From Eledone cirrhosa (lineage: Eukaryota), in assembly GCA_964016885.1 (NCBI GenBank), contig OZ024755.1:24428001-24492000 (forward strand): DNA of 64,000 nt, written 5' to 3'. This document shows, piece after piece, positions 1-64,000 of the stretch (position 1 is its first letter; each line of letters opens with the position of its first letter). The translations under genes were made by a program, and so were the position numbers. The notes under the pieces were generated by a model. The model was not told where the DNA came from and did not search any database. It saw only the letters and a program-made list of their open reading frames with translations.

Positions 1-262
1 TTAGTGTTGTAGAGTATTAGTGTTGTAGAGTATTAGTGTTGTAGAGTATTAGTGTTGTAGAATATTAGTGTTGTAGAGTGTTAGTGTAATAGAGTATTAG
101 TGTTGTAGAATATTAGTGTTATAGAGTATTAGTGTAATAGAGTGTTAGTTTTGTAGAGTATTAGTGTTGTAGAGTATTAGTGTTGTAGAGTTAGGATTAG
201 TGTCATGGTTAAGGTTAGATTTAGGGTTATAGATTTAGTATTATAGAGTATTAGTATTACAG
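1..262. repeat. 16-bp tandem minisatellite (TTAGTGTTGTAGAGTA)n, decaying after ~190
   Basis: About 12 near-identical 16-mers from the window start, then degenerate copies. Confidence 0.9.
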
Positions 263-412
263 AGTATTAATTTTATAGAATGTTTATATTCAATGTTAAT
301 AATATATAACTAAGTGATGCTAAACTTATTTAAAATTACATTAGAATCCAAATTGATTCTCATTTTCAGTTTTCCAAGTTGTTGGTGGAGTTGTATGTGT
401 GAATGCGTATGA

Positions 413-482
<70 letters not shown>

Positions 483-722
483 GTATGTGTATGTGTGTCT
501 TTAATTTGTGTGTGTAAATCTGGACGACGTTAAATTTCCTATAAAATGTTGATACATCACACTCCTAATAACCTCACTACCAGTCACAGTGGGATACACC
601 AGTAATTAGAAATATATTTAAAGTAACATACAGCAAATATTTGCGGTTCCAGCGTCGATCCCACCTCTTGGCATCATGGCTAAGTATTTTTATCACATCA
701 TACACTCGTTCCGACTGAAACG

Positions 723-1352
723 TTTTCAGTGAAATTGAGTGTAGGCAAACTGTGTGAAAGCCCGTTGCAATCATAAAATACTCTGTAGGAATTTTTCAGT
801 GAAATTCGGAGGAGGGAAACTGTGTGGAAGCCCGTTGCAATCATAAAATACTCTGTAGGAATTTTTCAGTGAAATTCGAAGGAGGGAAACTGTGTGGAAG
901 CCCGTTGCAATCATAAAATACTCTGTAGGAATTTTTCAGTGAAATTCGAAGGAGGGAAACTGTGTGGAAGCCCGTTGCAATCATAAAATACTCTGTAGGA
1001 ATTTTTCAGTGAAATTCGAAGGAGGGAAACTGTGTGGAAGCCCGTTGCAATCATAAAATACTCTGTAGGAATTTTTCAGTGAAATTCGAAGGAGGGAAAC
1101 TGTGTGGAAGCCCGTTGCAATCATAAAATACTCTGTAGGAATTTTTCAGTGAAATTCGAAGGAGGGAAACTGTGTGGAAGCCCGTTGCAATCATAAAATA
1201 CTCTGTAGAAATTTTTCAGTGAAATTCGGAGGAGGGAAACTGTGTGGAAGCCCGTTGCAATCATAAAATACTCTGTAGGAATTTTTCAGTGAAATTCGGA
1301 GGAGGGAAACTGTGTGGAAGCCCGTTGCAATCATAAAATACTCTGTAGAAAT
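723..1352 (+). repeat. 70-bp tandem array, 9 copies, containing a SINE 3'-end motif
   Basis: Unit TTTTCAGTGAAATTCGAAGGAGGGAAACTGTGTGGAAGCCCGTTGCAATCATAAAATACTCTGTAGGAAT starts at 723, 793 ... 1283. First copy is divergent and follows a decayed SINE-like body (~640-722). Confidence 0.95.
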
Positions 1353-2014
1353 TTAGCTATGTTTCTTCACGGCCAAAGTTTAAATTACAGAGAAGACGAT
1401 TCCATGTCCCATAAAAGTAAATAAGAAATCAGTGAAGTTATTAGTAATCAATATAATTTCCTCTTCCTCTCTCCCAACTCTGATATCGATGATCTTCTGT
1501 CTACGTCATTAATCGATATCGATAGTCTTCTGTCTACGTCACTGATCGATATCTACACAAGGTTGATTGCTCCTTGTTTATTTCTTAACCTAAATTCTGT
1601 TATCATACTTCTGTTATCACACACATGTACATACACACACACATATATATGTATATATGTATGTATACTTATGCACAGATATATATGTACGTATGTATGT
1701 ACGTTTATGTGTGTGTGTGTATGTATGTATGTATACATTCTGTATGTATATTTATTGCATATAAACATATAGCATATGCTTTCATAAACACCAGGATTGT
1801 GTGAGTGTGTGTGTGTGTGTATATATATATATATGTGTGTGAATATGTGTGTGTGTCTGTGTGTATGTCTATGTGTGTGTGTGAGTATGTATGTGTCTGT
1901 GTGTGTGTGTGTGCAGGATATCGGTAGATAAACGGTCAAGGAAAACAATGCTCAATCTATTGCAAAAGAGCTTATTTAGTATATATAAAGTTTCATATAC
2001 TTAACATCTTTGTA

Positions 2015-2095
2015 GGGCCTCAGGTTTCGGGATCCAGTTATGGCCACCACAGTATAATAGAGAAGCCTCTTCAAACCTGGCCCCTCATCAGGTGC
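2015..2095 (-). ncRNA. Degenerate hammerhead-like motif
   Basis: Minus strand CUGAUGA, then GGGGCCAG...CUGGAUCCC stem, then GAAA. Cleavage triplet and stem I are not conserved. Confidence 0.3.
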
Positions 2096-2576
2096 TCAGA
2101 CGAAAATAAGAAAAGGAAAGTCCTTTAGCTGACTATATTTGATTTTAAACAGTGGAGAGTCTAATTTAGAGAAGAAGGGAGGTAATTCTGGACTATATCA
2201 GCTCTCAGTTTTAATTTATCTGTATGTAATATGTGTGTGGTATGAGTTTCGTGCTAATTATCTAAAAACCCTAACCTCTTTCAATGAGATCGTTACCAAC
2301 AGAGATCGTAGAATGTTTATTTCTGGGGAATCAAGGGCAGTATCTTTATTATTAGTCTGCAGTCTGCAGTCAGACAAAGAAGAATAACATGGAGGCGTTG
2401 AAAAGGAAAGCAGGGAGAGTAGAGGAAGACTGACCGGGCGGTGTGGCGTCTATCATATGATAATTTAAAAAAAAAGCCCACTTGTCTAAGTCTTTAAAAT
2501 ATTAATTCAAATTAGGCGACGCAAGGGTCAGCGACAAAGGAAAAAAACAACAGAAAAATTGAGTCCCATCCTCAAA

Positions 2577-3160
2577 TACGTGGGTGGTGGGGGTGAAAAG
2601 TTTATAAAGTTCATATGCGGACTATGAAGGAGTGATGCTAGAGTTGTGAAATCTTGCATGCATTATTTTCAACTCCTTTCCGGGTAAACTGACATCTAAC
2701 TGTTCACAGAATTTGGCATCGTGGTGTTATCAAGTACCTGGAGAAAAGGGGTTTAGCCCCCCCCCCTCCCCAAGGACATTCATGCTGACATAGTTGCTAA
2801 ATTAGGGGATCACACTCCAACTTTATCAACAGTGCAAAAGTGGGTAGCTGAATTGAGGAGGGGAAGGGAGATTTTTGAAGACGGTCCAAAGTTTGGATGT
2901 CCTGCAACTTTCACCACCGAGGAAAACATTGATCGTGTTCACCACCTAGTGATGGATGACAGGCGATTGACTATAAATCAAATAGCCAATTCTGTTGATG
3001 ATTCTTTGACTAACAGGAGGAAAGCTTCTTCACCAATGGGATCCAAGCACTGCAACCCCGATGGAAGAAGTGGGTTGACTGCAAGGGGGACTATGTTGAA
3101 AAATAAACCCCATTCGGTCACATTGCATGAGAGTATCTTGGTCAGCCTATGAACTTTTCA
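2577..3160 (+). mobile_element. Internally deleted mariner (Tc1/mariner) relic
   Basis: N-terminal HTH region (WHRGVIKYLEK...KDIHAD...STVQKWVAELRRGREIFEDGPKFGCPATFTTEENIDRVHHLVMDDRRLTINQIAN) joined at ~2990 to the C-terminus (FFTNGIQALQPRWKKWVDCKGDYVEK*, stop 3104-3106). Degenerate TIRs GAAAAG..TTCATA / TATGAACTTTTC. Confidence 0.9.
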
Positions 3161-3177
3161 GATACATGGCTCTCTCC

Positions 3178-3227
<50 letters not shown>

Positions 3228-3239
3228 AGGGGGTGAATG

Positions 3240-3275
<36 letters not shown>

Positions 3276-3317
3276 TATACGTTTATATGTATGTATGCCT
3301 CCATATGTACATTAAAA

Positions 3318-3840
3318 CACACCACACGTACACGCACACACACACCACATACACACCACACACCACATACACACCACACACCACACACCACAACACACAC
3401 CACACACCACACACCACAACACACAACACACACCACACACCACACACCACACCACACACCACACACCACAACACACACCACACACCACACACCACAACAC
3501 ACACCACACACCACACACCACACACCACAACACACACCACACACCACAACACACACCACACACCACACACCACACACCACACACCATAACACACACCACA
3601 CACCACACCACACACCACACACCACACACCACACACCACAACACACACCACACACCACACACCACACACCACACACCACACACCACACATCACACACCAC
3701 AACACACACCACACACCACACACCACACCACAACACACACCACACACCACACACCACACACCACACACCGCAACACACACCACACACCACACATCACACA
3801 CCACAGCACACACCACACACCACACACCACACACCATACA
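3318..3840. repeat. (ACACCAC)n-type 7-bp microsatellite
   Basis: Heptamer array with CAACAC variants. Confidence 0.95.
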
Positions 3841-3926
3841 CCTCTCAAAATATGCAGATTATGCACACAAAATAATAAAACAACTTTTACACGATATTGT
3901 GACTTGATTATATTGGAATTGGATTT

Positions 3927-4698
3927 GGTGGTGGTGGCGGTGGTGGTGGTGGTGGTGGTGGTGGTGGAGGGCGAGGTGGTGGTGGTGGTGGTGGTGGTAA
4001 TAGTGGTGGTGGTGGTGGTGGTGGTGGTAATAGTGGTGGTGGTGGTGGTGTTGGTGGTGGTGGCGGCGGAGGTGGCGGTGGTGGTGGTAATAGTGGTGGT
4101 GGTGGTGGTGTTGGTGGTGGCGGCGGCGGCGGAGGTGGCGGTGGTGGTGGTAATAGTGGTGGTGGTGGTGTTGGTGGTGGCGGCGGCGGAGGTGGCGGCG
4201 GTGGTGGTGTTAGTGGTGGTGGAGGCGGCGGTGGTGGTGGTGGTGTTGGTGATGTGGTTGCGGTGGGGGTTTGTGCTATAATAGTGATGGAAGGTGTTGG
4301 TGGCGGTGATGTAGGGGTGGGGGGTGGGGGCGTGATGGTGGCGGTGGTTATGGTAGTGATGAAGTGGAGGTGGTGGTGGTGGTGGTGGTGGCGGTGTAGT
4401 GGTGGTGGTGGTAGAATAATGGTGATGAGGTTTTGCTGGTGGTGGTGGTGATGAAATGGGTTTGGTGTTGGTGGTGGTGATGGTGGAGGTCATGGTGGTG
4501 GTGTTGATGGTGATGGTGTTGGTGGTATTGGCGGTGATGGTTGTGATGTAAGTGTATTGGCAATGGAGGTGGTGGTGGTGGTTGCGGTATTGAGGTGGTG
4601 GTGACAGTAGTGGTTGTGTAGGGGGGGGGGTGCTGTGGTGATATCGGTGTTGATGGTGATGGTGGCGTTTGTTTTGTCTGTAGTTGTATTCGTGGTAG

Positions 4699-4751
<53 letters not shown>
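3927..4751. repeat. Compound (GGT)n/(GAT)n tract
   Basis: Directly visible trinucleotide repeats. Confidence 0.95.
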
Positions 4752-5092
4752 CATATTTTTTTAAATGCTTGGAACAATATGAGGAAAGAGAAAGCGAAAG
4801 AATGATAGAAAGAAAGAAAAAATTATGAACAAGGAAAATAAATTTTAAAAAGTCACTCATCTTTAAATTATCTCCTGCAAGTTGGCAATATGATCGATTT
4901 CTATGTTTTTATTATAGATTCTTATTTACTACATTTCCATTATCATTGTCATCATTATTATTGTCATCGCAGCCCCCCCCCCCCCCATCACCACCACTGT
5001 GTGAAAGCCTGCTGTTTATATATATATACGCTAACTTATATTTATATATATATATATGTATATGCATATATATATATGTATATGTATATATG

Positions 5093-5159
<67 letters not shown>

Positions 5160-5248
5160 ATCATATGTATGTGTACAATCCAATCCAAGAAGAGAGAGTA
5201 GAGATTAGTTTGTGAAAATTAAATGCGAATATATATACACACATACAC

Positions 5249-5298
<50 letters not shown>

Positions 5299-5330
5299 CT
5301 GTGTGTGTGCGTGTGTGTGTCAGGTCATTC

Positions 5331-5880
5331 TTAAGTTCTACGGGTAATATGTAAGCCAGTACAACCCGTCATATGGTCGGGTCGTCGGTGACTAAACCGA
5401 CATCGACAGTCGATCGACTTTCGTCAAATCGGACCGAGGAAACAATGTTTCCATTGGTCTTTCCAATTGCTAATACTTTCTATCGGTCGCAACTCCAGGT
5501 AGAAGGAGCAACATGAAATAAAGTGTCTTGCCCAAGAACATAACGTATCGCCCGATCCGGCAATCGAACTCACAACCTCACGATTGCGAATCCAATTCTC
5601 TAACCACTCAGCCACGTGCCTTCACTAAACCGGTATATAAATCGAATATAAAGCTCTTGACGATTACCAAATTGTCATGGCCGAAAATACAACATACATA
5701 TGCAGAACCTGTGACGAAGAATCCAGGTCTGCTGACGGCCTAAAAACATACATCAAGGTGCATAACGAACCTCAAGAGGCCAATAATGTTATAGCGAGAT
5801 CATTACACACCTGCAAACTCTGTAGAAAACACTGTAAGTCACTTGCAGGCCGAAAAAGCCATATTCGTCCGCAACACTAG
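5331..5880 (+). mobile_element. RTE-like LINE derivative (5' piece plus two C-terminal C2H2 fingers) interrupted by a SINE
   Basis: 5331-5405 matches 8185-8255. 5700-5880 reads CRTCDEESRSADGLKTYIKVH and CKLCRKHCKSLAGRKSHIRPQH, homologous to fingers at 8645-8716 and 51760-51920. Confidence 0.65.
5411..5628 (-). mobile_element. tRNA-derived SINE (family T)
   Basis: Reverse complement of 55176-55393. Box A TGGCTGAGTGG, box B GTTCGATT, CORE/V-like hairpin TTGGGCAAGACAC. Confidence 0.9.
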
Positions 5881-6362
5881 TAAAGCAACACCAACCGTCA
5901 CTGTATCAAAGTCAATTTGAAATGAATGCCGGACCAAAATAACTCACATGTTTATTTCCATCCAGTAAATTCTCGTTTACTTGCTATTAACTTAATAGTG
6001 ATATCGTCTTAATAAAATTTGATATTACTGGAAACGGAAAACGGAAATAATTACACTGATTGAGAATGAACACGATGAAGTAAATATATCTGCCTCCCAC
6101 ACAAACACAGGCTGAGTGTCAGAACCAACGAAGGATATGTTATGTAGTCACAATGCATGCAAGAAATAGCAGTCAAATCTACCTAAAATTCCACCTTACA
6201 ACTTCAAAATAACGAAGGATACTCCGGATATCGTTGTACTAGATATAGCTGCGTTACATTACATGTCACTGTGTCACACAATATGCATATGTGTGTGTAT
6301 ATGAATATATATGTGTGTATATATGTATGTATGCATGTGAGTGTACACACACACACACACAT

Positions 6363-6403
<41 letters not shown>

Positions 6404-6411
6404 GAAAAAAG

Positions 6412-6715
6412 GGACATAGCTTGGAGGTCAGAGAGTTCCGCTCAAGATCCTATGGTCGTGTGTTTGATTCCCGGTACGAGCATTATGCCTACCCTTGTAT
6501 TTCAAATTATTCCAGTCCGCTCAGCTGGAAAATATGATTTGTACCTCTAATTCAAATGACCAACCTCGTCACATTCTGCATCACGTTCATGTTCCTGAGA
6601 ACAACGTTAAGTGTATACGTGTTTGTGAAATATTCAGTTATATATTTTTCAAACAGGTGCTTCCGCTGTTTGATCAACCGAAAATCTCATAATCGGAATT
6701 GATGCAAATCCAACA
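6412..6715 (+). mobile_element. Decayed tRNA-derived SINE
   Basis: Degenerate A/B boxes (GTTTGATTCCCGG) followed by CCAGTCCGCTCAGCTGG and CCTGAGAACAACGTTAAG body motifs. Confidence 0.6.
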
Positions 6716-7194
6716 ACAAAAAGCCACAAAAATGCCAAATATTGATTCAGTGTTTCGGCCCCTATATTTTGTTTCTGGTTCTTTGTGGAACATTAGATCT
6801 TAAATCAGTGAATTACAAATAGATCGAGGAACAAACACCATTCTGGATATCTTTGGGTTTCTTCCAATAGTGCCCCCCCACTGTATTCTCTGCCAGGATT
6901 GTAGTATTACAATCCTTCACGGAACTCACAATGTGGTCGACCATATGCTTTCTAAGCACTACAATTTGGAACAACCTTAACATATCACCCTAGGAGTTTT
7001 CTCTTTTTCCTTTTTTTTTTGGTTTCAGATAAACAGTGACAAACAAATGTTTGGCTTCCTTAACACATTCCAAACATTGAATTTACAAAATATTTATGAA
7101 TGGTTAGTGAAGGCATGTAGACGAGTAATTACACTGTTCTGCTTACGTTCATAAAGTCATGAGTTAGATTCTCGGTTACACCTTGTTACGGTAT

Positions 7195-7480
7195 ATAAGA
7201 CACCTTGGAAATCGAGGTGGTAAGTAATGTCTTAGAGGAATATGAAAGGTTGGCGGGAGCAAAGAACAACCCGGAAAAGTCGGTGGGTTTGCAGCTCGGC
7301 ACGTTCCGGATGATTTTCGAGCTGAGAACTATAGATAATTTCCGGAAATCCCTGGCTTGGCAGTGTTACCGGAGGACAGAGCCGGTTAGAGACAAACTCT
7401 ACAAGCATGGACGGCTATCAACCAACTCCATCGTGAAGAGTGTCCGCCGCCTTATTTTGGACGGGAGGGCAGACAATGTT
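7195..7480 (+). mobile_element. Tx1/L1-like LINE ORF2 relic with internal deletion
   Basis: LEEYERLAGAKNNPEKSVGLQLGT (end of RT domain) fused to DNFRKSLAWQCYRRTEPVRDKLYKHG, which matches MDNFQKSLA*QCYRGAL near 36190. Confidence 0.8.
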
Positions 7481-7991
7481 GCAGTCTGTTTACACACATA
7501 AATACAGGCACACATGTCTTCATACACACTCACACACTCACACACTCACACATTCCCACATATACGCACGCATACACACACACACACACACATACACACT
7601 TACACGCATGCTGGCATTAATTGAGTGAGTGAGATGTGAGCCCTCTGTATTTGCTTGTCTCACAATCACCACCAACCTTTACATCTTTATATATAAACGA
7701 CACACACAAATTTTCATCTCCAAATCCCCTATTTTTTAAATCGGATCCTTCATATCAGCAAAAGCTAGGCAGATAGCTTTCTATAGCTCGGGGCAACTGA
7801 TTAAGTTAATTGCTTCGTTTAATGAGAGGAAGCTGGCTATCTGGTAATGCTATAATGATAATGTATCGCAACAATTACTAACTTCTAGCTGGAAATAAAC
7901 AACTGTATTTTCGACAACCCACGCAGCATATTTTCCAATATACTTCCCCTCTTAGCTTTATATAGACCAGTATCTTCCAAACAGATGTACT

Positions 7992-8118
7992 ACGAGATTG
8001 TGCTTAGTGTACCACGACATAGTGTTACGTGTGCCGCAAGATTGTGCTAGGTTCTCCGCGTGATTGTGCTAGGTGCGGTGCGAGATTGTGCTAGGAGTGC
8101 AGCGTGATTGTACTAGGA
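7992..8118. repeat. Degenerate ~22-bp tandem repeat (core GATTGTGCTAGG)
   Basis: Five or six spaced copies of the core. Confidence 0.75.
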
Positions 8119-8136
8119 TATATATATATATATTTG

Positions 8137-8172
<36 letters not shown>

Positions 8173-8176
8173 CATA

Positions 8177-8773
8177 TAGTTGGTGCTACTGGTAACATGT
8201 ATCCCAGTACAACCTGTCTCATGGTCGGGTCGTTGGCGACTAAACTGGCAACCGCACCCAGGTTTCTTGGTGAGGAGGGTGACTTTGGACATCCTGCAGG
8301 ACTAAAAACAAAACCTGTCAAAGGGCAAAGGAGCTCTTAAGAGTCAATGGCCATCCAAAATCACCGGGAGAGATGACCCCCTTAGCCTTTGTCAAGGCAG
8401 AATTCTAGGAGAAGGAACACTCTGATATAACACCTGCAACTCTGATGGTATCCAATGATGTTGACTTGTTCTTCTTTTTGGTAAATATCATCTTGGTTTA
8501 GAGAGTGGGACTGGCTTTGTGCAGTGCCTTTGCTCACTATAAAAGCTTCACGGCACAGGCATTGCTTTATATATGGAGATCTCTCTGCACTTGTCGTCAC
8601 ATGGTACCATGGGCCCAGCACTATGTGTCAATAATTGTCACAAGTGTAGTGTTTGTACCAGAGTTTTCAAGTCGCTGGCTGGACTAAAAAGTCACACTCG
8701 TTCAGCGCATCGGTAGGGGTTCTCCTACATGGATATAAAGTAGTGGCCGTACTCGAAAACGAGTTGGCAGCCA

Positions 8774-8776
<3 letters not shown>
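8177..8776 (+). mobile_element. Bipartite non-autonomous RTE-like element (5' UTR plus 3' end)
   Basis: 5'-UTR-like part, then terminal finger CSVCTRVFKSLAGLKSHTRSAHR* (8645-8716) and tail GGCCGTACTCGAAAACGAGTTGGCAGCCACC. (TA)n on both sides. Confidence 0.75.
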
Positions 8777-8832
<56 letters not shown>

Positions 8833-9114
8833 TACATATTATATATGTATATATAAAAACTCACGCACACACACATGTATGCAAGCATGGATCTATGCAT
8901 GGTTTTTGTAATACATTTAACAACTATTAGATTCATATACGTTATTAGCAAACACATATATTCTCCATTGCCAAGCTTCTGCCAATAAAGTCTATGAAAC
9001 TGTCAGTGTTTTGAATGTATAGAAATTACTTTTATGTTTACATATCGTGGTCTCATTCGTATATAATAGAAAATCATAGTTAACTACACCCCCCTCCACA
9101 CACACACACAAATA

Positions 9115-9205
<91 letters not shown>

Positions 9206-9494
9206 TCGTACGTTTCCACCGTTCTATACAAACGGGGGCGTATGTGTGTGTGTTTCTATGTTTATATATGTATATATAGATATAGATATAGATATATATA
9301 TATATATATGTGTTATATTATATATGTATTATATTATATATGTATGTATATATATATATAGACATGTATTTATTTAAACACCTGACGCAATTATATAAAC
9401 ATCATCAAAGAATAATTAGTTATTTTTCTTTTCTTCTTTTACTACTACTACCACAACCACCACCACCACCACCACCACCACCACCACCACCACC

Positions 9495-9534
<40 letters not shown>

Positions 9535-9640
9535 CTACTACTACTACTACTACTGCTGCTGCTGCTCTGCTACTACTACTAGTGCAACTACTACTATTAC
9601 TAATAATAATAATGATGATGATGATAATAATAATAATAAT

Positions 9641-9983
9641 AGTGGCCTGCCCATTCGACACGAGAGTGCAAGAGAAGGAGAGGGAGAAAATTAACCGATA
9701 CCAGGACTTAAAGTGGGAGGTAAAAAGGATTTGGAACTGCCATGAAGTCAAAGTGGTCCCGATTGTGATAGGCGCACTAGGTACTATCTCAAAGAGTTTC
9801 CAGGAATGGTTAAAGAAAATTGGCCGCGCCCCGCTTTTTGGAACACTTCAAAAGGCATGCTTGCTGGGAACAGCAAGAACCCTCCGATGCGTCCTGAATA
9901 TCTGAGGCTGCAGGTAGCGGCTTGATATTCATTTCAACAAACTTTCCAGTTAACTAACATCAATGACTGAGACTCAAAGAACA
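9641..9983 (+). mobile_element. 5'-truncated R4/Dong-like LINE (restriction-like endonuclease C-terminus plus 3' UTR)
   Basis: VACPFDTRVQEKEREKINRYQDLKWEVKRIW...VVPIVIGALGTI...LQKACLLGTARTLRCVLNI*. (TAA)n on both sides. Confidence 0.88.
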
Positions 9984-10020
9984 ATAATATTTATAATAAT
10001 AATAATTTCGGCCTCATTAC

Positions 10021-10103
<83 letters not shown>

Positions 10104-10322
10104 ACCCTCTTTCTCCCTTCCCACTATCCCACTATCACTCCCTCTCTTTCTCTCTATCAGTCGCACAATCTTACCACCCTCTTTCCAACATGTCAGACGT
10201 TTTACAAGAAGGATGCACCAGTATTGATATAACAGAAGATAGATTATTGTCACTGTTAGACTTACAGTTGATGACGTCACCTTTCCATTATTCGACGTAA
10301 ACCAAACATTATCTTATGTTTC

Positions 10323-10900
10323 CTATCGGTAGAGGGTCGGACGCCATGCTTTCCAGCATAGTTACGTCCCTTTATGATCTGAGTTCAAATCCCGCCGAGG
10401 TTGACTTTGCCTTGCATCCTTACGGCGTCGATAAAATAAAGTACCAGTAATGGACTGGGTAATTGCTGGCCTTGTGCCTAAAGTAGAAACAATTATCTTA
10501 TGTTTCCTTCTGTTACGTCCCTTTACGGTCTGAGTTCAAATCCCGCCGAGGTTAACTTTGACCTTCATCCTTACGGGGTCGATAAAATAAAGTACCAGTA
10601 ACGCACTGGGTCGTTTTAATCGGCTTTTTCCTCCCCCAAAATTGATGGCCCTGTGCCTATATAAGAAACCATTATTATTATCAGCATCGAAGCAGGGCGG
10701 TGGATTGGCAGTATCGGTAGAGGGTCGGACGCCATGCTTTGACGCATAGAGTTACGGCCCTTTCCATTCTGAGTTCAAATCCCGCCGAGGTTAACTCTGC
10801 CTTTCCTCCTTACGGGGTCGATAAAATAAAGTGTCAGTAATGTACTGGGTAATTGCTGGCCTTGTGCCAAAAGTAGAAACAATTATCTTATGTTTCCTTC
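10323..10900 (+). mobile_element. Cluster of three Deu/Nin-domain-like SINEs (family N)
   Basis: Three copies of GAGTTCAAATCCCGCCGAGGTT.ACTTTG.CTT.CATCCTTACGGGGTCGATAAAATAAAGTACCAGT with tail TTGCTGGCCTTGTGCC. Repeated flank ATTATCTTATGTTTCCT suggests local duplication. Confidence 0.9.
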
Positions 10901-11117
10901 TGTTGCATCTCATGTGTTGCGCACGCTTGGCACTAATATCATCATCATCAGCATCATCACAACCATCGTCATTATCATCATCATCATCATCACCACAACC
11001 ATCGTCATCATCATCATCATCATCATCATCACCACAACCATCGTCATCACCACCACCACCGCCGCCATCATCATCGTCAACATCGTCTTCACCACCATCA
11101 CCACCACCATCATCATG

Positions 11118-11148
<31 letters not shown>

Positions 11149-11398
11149 GTGATGGTAGAGGTGATGTTAGTGGTGGCAGTGTTGTTATTTCTTTTCTTTC
11201 TTTTTACAGGGATAGCGACGTCAGTATTGTTGAAGTATTGTTAGTGATGAAGGGGGAGGCGGGGAGAGGGGGGAGTGATGATGTCTTTGTTGTTGATGAT
11301 GATGATAATGTTTGTTGGATGGTTGTGATGATGATGATAGTAATCAGTAGTGTTTCGAGTGTAATGACAAAATGATCCATCATATTATATATTCAGTA

Positions 11399-11443
<45 letters not shown>

Positions 11444-11494
11444 ATATATATATATATAACATATAATATATACAATATAAATATATCATATAAT

Positions 11495-11575
<81 letters not shown>

Positions 11576-11680
11576 GTATACGTACATGTATATGTATATA
11601 TATATATATACAAAATATAATATATACAATATAAATATATCAAATGATTTATAAAATATATATATATATTGCATCTATGT

Positions 11681-11781
<101 letters not shown>

Positions 11782-12156
11782 ATGTATATGTATATATATA
11801 CAAAATATAATATATACAATATATAATATATACAATATATAATATATACAATATATAATATATACAATATATAATATATACAATATATATAATATATAAT
11901 TTTCGTGTTGCGTGGAATGATTTCGGAATATCAGTTTACAGGCAGTTCCATAACAAGGTGGAAAATTGAAAGCTATATATACAAACAACTATACACTCAC
12001 TCATCTACATACATTCGTAAGAACTCTCTTCCCACTCTACAGTCTGTCACAAAGCTAACGATCTCATCCATAAAAAAATATTTCGAAAAACATTTACATA
12101 ACATACATGTACGGGGGTATATATATATATGTGTGTGTGTGTGTGTGAGTGAGTGC

Positions 12157-12191
<35 letters not shown>

Positions 12192-12648
12192 TGAGTGCGT
12201 GAGTGTATGTGTGTGTGAGTGTGAGTGTGTGTGTGGGAGTGGGTGTGTGTGTGTGTGTGAGTGTGTGTGTGTGAGTGTGTGAGTGAGTGTGTGTGTGTGT
12301 GTGTGAGTGGGTGTGTGTGAGTGAGTGCGTGAGTGTGTGTGTGTGTGAGTGTGTGTGTGTGTGAGTGTGTGTGTGTGTGTGAGTGTGTGTGTGTGAGTGT
12401 GTGAGTGAGTGTGTGTGTGTGTGTGTGAGTGGGTGTGCGTGTGTGTGAGAGAGAGTGGGTGTGTGTGTATGTGTGTGTGTGTGCGCGCGCGTGTGTGTGA
12501 GTGTGTGTGTGTGTGTGTGTGCGCGTATATGTACGTATATATGTATGTAGGATGAAGACATATTTACTTATGAATGAGAACGTCTGTTTTGTGACATGTA
12601 TATACACACACATACGCACACAAACAGATATGTATTTACATATATACA

Positions 12649-12722
<74 letters not shown>

Positions 12723-12850
12723 TATATTTATATATGTATATATATATATATATATTCATGTGTGTGTCTATGTGTGCGTATTTTTACATATAAATGTACA
12801 TATATTTCCATATATAAATATCTTTTTATTCATTTATTAATGTTTGAATG

Positions 12851-12908
<58 letters not shown>

Positions 12909-13070
12909 TGTATGTATGTATGTATGTATATATGCATGTATGCATGCATGTATGTATGCATGTAATCAAATATATACGTACATAGATACAGGATTACATA
13001 CCTGCATGCAAATACAAATCTATACACACACATAGGCACAGAATTATAAATACATACATATATATATATA

Positions 13071-13148
<78 letters not shown>

Positions 13149-13576
13149 ACAGACACACAGACACACACACACACACATATATATATATACACAGTATATA
13201 TCAATAAAAACAGACCGGTATTCATATGAATATATATGCCTCGAATTATGGAGAAAATGTGATTTTCTAGCTAACTCAATGAGACTATAGCAAGATTGTA
13301 GAAGCAAATAATGGTTATAATATTAGCTTATCAAATGTTTGAAAATTTGAAAAAATAGGATTGTAAATAAATATTGGGGAACTAATTAATAATACACACT
13401 AGCACAGCATGGAATTGGAAGACAATTGAATATAGTGAAGTATCTTTTGAATATATATCATTCGTCCTCCATCGGTTTCGTCGGTGAGCAACTGAAGATT
13501 GTACTTGTGTATTAAGGTATAAGTGGTTTAGTATTCTACAAAAACGTGTATCCTTCAACGGGATGTTATCAGCTGT

Positions 13577-13652
<76 letters not shown>

Positions 13653-13837
13653 CTGCAATCTGATAATAAGCGCCTGAGTTCGATCCCATTATGTGATATC
13701 ATGTGAAAGTCTCGTTAGCAAAGTTTCGGGTCATTTTAAACTTGGCGAATGCATTTTTGTAGGACTGAAGCAACTCGCATTAAAACATCCAAGAAACCTC
13801 TAACTGGATGTGAGATGTAACATAGGTGAGCTGTTAT

Positions 13838-14148
13838 CAAGGGCATTGTTTCGGGGGGGGGGGGGGGATACCAGGGGACAAGCCCCCCCCCCCCCCCCCC
13901 CCCCCCCTCACTTTTACAAACGTCTATATATTATTTTTTGTTTATTTGATATAATAGATTCTTTTTAAGCTTATTTTTTTATATCTGAACTTCATTTGAA
14001 TATATAAAATTAATTAGCGCAACATTTTACTTATGTGATAGTGTCCGGGAAAGGTACCATAAGCATTTTATGTTCCTTTAAGAATCAACAATGTTGGTTT
14101 GTCCCCCCACCCCCCCCACTCACATTTTTAAGGCAAACGAGGCCCCTG
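13838..14148. mobile_element. hAT-type MITE, 311 bp
   Basis: Imperfect 14-bp TIRs CAAGGGCATTGTTT / AAACGAGGCCCCTG. Perfect 8-bp TSD GCTGTTAT (13830-13837, 14149-14156). Subterminal G and C runs. Confidence 0.85.
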
Positions 14149-14626
14149 GCTGTTATCAACAACAACATAGAACGCCAGTTAAACCTACATGTGTGTGAGC
14201 TGTAACAGCAATATAGAAGGCCAGTTAAACCTACATAGGTTCTGTTCAAACCTGTGTCTCTTGAAACCTTGCAATAGATACTCACAGTACTAGATTCTGA
14301 CAGCGCTTCGTCAATTCATAATGTTTGTGTACTCCGGCTAAACTGTAATCCCAAGCTGAATAATGTACCTAAAACAGACCAAATAACATAAAAGCGATCC
14401 TTAGCGTAAGCACAACACACTCGTACAGCATTGATGAGATACAAGGTTCAATTCCGGGTGGGCCCCACTGGCCAATTTTATTTTTCAGTCACTAGGAGTA
14501 ATTTACTCGCTTTTCTCAGTCACAATCTAAAGTGATCAACAGTTATTGAAGCTGTCTTCTGCGTTTGGGTTTCTCACAGTTCCAAACTTACTTATTTCAA
14601 ACTTCCACCATTTCAATGATTAATAA

Positions 14627-14696
<70 letters not shown>

Positions 14697-14975
14697 TACG
14701 TGTATGTATATTTATATATATATATATTTAAACACACACAAATATATATGTACACACATGTGCCTAATAAGATCTACATGTCTCTATATACATTATATGG
14801 TTATGAATTCATATACTATTTTCGTTTATCTAATAAATATTAATTTATCGTTTTTTTACTACATTTTATTTAAAATTAAAATAAATTAAATTTGTTTTTC
14901 ACATTAAGATTTTATTCTTATAGTTCATTTTTCAATATTGTATGTATTATATATACATACTCACATATATATATG

Positions 14976-15058
<83 letters not shown>

Positions 15059-15059
15059 C

Positions 15060-15111
<52 letters not shown>

Positions 15112-15210
15112 TAATTATATTGTGTATATGAGGGAATTACCATCCCTCAATGTGTTCTGTATACAATTATATTTTATTGAATTTTGATATCTTTATTATG
15201 TTTATATATT

Positions 15211-15386
<176 letters not shown>

Positions 15387-15572
15387 TATATATATATATA
15401 TATATATTTGAGTGTGTGTGTATGTGTATGTGTATGTGTGCATACATCTATGTATGTATATTTTTCTATCGGAAAATTATCATCTTCATGCATGTCAGCC
15501 TTTTCTCCTTTCACTTCAACCATCATCATCATCTCCATAATCATCATAGTTATAAATCTCACAAACCTCTTC

Positions 15573-15628
<56 letters not shown>

Positions 15629-15783
15629 GCATCATCATCATCATCATCATCAGCATCATCATCATCATCATAACCATTACTGACATCGTCACGAGCCTCT
15701 TTAATCATCATCATCGGCACCACCTTCCCCATAATTATCATATGAAATCATAATTCTCTTCAATCAATTTCCTCCTCTTCTTG

Positions 15784-15835
<52 letters not shown>

Positions 15836-16250
15836 CAATCATCAACATCACCATCAATATCAACGTCATTGTCACAAACCCCATCATCATCATCATCATC
15901 ATCATCATCATTAATCACCATCATCATCACATCATCACTATCGTCATCCTACTCCTCGTCATCATCATCACCATCATCATAACCAGCATCACCATCATCA
16001 TCATCCTCCTCATCATCATCATCATCATCATCAACGTCATTGCTCTCATCATCACTGTCACCATCATCATCGTCGTCATCGTCGTCATCATCATCATCAT
16101 CATCATTATCATCATCATCATTATCATCATATTCATCATCATCATCATCATCATCACCATGATCATCATGATCATCATAGTTATCATCATCACCGCCACC
16201 ATCATCGTCACCTTCTACATCAACATCCATCTTGTCCTAGGCACCATCAT
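15573..16250. repeat. (CAT)n-rich tract
   Basis: Directly visible. Confidence 0.95.
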
Positions 16251-17354
16251 GATATCAGAGTGGTCCTTAATCTGAGGCCTATTGATGTTGATGCAGTAAT
16301 AAACTTTAGAGATCTCCTGTATCGCGATTAGCCCAGGGACGCTTTCTGCTATGATTACTGTTGTGTGTCAGATTTAATAAAAACATGCAATATAGAATAT
16401 ATGGGAAAACTTAAAGGTTGTTGATTTGCTCTAAATAACATCTGTTGGCAGAGGATCATTTGAGAGGCAATGTCATACAATACAGTACAACATCCTCATG
16501 TGCAAGAGTGGTTGGCATTTATGGCAGGAAGTTGAGAGAAAAATAAATAACTAACTCTTTCGATACTATATTGCCAATGAAATACACTGCCTTTAATTTT
16601 GAAACATTTTTGAAATTAATCAAAAATATGTAGAGACTTAATATAACTAACGACAATAAGATTTAACCTAATGAAATATAAAATACACTCTTGATAGTTG
16701 CAATGTTTCTGAACACGGAAGAGGCGAACTCCCACCGACGTCGTCCCCATTTCTCTCGCCCTCCCCATCTTTCTGTATAGTGAGTAAATGGGGTCCCACG
16801 TGCTAGCCGCCCCACAGCCCCGGCGGACAGAATGGAGAAGGTGTTTCCCCGGAGGATGGTAAGGGAGATGCGCTGGAAGAGCCATTCCATCTCGCGAGGC
16901 TCACACCTGCTGCTGCCCTGCTCAGTAATAGAATGAAAAGGCAACAAAAACTAAAAGTAGACTGTAGTTGCTATCCCTCAAGATAATTTAAATTGCTAGA
17001 GTTGTTACTAACATTTTCAGTTATATATAAAGCTTGCAATCAAAAAAATGTTCACCTTTTTCTAATTTTTGCTTCTTTTGTTTCCTTTATTTCTTTATCC
17101 TGAATGTTATATAATTCGGAAATTGTTTCTTTATTCTGTTTGTATCGTCCAATATTTGATTTACAAAATTCTTCTACACTACGCCGTTTTTTTCTAAGAC
17201 GTGTCTTCAATTACTTAGCGATCAATCATTCCGTAGTTACTTTACAGCGAAGTGTGTAAGCATTGTCCGATGATTTTGCATGTAATTTATGTTTTCGTTT
17301 TTCTTTTCCAAGTACCCACGGCAATAATGACGAACGTCAGTGTAATAAACGTTA

Positions 17355-17494
17355 CACTTAGAAGGCGATTTATCACAAAAATGCGGGTATATATAAAATC
17401 CCACACCCCAAATCATACCCTTGAAGCTAGGTATGATATTTCTATGCTGATAGCAAAGCATGAGAAGAATCATACAATTCTTAAACCTGCAATA
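17355..17494 (+). mobile_element. hAT (Buster/Charlie, ZBED5-like) transposase fragment
   Basis: TLEARYDISMLIAKHEKNHTILKPAI resembles the family motif LEASYxISLLIAKxGKxHTIGExLIxP. Confidence 0.65.
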
Positions 17495-17506
17495 TATATA
17501 TATACA

Positions 17507-17573
<67 letters not shown>

Positions 17574-18344
17574 GATAAGAAACGAAAGGAGCTGTGTGGT
17601 TACTATAAACAAAGTTTAGGATGGTGGTATGGACGAAACAAGAGAAGAAAAGAAAAGAAAAGAAAAGAAAAGAAGAAAAGAATCCTTCGTCAGCTGTAAT
17701 CCGCGATCAAGATGTTTCGGCGCTTATTTACAGGACATCTATAAGCGATCAGCGGTGCGACCAAGGCCTTTTTCTTAATCAAAAGGCCAGGAGGAAAAGA
17801 AGAGAAAAAGGAAGGAAAAAGAAGGAAAAGAGGAAGGAGAACAAAGGGGGAAAGGTGGCGAGGAGAGAGGAAGAAAGAGAATAAAAAAGAGAGAAAAAAC
17901 GGGTGATCAGACCCCATCGTGGGGGGAGACATGACAATGGAACATGCAAGTGAGTAACCGAGGAAAAATAGGATAAATAAGTTATAGCAAACCGGGTAGA
18001 CATAAGTCTGGAGGGATGCGCTAACAAGAGCCCAGTGTTAGCGTGTCGACTCAATCGTAGCAGAGAGAGAGAGAGGGAGAAGGGAAAGGGAGATAATCCA
18101 AAAAGGGTTTTACGATAGTTGCAAAACGAGAGAGAGGAGGAAAAAGGGAAGAGAGAAGGGGAGAGTCGATGCGAAAATGTGGTGGGACCACAGATCGAAG
18201 AAAACAGGTAGAGGAGGGTCACAGCGGTAAATATATATATATACTATTACTAATTTTCCCTTATTCCTAATTAAACTATTTTTCACTGTGAACAATTTGT
18301 CAGCATTTTCTTTTCCGTTTACCAATATATATATATATATATAT

Positions 18345-18591
18345 AAAATAAAGTTAAATAAAAAGTCAAATGTTTAAAATTTAGCTTCGTTTATTACTGC
18401 TATATATATTTCAGTGACAGCCATCTTTGGCTGTGACCTCTTCAGGCAGTCTGAATTAGTGTGGTATAGACAAGTACATATGTTGTTGAGGTGTATAATT
18501 TTATCAATACTCTGATATGCCCAGTTGCTGGATGGGTTGTTATTTCACTGAGGAACTGGAATCATATGATTCCAGTTCCTCAGTGAAATAA
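18345..18591 (-). mobile_element. Hammerhead-bearing short non-coding element, family H1 copy 1
   Basis: Reverse complement closely matches 55552-55773 and 61011-61224. Confidence 0.9.
18396..18450 (-). ncRNA. Minimal type I hammerhead ribozyme (H1)
   Basis: ACUGC-CUGAAGA-GGUCACAGCCA(AAGA)UGGCUGUCACU-GAAA-UAUAUA-UA-GCAGU. 5-bp stem I, stem II 10 of 11 pairs, palindromic stem III AUAUAUAU, AUA triplet. Confidence 0.85.
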
Positions 18592-18828
18592 GATCTGTCT
18601 ATTGTTTGTTGTTGTTGTTGATGTTGTTTAACCCTAGGTCGGTTGTGACATTACAGATCTATCATAAAAGACTTTCCATTGATGGCCCTCTCATCTTTTC
18701 CCTAGGCTTAGTGTACACTCTATTTAGCATTGGACTATATTTTTTAATGTGATCTGTTTCTTTGTCAAGACTATTGGGTAGAAACGGCCCAGCTCTTAAA
18801 ACCGGCCTGAGTATCCATTATATTGAGA

Positions 18829-18972
18829 GACTGCTGAAAGCCAGAGGTATGGTTTCACTGCTCAGTTAAGGTTACACAGACTAACAGATTGATGAGGGAC
18901 AGAGGTGTAGTTTCGTTGATCCCCTAACGTGACACTGACTAATAGACTGCTGGGGGACAGCGATGTGTTTTC
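18829..18972. repeat. Degenerate ~59-bp tandem repeat, about 2.5 copies
   Basis: Recurring GACTGCTG...CAGAGGTGT.GTTTC...ACAC.GACTAA. Confidence 0.6.
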
Positions 18973-19586
18973 AATGTATTATATTATCCATCAAAATCTT
19001 GATCTTACACATACATCAGTATAAAATCTCCGATTTCAAATTGATAGCGCATGAGAAAATTGTACATTTAATACTTAAGGATCTACAATATTCAATTCTT
19101 AAAGGCGTTAAATAATGTAAAACTACCGGACGTTCAGCATTTTATGTAGAATGATTGCTATCAACATGCATTTGCAAGTAAACATTTCTGTAAACATGTA
19201 TTCGTGAATAACATATATGCCTTTCATTTTAGTTCACAATTTCTCGTATTATACATGAGAAAACGCGGCGCATGAAACTTCACTTATCCTAGGGACCTAC
19301 TTCTCCGTGGTGTCTTTCTTTGCCGAGCAACAGTAATAAAAAAATGTTATATTATATTCCATTCCTTTTGACTTCGTAGCCAAGAATTATTTCATCAATT
19401 TGGCTTGTAAATCTAAGGATTTACGGTCTACACATAAGGTAATAGATATTCTTCATTATCAAAGGTTTCTATTTACCATTTACATATTTCTAAGAATTTA
19501 TTCATTTGAAGTCGTCATGTATATTTCTTTTCATGTGTCGACGTGTTAGTAATAGAATATATAAAATATATACATAGTTATGTATA

Positions 19587-19667
<81 letters not shown>

Positions 19668-19789
19668 TCCCGGGGCGCCGCATTGACATACGGCGTTTCT
19701 GGGGCATTTCAAAAAAGACCTGGCGGCGTCCGTCTCCTCTCCCGACCCGATGATTCCCCCAGAAAAGGATAGAGAGAGATATAGAGGAA

Positions 19790-20015
19790 GAATAGACCTT
19801 CAGTACTAGGCTGGTACTTCTTTTATCGACTTCGAAAAGAAGAAAGGCAAAGTTGACCTCGGTGGGATTTGAATTCAGAGAGCAGAGAGTCGAAACGAAT
19901 AACGTAAAGAATTCTATCCGACCTATTACACACAACATACAACCCCACCCCAAAATTTTGTGTGTGTAATGTTTGTTGTGTGTAATGGGCCGGATAGAAT
20001 GCTTTGCGTTATTCG
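19790..20015 (-). mobile_element. Family N-related SINE with inverted duplication of its head
   Basis: AAAGGCAAAGTTGACCTCGGTGGGATTTGAA on the plus strand. 19896-19940 is inverted at 19975-20015. Confidence 0.75.
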
Positions 20016-20031
20016 TATATATATACATATT

Positions 20032-20075
<44 letters not shown>

Positions 20076-20230
20076 GCGATTACCTTCTCTGCTATTTCCT
20101 GTCTCCAACTTTTAAACATTGATTCACTTCTTTATTACTTCCGATCGCCCGTCTAACATTTGTGTCGTTATTACCAATTACAATATTTTTTTGAAATGAA
20201 AAAAGTAATGTATATATATATATAAATATA

Positions 20231-20282
<52 letters not shown>

Positions 20283-20297
20283 TGTATACACACACAT

Positions 20298-20368
<71 letters not shown>

Positions 20369-20456
20369 ATATATATATGTGTGTGTGTATGTATATCTGT
20401 CTATGTATTTATGTATATACATATACGCATACTTACATACACACACATATATATCT

Positions 20457-20944
20457 ATTATGACAATATCTTTATACTAATTACAATTTTTTTTAATGAA
20501 GAAAAACAAATCAATATCTGTTCACATTCCAGTGTGTGGAACGTTTGACATTTTTAAATCATTTAAAACATATTAAATGTTTTAAAATAATTTCATTATT
20601 TATTTCCATCTTTTTATACATAAATACTTGTTGATGTTCGGTTTTTCTTACGACATACAGAAACTCACGTACACATACGTTATATACCACACGCGCTATG
20701 TGGCTCACTACTGTCATACATGAATGTTAAACGAAAAGGTAGCTATTTTTTTCCTAAATATTTATAAAAATAGATGGAAATAAATAGTGAAATGATTTTA
20801 AAACATTTAATACGTTTTAAATCATTTAAAAATGTCAAAAGTTCCGCACACATGAAATGTTAAGGGATATTGATTTATTATCCTTGCTGTACATTATTTT
20901 CTTCAGTAAAAAAATTGTAGTTGGTATAAAGATATTGTCATAAT
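20457..20944. repeat. AT-rich fold-back element, arms ~175-190 bp, spacer ~120 bp
   Basis: ATTATGACAATATCTTTATAC... at 20457 is the reverse complement of ...GTATAAAGATATTGTCATAAT at 20944. Internal blocks also mirror. Confidence 0.85.
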
Positions 20945-20966
20945 TGCGACACACGTACACACACAG

Positions 20967-20998
<32 letters not shown>

Positions 20999-21014
20999 CC
21001 ATACACACACGCAG

Positions 21015-21102
<88 letters not shown>

Positions 21103-21137
21103 CAACACACACACACACATATATATATATACACACA

Positions 21138-21437
21138 AGGCAGAGCCGCTACTTCTCCGTATTGAGTGATCACAGCTCCGATACTATGGGCATGTGGTTA
21201 GAATGTCTCTGGAAAGAATCGCTGGGCAGATTTTAGGGCGAAACCAACAGGTAGGAGACCCAGGGATAGACCCTGAGCAAGATTGATGGATAACATCGAT
21301 TAGCTTGGTTGGTCACGCTTGAGGATCCAGCCGGATCAGTTGTAGAGGGTTACTTCTGACAGGACCCGTTGGAGGGAGTGTTTGAGTACTCTGCCCCAAC
21401 AACCCTCTCAGGAATAAATAAACGATGAAAAGAAGAA
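21138..21437 (+). mobile_element. RTE (Expander-like) LINE 3' fragment
   Basis: AEPLLLRIE*SQLRYYGHVVRMS...KPTGRRPRDRP...WSRLRI...DRTRWRECL, with stops and a frameshift. Confidence 0.85.
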
Positions 21438-21445
21438 GAATATAT

Positions 21446-21516
<71 letters not shown>

Positions 21517-21864
21517 CTTTCGTCTCTTACTCCACTGGACAGCGTTTGGTTTATGTCAGACGCTGTGACACCGGGTGGACCAGTAGTACAGTTGGTAGGG
21601 GTCGAAACTGCCAAAGTCCATCTGAGCGGCAGATGACCCTGGAGTTCTGTGTCTTTCGTTGGAATGTTTTGTTGTTTTTTTAAATAATTTTTTAAGGTTT
21701 CCTCTTGAAAAATTGTTTCCGGTTTGCCTAGTTTCCGTTCGTTGCCGTGTCCTGTCTTTGTTAATTCTTTTAAGTTTATATATATATATATATATATATA
21801 TACTTACACACACACACACAGACACACACACACACATATATATATAATTACAACAGTGACATAA

Positions 21865-21914
21865 ACAGGTACTCAAGTTTCGTTGAGTTCTGGACCCCAA
21901 TTCGTTCAGCCTGT
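21865..21914 (-). ncRNA. Type I hammerhead variant with one extra core base
   Basis: ACAGG-CUGAACGA-AUUGGG...CUCAAC-GAAA-CUUGAG-UA-CCUGU. Its 3' half is repeated in inverted orientation at 21925-21964. Confidence 0.6.
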
Positions 21915-21970
21915 CATGAGATAAAAATTGGAGCCCAGAACCCAACGAAACTTGAGTACCTGTTACTTCA

Positions 21971-22067
<97 letters not shown>

Positions 22068-22559
22068 CATGCGTATGTATGTATGTATGTATGTATATAT
22101 GTATATACATACGTACACACACACGCACATATACATATACACCTTCTTAAGCACAAGATATATGTATGCACGTATATTTGCGTGTGATACTGTATATGTA
22201 TGCACGTACATTTTCGTGTGGTACTGCTATTTACGTACGTGAACGTAAGACACGTCATGCCTGTGATCTATTTTCACGCTTCACTGAAAAACTTCATCCG
22301 TGTTTAAAATAGACACAGAAACAACAAAATGTATTGTGGTCAGTTTCCGGTTGTTACCTGACGAGTCAATTCAAGGTGTGATATGTCAGGATGGAATGCG
22401 GTGAGGTGTCAAGCGTAGCGTTACGGCACATTAACTAGATATCAATAGTGAGGTGTTTGACAGGAAAATATATACTCTAATATTTCATGTGACCTACAGG
22501 AATGGAACCTCGTTTGTTTCGACGGTGAATGTTCCATTTGTTCACTGTAGATAATCTGT

Positions 22560-22825
22560 CTCTAGTCCAGAGGCTCACCAGGCCGGTGCTTATCCCGGTT
22601 TCCATGGCATTAAGCGACTGAGAGAACAATACTCTCCCCTGGATAAGACGCCAGCACATCGCAGGGTTAAACTCCATGGGACTCATTTTCAGTTGACTAT
22701 ACTCGAGCAACATGAAATGAAGTGTTTTGCTCAAGAACATAGCACACAACCTAGTCCAGGAATCGAATCCACAGCATTATGATCATAAGTCCAACACACT
22801 TACCACTAGGCAACGCGCCTCCATA
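22560..22825 (-). mobile_element. tRNA-derived SINE with a different body domain
   Basis: Head GGAATCGAA...ACCACTAGGCAACGCGCCTCC, hairpin AAGTGTTTTGCTCAAGAACA, body CCGGTGCTTATCCCGGTTTCC...AAGCGACTGAGAG. Confidence 0.8.
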
Positions 22826-23290
22826 GATAATCTGTAGGGAGAGTAAACTAGGATGTCTTTACATTTGTCTCTTGTCAAACCCGTTGTTATGTCGGTAGAA
22901 AGGAAGATGGTGATTTCTGATTTGTAAAGGTCTTCGTTGAACTCGTGACACAGGCAGGCCTGACTGATTAAAGAGTTCAATTGGCAGATAGTTTCGCGTC
23001 CCAGATCCTATCCGACTGCCATCATCGGTAACATCCTCATCCTCCTCCTCATCATCATCATCATCATCACCATCATCGTCACCATCGTGGTCATCATCAT
23101 CATCATCGCCATTAGCACCACCGTTATCATCATATATATATATATATATGTATGTATAACAAATAGGGTGTGATAAGATAGCAGGTTGACCTAAGGTAGT
23201 AGAGTGGGTAATAAGAAAAGAGTCAGTTCGGATCTAGTTGTCGAAACGGTCGGAGCTCAGCCGTCGGGGTCCTGATTTTTTTCCTATGTG

Positions 23291-23384
<94 letters not shown>

Positions 23385-23465
23385 CATACATACATATATG
23401 CATACAAATATATATATGTATATTTATACTCATACACGCAGACACATACACGCAGACACATATAT

Positions 23466-23533
<68 letters not shown>

Positions 23534-23802
23534 TTATATATACCACCTTCTGTATATGCTTACAGTGTGCATTCTGTTATCTTTATTAGCAGTCCTCAAG
23601 TACATAGCCCTTAACACACCATCCTTTTCCCAACACAAATGTTGGTGACTAATATGAAAATATTGCATGCTTTATCTTCAACTAGTCATTACCAAATGTA
23701 AGAAGGTAACAGCTGTAAAACTTTGGTTCCTGGAGGACCATTTAGACAAGTAATACACTTCATAGCTTCTATTAGCTGTAACCTTATATATATATATATA
23801 TA

Positions 23803-23855
<53 letters not shown>

Positions 23856-23878
23856 GTGTATATATATATATATATATA

Positions 23879-23933
<55 letters not shown>

Positions 23934-24013
23934 TGTGTGTATAAGTAAAAACACATTTTCTTTCAAATATGTTATATATGTGTGTGCGTGTGTGTGTGTG
24001 TGTGTGTGTGCGT

Positions 24014-24048
<35 letters not shown>

Positions 24049-24311
24049 GTGACATTTTCAAGAGACCTTCAAAATTATAAACACATAAATATGCGTGCAT
24101 ACCCTTTACGAGAAGCACACACATGCATACCCATATAAACCCACACATACATATGCCCATAAACACAAACGCATATACATATGCACATATACACACATAT
24201 ACACAGTTGCACATACCCATACAAATCAACAGAATCACCAAATGAAAGCAAAAGAATCTGAGTTCGAATCTGTCCAGGTTACACATATATGCATACCCCC
24301 CCCCACACACA

Positions 24312-24427
<116 letters not shown>

Positions 24428-24489
24428 TGTATGTATGTATATATATATATATATAATATATATATATAGAGAGAGAGAGAGGAAAATGT

Positions 24490-24666
24490 ATGACCCCGAC
24501 CGCAGAGCTAAAGCCGTTTCGACGGCTATTCTGGAAATAGCCGTCGAAACGGCTTGAGCTCTGTCATCGTTGTCATATATTTTCCTATTACGCACTCTAC
24601 TACCCTAAGTATTGAGTACTCTGGTGCGTTATGGTCCACCTGGTTCCTTACCACAACTCCTTCGTT
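24490..24666. mobile_element. Short repeat family H3 with hairpin; related pieces at 23150-23280 and 26578-26700
   Basis: GAAATAGCCGTCGAAACGGCTTGAGCTCTG is shared with 26650-26682. 24596-24666 is the reverse complement of 26578-26642. Confidence 0.75.
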
Positions 24667-24667
24667 A

Positions 24668-24792
<125 letters not shown>

Positions 24793-24944
24793 ATATATAT
24801 GTATATATATAGTTATATTTGGGGAGGATCATATTGTTGTAATAATATTGCCAGAAATAATAACAGAACACACTCACAAGTATAACAATATGTATTTCGA
24901 CACACGATTTCATATCAAAAACCTTGCAAAATAAATTTATATAC

Positions 24945-25026
24945 ATATATAAATATATATATTTGATATATATTTATCCTTATCGAGCCCTCTTTGGATT
25001 TTAGTCTTCAAATTTATTATTATTAC

Positions 25027-25030
<4 letters not shown>
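24945..25030 (-). repeat. Dispersed ~75-bp repeat, also at 60718-60792
   Basis: TAGTAATAATAATAAATTTGAAGACTAAAATCCAAAGAGGG..CTCGATAAGGATAAATATATATCAAATAT at both sites, each next to (TA)n. Confidence 0.85.
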
Positions 25031-25100
<70 letters not shown>

Positions 25101-25103
25101 ATA

Positions 25104-25190
<87 letters not shown>

Positions 25191-25204
25191 ATATATATAT
25201 ATAT

Positions 25205-25790
25205 GGGTTTTGTCTCAAAATGATGACCCTTCAACTTTGATTTCAACTCAGGCAAGTGGTAGAATTCACACGAAGCTAGATCTGGGTTAGAAGGAGGATG
25301 TAGAAAAGTTGGAACGTTTTTCTTCTCCAGAAATTCTCTATTTGAAAGTGATGTCTTTTGGGCACTAATTTTACACAAATTCTTATGTGTAAATGGCCTG
25401 TTAAAGTTCTGTGATCTGCATTTTTCTACGCCGTTTTCTTGTGCAGTCATGTAGCACTTAATCGGCGATTAATTCCATATTTTGTTCATTTATTGACGAG
25501 ATCCACCCTCAAGAACGAGGTTCATCTTTAATATAATCTCGGCTCATTTGAAAGCTTTGCGTCACTTAAAAACCTTACTTCTAGATAGAGTGGCATTTTC
25601 ATAAATTTGTCTTAAATAATTAAATTTTTGACAGATTTGTTGAGTCTCACACAAAAAAATTTATTACGTATGGGTTTTCGATATTTTCCTGCATCGCAAA
25701 CGTAGCACAGGTTATAAACAGGTCTGTACATATAACAGTAATAACTCACGACTGACTTGATCGATCATATTGGAACAGGTATGTACGTGC
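25205..25790 (-). mobile_element. Mariner transposase relic, internally deleted
   Basis: [28 protein letters not shown] is a decayed YSPDLAPCD motif. Upstream CVRLNKS...LSRSKVFK and KDEPRS match the N-terminal region. The high-coordinate boundary is approximate. Confidence 0.85.
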
Positions 25791-25909
25791 AGCCATGGTC
25801 ATAACCAACACACCTATATACGTAAACGTCAAGTGAAATAATGTGATAAGGAATTTGGTGTTATACAGGTGAAGGAGCACATGTGCTTACAAGTATATAT
25901 ATATGTGCT

Positions 25910-25985
<76 letters not shown>

Positions 25986-26043
25986 TATATGGCATGACTA
26001 AATTATAACCATCAACATAGTCAAGGTATGTCAGGCATCAACT

Positions 26044-26109
26044 TATTTTATCTGATGAAGACGTACTGTTGAAATAGCTCAGTACCTCTGAAATATGTAT
26101 AATAAAATA
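26044..26109 (+). ncRNA. Minimal type I hammerhead ribozyme (H2)
   Basis: UAUUUUAU-CUGAUGA-AGACGUACUG(11 nt)CAGUACCUCU-GAAA-UAUGUA-UA-AUAAAAUA. 8-bp stem I, stem II 9 of 10 pairs, cleavage predicted after 26101. Confidence 0.85.
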
Positions 26110-26151
26110 TATTTTATCACATGAATGTCTATATTTATTAATATTTTGTAG

Positions 26152-26290
<139 letters not shown>

Positions 26291-26339
26291 GTATAAAAAT
26301 AACGAAAAATCAGTGATGCATCTGGACTCAGTTTATTGC

Positions 26340-26428
26340 GTGTTACAATTGTTTCGCCGGCAGGTAGTTCGAGACATGATCACTGTATGGATCTGGCTGA
26401 TTCTACGGCTGCAGGTTCCTTCGGATAT
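26340..26428 (-). ncRNA. Decayed hammerhead (core CCGAAGG)
   Basis: GAAA-CAAUUG-UA intact with palindrome ACAAUUGU and a long imperfect stem II. Core and stem I are mutated. Confidence 0.4.
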
Positions 26429-26705
26429 GGGTAGTTCGTTCGGAGCAAATTTTCTCACTGGGGTGTTATCGTCAAAAAACACCTTCAAAAAACATCTTCC
26501 ACTCTTGTCATGCCATTGGCTGTTGCTATTCCACGTCATCTTAAGTTCTGGTCACTATGTATATATATATATATATTTAACGAAGGAAGTGTGGTAAAGA
26601 ACTAAATGGACTAGAGTACTCAATACTTTGAGTATAGAGTGAACTAGTCCAGAAATAGCCGTCGAAACGGCTTGAGCTCTGCCGTTGGAGTCTTGAACAT
26701 TTTCC

Positions 26706-26808
<103 letters not shown>

Positions 26809-26910
26809 TCATATATATATATATGTGTGCGTGTGTGTATGTATGTGTGTGTATTAAGTAAAACGATGAAGCTTCGTTTACATGTATTTAGTGTTATTTA
26901 TTTTTAGTAA

Positions 26911-27101
26911 AGGCGGTGGATTGGCAGTATTGGTAGAGGGTCGGACGCCATGCTTTGACGTATAGAGTTACGGCCCTTGCCATTCTGAGTTCAAATCCCG
27001 CCGAGGTTAACTTTGCCTTTCATCCTTACGGGGTCGATAAAATAAAGTACCAGTAATACACTGGATAATTGCTGGCCTTGTGCCTAACGTAGAAACAATT
27101 A
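26911..27101 (+). mobile_element. Family N SINE, full length
   Basis: Near-identical to 10696-10890 and to the reverse complement of 61769-61957. Confidence 0.9.
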
Positions 27102-27389
27102 TTTATTTTTAGTAACGAACTGTTACGCGCGCTTCACAGAGGATTGGCTCAATGTACCCAATAGAAGCTATAGCCTTGACTCCATTATCGATCTCCTCTT
27201 CGCACTGGTGATTTATAAAAATGTATTTGTTGTTCCCCAAATTCCTAGTCTTTTCACTTTATCTTTGTTCAGACAATGTCACAGAACAAAATAGAAAACC
27301 AATCTCTCTGAACTATAAGTACTGGCCATTGAAAGAGTGTACACGATTTCTCTCAAGCCAGTACACACAAGTCTCAATATCATTCGAGG

Positions 27390-27597
27390 GCGGTGTATTG
27401 TCAGTATTGATAAAACGTCAGACAACATTTTGTTTTATGGCATAGGGTTGTCCTTTTACGATCTGAGTTCAAATCCTGCCGCGGTTAGCTTTGCCTTTCA
27501 ACCTTACGAGGGTCAATAAAATAAAGTACCAGTAATACAATGGAGTCGATTTAATCGACTTTCCCCTCGGCCAAAATTGTTGGCATTGTGCCTAAAT
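27390..27597 (+). mobile_element. Family N SINE, older variant
   Basis: GAGTTCAAATCCTGCCGCGGTTAGCTTTGCCTTTC...ATAAAATAAAGTACCAGT. Confidence 0.85.
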
Positions 27598-28211
27598 AAA
27601 ACATTTTTATTTTTATCATTATTTTATCTTATTTCATTTTTGTTACGTGACCTCTCATATTCCGATGTAGCAGGAAATAAAAAAAAACTATCTCTACAGA
27701 CAGTCACACACTCACACACACGCATACACACATACACAAAGACATAAATAATCTTTCTATACACTTAAATGAGTTTTATTTTGGAGGGGTGGGGTGTATT
27801 ATTGTCACAAACAATTCTATAGACAGACATAACACAATAGAATAGACGTGAATTCCTTTGGAAATTGTCACTAGTCACCTTCACTGAACCATAACACTCC
27901 CAATTTTTGGCGCAAAATCTACAAGTAAAAATCTATTCCAAATCACGTGTACATCAATGTTTGGCGCAAAATGCTACACAACTATACCTAATCACGTGAT
28001 ATTCGACAACAAAACCAATCGTATTGACCCACTTCTTTTGCAAAAGATGGAAAGAAATTTCTCAAAATATCAGTGATAGATACATCATCACATTGCAACA
28101 CATTTCTCCATCTCACCTCAATTTTGAAAATCATTCAAACGTGAAACCGGTAAAATTATTATTGACAAATCTTCTTAAAGGCTCAAGCTGCATTTTCAAC
28201 TTCTTTTTCGT

Positions 28212-28336
<125 letters not shown>

Positions 28337-28560
28337 GTATATGTGTGTATGTGTGTGCATGTGTGTGTATGCGTGCGTGTGTGTGTGCGTGTGTGTACGT
28401 GAGTAGAATCGAATTGTTAGGGGGTCGAATTGAATGCCCTGTTGTGTTCGTTCCGGGTTTCTGCATTCTGAGTTCAAATGCCAGTAATGACTTGAATTCT
28501 TCACCCTCCCTTTCTTCTTCTTCTTCTTCTTCTTCTTCTTCTTCTTCTTCTTCTTCTTCT

Positions 28561-28728
<168 letters not shown>

Positions 28729-28946
28729 TTAGTGAAGTATATATATATATATATATATATATACTTCACTAACTCTCTGTCTCACGAGCCTGTGTTTCCA
28801 TATGAATACATATATATATGATGTATATTTCTATCAATATACACATACACATATTTACTACATACATAGTCAATAAACAATATACATAATTATGTATACA
28901 TATTAAAAAAATAACTGCACACACGCACAAACACGTTCACACAATA

Positions 28947-28999
<53 letters not shown>

Positions 29000-29155
29000 C
29001 TACCGATCGATATAATGATTTTATATCAGTTTTATATATAAACATAAACACGAAAAATTACATATACCCAGAACCTACATACACATGTATGTATGTATGT
29101 ATGTATGTATGTATGTATGTATGTATGTATGTATGTATGTATGTATGTATGTATG

Positions 29156-29246
<91 letters not shown>

Positions 29247-29424
29247 CTATCTATCTATATATATCATATAAACATAATTATGTACACATTATCAGAAACA
29301 CATGCATATATATACACTCAAAATTACATATGCATGCTTATTTATAAAAACAAAATACTGAAACAGTAAGCGTATATATCTATATATCTATACGCACATA
29401 CGCACATTTTTATGTATGCTTATG

Positions 29425-29643
<219 letters not shown>

Positions 29644-30014
29644 ACATGTATATGTATGTATGTATATTTATATATATATATATGTATGTTTCTCTATGTA
29701 TGTATGTAAAAACAGATCCTGACACTAACATGCCTAACTAATCGGATATTATGGTGAAAATAAACAAAAAAGAAACGAATTATAACCTTTAACCCTTTAA
29801 AAAATAAACATCACCATCACCTACTCTTGACCCTGTTCAATTCACCAACACTCTCTTGAAACCCCTCTCCTTTTGTAGGCCCTCACCACCCCTTTTGTAG
29901 TCACCCACCCGCCACTCTACAGCTAACCACAACAGCCCATTTTTGAAGCCCACGCACAAACCCCTCCTACACCTACTAAAACAGCCCTTCTAAGCGGAGG
30001 GCTCCCCCACCGCC

Positions 30015-30340
30015 TCGCCAGAGCATCGATAACAACCACTCCGAGGACTTCCCTCCCTCACCACCACCAGACCATCGACAACCACCCTTCCAAGGACGTT
30101 CCCCCAACCAGGCATCGACAATCACCCCTCCGAGGACTTTTCCCCCACCAGGCAATCGACAACCATCCTTCTGAGACGTCCCCCTACCAGGCAATCGACA
30201 ACCACCCCCACCAGGCCCACTACATAGCCACCCTTCTTCCCTAGCTCCTTACACCCATCACCTCCCAGGCCCACTAAAACCTCCACCACCCTTCCAGGCC
30301 CACTAACATCTCCACCACACTCCCAGGACACCCCCCTATC
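30015..30340. repeat. C-rich degenerate minisatellite, ~41-bp then ~30-bp units
   Basis: Repeats of CCAGGCAATCGACAACCACCC..GAGGAC, then CCAGGCCCACTA. Confidence 0.7.
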
Positions 30341-30436
30341 CCCAAAAGATCGAACACACAAATAATTGCCTAACTCGTTAAAATAATTCCATTTTATTAC
30401 AAGATCAATACACATAAACTGTTTTGTATATTGTGG

Positions 30437-30476
<40 letters not shown>

Positions 30477-31477
30477 GAGGGTGGGGGGTATGGGTGTGTA
30501 TGTATGTTTATGTATGAATATATGTATATGTGTATGTATGTACGTATGTATATGTGCCTGCGTTTTCTTTATTCCAGTGCTTTTCATGTACGTATATATA
30601 TTTATACATATATATACAGATATATAAATATATGCATATAATATGCATGCGTATATGTTCCCGTCGATTTTCCTAGTTCCAATAAATGATTTTTTTAAAT
30701 TTTTATTTATAAAAATATTGTGCTGAATATGTGTATGCGTGTGTGTATGTGTGTGTGTGTCTGTGTTTGTGTGTATACACATGGGTGAATGTATGTATAT
30801 ATATGGTGTATTGTCTTGTCTCATGTATTATACGTTATTTATTACTGTTGTTATACGATACTCTAAATTGTAAAAAAATAATGTTATTGTTTCATATTTT
30901 AAATAATACGTCTTTTGTTTTATGTTCAATAAGTTGAAGTTTTTGCTAGCATGTTCTAATTAATTAATTCATTCGATTAATTACAAACTCTACAAGCAGC
31001 TACACATAGCACAGCAGAGCAATAATAATATAAACAGTTCGTGCAAACGATCTCTGTTAGCAGACGATCTCTGTTGCTGTTCTTTTCTGTTTCGTTATTT
31101 GTTCTGCTTTTTTCCACCCTCACCTTTTTTGTTGTTACTATTGTTAGTTAAACTATAGAAATTCTAAAACAAAAAAGAAATCAATTATTAAAGAAACCCA
31201 AAAAGAATCGATTTGTTTTATTTGTTTTTAGAAATATCTATTTATTATTATTCAGTGTATGTGGCGTGTGGTTTTAAGTACTGCGATTAGCTGATTCGAT
31301 AGCGTCTCGAAAGAAATGACCGTTTGGGGATCGACCAACGTTCTTATCCCTGTTACTAATTGTTTGTATATAATGTTAAGAATTTCGCTTCGCAATTATA
31401 AAGACCAGGGTTCGATTATAGGTATAATTTAATTAATGGTATAATTCATTTACAGGTATAATCCAATCGATCTGACT

Positions 31478-31958
31478 GCTTCCACATAGTTTCCACACAG
31501 CTTCCACACAACTTCCACGCAGCTCACACACTGTTTCCACCGTTTCCACACAGCTCACATACAGTTTCTCCACAGTTTCCACACAGTTTTCACACAGTTT
31601 CCATACAGTTTCCACACAGCCTTCTCATAGTTTCCACACAGCTTCCACACACTTTCCACAGACCTTTCACACGATTTCCACACAACTTTCATACAGTTTC
31701 CATACAGCTTCCACAAGCTTCCATATATTTTCCACACAGATTCCACTCAGTTTCCTCACAAATTCCACACACTTTCCACATATTTTCCACACAGTTTTCA
31801 CACAGCTTCCACAAAGTTTCCATCTAATTTCACCGACAAGGCTTCGGTCGACTAGCGGCTATAATAAAAACATTTCCTATGATGTTATGCAGTAGGACTG
31901 TGTCCGGGATATTATGATTGAGAAGCGATCTTCTTAACCACTCAGCCATGCTTTCACC
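31478..31958 (-). mobile_element. Decayed tRNA-derived SINE whose 3' motif expanded into an 11-bp array (31478-31822)
   Basis: Head TGGCTGAGTGGTTAAGAAG (minus strand, ~31930-31950), then CGACCGAAGCCTTGTCGGTGAAATT, then about 30 copies of (TTCCACACAG[CT]) as read on the plus strand. Confidence 0.8.
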
Positions 31959-32457
31959 AATATATTTAGGTGTCCATGCAGCAGACCTCTCAACTCACCC
32001 TGTCGGACGCTGAGTTCTCCCACCCACTTTCGGGTGGGTGAGAGATGTCTTCTTTTGTAAAAATGGGTATATCTTTCATTAAGTAAAATCTCCCCATTTT
32101 GCCTCATTCCTCCTCGTTTTGGGCACATTTTTTCATGGTACCCAACGTTTCGGTTCGTAGAGATTGGCAGGTCTGATGCAGTCTCCAGCAAACACAGGCA
32201 CCCACTCAACTCAACCTCCCTTCCATAGATTCAGCGGAACATTTAGGATGTGGCAGTTGGAAGGGGAGAGGGCTATACCAGCTCTGGGTTTGTTCTTTTT
32301 TTTTATCGACCCCAAAAGAGCGAGAGGCGAAGTATACCTTGGTTGAATTTGAACTCAACAAACAAAAAGTCGGAAAAAATATTCGATGTCATAAGGACTC
32401 TATCAAATCGACAACTATAGCAAAAGGAACAGAAGCACTTGTAGAAAAGACTAACGA

Positions 32458-32556
<99 letters not shown>

Positions 32557-32621
32557 TAAAGAAACAGGTACATAAACAAAGACATACACATACGCCTGCA
32601 TACATGCACACATACACTCAT

Positions 32622-32654
<33 letters not shown>

Positions 32655-32896
32655 CACAAACACACATACTAAGAAATAGGCACATATACAAAGACACATA
32701 CACATACGCATACACACACACATACAAACATGTACTTATACGAAGACACATGCGCACGCATACATGCAGACATACACACATTCAAAGAAACAGGTACATA
32801 TACTAAGACATTCACATACACAAACGCACGCATACATGCAGATATTCACACATACTCATACATACATGCACGCATGCACACACACACACACACACG

Positions 32897-33010
<114 letters not shown>

Positions 33011-33067
33011 TACAAAGATAAAGAAAAAGACAGTCATATAAAGATTCACACGCACGCGCGCACCAAT

Positions 33068-33129
<62 letters not shown>

Positions 33130-33409
33130 CTGTACAGTAACAAAAACAAACCAATAGAATCCGTAATTACGAGGCAGAACCAAAATGAAAGACAAGCAAC
33201 AATGGAATCTTACAACAACAACAACAACAACAACAACAACATCAACAGCAAGAACAACGAGAACAACAAAAGTAACAACTTGAAAAACAACCTTCATACA
33301 ACTATGGTACAAATTATACACACGACTCCTACTTCGTCTACAAAAATGTATTATATATTATTTCTTAAAAAGACACAACCACCATCAACACCACCACCAC
33401 CACCACCAA

Positions 33410-34215
33410 CAACAACTACAACAACGAATCCATTTTTAAACCACCACCACCAACAACAACGACGAACCCATCTTTAAACCACCACCACCAACAACAACGA
33501 CAACGAACCCATCTTTAAACCACCACCACCAACAACAACGACAACAAAACCATCTCTAAGTCACCACCAACAACAACAACTACAACAACGAATCCATTTT
33601 TAAACCACCACCACCAACAACAACGACGAACCCATCTTTAAACCACCACCACCAACAACTACAACAACGAATCCATTTTTAAACCACCACCACCAACAAC
33701 AACGACGAACCCATCTTTAAACCACCACCATCAACAACAACGACGAACCCATCTTTAAACCACCACCAACAACAACAACAACAACGAACCCATCTTTAAA
33801 CCACCACCACCACCAACAACAACGACAACGAACCCATCTTTAAACCACCACCACCAACAACAACGACAACAAAACCATCTCTAAGTCACCACCAACAACA
33901 ACAACGACAACGAACCCATCTTTAAACCACCACCACCAACAACAACGACAACAAAACCATCTCTAAGTCACCACCAACAACAACAACGACAACGAACCCA
34001 TCTTTAAACCACCACCACCAACAACAACGACAACAAAACCATCTCTAAGTCACCACCAACAACAACAACGACAACAAAACCATCTTTAAGTCACCACCAA
34101 CAACAACAATAACAACGACAACAAAACCATCTTTAAACCTACAACAACAACAACGACAACGAAACCATCTTTAAACCCACAACAACAACAAAAACGAAAC
34201 CATCTTCAGACCCAC
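33410..34215. repeat. Composite 33-40-bp minisatellite (AACCCATCTTTAA + CCA/CAA triplets)
   Basis: More than 20 units with alternating higher-order variants. Confidence 0.9.
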
Positions 34216-34410
34216 AAAAACAATAAAAGTTACAAAAAAATGACGTCTTGAAAGGCACAACAACATTAACAACAAAGAACTTGGCAACGGTACACAAGAT
34301 ATCTAATCTTTGATCTTCCATCTCCGCCAATTCACATTGCCACATACATACATACATACATGCATGTATATGTACATACACACATACACACGTGTGTGTA
34401 TGTGTGTATT

Positions 34411-34479
<69 letters not shown>

Positions 34480-34778
34480 GTCTGTGTATATATATATATA
34501 GGTAAAAATATATTTATATGTACACACATACGAATAAGTGTGTGTATGTGTGTATTTGCATATATATATATATACACGTGCGTGTGAGTGTGTGTGTATG
34601 TATGTATACATGTATATAAGACTGGTGTGTTTTTTCTGTCAATTTGATTAAGCCGAAAATATTTCATCCACTGTTCTTCTATTCTCCCGCTTAACCTCTA
34701 ACTCTTGTGCACACATCAAACACACACACACAAGCACACACACATAATACATCACACGTACATCATACACACACACAC

Positions 34779-34887
34779 GTCAAATCGGACCGAGGAAACA
34801 ATGTTTCCGTTGGTCTTTCCAATTGCTAATACTATCTATCGGTCGCAACTCCAAGTAGAAGAAGCAATGTGAAATAATGTGTCTTGC
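34779..34887 (-). mobile_element. Family T SINE, headless fragment
   Basis: Matches 5423-5531. Confidence 0.85.
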
Positions 34888-34962
34888 AAGCCCATCAAAT
34901 ACGTGTTTCCTTCTGGTTGTTATGATGACAGTTCAATTAGGTCCGAAAATCGATTAAAGGTA

Positions 34963-35138
34963 CGAGGGCAATCCCAAAAGTAAGGTCTCCTTCCGATATT
35001 GCAACTTTTCCGTTAAAATCCTGTGGATGGTGCTTCGGGAAACCTCAGGAACCAAAATTCAGAGAGCATCCAGAGTGATCCGCCGATCTTTACGCACGTT
35101 TTCCTCGGAAGGAGACCTTACTTTTGGGATTGCCCTCA
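34963..35138. mobile_element. Mariner-type MITE, ~176 bp
   Basis: TIR CGAGGGCAATCCCAAAAGTAAGGTCTCCTTCCGA and its near-perfect reverse complement, with TA on both sides. Confidence 0.9.
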
Positions 35139-35140
35139 TA

Positions 35141-35354
35141 TAATAACTGCGCGAAATTCGCACTTGGCGGTAGCGTTCAACGGGAGCTCCATGCTCAACG
35201 TCTGCCAAACCAAGATTGAGCATCCCAGCGAAGCGCGCGCATGCTTGTTTGGGAGTGAAGGAAGCACCAATCACAACAGTGTTGCCAACAGCCGTACGAA
35301 CAGTTTCTCTGCGTCCCCATCGCTTTGGATACCTTACTTTTGGGATTAACCTCG
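35141..35354 (-). mobile_element. 5' end of a mariner element (TIR, leader, transposase start)
   Basis: TA-CGAGGTTAATCCCAAAAGTAAGGT TIR, then MELPLNATAKCEFRAVI, a typical mariner N-terminus, truncated at the MITE. Confidence 0.8.
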
Positions 35355-35486
35355 TATTTATAATTTTTTTTAAATTTACAGGAAAATTTGAAGATTGATA
35401 GACACAGATAGACAGAATGATAGACAATCATACTGATAGGCAGACATAGACAAATAGGTATACAGACTGACAGAGAGATAGATATG

Positions 35487-36708
35487 TTTCTTTATTAGTC
35501 ACAGGGGCACAAAAGAAGGGGACAAATACAAAGGGGGAAGTTTACATACAATAAAAACGTGTAAAATATTATCACAAATGCAATTTAAAAATTAGTAAAT
35601 TTTCCCCAATAGGGGGAGACATTTCATATGGATAATTCATACCCCCGAAAAAAAATGTGCAACCCTCATCTCCAGGAGTACGAAGAGTTTGTACTCCCTT
35701 CCTCTCCTCCTCTTTTTCCTCAACCTACAGGCTGATATAGAGAGAAGGCCCATTCACTCGGGCCATTCTCGCCACTTTCACCCACCTTTCATAAAACTTG
35801 CTGGGGTACAGCACCTCTCTCTCCATCCTGATTCTTCTTCCAAAGTGGTATTTGAAAAAAAGAATCAGTTGTTGGCCGGAGAGAAAGGTGTCTGACCTCA
35901 GCCCTTTCAACCTTGTCCACCATACAACCTCTTTCGCCATAGCTATCACACAAAGGAAAACCGCCTCTCCTTCGTTTTTGAAGGAGGGTGGCGGTTCGAT
36001 CATGACAATGCACTCGGTGGTCAACCGGATCGGTCCCACCCGCGACAATAGTCGTTCTACATAGCCCCACAGGTCGGTGACGCCCGGGCAGTGTATGAAT
36101 GCGAGCGCGACGGTTTCTTCGCCTCGCACGCACCTCGAACAGATCTTTTTTGCAGGGTCCCTGGTAGAGCTCCTCGGTAGCACTGCTAGGCCAGAGACTT
36201 TTGGAAGTTGTCCATCGTTCCCGGGCGGAAGGTCCTACCGAACAGACTGGCCAGTTCGTCCTCCTCTTCACCGAGCACGTCGTCGCACTTGCTGCGGATC
36301 AACCCTCTATAGAATGACGAAGTGGAGTCTCCACTGATCGCCGGGTCCGCCTGCCAGAGGGCTGTGAGCGCCTGAGCACATTCGATGTGCCAGTCGCCCA
36401 TTTTCCTCGGTCTTTGCTTGACCCAGGACTGCAGCTCGGTCAGCGAGACGAGTCGTGGGAAGGCTCGCCTCACGAACGGGGCCCACACCGGTTGTCCGGT
36501 GAGGAATACGTAGAGATGCCGCAGCCTGTGTGCGTGTTTGCGCATCCCCAGCCTTCCGTTGGAAGGGCGTTGGCAGCAGATGGATCTTCTCATCAAAGGA
36601 ACCCGCTTCTTCCAAAGGAATTGGAAGAGCGCGCGCTCCATTTTGGCGAGCGTTTTGACTGGACAAGGCACGACGGTCAAGCGGTAGTAGATGGCGGACG
36701 CTATAAAA
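35487..36708 (-). mobile_element. 5'-truncated Tx1/L1-like LINE (ORF2 C-terminus and 3' UTR), disrupted
   Basis: IYYRLTVVPCP...ERALFQFLWKKRVPLMRRSICCQRPSNGRLGM, DNFQKSLA*QCYRGAL, zinc knuckle CSRCVRGEETVALAFIHC. Contains a stop and a frameshift. Confidence 0.9.
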
Positions 36709-36775
36709 GTGTTTCATTCTTTAGAAATCATATGATTTCTAAAGAATGAAACAGTTCTAGTCCTGTAGAATCTCA

Positions 36776-36863
<88 letters not shown>

Positions 36864-37050
36864 TAAATAATGTTTATAGGGAACCCTGTGTTCATCTAAT
36901 AAATATTCCATTTATCTTCATATTCAATTTCATTTGCGCAGCCTCCCTACTTACATATATACACGCGCATGCGCACATACAGGAATACACAGACCCCCTC
37001 CCCATCATACAGACATATAGCAATACATATAGAAACACCTAGGGGCACAG

Positions 37051-37081
<31 letters not shown>

Positions 37082-37087
37082 CACAAA

Positions 37088-37126
<39 letters not shown>

Positions 37127-37156
37127 TCACACAGACACACCCACGCACGCGCGCAG

Positions 37157-37189
<33 letters not shown>

Positions 37190-37289
37190 CACACACATAC
37201 ATACATATCTCGAAAGTGATATTTATCCTAAGGGAATGTTGTAATGGCGGTAATATATTTATGCAATTTTATATAATTGTCTAGGATAA

Positions 37290-37521
37290 GAATAATAATG
37301 ATGATGATGGGGATGATGATGACAACAACAACAACAACAACAACAACAACAGCAACAACAACAACAATACAACAACAACAACAATAATAATAATACTAAT
37401 GATAATAACAACAACAACAACAACAATAATGATGATGATGATGATAATTTATATTATTAATTTTGTTGTTGCTGTTGTGCTTTGCTTTTATCATCATCAT
37501 CGTCATCATCAACGCCATCAA

Positions 37522-37583
<62 letters not shown>

Positions 37584-37710
37584 TCAACGTCATCAACATC
37601 ATCATCAATATCATCATCATCATCATCATCATCAACATCATCATCATCATCAATATCATCATCATCATCATCATCATCATCGTCATCATCAACACCATCA
37701 ACATCATCAA

Positions 37711-37741
<31 letters not shown>

Positions 37742-38156
37742 GTCGCCATCGTCGTCGTCGTCATCATCATCATCATCATCACTGTCCTGCTCTTCCTTCT
37801 CTACCTCCTCCTCCTCCTCCTCCTCCTCCTCCTCCTCATCATCATCATCATCATCATCATCATGGTCGTCATCATCATGACCATCGTCATCATGACCATC
37901 ATCATCATCATAATCATCATCGTTGTCATCATCACCATCATCATCATCATCATCATCGTCGTCGTCATCATTGTCATCATCACCACCATCATCATCGTTC
38001 ATCATCATCACCACCACCACCACCACCATCAACATCAGCAACATCATCATCATCATCACCATCATCACCACCACCACCATCACCATCATCATCATATAAT
38101 ATTAATATTATAATTTTTTCTCTCCGAATTTTATGACGAAATTTCTCATGTAAGAT

Positions 38157-38191
<35 letters not shown>

Positions 38192-39216
38192 GGAAATCAC
38201 AGTAAAACAATCACAACAATGACGATGTCAAAAGATAAATCACAACCACAAGAACAACAACCACAAGAACAACAACAACAACAGCAGTAATCAGCAGGAC
38301 ATCAACAATAACAACTATAATGTGACCTTAAGACAACAATAACATCAATGTGACACTAAGAAACCAATAACAACAGTGAGAATAACAACAACAGTATCAA
38401 CAACAATAAAAACAGTAAGAATAACAACAACAACAATAACAACAGTGAGAATAACAACAGTAACAACAACAATAACAACAGTAAGAATAACAACAACAGT
38501 ATCAACAACAATAACAACAGTAAGAATAACAACAACAGTATCAACAACAATAACAACAGTAAGAATAACAACAACAGTATCAACAACAATAACAACAACA
38601 ATAACAACAGTAAGAATAACAACAACAGTAACAACAACAATAACAACAGTAAGAATAACAACAACAGTATCAACAACAATAACAACAGTAAGAATAACAA
38701 CAACAGTAACAACAACAATAACAACAGTAAGAATAACAACAACAGTAACAACAACAATAACAACAACAGTAACAACAACAGTAACAACAACAATAACAAC
38801 AGTAAGAATAGCAACAACAGTAACAACAACAATAACAACAGTAAGAATAACAACAACAGTATCAACAGTAATAACAACAGTAAGAAGAATAACAGCAAAA
38901 CTAACATCATCAGCAATAACAATAACAGTAACAAGAACAACAGCAGTAGCATCAGCAACAACAACAACAGCAGTAAAAACAACATCAACTACAACAACAG
39001 TAACAGAAATAATAATAACAACAGCAGCAACAACAATAACAACAACAACAGCAGCAACAACAACAGTAACAACAACAACGACAGTAACAACGACAACAAC
39101 AGCAGCAGCAACAATAACAACAACAGCAACAACAACAACAGCAGCAGTAACAAAACAGAAAAACAAAAAGAATCTTGAGACCACACAACGACAACATTAG
39201 AAACAACAACAACAGC

Positions 39217-39253
<37 letters not shown>

Positions 39254-40485
39254 GCAACAACAACAAAGAAGAAAGTGGAGATGAAACAACAAAGGCAATA
39301 ACAAAGTCAATAACAACAATAATAAATAAGAGGAACAAATACTTTTATATATAATTGGTTTAAGTCCTACATCACCAACACCACCACTACTACCACCAAC
39401 GCCGCCATTACCACTTTCTCCACCGCTGCCATTACCACTACCACCACCACCGCCATTACCACTACCACCAACGCCGCCATTACTACTACGACCACCGCCG
39501 CCATTACCACTACCACCAACACCGCCATTACCACTTTCTCCACCGCCATTACCACTACCACCACCGCCGCCATTACCACATACTACACCTCCACCGCCAT
39601 TACCACTACCTCCACCGCCATTACCACTACCACCACCGCCGCCATTACCACATACTACACCTCCACCGCCATTACCACTACAACAACCACCGCCACTACC
39701 ACTACTACACCTCCACCGCCATTACCACTACGACAACCACCGCCACTACCACTACTACACCTCCACCGCCATTACCACTACGACAACCACCGCCACTACC
39801 ACTACTACACCTCCACCGCCATTACCACTACCATCACTACCACCACAACCAGCTCCACTTTCACCTCCACCAGCACCACCACTACCACTACCAGCACCAC
39901 CACTAATGCCGCCATTACCACTACTACACCTCCACCGCCATTACCACTACTACACTTCCACCGCCATCACCACTACCACTACCACCACCACCACTGCCGC
40001 CATTACCACTACCACCACCACCACCACCACTGCCGCCATTACCACTACCACCACCACCACCACTACCGCCTCCACTGCCATTACCACCACCACTACAGCC
40101 TCCACTGCCACCACTACTACCACCACCTCCACTACCACCACCACCGCCTCCACCACCACCATCACCACCACCACTACGCCTCCACTGCCATCACCACCAC
40201 CACTACAGCCTCCACTGCCACCACCACCACCACCAACACCACCACCACTACCGCCTCCACTGCCATCACCACCACAACTGCAGCCTCTACTGCCACCAAA
40301 ACCACCACCAGCACTACTACTACCGCCTCTACTACAACCACCACCATCACTACCACCACCACCACAACCACCACCACAACCACCACCACCACCACCACCA
40401 CCACTACCACCACCATAACTACAGCTAACACCACCACCGCCACCACCTGTACCACCACACCACCACCACCACTAACGCCTCCGCC
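37290..40485. repeat. 3.2-kb block of (CAA)n, (CAT)n, (CCT)n, a 39-bp AAC-based minisatellite (38365-38880) and (CCA)n tracts
   Basis: Directly visible low-complexity arrays. Confidence 0.95.
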
Positions 40486-40566
40486 CCCGAGTATGACAAT
40501 ATATATATATATATATAAATTAATTGTATTGATTATTTTTATCGATTGATTGATAGATTAAGATTG

Positions 40567-40666
40567 GCCCTCTGATGAAGGTTCTTATTATGGCGTGTTA
40601 ATTATATCCATTTCGTTGTGGTAATTATCACGTTTCTTCCGAACCAGAAAAAGCATCTGTCTAGGC
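40567..40666 (+). ncRNA. Decayed hammerhead with long helix II
   Basis: CUGAUGA-AGGUUC...GAACCA-GAAA-AAGCAUCUG-UC. GUC triplet is present; stems I and III are mismatched. Confidence 0.45.
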
Positions 40667-40699
40667 ATGTAGTAGAACTGCATATTATTAATATAAATT

Positions 40700-41222
40700 T
40701 GGCAGTATAGGTAGAGGGTCGGACGCCATGCTTTGACGCATAGAGTTACACTCCTTGCCATTCTGATTTCAAATCGCGCCGAGGTTAACTTTGCTTTTCA
40801 TCCTTACGGGGTCGATAAAATAAAGTACCAGTAATGTACTGGGTAAGTGCTGGCCTTGTGCTAAAAGTAGAAACAATTATTAATATAAAGTAATATTTCA
40901 TATGTTTTCTGTACAAGATATCTAAATTGTTGTAACAATAACTGTTTCTACTTTAGGCACAAGGCCAGCAATCACCCAGTGCATTACTGGTACTTTATTT
41001 TATCGACCCCGTAAGGATGAAAGGCAAAGTCAACCTCGGCGAGATTTGAACTCAGATCGTAAAGGGACGTAACTATGCTGGAAAGCATGGCGTCTGACAC
41101 TCTAACGATACTGCCAATAACAATAACTGTTTCTACTTTTGGCACAAGGCCAGCAATATCAATACATTACTGGCACTTTATTCTATCGACCTCGGAAGGA
41201 TGAAAGGCAAAGTTAACTGCCA
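40700..41222. mobile_element. Family N SINEs: + copy 40700-40881, - copy 40936-41117, partial - copy 41122-41222
   Basis: Family motifs on both strands, tail-to-tail. Confidence 0.9.
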
Positions 41223-41485
41223 ATAACAATAACGATATCTTGTGAGTTGCCTCTATTTCGGAAATGTCAGCGCTTTTACTTTTACATTGACGGGTTATTG
41301 CTCAGCGAGTCAATGTATATATATCTTTATATACCGATACCTTAAATGTATATGCACCACCAGCATGATTCAGCATCAAAAAGGGATAAGTTGCATAACA
41401 TTGAGTGCTTTCCTCATATTACATCATGATTAACATTGTAGAATGACCAATTCTACCCAGTGGTGAACCACCAAATTTTAACGTG

Positions 41486-41702
<217 letters not shown>

Positions 41703-41703
41703 G

Positions 41704-41843
<140 letters not shown>

Positions 41844-41846
41844 ACG

Positions 41847-41910
<64 letters not shown>

Positions 41911-41913
41911 ACG

Positions 41914-41966
<53 letters not shown>

Positions 41967-42131
41967 ATATATATATGTATGTATATATATATATGTATGT
42001 AAGTATTATATATTTATATATATATATATATATATAATCAAAAATCATGTGGGAGAAGTATAGAAAACAGGAAACATGGAAGAGACAAGCACATAGACAA
42101 TTCTTGCTCATCGGCAGTCTTTCTGGGGATC

Positions 42132-42321
42132 ATCGGTAGAGGGTCGGAAGCCATGCTTTTCAGCATAGAGTTACGGCCCTTTATCATCTGAGTTCAAATC
42201 CGCCGAGGTTAACTTTGCCTTTCTTCCTTAAGGGGTCATGCACTGGGATTAATTTAATCGACTTTCCCCTCCCCCCCAAAAAAAAATGCTGGCCTTGTGC
42301 CTATATAAGAAACCATTATTG
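42132..42321 (+). mobile_element. Family N SINE with small internal deletion
   Basis: GGTAGAGGGTCGGA...GAGTTCAAATCCGCCGAGGTTAACTTTGCC...GCTGGCCTTGTGCC. Confidence 0.85.
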
Positions 42322-43283
42322 TTTCACCATGTTATTTTGAATTTAAATTAAGAGGCGTGTTCGGAAAACGAACACAGATTTAGCCCCTATTGGCTACAGA
42401 GAAAAAAATAAATAAATAAAAATAACCAGCACACGAGGATTCTGGTTAGTTAATCTATAAAATAGCAACAAATATTCAATATATAACGTTGTATAACAAT
42501 GTGAAAAAGGAACAAACTTACGAAAAATTTTAACACGTTGCATCGAGACACGCAACATAAACAACAACAACAACAATAACAACAACAAGGACAATAACAA
42601 TAATAATAATATCAACTACAACAATGACAATTATTCTGTGAGTTCTGGCGAATAAAGAACAAAGAAGCTTATTTCGTTTTCAATTCACTTATGGCTTTGT
42701 GAGCGAAGTATGAAAAAATAATATACCAAAAAAAAAAAAAAAAAATCACTACCTTGTATTCATCATACTTATGCTAAAAATATAAGGACTGGATTTTAGT
42801 GCCCCTACCCTACACTAGAATAACCCATATTATATAGCAGCATGTAGCCATCTAATATCCTGTGTGTGTACTGTTGTTGTGTAAGAAATCTGTAATATCC
42901 TGTTTCCAATAAGGCTTCGTCAGGAAGGTTTAACTTTATATCCACACATTGCTAAACTTAAGTATTTTACTACATTCAAAGACTTCGACACTGGATAAAT
43001 CTGTGTGTGTTTGTTTGCGCATGTATGTATGTATGGATGGATGTATGTATATGTGTATATGTGTATATGTGCACGAATACACACATACAAGCACGCATAC
43101 ATGCATACACACACATATATACATACACACATACATACACATCTCTCTCTCTCTCTATATATATATATACACACACACACACTAGCATATATAGCCGGTC
43201 AAAGATGACGGAGTTCATAGTGAAAAATACTTAATTTAAGAATTCCTAGCAGACTTAAGATAGACAGAAAGACAGACAGACAA

Positions 43284-43339
<56 letters not shown>

Positions 43340-44026
43340 GGGCAGATAGATAGAGACAGGTAGGTAGGCAGATACACAGCAGTTGGGTGAATTGATAAAT
43401 GTTCATTGTTCAAATATATCTAGAGGCATAGTTAGATAGCCATAGTTGCATATAACTGAACCAGTGGATATGTTGTCAACAATATGAGAGGGAAAGAAAT
43501 ATAGGGAGGGAGTATTAAATTGCGATTTCCCAAACAAATCTAACACAAACTAGTTGTTACTTGACAGTCGTGTTTTATTAAAAAGGTATATATGCGGCAA
43601 AATGTGAGTTAGACCTACAGAGACAAAAAAGAAACACAAAGTGACGCACTAAAAGGAAAAGGTTGGCAGTAACAAACACCACAACCTGACTGGGTGATAA
43701 ACACCGAGACGAAACAATGCAACAATAGTCACATGATTGAAGAGGAAAATGGTCGCGGTAAAATAGCATAACTCAACAAAAGAAGAGGAAGGAGAGTTGT
43801 GTTAGAGATAATATTGCAAATTTAGCAATAAGTACAAAAACTATTGCTCGACTTAAATGCCGTATATATAATTCTATACGTATTTGTGTGTCATATAATT
43901 TCTCCTACATATGGTTTAGTTTTGTTTCCGTTTTGTAAAATATTCCATGACAGTATTCGACTATCTTGTTAGACACTATAACCCCAGATGCACCAGCAGT
44001 ACATCGGTAGGCACCGTTTGATTATC

Positions 44027-45112
44027 TTGTTGGTCTTGTGTCTAAATTGCTGATCTTGTGTCGAAATTGTTGGTCTTGTGTCTAAATTACTGGTCTTGTG
44101 TCGAAATTGTTGGTCTTGTGTCTAAATTACTGGTCTTGTGTCTAAATTACTGGTCTTGTGTCTAAATTGTTGGTCTTGTGTCTAAATTGCTGGTCTTGTG
44201 TCTAAATTACTGGTCTTGTGTCGAAATTGTTGGTCTTGTGTCTAAATTACTGGTCTTGTGTCTAAATTGTTGGTCTTGTGTCTAAATTGCTGGTCTTGTG
44301 TCTAAATTGCTGGTCTTGTGTCTAAATTGTTGGTCTTGTGTCGAAATTGTTGGTCTTGTGTCGAAATTGTTGGTCTTGTGTCTAAATTGTTGGTCTTGTG
44401 TCGAAATTGTTGGTCTTGTGTCGAAATTGATGGTCTTGTGTCGAAATTGCTGGTCTTGTGTCTAAATTGTTGGTCTTGTGTCTAAATTGTTGGTCTTGTG
44501 TCGAAATTGCTGGTCTTGTGTCTAAATTGTTGGTCTTGTGTCGAAATTGCTGGTCTTGTGTCTAAATTGCTGGTCTTGTGTCTAAATTGTTGGTCTTGTG
44601 TCGAAATTGTTGGTCTTGTGTCTAAATTTCTGGTCTTGTGTCGAAATTGTTGGTCTTGTGACTAAATTGTTAGTCTTGTGTCTAAATTGTTGGTCTTGTG
44701 ATTAAATTGTTGGTCTTGTGTCTAAATTGTTGGTCTTGTGACTAAATTGTTAGTCTTGTGTCTAAATTGTTGGTCTTGTGATTAAATTGTTGGTCTTGTG
44801 TCTAAATTGTTGGTCTTGTGTCTAAATTGTTGGTCTTGAGACTAAATTGTTGGTCTTGAGACTAAATTGTTGGTCTTGTGTCGAAATTGTTAGTCTTGTG
44901 TCTAAATTGTTGGTCTTGTGTCGAAATTGTTGGTCTTGTGTCTAAATTGTTGGTCTTGTGTCTAAATTGCTGGTCTTGTGTATAAATTGTTGGTCTTGTG
45001 ACTAAATTGTTGGTCTTGCGTCTAAATTGTTGGTCTTGTGACTAACTTGTTGGTCTTGTGTCTAAATTTCTGGCCTTTTCTCTAAATTGCTGGCCTTGTG
45101 TCGAAACTAGAA
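44027..45112 (+). repeat. 20-bp tandem array (AAATTGTTGGTCTTGTGTCT)n, ~54 copies
   Basis: Exact 20-bp period. Last unit TTGCTGGCCTTGTGTCGAAACTAGAAAC matches the family N SINE tail. Confidence 0.95.
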
Positions 45113-45567
45113 ACGAAGATTGGTAGATTGGTACAATCGATAGAGTATGGGCTCAAATATCACCGAAGTTAACTTTGCTTTTTAACCTTTCACCCTACCA
45201 TTCACATACACAAACACATACAAACATACACCCTACAATTCAAGTACGCAAACACAAACATAACCCCTGCCATTCAAGTACACATACACACACGCACACA
45301 GACACAATCGTAAACTTTACCATTCAAATACACACACACACAAACAGACACAAACATACACCCTACCACTCAAGTACACACACACACACAACCACACACA
45401 CATATACACACATACACGCACGCAAACATACAGTCTTCTACATATTTCTCTATATCAGTATGAATACGACTTACATAAACACACACACAATCTCACTCTC
45501 ACGGACAAGATTATATTATACACTACTATGCAAATCTCTCTCTCTCTCTCTCTCTCGCTCTCTCTTT

Positions 45568-45646
<79 letters not shown>

Positions 45647-46024
45647 TCTACGTACGTGCAAATAATGTCTACATACATACAAGCATACATACATAGGTAC
45701 ACACATAGTCACTCACGCAGACACACACAAAGACACACGTATAGACACAAAGGTTCACATACATACATACAGGTATGTCGACTAACGTCAGCATATATAA
45801 AGGAAAATGGTGTCTTCAATTCTGGGAACGCCAGCAATGTTGACAGCAGTTCAAACAGTTCACCATCAACACAATTCACTGACATCAGTCGACCATCAAG
45901 AGAATTCATTGAAAGTAAACGACACACACACACACACAGACACACATATTCACACACACATTCTCACACACATACACACATACACATACACATACACACA
46001 TACTCACATCCCCACATACTCACT

Positions 46025-46061
<37 letters not shown>

Positions 46062-46688
46062 ACACACACGCACATGCATGCCCACATACACACACACATA
46101 CTCACATCCACACATACTCACATACATACGCACGCACGCGCACGCACACACACACACACACACACGCACACACACACACACACACACACAAGCCGAGAAG
46201 GATCTTGCCAACTAAAGCAACCCTGCATATATTTCATAACACAACACTATAACAAAACAAAAACTATACACACAGATATATACTGGCATTTTAAAGAGGC
46301 TATGTACATATGCATACAGATACACAGATATAACATACACATTCACACACTTAGTCACACACACACATATCTATATAGATGAATTTATATACACACATAC
46401 GCACATACACGTGCATATATATATATATATATATAATGTTATATTTTGGCAGGGTTAAGTACAAAAACGAAGTATATACACACACACGCGCGCACACACG
46501 CACACACATATATATATGCGATAAGTAAACGGATAGACAACACGTCTAAATGATACAGTACAAAGAAGATATATATTAGTTTAACGTTACGTACGTTAAT
46601 GCTTCATCGGAAGATAGAATGAGGTATAAGAAATAGAATGCTAGACGAGAATAAGACGAGAAAGAAACGGAAAAAATGCTGAGAAAGC

Positions 46689-46764
<76 letters not shown>

Positions 46765-46867
46765 ATGTATATATATATGTATATAGGTATATATATATAT
46801 ATATATAGGTATACATATATATATATGTATGTATATATATATATGTATATAGGTATTAGAGGTGCAC

Positions 46868-46964
46868 ACATATCTGAGGAGCTTCCTATTCCAGAGGCAG
46901 GATCGATCATTAATCGATCGTTCCTCGAGCTGATCGACAGTGAAACATATGTAATTAAATATGT
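46868..46964 (+). ncRNA. Hammerhead candidate with disrupted stem I
   Basis: ACAUAU-CUGAGGA-long hairpin (GAUCGAU/AUCGAUC, GAGG/CCUC)-GAAA-CAUAUG-UA. The stem I partner AUAUGU is displaced by 5 nt. Confidence 0.5.
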
Positions 46965-47002
46965 ATATGATGCAATTCTGATTCTTTGTTCCCTTATATA
47001 GA

Positions 47003-47232
47003 GAGAGATCTGCACGGTGTGGACGTGGATGTTTTTGAGAAACATCTTGACACCCTGTTATCAGGATCCCGAATGAGCCCACAGTACTGTACGAAGGTAA
47101 CCTAAAGGCAGCAGCAACAAACTCCCTCTTACACCAATGGCCAGCCAACACATGCTCGAGATAGAATGTATAGCAACAAGGGCGGTGCCCCTCCATGGCC
47201 TCAGCCGCATGGCTGGAACAGGTAAAAGTATA
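47003..47232 (+). mobile_element. CR1-like LINE 3' end
   Basis: [25 protein letters not shown]...[10 protein letters not shown] with a frameshift, then a 3' UTR stem-loop CAGCC/GGCTG. Confidence 0.8.
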
Positions 47233-47642
47233 AATGAGTAATATATTATGCTCTGAAATAATGTCCATGGAGCTTCTTTATTGAGTTGCCTTAGCACTTC
47301 TTATGGCCTGTCCTGAATTACCTGCCCATCTGTTAAACCTAATTTTAACACTATGTGGAGAACATTTTAAATTTCTTCCTTGTGCAGGTAACTTGTAATT
47401 TATGCAGGTAATTAGTAATTTGAAATATATATAGAGAAAGACCTAACCTTACCGATGATTGAAATCCGGGTCTTAACATGCTTATTACCATAATCGATAA
47501 TTGATTATTGATACTGATTACTAATATGAAAGGTTTGCATTTTTTCTGCGGGTTTTATGAAACAGATCTGTCTAAAGGATTTAGGCTTGTTACCATCTTG
47601 AAATAAATATATTCATTTACATATTATTTGCTCTGTATATAT

Positions 47643-47881
47643 CAGGGGCGGTGGAAGCCTTTCTGAATTGGCGGTGGTGGGGGAATTTGGTCAGTTTAGT
47701 TGTAGTGATTAGTTTAGCTGTTATTATCAAATAACAACCAAAATATAAAAAAACCTTCGATATGCGATAAATATAAATTGTACCGCATATACAAACGTGT
47801 GTTTTGGTAGTTTGGGAAGAAAATGTATAATTATGGGGGGGGGGGGACTCCCCCCTGGCCCCCTTAATTCCACCGCCCCTG
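47643..47881. mobile_element. MITE, 239 bp, CAGGGG termini (hAT-like)
   Basis: Perfect 14-bp TIRs CAGGGGCGGTGGAA / TTCCACCGCCCCTG. TSD is ambiguous in TA-rich flanks. Confidence 0.85.
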
Positions 47882-48139
47882 TATATCTACAAAATACTAA
47901 TAGTTTCTCAATTGATATATAACTTTTCTTTTATATAACATTTAAGGTTGTATTTTGATGCTCTAAACTAATGGTCATGGAGCTTTTTTTATTGAAAAAT
48001 GTAATCAATATATATTTTATATGTATCGATTAAACCTTATTATAGTATATATAAAAATAAAAAAAAATATATATATATATATACTATATTAAGTTTTAAT
48101 ACATATAAAATATATATCGATTATATTTCTAAAAGAAAA

Positions 48140-48181
<42 letters not shown>

Positions 48182-48436
48182 AAACATATATATATATATA
48201 TATATATATGCACATACTCATATGTATATTATACATACACGTGCGCACCTACATACATATATGTGTATGTGCGTGTGTTTATATGTGTCTATACATATAT
48301 TTGTGTATTTCTAATATTACTTGATTCTTAGTCCAAAGGTTTTGACGTTCAGAACACAAACCTACAGACTCGATTTCTCTGGATGAAATCTTGAGCAAGT
48401 ATCTTCTACTACAGCCTCGAATCATATTGGTTTCTG

Positions 48437-48636
48437 ATTTAGAGACAAGGCCAACAATTTTGGCAGAGGGGAAAGTCGATTAAGTCGAGCCCATTGCATT
48501 ACTGGTACTTTATTTTATCGATCCTGTAAGGACGAAAGGCAAAGCTAACCACAGCAGGATTTCAACAGGACCATAAAAGAGCGTAACCGTACGCCATAAA
48601 ACATGTCTGACAATCTACCGATACTGGCAATACATC
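48437..48636 (-). mobile_element. Family N SINE, older variant
   Basis: Reverse-complement homologue of 27390-27597. Confidence 0.85.
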
Positions 48637-48964
48637 GCTCTATAGCCTCCGATCATATTGAGGTTTGCGAGTGTATTGGCTTGCGGGAAATCGTGTACAC
48701 CCTGTCAATGGTCAGTACTTGTAGTTCAGAAAAATTGGTTTTCTGTACAAGTAACGCTGATTTTACCTGGATATTACGCCAATCGTTGCACAACCTGTAG
48801 AATGTGCAGTCACTTACACTGTAATTCGCATAGGAGGAAGTTCAGTAGATAAAAAAACTGGAATCCTTTTCGTAGAAATCGACGGATGATCCAATTTCAT
48901 TTACTTACATATATGTATGTGCGTGTAAGCCTATAATATAATGTAATATAATATAATACAATAC

Positions 48965-49016
<52 letters not shown>

Positions 49017-49570
49017 TATATATGCATAGATGTGTGCGTAAAATTGTGCGTGTGTAATACACACACGAGAAATAATACGTATTCCACTTTCACGCATAAA
49101 AAAAAAACCAGCCGCCCGCTGCCACCACCAAAAACAACACCAACACCACCACCACCACCAAAACCACCACCACCACCACCATCACCACCGCCACCAATAA
49201 CAACACCAAAGAAACCTAACTACATTATATTATATCACACAACATGGCAACATTGAAGGACTGCCTTATATACAACCGTAACATGCTATGTGTGTGTGTG
49301 ACAGGAACTTCGCCATGATCAATATAACTTTATGATGTACCAAGAAAAATAAAATATGAGCCCTTTATTTATATTTATATTTATATTTTATATCTTGTAT
49401 TTCATATTGTTTTGGTTTTTATGTAATTTTTGCGTTTAATATGTATATATATATGAGTGTGTGTGTGTTTATATATGTATATGTTATATATATATATATA
49501 TGTGCCTATGTTATATATATGTGTATATATGTATATATATCTATGTATATATATATGTGTAAATATATGT

Positions 49571-49661
<91 letters not shown>

Positions 49662-49777
49662 GACACACACATATACGTGTAGTCATGTTGGCGGTGTTTT
49701 ATCCTATTTTCGCTCATTATTGCCGTTGTTTACATATGACAACTGATACACACACATTTTCTCGCACACACACATTT

Positions 49778-49839
<62 letters not shown>

Positions 49840-49965
49840 CCATATATATATATATATGTACACACACACACATATATATATATATAAGTGTGTGTGTGTA
49901 TGTATGTATGTGTGTGTGCGTATATGTGTATACAGAAAGTGAATATAACATTTACGTGAATGTGC

Positions 49966-50024
<59 letters not shown>

Positions 50025-50199
50025 CGTATGTATGTATGCACGTATGTATGTATGAATGTATGCTTGTATTAATACTTACACATATATGCACACACAAACA
50101 CTTCCATCTCTCTTTTCATATATCTCTATATTGGGAGAAAAAAGATAGAAAAATAAATAAATAGATAGATAGACAGCTAGATAAATAGATAAATAGATA

Positions 50200-50450
50200 G
50201 ATTTCTTTATTTGCCACAAGAGCGCACAAGAAAAGAGGACAATACAAAGACATATGCCGGGAATTTTACATATAGTCGTGTAAAAAAAAATATAAAACAA
50301 ACAATTACAACAATCGAAATCCCCAATAGGGGAAGCGCCACAAATGGGTTGTTTTATACCCCGTCAATAGAACAACCCTCAACTCCAGGAGTGTGTTGTG
50401 CAAGTGCTCCTTTCTTCCGTTTGCTCTCTTCTTTAACCTACAGGCTTATA
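50200..50450 (-). mobile_element. 3' UTR fragment of the Tx1-like family
   Basis: Shares CCCCAATAGGGG, ATACCCC, CAACCCTCA.CTCCAGGAGT and AACCTACAGGCT with 35487-35735. Confidence 0.75.
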
Positions 50451-50477
50451 AACAGATAAATAGATAGATAGATAGAT

Positions 50478-50578
<101 letters not shown>

Positions 50579-51214
50579 GATAGATACATAAATAAATATC
50601 TTTCTTGATAGATATCTTTCTGATAGATAGAGGGAAGTAAATCGAAAAGATATATAGTTAGTGAGTGACTGATTGATAAGATAATAGAGATGATCAGATC
50701 GATATGTTTATGATTTTATCGTTAAAGTGCTCAATATACAGTCTCTTATAGGATGGTGGTGGTGGTGGTGGTGGGGAGAGCAGAAACAGCACAACAGTTG
50801 AGTGTCTATAATATATCATATCAGTGTTTGTGTTTCTCGTGAATGTGTGTGTCTGAGAGTGTGTTTGTGTGTGTATACGTGTATGTGTGTGACTGAGTGT
50901 GTATGTGTGTGAGTGAGTATGTGTCCGAGTGAATGTATATGTCAGTGTCTGTGTGTGTGAGTGTTTCTGTGTGTGTGTCAGTGTGTTTGTATGAGTGTGA
51001 GTGCGTCTGTGTGTTGGTGTGTGTATGTCTGAGTGAATGTGTGTGTGAGTGTATATGTGTGGAATGGTTTCTGTGTGTGTGTGTGTGAGTGTATATGTGT
51101 GGAATGGTTTCTGTGTGTGTGTGTGAGTGTATATGTGTGGAATGGTTTCTGTGTGTGTGTGTGTCAGTTCCTCCAGAGAATAGAGAGTGAGAAAATGGAA
51201 GTGAGAAAGAGATA

Positions 51215-51330
51215 TAGAGGAAGAATCGACTCCAGTATTTGATTTTTTATCGCTGTGGAGTGGATGAAAGGCAAAGTTGACCTCGGTGGGATTTGAACTC
51301 AGAGAACAGAGCGTCGAAACGAATACCACA
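51215..51330 (-). mobile_element. Family N-related SINE fragment
   Basis: GGATGAAAGGCAAAGTTGACCTCGGTGGGATTTGAACTC. Confidence 0.8.
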
Positions 51331-51346
51331 AATCACACATATATAT

Positions 51347-51405
<59 letters not shown>

Positions 51406-51704
51406 AGAATAAACGGGTTGTGTAGTTGCTGAATAAGGTGTACTTATAAAAAGAGGAAAGCAAGAACGGGAGAAAATTTTACTTCATCAGTTGTCTGCTG
51501 GGGGTCTTGGACATTTCAATGCATTAAAGACAATATGTCTCACCCCAGGGCGTCAATAACTCAAGGAAGTTATTGGGGGAAAAAAGGAAAGAGAGAGAAA
51601 AAAATAGTAACAGAAGGGAAGAGGGAAGAAAAAGGAAAAAACATCGAAAAAAAATTGGAAGCAACAAACCGAAGAGGGAAACCCGAAGCACAATCCATAT
51701 ATAC

Positions 51705-51930
51705 CTGTGGTGGCTGCATCTTATTTTCGAGAATTGTCATTATATGCTCCTCATTCTTGAGTGGCATGACCATCTTTAGTCCTACCAAGGAATTACATTC
51801 CTTTCTTTGTATGACATTGATGTCAGTCACTATCACTTTGGTTGCCTGTTTGTATTGGTGAACTTCGAATGATCTTCGAAGTCCAACAATCTAGGCACAT
51901 TGTTTCCCACAATTCTTACACGAAGAAATA
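51705..51930 (-). mobile_element. RTE-like 3' relic with two decayed C2H2 fingers
   Basis: CKNCGKQCA*IVGLR and KECNSLVGLK. Tail CTCGAAAATAAGATGCAGCCACCA matches 8752-8776. Confidence 0.7.
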
Positions 51931-52544
51931 CCAGAGACCATAGTAGACCATTGCCGGCAGACTCGTAAAAGATGAACTGTTGATGGTGGACCTTTACTGC
52001 GGACTTGTTAGTGAACTGGTCAGCAGGAAAGGCACTACCAGTGAGGCGGGTAACAAGACTTTATCTTTAGAGGTAGCTCGCTCTTTCTTACATTTGTCAA
52101 TGTTTGTCATTCAATATAACAGTTCAATATATCACCGTTTGTTGTTATTTTGCATATAGTTTAACTAAAGCTATATAATTTTCGACGACAACACTTTGTA
52201 TATGGCTTCTCTGATGACTTCAAAGACCAGCTTTACTGAGGCAAACACGGTCACACTCATTGCACACAATGTTATTTTGAGCATCTGAACATCCAAGTAA
52301 TATCATACAGATTCTTACATAGACCGCTCTTTAATTTTTCATGCACCACAGGAGATTCTTTATTATTCCTGTTATATATAAAAGAATATATATATATACA
52401 GTATATATATATACAGTATATATATATATCTTCCGAGTGAAACAATTCTAGTACTGTAGAAGCCATTTCTATATCAAATATTTATACTCTGCTATGTATT
52501 GAGTAGCTTACTTACTGTGGTTACCCCCGATTGAACCCAGGATA

Positions 52545-52593
<49 letters not shown>

Positions 52594-53007
52594 GGGCCTG
52601 TGTATGTGTGTATCTCAGCCATGGGTCCTGAAATTTCTGTGATGTCAGAGGGGCACCTCTTGCGCATTTATCTTCATTATAGGTGTTCTATCTCAACCGT
52701 ATCTCTTCAGGAAATATACAGAACTAAAATAACAATAATTAATAACATAAGACAATATCAATAAAGTGGACGGTAAAGTGCATCGAGCTTATCTCATCAT
52801 AAATACATACACACATTGTGTATGTATTTAAGATATGTATATTGATATTGTCTTATGTTATTGGTGTGCAAGAAGCAAAGAAAATTTCAGTGATACGAAA
52901 AGATTTCCTGGTGGAAGTTCAGGTAAACCCCGGGGGTATATCCAATTTATATATTCCTTCCATATACTGTACCAACTATGTTGTTATTTCGGTTTATCTT
53001 TTAAATA

Positions 53008-53042
<35 letters not shown>

Positions 53043-53081
53043 GGGTATGTCAATATTTATTTATAAAACTAACCTATATTA

Positions 53082-53147
53082 TATTTTATCTGATGAAAGC
53101 GCACCATAGTTTGCTCTGGTGGCCCTTGAAATATGTATAATGAAATA
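53082..53147 (+). ncRNA. Minimal type I hammerhead ribozyme (H2)
   Basis: UAUUUUAU-CUGAUGA-AAGCGCACCA...UGGUGGCCCUU-GAAA-UAUGUA-UA-AUGAAAUA. Cleavage predicted after 53139. Confidence 0.82.
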
Positions 53148-53277
53148 AATATGGTTTTATAAATATAGTTTCCATTTGTTAATATATTGTATATTTACTC
53201 CAATAATTTGTTGAGTGCTTTATATCAGTTATAAAAATATTTTGCTTGTTGTATCCCAACAAATTAAATATAACCTC

Positions 53278-53340
<63 letters not shown>

Positions 53341-53345
53341 CCACA

Positions 53346-53405
<60 letters not shown>

Positions 53406-53427
53406 CATGTTGTACAGTAATAGAAAA

Positions 53428-53516
53428 AACAGACTTGACCATGGTGACAGGCACGAGTGGTGGGACTGAACCCGAAACCAAAGCGAAGTTCTTAAACAAT
53501 GGGCTATGACTGCGGC
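53428..53516 (-). mobile_element. Decayed tRNA-derived SINE head
   Basis: GTGGGACTGAACCCGAAACC, a reverse-strand box B region. Confidence 0.55.
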
Positions 53517-53944
53517 TTTTGTATGTGTGCAAAGTTTTCCCTATTCCATCCGACACCACACCACCTCCTGTGTGAATGCGTCCATCCGTCCGTCCGGCAG
53601 TCACTTGGTCTACGCGTGTTTATCTATGCGTGTTCAAATGTATATCCGGCGTTTTGTACTGATGCAACGACCAATAATATACTAGTTCGCTATTCTGCCA
53701 TTATTCCGCTATTCTATATATTCTTTGCGTTAATGACCCCTTAAAGACGCCATTTCTTTCTGGCTGCTCAAGAATAATGGTAGCGTGTGTCTCAGTTTGT
53801 ATGTGAATTGGGCTGGAGAAGACCATCAGGTAGACGTAGGGTGTGTCTTGACAATCAATCCATCAGTCGTTTCCGTTTAAAACTCTCCTCTATCTATAAC
53901 TATATACATACATTGTCACTCATGCGTGTATATTTAATCGTGGG

Positions 53945-54140
<196 letters not shown>

Positions 54141-54145
54141 TATAC

Positions 54146-54239
<94 letters not shown>

Positions 54240-54769
54240 GTATGTATAAGTATATATATATATATATACATATATATATGCACACACACACACACACACG
54301 CACAGATATGTGTGTGTGTGATTGTGTGTGCGTATGTGTGTATTTGTGTGTGTATGTATGTACATATATATACATATATTTACAGACACACACACATATA
54401 CACATATACATATACACATATACACATATACACACACATACATATACACATACACATATACACACATAAATATATTGAGCGTTTTATTCTATTTCCATCA
54501 CTGTTGACTGATCGGAGTGTGGATTGCACAACTCCAGTCGATTAACTTCATGTAAATATATATATACGAGGTTTACGAAAATCGTTGGTATTAATTCATC
54601 GATCTCCGGCCATGACTCTCCTATTCAATGAATCTATAAGGTTGCAGTAGTGAGATTGCATCCCGTAGTTCAGAGTGCACGCATTTTAGTTAATAGCAAG
54701 TGCAGTGGTTGTTTTTTGATACAGATACGTTATGCATCTGTCCTGTATAATACTTTCTCCTGTATATAC

Positions 54770-55173
<404 letters not shown>

Positions 55174-55175
55174 AT

Positions 55176-55393
55176 TAGTGAAGGCGTGTGGCTGAGTGGT
55201 TAGAGAATTGGATTCGCAATCGTAAGGTTGTGAGTTCGATTCCTGGACCAGGCGATACGTTGTGTCCTTGAGCAAGACACTTTATTTCACGTTGCTTCTT
55301 CTACCTGGAGTTGCGACCGATAGATAGTATTAGCAATTGGAAAGACCAATGGAAACATTGTTTCCTCGGTCCGATTTGACGAAAGTCGATCGA
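55176..55393 (+). mobile_element. Family T tRNA-derived SINE, well preserved
   Basis: Box A TGGCTGAGTGG, box B GAGTTCGATTC, GTGTCCTTGAGCAAGACAC hairpin. Confidence 0.9.
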
Positions 55394-55402
55394 TTGGAAA
55401 TA

Positions 55403-55436
<34 letters not shown>

Positions 55437-55447
55437 TTTTTTTAGTA

Positions 55448-55771
55448 TATGTTGGTTGTATACCAACACCTCAGTATGCAGGCTGGAGCACTCGACGAAG
55501 TGCGCAGGTTGGTTTGGTTACTTCGGAGTAATGTAAAATAAAGTTAATGATATGATTCCAGTTCCTCAGTGAAATAACAACCCAACCAGGAACTGAGCAT
55601 ATCAGAGTATTGACAATATTATACACCTCAACAACATATGTACTTGTCTATACCACACTAATTCGGACTGCCTGAAGAGGTCACAGCCAAAGATGGCTGT
55701 CACTGAAATATATATAGCAGCAATAAACGAAGCTAAATTTTAAACATTTGACATTTTTATTTAACTTTATT

Positions 55772-55807
<36 letters not shown>

Positions 55808-55832
55808 AAGTTAAATAAAATGTCAAATGTTT

Positions 55833-55836
<4 letters not shown>
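55448..55836 (+). mobile_element. Family H1 copy 2: inverted tail segment (55448-55548), body (55552-55773), inverted echo
   Basis: 55448-55548 is the reverse complement of 61212-61311. The body matches the other H1 copies. Confidence 0.9.
55667..55721 (+). ncRNA. Minimal type I hammerhead ribozyme (H1)
   Basis: Identical to the other H1 hammerheads except the terminal stem I base (4-bp stem). Cleavage predicted after 55716. Confidence 0.83.
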
Positions 55837-55919
<83 letters not shown>

Positions 55920-55944
55920 TACACACATATATATACACATATAT

Positions 55945-56145
55945 ATCAAGTTTAATATAGAAATAGATTCTACAGAATTAGGGATTAGAACTGTTTCATT
56001 TAAAAGAAATGATGACTTCTTTTGAATGAAACAGTTCTAGTGCTATAGAAGGCATTTCTATATTAAACTTGATTTTTACACTCTACTAATGTATTGAGTA
56101 CTTTACTAACTGTGGTTACCCTCGATTGAATCCAGGACTGAAACA
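55945..56145. mobile_element. Short repeat family H4 with fold-back; related pieces at 36710-36778 and 52435-52545
   Basis: Shared GAAACAGTTCTAGT.CT.TAGAA at all three sites. TGTATTGAGTA...ACTGTGGTTACCC.CGATTGAA.CCAGG shared with 52435-52545. Confidence 0.75.
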
Positions 56146-56406
56146 CACACACACAACATATTATGGAGGTTCTTATTTTCTTGCATGTTTACATACCTAC
56201 ATATTAGATATGTGTATATATTTATACACCTGGTGCAGTCTCGGTTATACACTGTATTTATAAAGATATAACAATATCATACATTTAGGTATATACATAC
56301 CCGTATATATATGATAAATGCCGTACGTATGGGCGTGTATGTGAGTATGTCTGCATCCAAGAACTATATATAAATGCGTATGAATATATATATATATATA
56401 CACGCA

Positions 56407-56470
<64 letters not shown>

Positions 56471-56674
56471 AATATGTATGAATGTGTATATACGTATGTA
56501 TACACAGAGAAACAAAGTCGTACGTAAGCATAAATACATGTGTGGGGTCAACCGGTACAATTAGATTGCACTCTATGTCCTTTCCACATCAAGAATTGGG
56601 AAAGAGGAAAAAAACGTTCGAAAAGTACTATAGATAATGTGTGAATGTGTATATACGTATATGCACATATATAT

Positions 56675-56719
<45 letters not shown>

Positions 56720-56772
56720 CATACATATATATATATATATACATACATATATATATACATATATATACATAC

Positions 56773-56855
<83 letters not shown>

Positions 56856-56960
56856 TCCATTAAGAGAAGTAGAAGAACAATGGAGACAAGATGTATTTAA
56901 AAGGGTGGCGTTGCTTAGAATGTTTGGTAAAGTAGAGAGATATAGTTAGATAGATAGGTA

Positions 56961-57048
<88 letters not shown>

Positions 57049-57061
57049 TATAGGTACACGC

Positions 57062-57094
<33 letters not shown>

Positions 57095-57392
57095 TATGTA
57101 ATAAGAATATTTATATATATATATGTTTAATACAATTATAAATATGGAGGGTAGTACTAAGTAAGTACTAGCCTGTTACCGGTATGACAAAAGGCTCAAT
57201 GCCGAGATACAAAGTGTTAAAACAATCAAATTTTAATTTAGAACATTTATTCGCTGACAATTGTTTCTTCTAGAGGGAAGTCTGGAATCATCATTCCAGA
57301 CTTCCCTCTGGAAGAAACAATTGTCAGCAAATAAATGTTCTAAATTCAAATTTGATCGTTTCAACACTTTATATATATATATGTATATATAT

Positions 57393-57466
<74 letters not shown>

Positions 57467-57602
57467 TTTGGGAAGGTCATGTTGCCAATAAGAAACATAC
57501 GCACCAGTTGCTTTCACTCCAATTTATTATAAATTGAATTTAAGAATTTATAAATTTCTGGTTGGTTGGCTGGTTGCACAACCGGACAGTTGTTCATATA
57601 TT

Positions 57603-57645
57603 GTCAAAGTTCTTTCGTCACACATTCTGTGACCTCTTCAGTGAC
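57603..57645 (-). ncRNA. Compact hammerhead candidate
   Basis: GUCA-CUGAAGA-G-GUCACA(GAAUG)UGUGAC-GAAA-GAAC-UU-UGAC. One unpaired G before stem II. Lies between inverted arms 57462-57558 and 57650-57761. Confidence 0.55.
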
Positions 57646-57825
57646 TGGGGAAATTTATAAATTCTTAAATTTATAAATTTATAAATTTAATTTATAATAA
57701 ATTGGAGTGAAAGCAACTGGTGCGTGTGTTTCTTATTGGCAACATGACACTTCCAAAGCATAACAATATCGGTTTAAACACACGTTTTCAGATAAAGAAT
57801 CATGCTAAACAAATTCAGAAACGAA

Positions 57826-57856
<31 letters not shown>

Positions 57857-57889
57857 ACATTTATTTGCTGACAATTCTATTGACTGATT

Positions 57890-58430
57890 AATCGCTTAAG
57901 TTTGTTTTTAAAATAACTCGGTAGAGAGCTTAATTCGTTTTGTGCGGTTTTTGCAAATTTTTGCAATAACTACACATGCTGAATTCACTGGCCAAAATAG
58001 GGGTTTTCTCCCCTTAGAATCTCACATGTGTTTTCATAAGCGTCGAAATTCTGGCGCAAGAAGAACAAAAACATGTTGAGAAAGCTATGCCTTGTTCGAT
58101 CATTATATCAAAAGCTTATTTTTTATAAGCAGACAGCATTATTGATTTAGGTGTTGCAGAAACACAATTTCAGAGTGTTCCATCTTCCCCGCGGGTCCGG
58201 GTAAATATTTCAATCATATCTCATTTTGTTTGACCCGTTTAGCTTGTTCGCTTTTTTGGCTATGGTGGTTAATGAATGGCTTCTTAACCATCGTCTCAGC
58301 GTGTATGACCATTTTAACTTATGTTTATAGCTCTGGTATCATCTTCTTCATATCCATGGAGCGCTTGTCTGCACAATATGGAAGTTGCGTTTCGCTAATT
58401 TCTACCCGCCGAAATGCGATTTTCGCTAAA
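57890..58430 (-). mobile_element. Possible highly decayed hAT transposase
   Basis: QLPYCADKRSMDMKKMIPEL weakly resembles HCxIHRxxLxxKKMxPEL. Confidence 0.3.
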
Positions 58431-58454
58431 TTTATATTTATATATTTATATATG

Positions 58455-58493
<39 letters not shown>

Positions 58494-58975
58494 TGAGAAT
58501 GTTTTAAAAAATGTAATTGATGTCGCTTTTGCGCCAATTTGCCAACATTTCTTTACTTTAGCGACACAAGTTGGCGAAAGTAGGAAGGGGTAGGCTGTAT
58601 ATTGTGTATATGCACCTAGTCAACCCCTGGAAATCACTACGGTTTCGGTTATTAAGGTTGATACCATTCATTCCAGTATAGATTGGGGACATAACAAAAC
58701 AGGTAGAGACAAATATGCCTTTAGACAAATATCCCAAGTGCGTCAACTGACAAAGATCGAGAGAACGGTGCGCGAGTGCTTAGCCAAAGGAGAATAAAAT
58801 AGACATCACACCACCCGGTTTGTCTTCCTCAATTCTCCCTGCTTACATTTTCTACGACTCTGTCATTCGTCTTTGTCTGCGCATCTGTCATTCGTCTTTG
58901 TCTTATTCTCTTCCGCTTTACTACTTTTCTCCTTTCTATATTTTTTCACCTTTGGTTAAAAGGACAAGAACCCTA

Positions 58976-59346
58976 AGCATGACCGCTGCCTATCTACTGA
59001 CAGAAACTTGTAAATGCCTACTGCCCCAACATGGCCGCTGTCTACTGACTGAAACCAGTAAATGACTACTGCCTCAGCATGACCGCTGTCTATTGACTGA
59101 AACCAGTAAATGACTACTGCCCAGGATGGCCGCTGACTACTGACTGAAACCAATAAAAACTACTGCCCCAGCGGGGCCAATATCTACTGCCTGAAACTTG
59201 TAAAAGACTACTGCCCCAGCATGACCGCTGTCTATTGACTGAAATCATTATAAGACAACTGCCCGAACATGGCCGCTGTCTACTGCCTGAAACCAGTAAA
59301 TGACTATTGCCCCAACATGGCTGCTGTCTACTGACTGAAACCATTA
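58976..59346. repeat. 48-bp minisatellite, ~7.7 copies
   Basis: Consensus CATGACCGCTGTCTACTGACTGAAACCAGTAAATGACTACTGCCCCAG, starts at about 58978, 59030, 59078, 59125, 59172, 59220, 59268, 59316. Confidence 0.9.
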
Positions 59347-59865
59347 AAACAATGAAAAAGTATCACGTCATTAATTTATCTTATTTTATTATTATTATTA
59401 TTATTTTTCGCTATTCATTTTTCAACCTCTAATTTATCATTGGTTAATAAATTTGATGTCACATCTTCTCCGAGATTGGAAGTTGTTGTTGTCTATTGTT
59501 GTCCGAATAAGGTCACCTATATGACATCAATTTCAGTTGCTATTTACCACCTGTTGACCGACAGTTGATCCCCTCCGATAGTGAGGTCACCCGTGGAATT
59601 AATTGCTTTTCAATCTCAGACAAGAATATCGGCGAATATTTTCCCCTGTATAAGATGTTTTGTGTATTGGGGAATTGTATGTATGTATGTATGTATGTAT
59701 GTATGTATGTATGTATGTATGTATGTATGTATGTATGTATGTATGTATGTGTGTGTGTATGTATATATGTATGTATGTATGTGTGTATGTATGTATGTAT
59801 GCGTGTGTTTGTATATGTGTGTACACAAATACTACATACACTCCCACACTCGCCCAGAATATATG

Positions 59866-59960
<95 letters not shown>

Positions 59961-60022
59961 AGTAGTAGTAGTAGCAGTAGTAGTAGTAGCGTATATACGC
60001 ACACATACACCCGCACACACAG

Positions 60023-60096
<74 letters not shown>

Positions 60097-60229
60097 TGAG
60101 AGGAATCGTAATTACCGCTGTTGGAGCATGAAGAGCAGAGGAGGTAGTAGAGAAATAATTATCTGGGCGGAAATGTAGGCAGTCTGTGAGATTACTAGGA
60201 ATAAATAAATAAACAAATCTAATAAATAA

Positions 60230-60317
<88 letters not shown>

Positions 60318-60937
60318 GTAGGCTGGGAAGGTTGGTAAACAAAAGCAAATAGAAAAGCAGTCGTTGTAGACAAGTATAATCTAAACAAACAGTAACATAC
60401 AATCAAGTAGCCATGACAGCAAACAGGAAATTGAAGGCAGCCATTGTTGTAAGAGTCATTTTGGCCGACTGGATATGTTATTAGTTGTTTAGTTAATATA
60501 TTGTTGTTGTTGTTGTTGTTATCATTTTGATCTTTGCGTAGTGTGTTGTGATATCGTCTACCGCCACAGTCGTTGTGTTGTTAGGTCTCGTGACAAGTAG
60601 CTGGCACCATGAGGCAACATCTACCTCTGGGTTTACACTTCAGAGACTGAACGGGCAGACGAAAGGACGTTACAAATTTAATTGGTTGATTCCTGATGTT
60701 ATCAATCATATATATATATATAGTAATAATAATAAATTTGAAGACTAAAATCCAAAGAGGGCTCGATAAGGATAAATATATATCAAATATATAAGAACCG
60801 TAGAGCAAATATTTATTAAAATAATAGATTAAAGTTTAAGCAAAGAATCGGTGCTTTCACCCTTAACGGGATCTTCTGAAGATCCCGTTAAGGGTGAAAG
60901 CAGCGATTTTTTGCTTAAACTTTAATCTGTTATTTTA

Positions 60938-60975
<38 letters not shown>

Positions 60976-61010
60976 TAAAATAACAGATTAAAGTTTAAGC
61001 AAAGAATCAC

Positions 61011-61311
61011 TCCAGTTCCCCAGTGAATTAACAACCCAACAAGGAACTGGGCATATCAGAGTATTGACAATATCATACACCTAAATAACATATGTACTTG
61101 TCTATACCATACTAATTCAAACTGCCTGAAGAGGTCACAGCCAAAGATGGCTGTCACTGAAATATATATAGCAGTAATAAACGAAGCTAAATTTTAATCA
61201 TTTGACTTTTATTTAACTTTATTTTACACTACTCCGGAGTAACCAAACCAACCTGCGCACTTCGTCGAGTGCTCCAGCCTGCATACTAAGGTGTTGGTAT
61301 ACAACCAACAT
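61011..61311 (+). mobile_element. Family H1 copy 3, most complete collinear copy (~300 bp)
   Basis: Body plus tail contiguous, no ORF, (TA)n nearby on both sides. Confidence 0.9.
61121..61175 (+). ncRNA. Minimal type I hammerhead ribozyme (H1)
   Basis: ACUGC-CUGAAGA-stem II-GAAA-UAUAUA-UA-GCAGU. Cleavage predicted after 61170. Confidence 0.85.
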
Positions 61312-61415
61312 AAACTCAAAATATATATATATATATATAATATATATATATAATATATATATATAATATATATATATATATAATATATATATATATAATA
61401 TATATATATATATAA

Positions 61416-61471
<56 letters not shown>

Positions 61472-61768
61472 TTATTCAGGTTTGAGGTTCACCACTGTAT
61501 AGAGCTGGTCTATTCCGTATGGTCAATCGTAATGCAATAATATAGAGAGTACTCAACGTAAAGCAGTTCAACCGTCTTTGTTTTTGTAGTTGGTGGTGCT
61601 CAACATTGGTGGTGCTCATATTGAATATTGATTATTACATTTTTTTAACTTCATCCTAGAAGTCTAAACACTGTAAAACACTGACTCCCAATATATTCAT
61701 CTCCGCTAAGATGCGGGTCCCTGTGAAAATTTTCTCGCGCTACTCCTGGCTTGACTGTGGTCTGACAT

Positions 61769-61957
61769 TAATTGTTTCTACTATTGGCACAAGGCCAGAA
61801 AATTACTCAGTACATTACTGGTACTTTATTTTATCGACCCCGTAAGGATGAAAGGCAAAGTTAACCTCGGCGGGATTTGAACTCAGAATGGCAAGGGCCG
61901 TAACTCTATGCGTCAAAGCATGGCGTCCGAACCTCTACCGATACTGCCAATCCACCG
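61769..61957 (-). mobile_element. Family N SINE, full length
   Basis: Reverse complement of 26911-27101. Confidence 0.9.
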
Positions 61958-62407
61958 ACATTAATATCGACCTTTCTTCCTCTTCCTTTCTATCTTCCTT
62001 CTTGTAGCCATCAACCCTTACTTTTCTACTTCTCTCTTCCCTTCCTTCTCTCCTCTCCTCCTCCCGCAGACTTATCTTCCTTCCCCCTCTTGCTTGCCTA
62101 TATCTGACCAGTAGTAGTTACCTTCCTCTTTTAGCTGACATTAACCCTGACTTCTCTTCTTCTTTCTTCCCCCTTCTTCTCCTTCCTTTCTTTCTTTCTT
62201 TTACCTTGTGTCATGGGATCGACGTTAACCTATGCTCCCATCTCTTTCTGGTTTCGTTCATCTGACCGGTAGTAGCATACTATAAAATTTAGCCACGTCA
62301 CTCCAGGGCGACCGGCTGAGGTTGAAGGAACAGAATAGCGGTCGCCCTCGGGTCTCGATTTTCAGCCCCATGGATTTTACCTATTACATTCACGTATTAT
62401 ATTTCGA

Positions 62408-62465
62408 ATACCTGATGATATCACCGGATTCATACGGAACCCGGTCATTGAAATGATCATAGTAT
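62408..62465 (+). ncRNA. Minimal type I hammerhead ribozyme (H5)
   Basis: AUAC-CUGAUGA-UAUCACCGGAUUC(AUACG)GAACCCGGUCAUU-GAAA-UGAUCA-UA-GUAU. Perfect palindrome AUGAUCAU. Confidence 0.75.
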
Positions 62466-62513
62466 AATAAACCTTTCAAGGATTTACACAAATCCAGCCT
62501 CCTGTCATTTCAT

Positions 62514-62623
<110 letters not shown>

Positions 62624-62630
62624 CATATAT

Positions 62631-62673
<43 letters not shown>

Positions 62674-62674
62674 T

Positions 62675-62805
<131 letters not shown>

Positions 62806-62971
62806 AAAGATAGACATTGTTGCCTCCATAGTAACTAACGAGTTTGAGGAGAGGAGTGAAAATTTGTTGTTGAGAGATAAATACAGTGAGGGAGAGAGAG
62901 AGAGAAAGTGTGGGTGTGAAAGTTAGCGAAATAGATAACGTTATTTACTATTGCTAAATATTAGTAAATAT

Positions 62972-63069
62972 TAGTAAATAGCTGTTTCTACTTTTGGCAC
63001 AAGGCCAGCAATTACCCAGTACAATAAATTGCTGTCCTTGTGCCAAAAGTATAAACAGTTATTTACTAT
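62972..63069. repeat. Hairpin made of two inverted family N SINE tails
   Basis: Arms of ~42 bp with a ~13-nt loop. Confidence 0.85.
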
Positions 63070-63338
63070 TGCTAGAAAGTAGAAAGAGTTATTTATTAAC
63101 TTATGAAAACAATAGATAAACTGAATATATAATAGCAACAAACTTCTTCATTCATAGCTCCTGCTATGAAGAAGGAGAACTGGGAAGATGGTCAACCACT
63201 AAGATAGAGAAGGATGAGCTTTATGAACTCGGCATAGTCTTTTCGGGGATGACCTCCAGAAAGCAGTACTGTATTGTAGTTTGTGTTTTCTATAGTTAGT
63301 AAATAACGTTATGTTGTGTATGAACTATAAAGCAACCG

Positions 63339-63433
<95 letters not shown>

Positions 63434-63497
63434 ACACACAGACACACACAGACACACACAGACACACACACAGACACACACACAGACACACACACAG

Positions 63498-63528
<31 letters not shown>

Positions 63529-63885
63529 TATATGCATAAGTATTGCAAACTTCACACAGACATCTGCTTTCAATAACTATTATATGGGGGTGTCGTACTA
63601 ACGAATGTTAGACGCCATTTTGATGTAGAACCCGCTGATATAATTTATATACACTTGTTCGTTGCTTTGATGGACTCCGTTAATGTTTCTTAACTTGACA
63701 AAGCAGTTTATTTCTGTAAACATGACAGACACCACCACCCGAAAGAGCTGCTCTCCTTCACACTGTAACATTGGACATACACATTGAAATATAAATATAT
63801 ATGTATATATGTGTGTGTGTCTGTGTGTGTATGTATATACTGTACATACATATACATACATTTATACTATACATATCTATGTATG

Positions 63886-64000
<115 letters not shown>

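What the first reader, a model, noticed from the sequence alone, without database searches (positions are those of the whole stretch)
61011..61311. H1: a ~300-bp ribozyme-bearing element present three times, with an almost invariant hammerhead
Seen: copies at 18345-18591 (-), 55448-55836 (+) and 61011-61311 (+). Flanking parts differ by scattered substitutions, while the 55-nt hammerhead differs at only one terminal base. No ORF, pol III boxes or TIRs. In copy 2 the tail is inverted and placed upstream of the body, as in Penelope insertions. Inference: a young retrozyme or pLTR-derived element that may make ~300-nt linear or circular RNA.
Basis: partly seen in the sequence, partly recalled or inferred. 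Interest (0 to 1): 0.85.

Follow-up and report, generated by a model that had tools for sequence, protein, structure and literature searches.

The report
Ribozyme-bearing end of Penelope-like retrotransposon
The three repeats are the hammerhead-ribozyme-bearing end piece of a young, thousands-copy Penelope-like jumping gene that still has an intact full-length copy, and many short copies begin at one fixed base, likely the start of a capped RNA.

Summary
The three copies are the 3' pseudo-LTR (pLTR), with or without a ~95-nt tail, of a Hydra-clade Penelope-like element (PLE). Copy 3 is 98.8% identical to the end of an intact 4.1-kb copy with an 892-aa ORF bearing the Hydra motifs; its predicted fold best matches telomerase RT. 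The hammerhead 35-mer occurs 4,350 times in the 3.0-Gb genome; none of 65 sampled loci is a short tandem array. The ribozyme is a type I PLE hammerhead with a palindromic helix III, conserved between subfamilies; cleavage is untested.

The unexpected part: 37 of 94 sampled arms start within one 14-nt window, 52 nt below a CCAAT box shared with a sister family, with an excess of non-reference G at the junction (352 G, 124 A). This suggests reverse transcription to a capped 5' end. Upstream arms of full-length copies never stop there (0 of 16), implying a second template without that end. No RNA data were available. New family of a known clade, with a testable mechanistic lead.

The parts
61009..61226 (+). 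Copy 3 pLTR body (q-1 to q216): 3' end of the Hydra-clade PLE, youngest subfamily
   Evidence: 98.8% identical over 329 nt (with tail) to the 3' end of intact copy L119; 99-100% matches genome-wide
61121..61175 (+). Type I hammerhead: stem I (5 bp), CUGAAGA, long stem II with G.U at 10.1-11.1 and a C-C mismatch, GAAA, palindromic helix III; predicted cut after 61170
   Evidence: Fold; 99% of cells paired across family, older subfamily and sister family; palindrome and energies; cleavage not tested
61227..61321 (+). Copy 3 tail (q217-311): the first ~95 nt of the element's internal 5' region, which in long copies continues to the ATG at q368
   Evidence: Same sequence precedes the ORF in L031 and L119; 3' ends cluster at q216 or at the tail end
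61322..61470 (.). (TA)n-rich target repeat downstream of copy 3
   Evidence: Sequence; TA repeat follows 28 of 34 short ends and 32 of 38 tail ends in 65 loci
55550..55773 (+). Copy 2 pLTR body (q-6 to q216), older subfamily; starts at the 5' hotspot with a non-reference G at 55549; hammerhead 55667-55721
55439..55547 (-). Copy 2 inverted arm carrying the tail (q203-311), head to head with the body
   Evidence: 96% match to the tail
55801..55840 (-). Short inverted duplicate of the pLTR 3' end (q178-216) beyond a TA run
   Evidence: 92.5% match
18344..18569 (-). Copy 1 pLTR body (q-8 to q216), older subfamily, no tail; hammerhead 18396-18450
18562..18591 (+). Copy 1 short inverted arm sharing the palindromic junction at the 5' hotspot
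   Evidence: Perfect inverted repeat 18540-18591; junction

Best explanation
The three repeats are solo pseudo-LTRs of a recently active Hydra-clade Penelope-like retrotransposon, likely copied by the element's own reverse transcriptase from a capped RNA that starts about 115 nt upstream of the hammerhead. Shown: the repeat is the 3' end of a 4.1-kb element with an intact 892-aa ORF; copies sit in (TA)n; 3' ends fall at two places (q216 or q311-315); many 5' ends fall at one place (q-8 to q-6). Inferred: a CCAAT box in the 3' UTR, 52 nt upstream, drives transcription from that place; the GIY-YIG-type domain nicks (TA)n; the RT starts inside the RNA at either of two sites, giving copies with or without the tail, and priming from both target strands gives the head-to-head inversions; when it reaches the cap it stops and often adds a G. 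A single ribozyme in such a short RNA is predicted to stay uncut because helix III needs a partner. Full-length copies are inferred to come from a different template with no end at q-6, most simply a unit-length RNA cut at two hammerheads and closed into a circle.
For: Upstream continuity into an ORF. Intact ORF in 1 of 39 near-full-length loci fetched. Hydra motifs RWK, DKT, CxCX5C, CxxC and CxH. Model pLDDT 79; best PDB match TERT, E 1e-9. 4,350 exact hammerhead 35-mers, reversed control 0. 5' ends: 37 of 94 arms within q-10..+3, 0.042 per nt against about 0.001 per nt at distance. Genome-wide, 3,989 matches just inside the boundary and 1,415 spanning it. Base before the boundary: G 352, A 124, T 545, against G 26, A 37 at other 5' ends (Fisher p 6e-7). 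CCAAT box and boundary motif are shared with a sister family at 52 versus 56 nt spacing, with poorly conserved sequence between; 6 of 14 sister arms start there. Solo and long copies share 7 diagnostic haplotypes. Upstream arms of full-length copies: 0 of 16 stop at the hotspot, against 37 of 73 (p 1e-4). Internal initiation at two sites explains the tail in an anole PLE (PMC11167929). Untemplated G marks cap copying in LINE-1 and SVA (PMC4859970).
Against: No transcript, cap or cleavage was observed; every RNA step is inferred from DNA copies. The boundary motif is a TA-like palindrome, so microhomology with the (TA)n target or between two cDNAs contributes; T is the commonest preceding base (545), and 6 of 20 inspected G junctions could come from the inverted arm. 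The 94 arms are not independent: inverted pairs count twice and a few loci overlap or look duplicated. The sample was picked on an exact hammerhead word. Upstream arms show no sharp pile at the cleavage site (6 of 21 in q150-190, p 0.11), which gives no support for a cut linear template. The youngest subfamily has G.U instead of the usual G10.1-C11.1 pair. The two-molecule minimum-energy fold pairs the palindromes but loses stem I. Within the young subfamily the hammerhead is no better conserved than its flanks (1.1% against 0.9%, p 0.28). Pfam gives no significant hit for the ORF, so the endonuclease call rests on motifs.
Confidence: 0.72

Rival explanations
1. Plain 5'-truncated PLE copies: the fixed start is a DNA-level joining hotspot, where the palindromic TA-like motif anneals to the (TA)n target or to the opposite cDNA, with no RNA end there.
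For: The motif is an 8-bp palindrome. Many junctions are perfect head-to-head palindromes or abut (TA)n. T is the commonest preceding base.
Against: Other ATAT sites nearer the 3' end (about q45, q60, q80) catch only isolated ends. Upstream arms of full-length copies cross the same motif 16 of 16 times. The G excess and the conserved CCAAT spacing are unexplained.
Confidence: 0.17
2. One template, LTR-like strand transfer: the RT copies the 5' repeat of the full-length RNA to the cap, then either integrates (solo pLTR) or jumps to the 3' repeat and continues. No circle and no ribozyme cleavage are needed.
For: Explains the fixed end, the G and regeneration of the upstream promoter. Ribozyme mutants did not block insertion in vitro in the anole PLE (PMC11167929). 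No pile of ends at the cleavage site.
Against: Predicts that some full-length copies also end at q-6 on the second pass; none of 16 does. The hammerhead is kept between subfamilies (1.2% against about 5% in flanks). This differs from the best explanation only in the template of the long copies, so its confidence overlaps with it.
Confidence: 0.3
3. An independent non-LTR retrozyme or dedicated non-autonomous master that makes ~300-nt circles.
For: Unit size of about 220-320 nt, a type I hammerhead, low GC and high copy number resemble animal retrozymes (PMC7229834), which are PLE-derived (bioRxiv 10.64898/2026.07.22.740005).
Against: No same-strand neighbour at unit distance in 65 loci; the only close pairs (494 and 500 nt) are interrupted by an inverted tail. 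Solo copies track the haplotypes of long copies. Real tandem hammerhead arrays of other families turn up in the same loci, so the method sees them.
Confidence: 0.06

Closest known systems
Hydra-clade C-terminal EN+ Penelope-like elements (Craig et al. 2021, PMC8557442), including Hydra-1_Obim
   Same: Single ORF with RT then endonuclease; RWK, DKT, CxCX5C, CxxC and CxH motifs; 3' hammerhead; (TA)n targeting; partial tandems and inversions; tail.
   Different: Longer (4.1 kb, 892 aa, against generally under 3 kb and about 700 aa in homologues) because of disordered inserts and a 1.3-kb 3' UTR. Tail of about 95 nt rather than 30-40. N-terminus and ribozyme differ from Hydra-1_Obim, and five motif searches of the supplement found no match to this family or its sister.
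[quoted passage not shown]
   Same: Short helix I, long helix II with a bulge or mismatch, short palindromic helix III predicted to need a dimer, thousands of dispersed single motifs.
   Different: G.U at 10.1-11.1 in the youngest subfamily, G-C in older and sister families. That paper ascribes single motifs to truncated PLEs; here many have a fixed 5' end.
Poseidon element PAc of Anolis (Frangieh et al. 2024, PMC11167929)
   Same: Two 3' termini separated by a tail, AT-rich targets, extension from both strands.
   Different: Different clade. The PAc hammerhead overlaps the start codon; here it lies about 200 nt upstream of the ATG.
Drosophila virilis Penelope and HeT-A tandem promoters (Schostak et al. 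2008, PMC2377424)
   Same: [quoted passage not shown]
   Different: Penelope has Inr/DPE-type elements and a 5' intron; here the candidate is an upstream CCAAT box, and no intron was tested.
Animal non-LTR retrozymes (PMC7229834; bioRxiv 10.64898/2026.07.22.740005)
   Same: Short, non-coding, type I hammerhead, PLE-related.
   Different: Retrozymes are head-to-tail arrays giving small circles; these copies are single or inverted and belong to a coding element.

Membership tests
Penelope-like element (EN+) | Telomerase-like RT in a single ORF | tested here: met
   892-aa ORF with YRDD motif; predicted model best matches TERT; 1 of 10 aligned members hits RVT_1, the query itself does not
Penelope-like element (EN+) | C-terminal GIY-YIG endonuclease | tested here: met
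   Motif level only: VYG...YIG, R, E, N positions conserved among homologues and alike to the published Hydra alignment; no Pfam hit, and no GIY-YIG structure among the listed PDB matches
Penelope-like element (EN+) | pLTRs from partial tandems, inverted 5'-truncated copies, optional tail | tested here: met
   Structures of 39 near-full-length and 65 sampled loci
Hydra clade | RWK motif, DKG changed to DKT, CxCX5C linker, CxxC and CxH around E and N | tested here: met
   Read in P0002 and its alignment against the definition
Hydra clade | Hammerhead in the pLTR and insertion into (TA)n | tested here: met
   TA repeat after 28 of 34 and 32 of 38 ends
Hydra clade | Placement in an RT tree with reference PLE clades | not tested
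   Reference proteins were seen only as text in the supplement; no tree was built
Type I hammerhead ribozyme | Core boxes and three helices with open helix I | tested here: met
   one compensatory pair and two one-sided changes in stem II; 36 of 500 shuffles reach the score, so covariation alone is weak
Type I hammerhead ribozyme | Conserved G10.1-C11.1 pair | tested here: not met
   G.U in the three window copies; G-C in older and sister copies
Type I hammerhead ribozyme | Self-cleavage | not testable with these tools
   Needs in vitro transcription
Non-LTR retrozyme | Head-to-tail tandem units, each with a hammerhead | tested here: not met
   0 of 65 loci; sample, not the whole genome
Non-LTR retrozyme | Non-coding lineage separate from an autonomous element | tested here: not met
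   Shared haplotypes with long copies and 98.8% identity to an intact element end
Non-LTR retrozyme | Small circular RNA expressed | not testable with these tools
   No raw RNA reads were on hand

The most novel reading that the evidence does not exclude
The genomic copies of this family record two RNA templates. Capped pLTR transcripts with one uncut hammerhead are copied to the cap and give more than a thousand SINE-like solo pLTRs. Transcripts with two hammerheads are cut and circularised, and rolling reverse transcription past one unit rebuilds the upstream promoter. This would explain both why PLEs keep a dimer-dependent hammerhead and how pseudo-LTRs are regenerated, and would make solo pLTRs the seed stock of retrozymes.
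Probability: 0.3. Interest if true: 0.72.

Novelty: new member of a known kind. Interest (0 to 1): 0.42.

Why it matters
The element type and its ribozyme are known. Two points give it value. First, it is a very young, high-copy Hydra-clade family with an intact ORF, a candidate for biochemistry in a clade I found described only computationally. Second, the fixed 5' end, G excess and conserved CCAAT spacing predict a start site to the base, and the 0 of 16 contrast bears on questions the literature calls open: pLTR regeneration (PMC2377424) and hammerhead function in EN+ PLEs (PMC8557442). Each solo or truncated copy that keeps the CCAAT box could also be a mobile promoter.

Tried and rejected
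Rfam: no hit at gathering score and no hammerhead family at E<=10; the miRNA hits at 60902-61011 are below threshold and come from a TA-centred inverted repeat. Pfam: nothing significant for the ORF. PDB by sequence profile: nothing at E<=1. Sequencing runs: no RNA holder listed. Three runs of unknown kind, contigs only, hold the family, with loose ends near q-8 and at q216; contigs cannot show starts or expression and the runs may not be independent, so I give this no weight. A pile of 5' ends at the ribozyme cut site in full-length copies: not significant. Two-molecule folding did not give the active dimer. Dedicated short master lineage: rejected. Earlier scan notes: nothing by sequence, words or place. 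Literature on solo pLTRs, cap-derived G or CCAAT promoters in PLEs: six full-text searches showed no such report, but the library lacks most subscription papers, and Repbase and Dfam could not be searched.

Full report
Coordinates: q1 = window 61011; negative q lies upstream in the element.

1. Observation. The three copies exist and are 93.5-96% alike. The hammerhead differs at one terminal base among them, while the flanks differ more. It reads as type I: 5-bp stem I, CUGAAGA, a 10-pair stem II with a C-C mismatch, GAAA, a 2-bp helix III and a predicted cut after 61170. Positions 15.1-16.1 form an 8-nt palindrome; closing helix III in the monomer costs 3.4 kcal/mol. Rfam does not detect it.

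2. It is the end of a coding element. The window lies in a 3.0-Gb genome. A search with copy 3 scored 40 of 375 candidates and returned 40 whole-length matches at 99-100%. Ten of the 30 loci fetched continue upstream with shared sequence, three of them straight into an endonuclease-like frame. L031 holds partial pLTR, tail, ORF, 3' UTR, pLTR and tail. Of 39 further near-full-length loci, picked by the ORF 5' end from 327 candidates of which 40 were scored, one (L119) has an intact 892-aa ORF. Copy 3 is 98.8% identical to its end, copies 1 and 2 about 94%. Forty homologues cover the RT region at 33-56% identity, mostly about 700 aa long; one is named from Argonauta hians. From this I infer an octopod host; no call names it. 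The protein shows the Hydra-clade motifs listed in PMC8557442 section 11. The model has mean pLDDT 79 with disordered inserts at 480-613 and about 694-746, and its best PDB match is TERT.

3. Copy anatomy. An exact 35-mer of the ribozyme occurs 4,350 times; this counts arms, not insertions. I sampled 65 loci from the first hits listed on contig C1, dropping five duplicate views. Of 94 ribozyme-bearing arms, 47 end at q212-216 and 43 at the tail end, with 4 elsewhere. (TA)n follows 28 of 34 short ends and 32 of 38 tail ends. The tail is the start of the internal region, the ATG being at q368. Inverted pairs typically have one arm of each kind. This matches internal initiation at two sites and extension from both target strands in the anole PLE (PMC11167929). 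No locus is a short head-to-tail array; the two close same-strand pairs are interrupted by an inverted tail.

4. Ribozyme conservation. In 27 arms from 18 loci chosen on the 5' junction, mixing subfamilies, departures are 1.2% in the hammerhead against 6.3% and 3.4% in the flanks. In 68 arms of the young full-length set there is no difference. Arms within a locus are not independent. So the ribozyme is kept in source lineages, and copies decay neutrally. Older copies and a sister family (2,407 exact hits) have G10.1-C11.1 where the young form has G.U, and stem II shows one compensatory change; covariation is modest.

5. The fixed 5' end. 37 of 94 arms begin within q-10..+3, about 40 times the rate per base further away; all three window copies begin there. 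Genome-wide, 3,989 matches lie just inside the boundary and 1,415 span it. The base before the boundary A at q-6, where the element has C, is G 352 times, A 124 and T 545. T fits the (TA)n target. G exceeds composition and the control at other 5' ends (G 26, A 37 of 110, imprecise BLAST edges). Six of 20 inspected Gs could belong to the inverted arm. A CCAAT box lies 52 nt upstream; the sister family keeps the box and the boundary motif at 56 nt, and 6 of 14 of its arms start there. That CCAAT is an NF-Y site and the boundary an initiator is recalled, not from a call. Untemplated G as a sign of cap copying is stated for LINE-1 and SVA (PMC4859970). Seven diagnostic haplotypes occur in both solo and long copies (sample enriched for solos), so the short copies were shed repeatedly by the autonomous lineage.

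6. A second template. In 37 of 40 full-length loci the upstream arm could be anchored. Sixteen extend beyond q-10, some past q-1000, and none stops at the hotspot, against 37 of 73 in the general sample (p 1e-4). The three unanchored loci end at q175, q-120 and q-155. The hotspot is therefore not an intrinsic block. A circle made by two hammerheads, as proposed in PMC4209133, explains this most simply; strand transfer or read-through multimers remain possible. Against a role for cleavage: ends are not significantly piled at the cut site (6 of 21, p 0.11), and ribozyme mutants still inserted in vitro in the anole element.

7. Literature seen. PMC8557442: passages, section 11 and supplement passages; it lists Hydra-1_Obim, a different family. 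PMC4209133 and PMC11167929: parts 1-2 of 4 each. bioRxiv 10.64898/2026.07.22.740005: part 1 of 5 and passages; its supplements were not seen and could list related families. PMC7229834, PMC2377424, PMC4859970, PMC6431247: passages only. Searches showed no report of cap-marked solo pLTRs.

8. Verdict. Identity as the pLTR and tail of a Hydra-clade PLE: about 0.95. Fixed end as a capped start site: about 0.7. Circular template for long copies: about 0.3-0.4. New member of a known kind; interest 0.42.

Noticed in passing
window 26047-26106 (+), 53085-53144 (+), about 57602-57646 (-): Three more type I hammerhead-like motifs of other families in the same window, each near (TA)n; related motifs recur in other loci. 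Probably ends of other PLE families.
   Followed up: partly
L058:1-1400, L043:1660-3035, L014:1-1238, L131:492-1492, L090:1-994: True head-to-tail arrays (periods 468, 469, 311, 312, 519 bp; 98-100% matches) in loci where short type I hammerhead motifs recur at the same spacing: candidate genuine non-LTR retrozymes in this genome.
   Followed up: partly
L168-L179; L027:1880-1935: Sister Hydra-like family with 2,407 exact ribozyme hits, 67-69% protein identity at the C-terminus, and the same CCAAT box and fixed start.
   Followed up: partly
window 60741-61009: A different repeat with nested inverted copies directly upstream of copy 3; pieces occur in at least 27 of the 179 loci held and at window 24956-25008. 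Unidentified; likely another (TA)n-targeting element.
   Followed up: partly
L119:1819-4497 (aa 480-613 and about 694-746): Long disordered inserts make the ORF 892 aa against about 700 aa in homologues. Frameshifts break the ORF in nearly all other near-full-length copies; whether these are real or assembly errors was not checked.
   Followed up: partly
window 723-1354 and 44027-45106: Tandem arrays with periods of about 70 bp and 20-bp multiples.
   Followed up: no
window 5407-5628, 34778-34887, 55175-55396; and 10696-10895, 26912-27110, 40699-41118, 61769-61966: Two further dispersed repeat families at 92-96% identity that look like tRNA-derived SINEs (recalled resemblance).
   Followed up: no
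L062 and L068 (G000:C1, about 34.4 and 35.4 Mb): Near-identical composite insertions 1 Mb apart, suggesting a segmental duplication.
   Followed up: no
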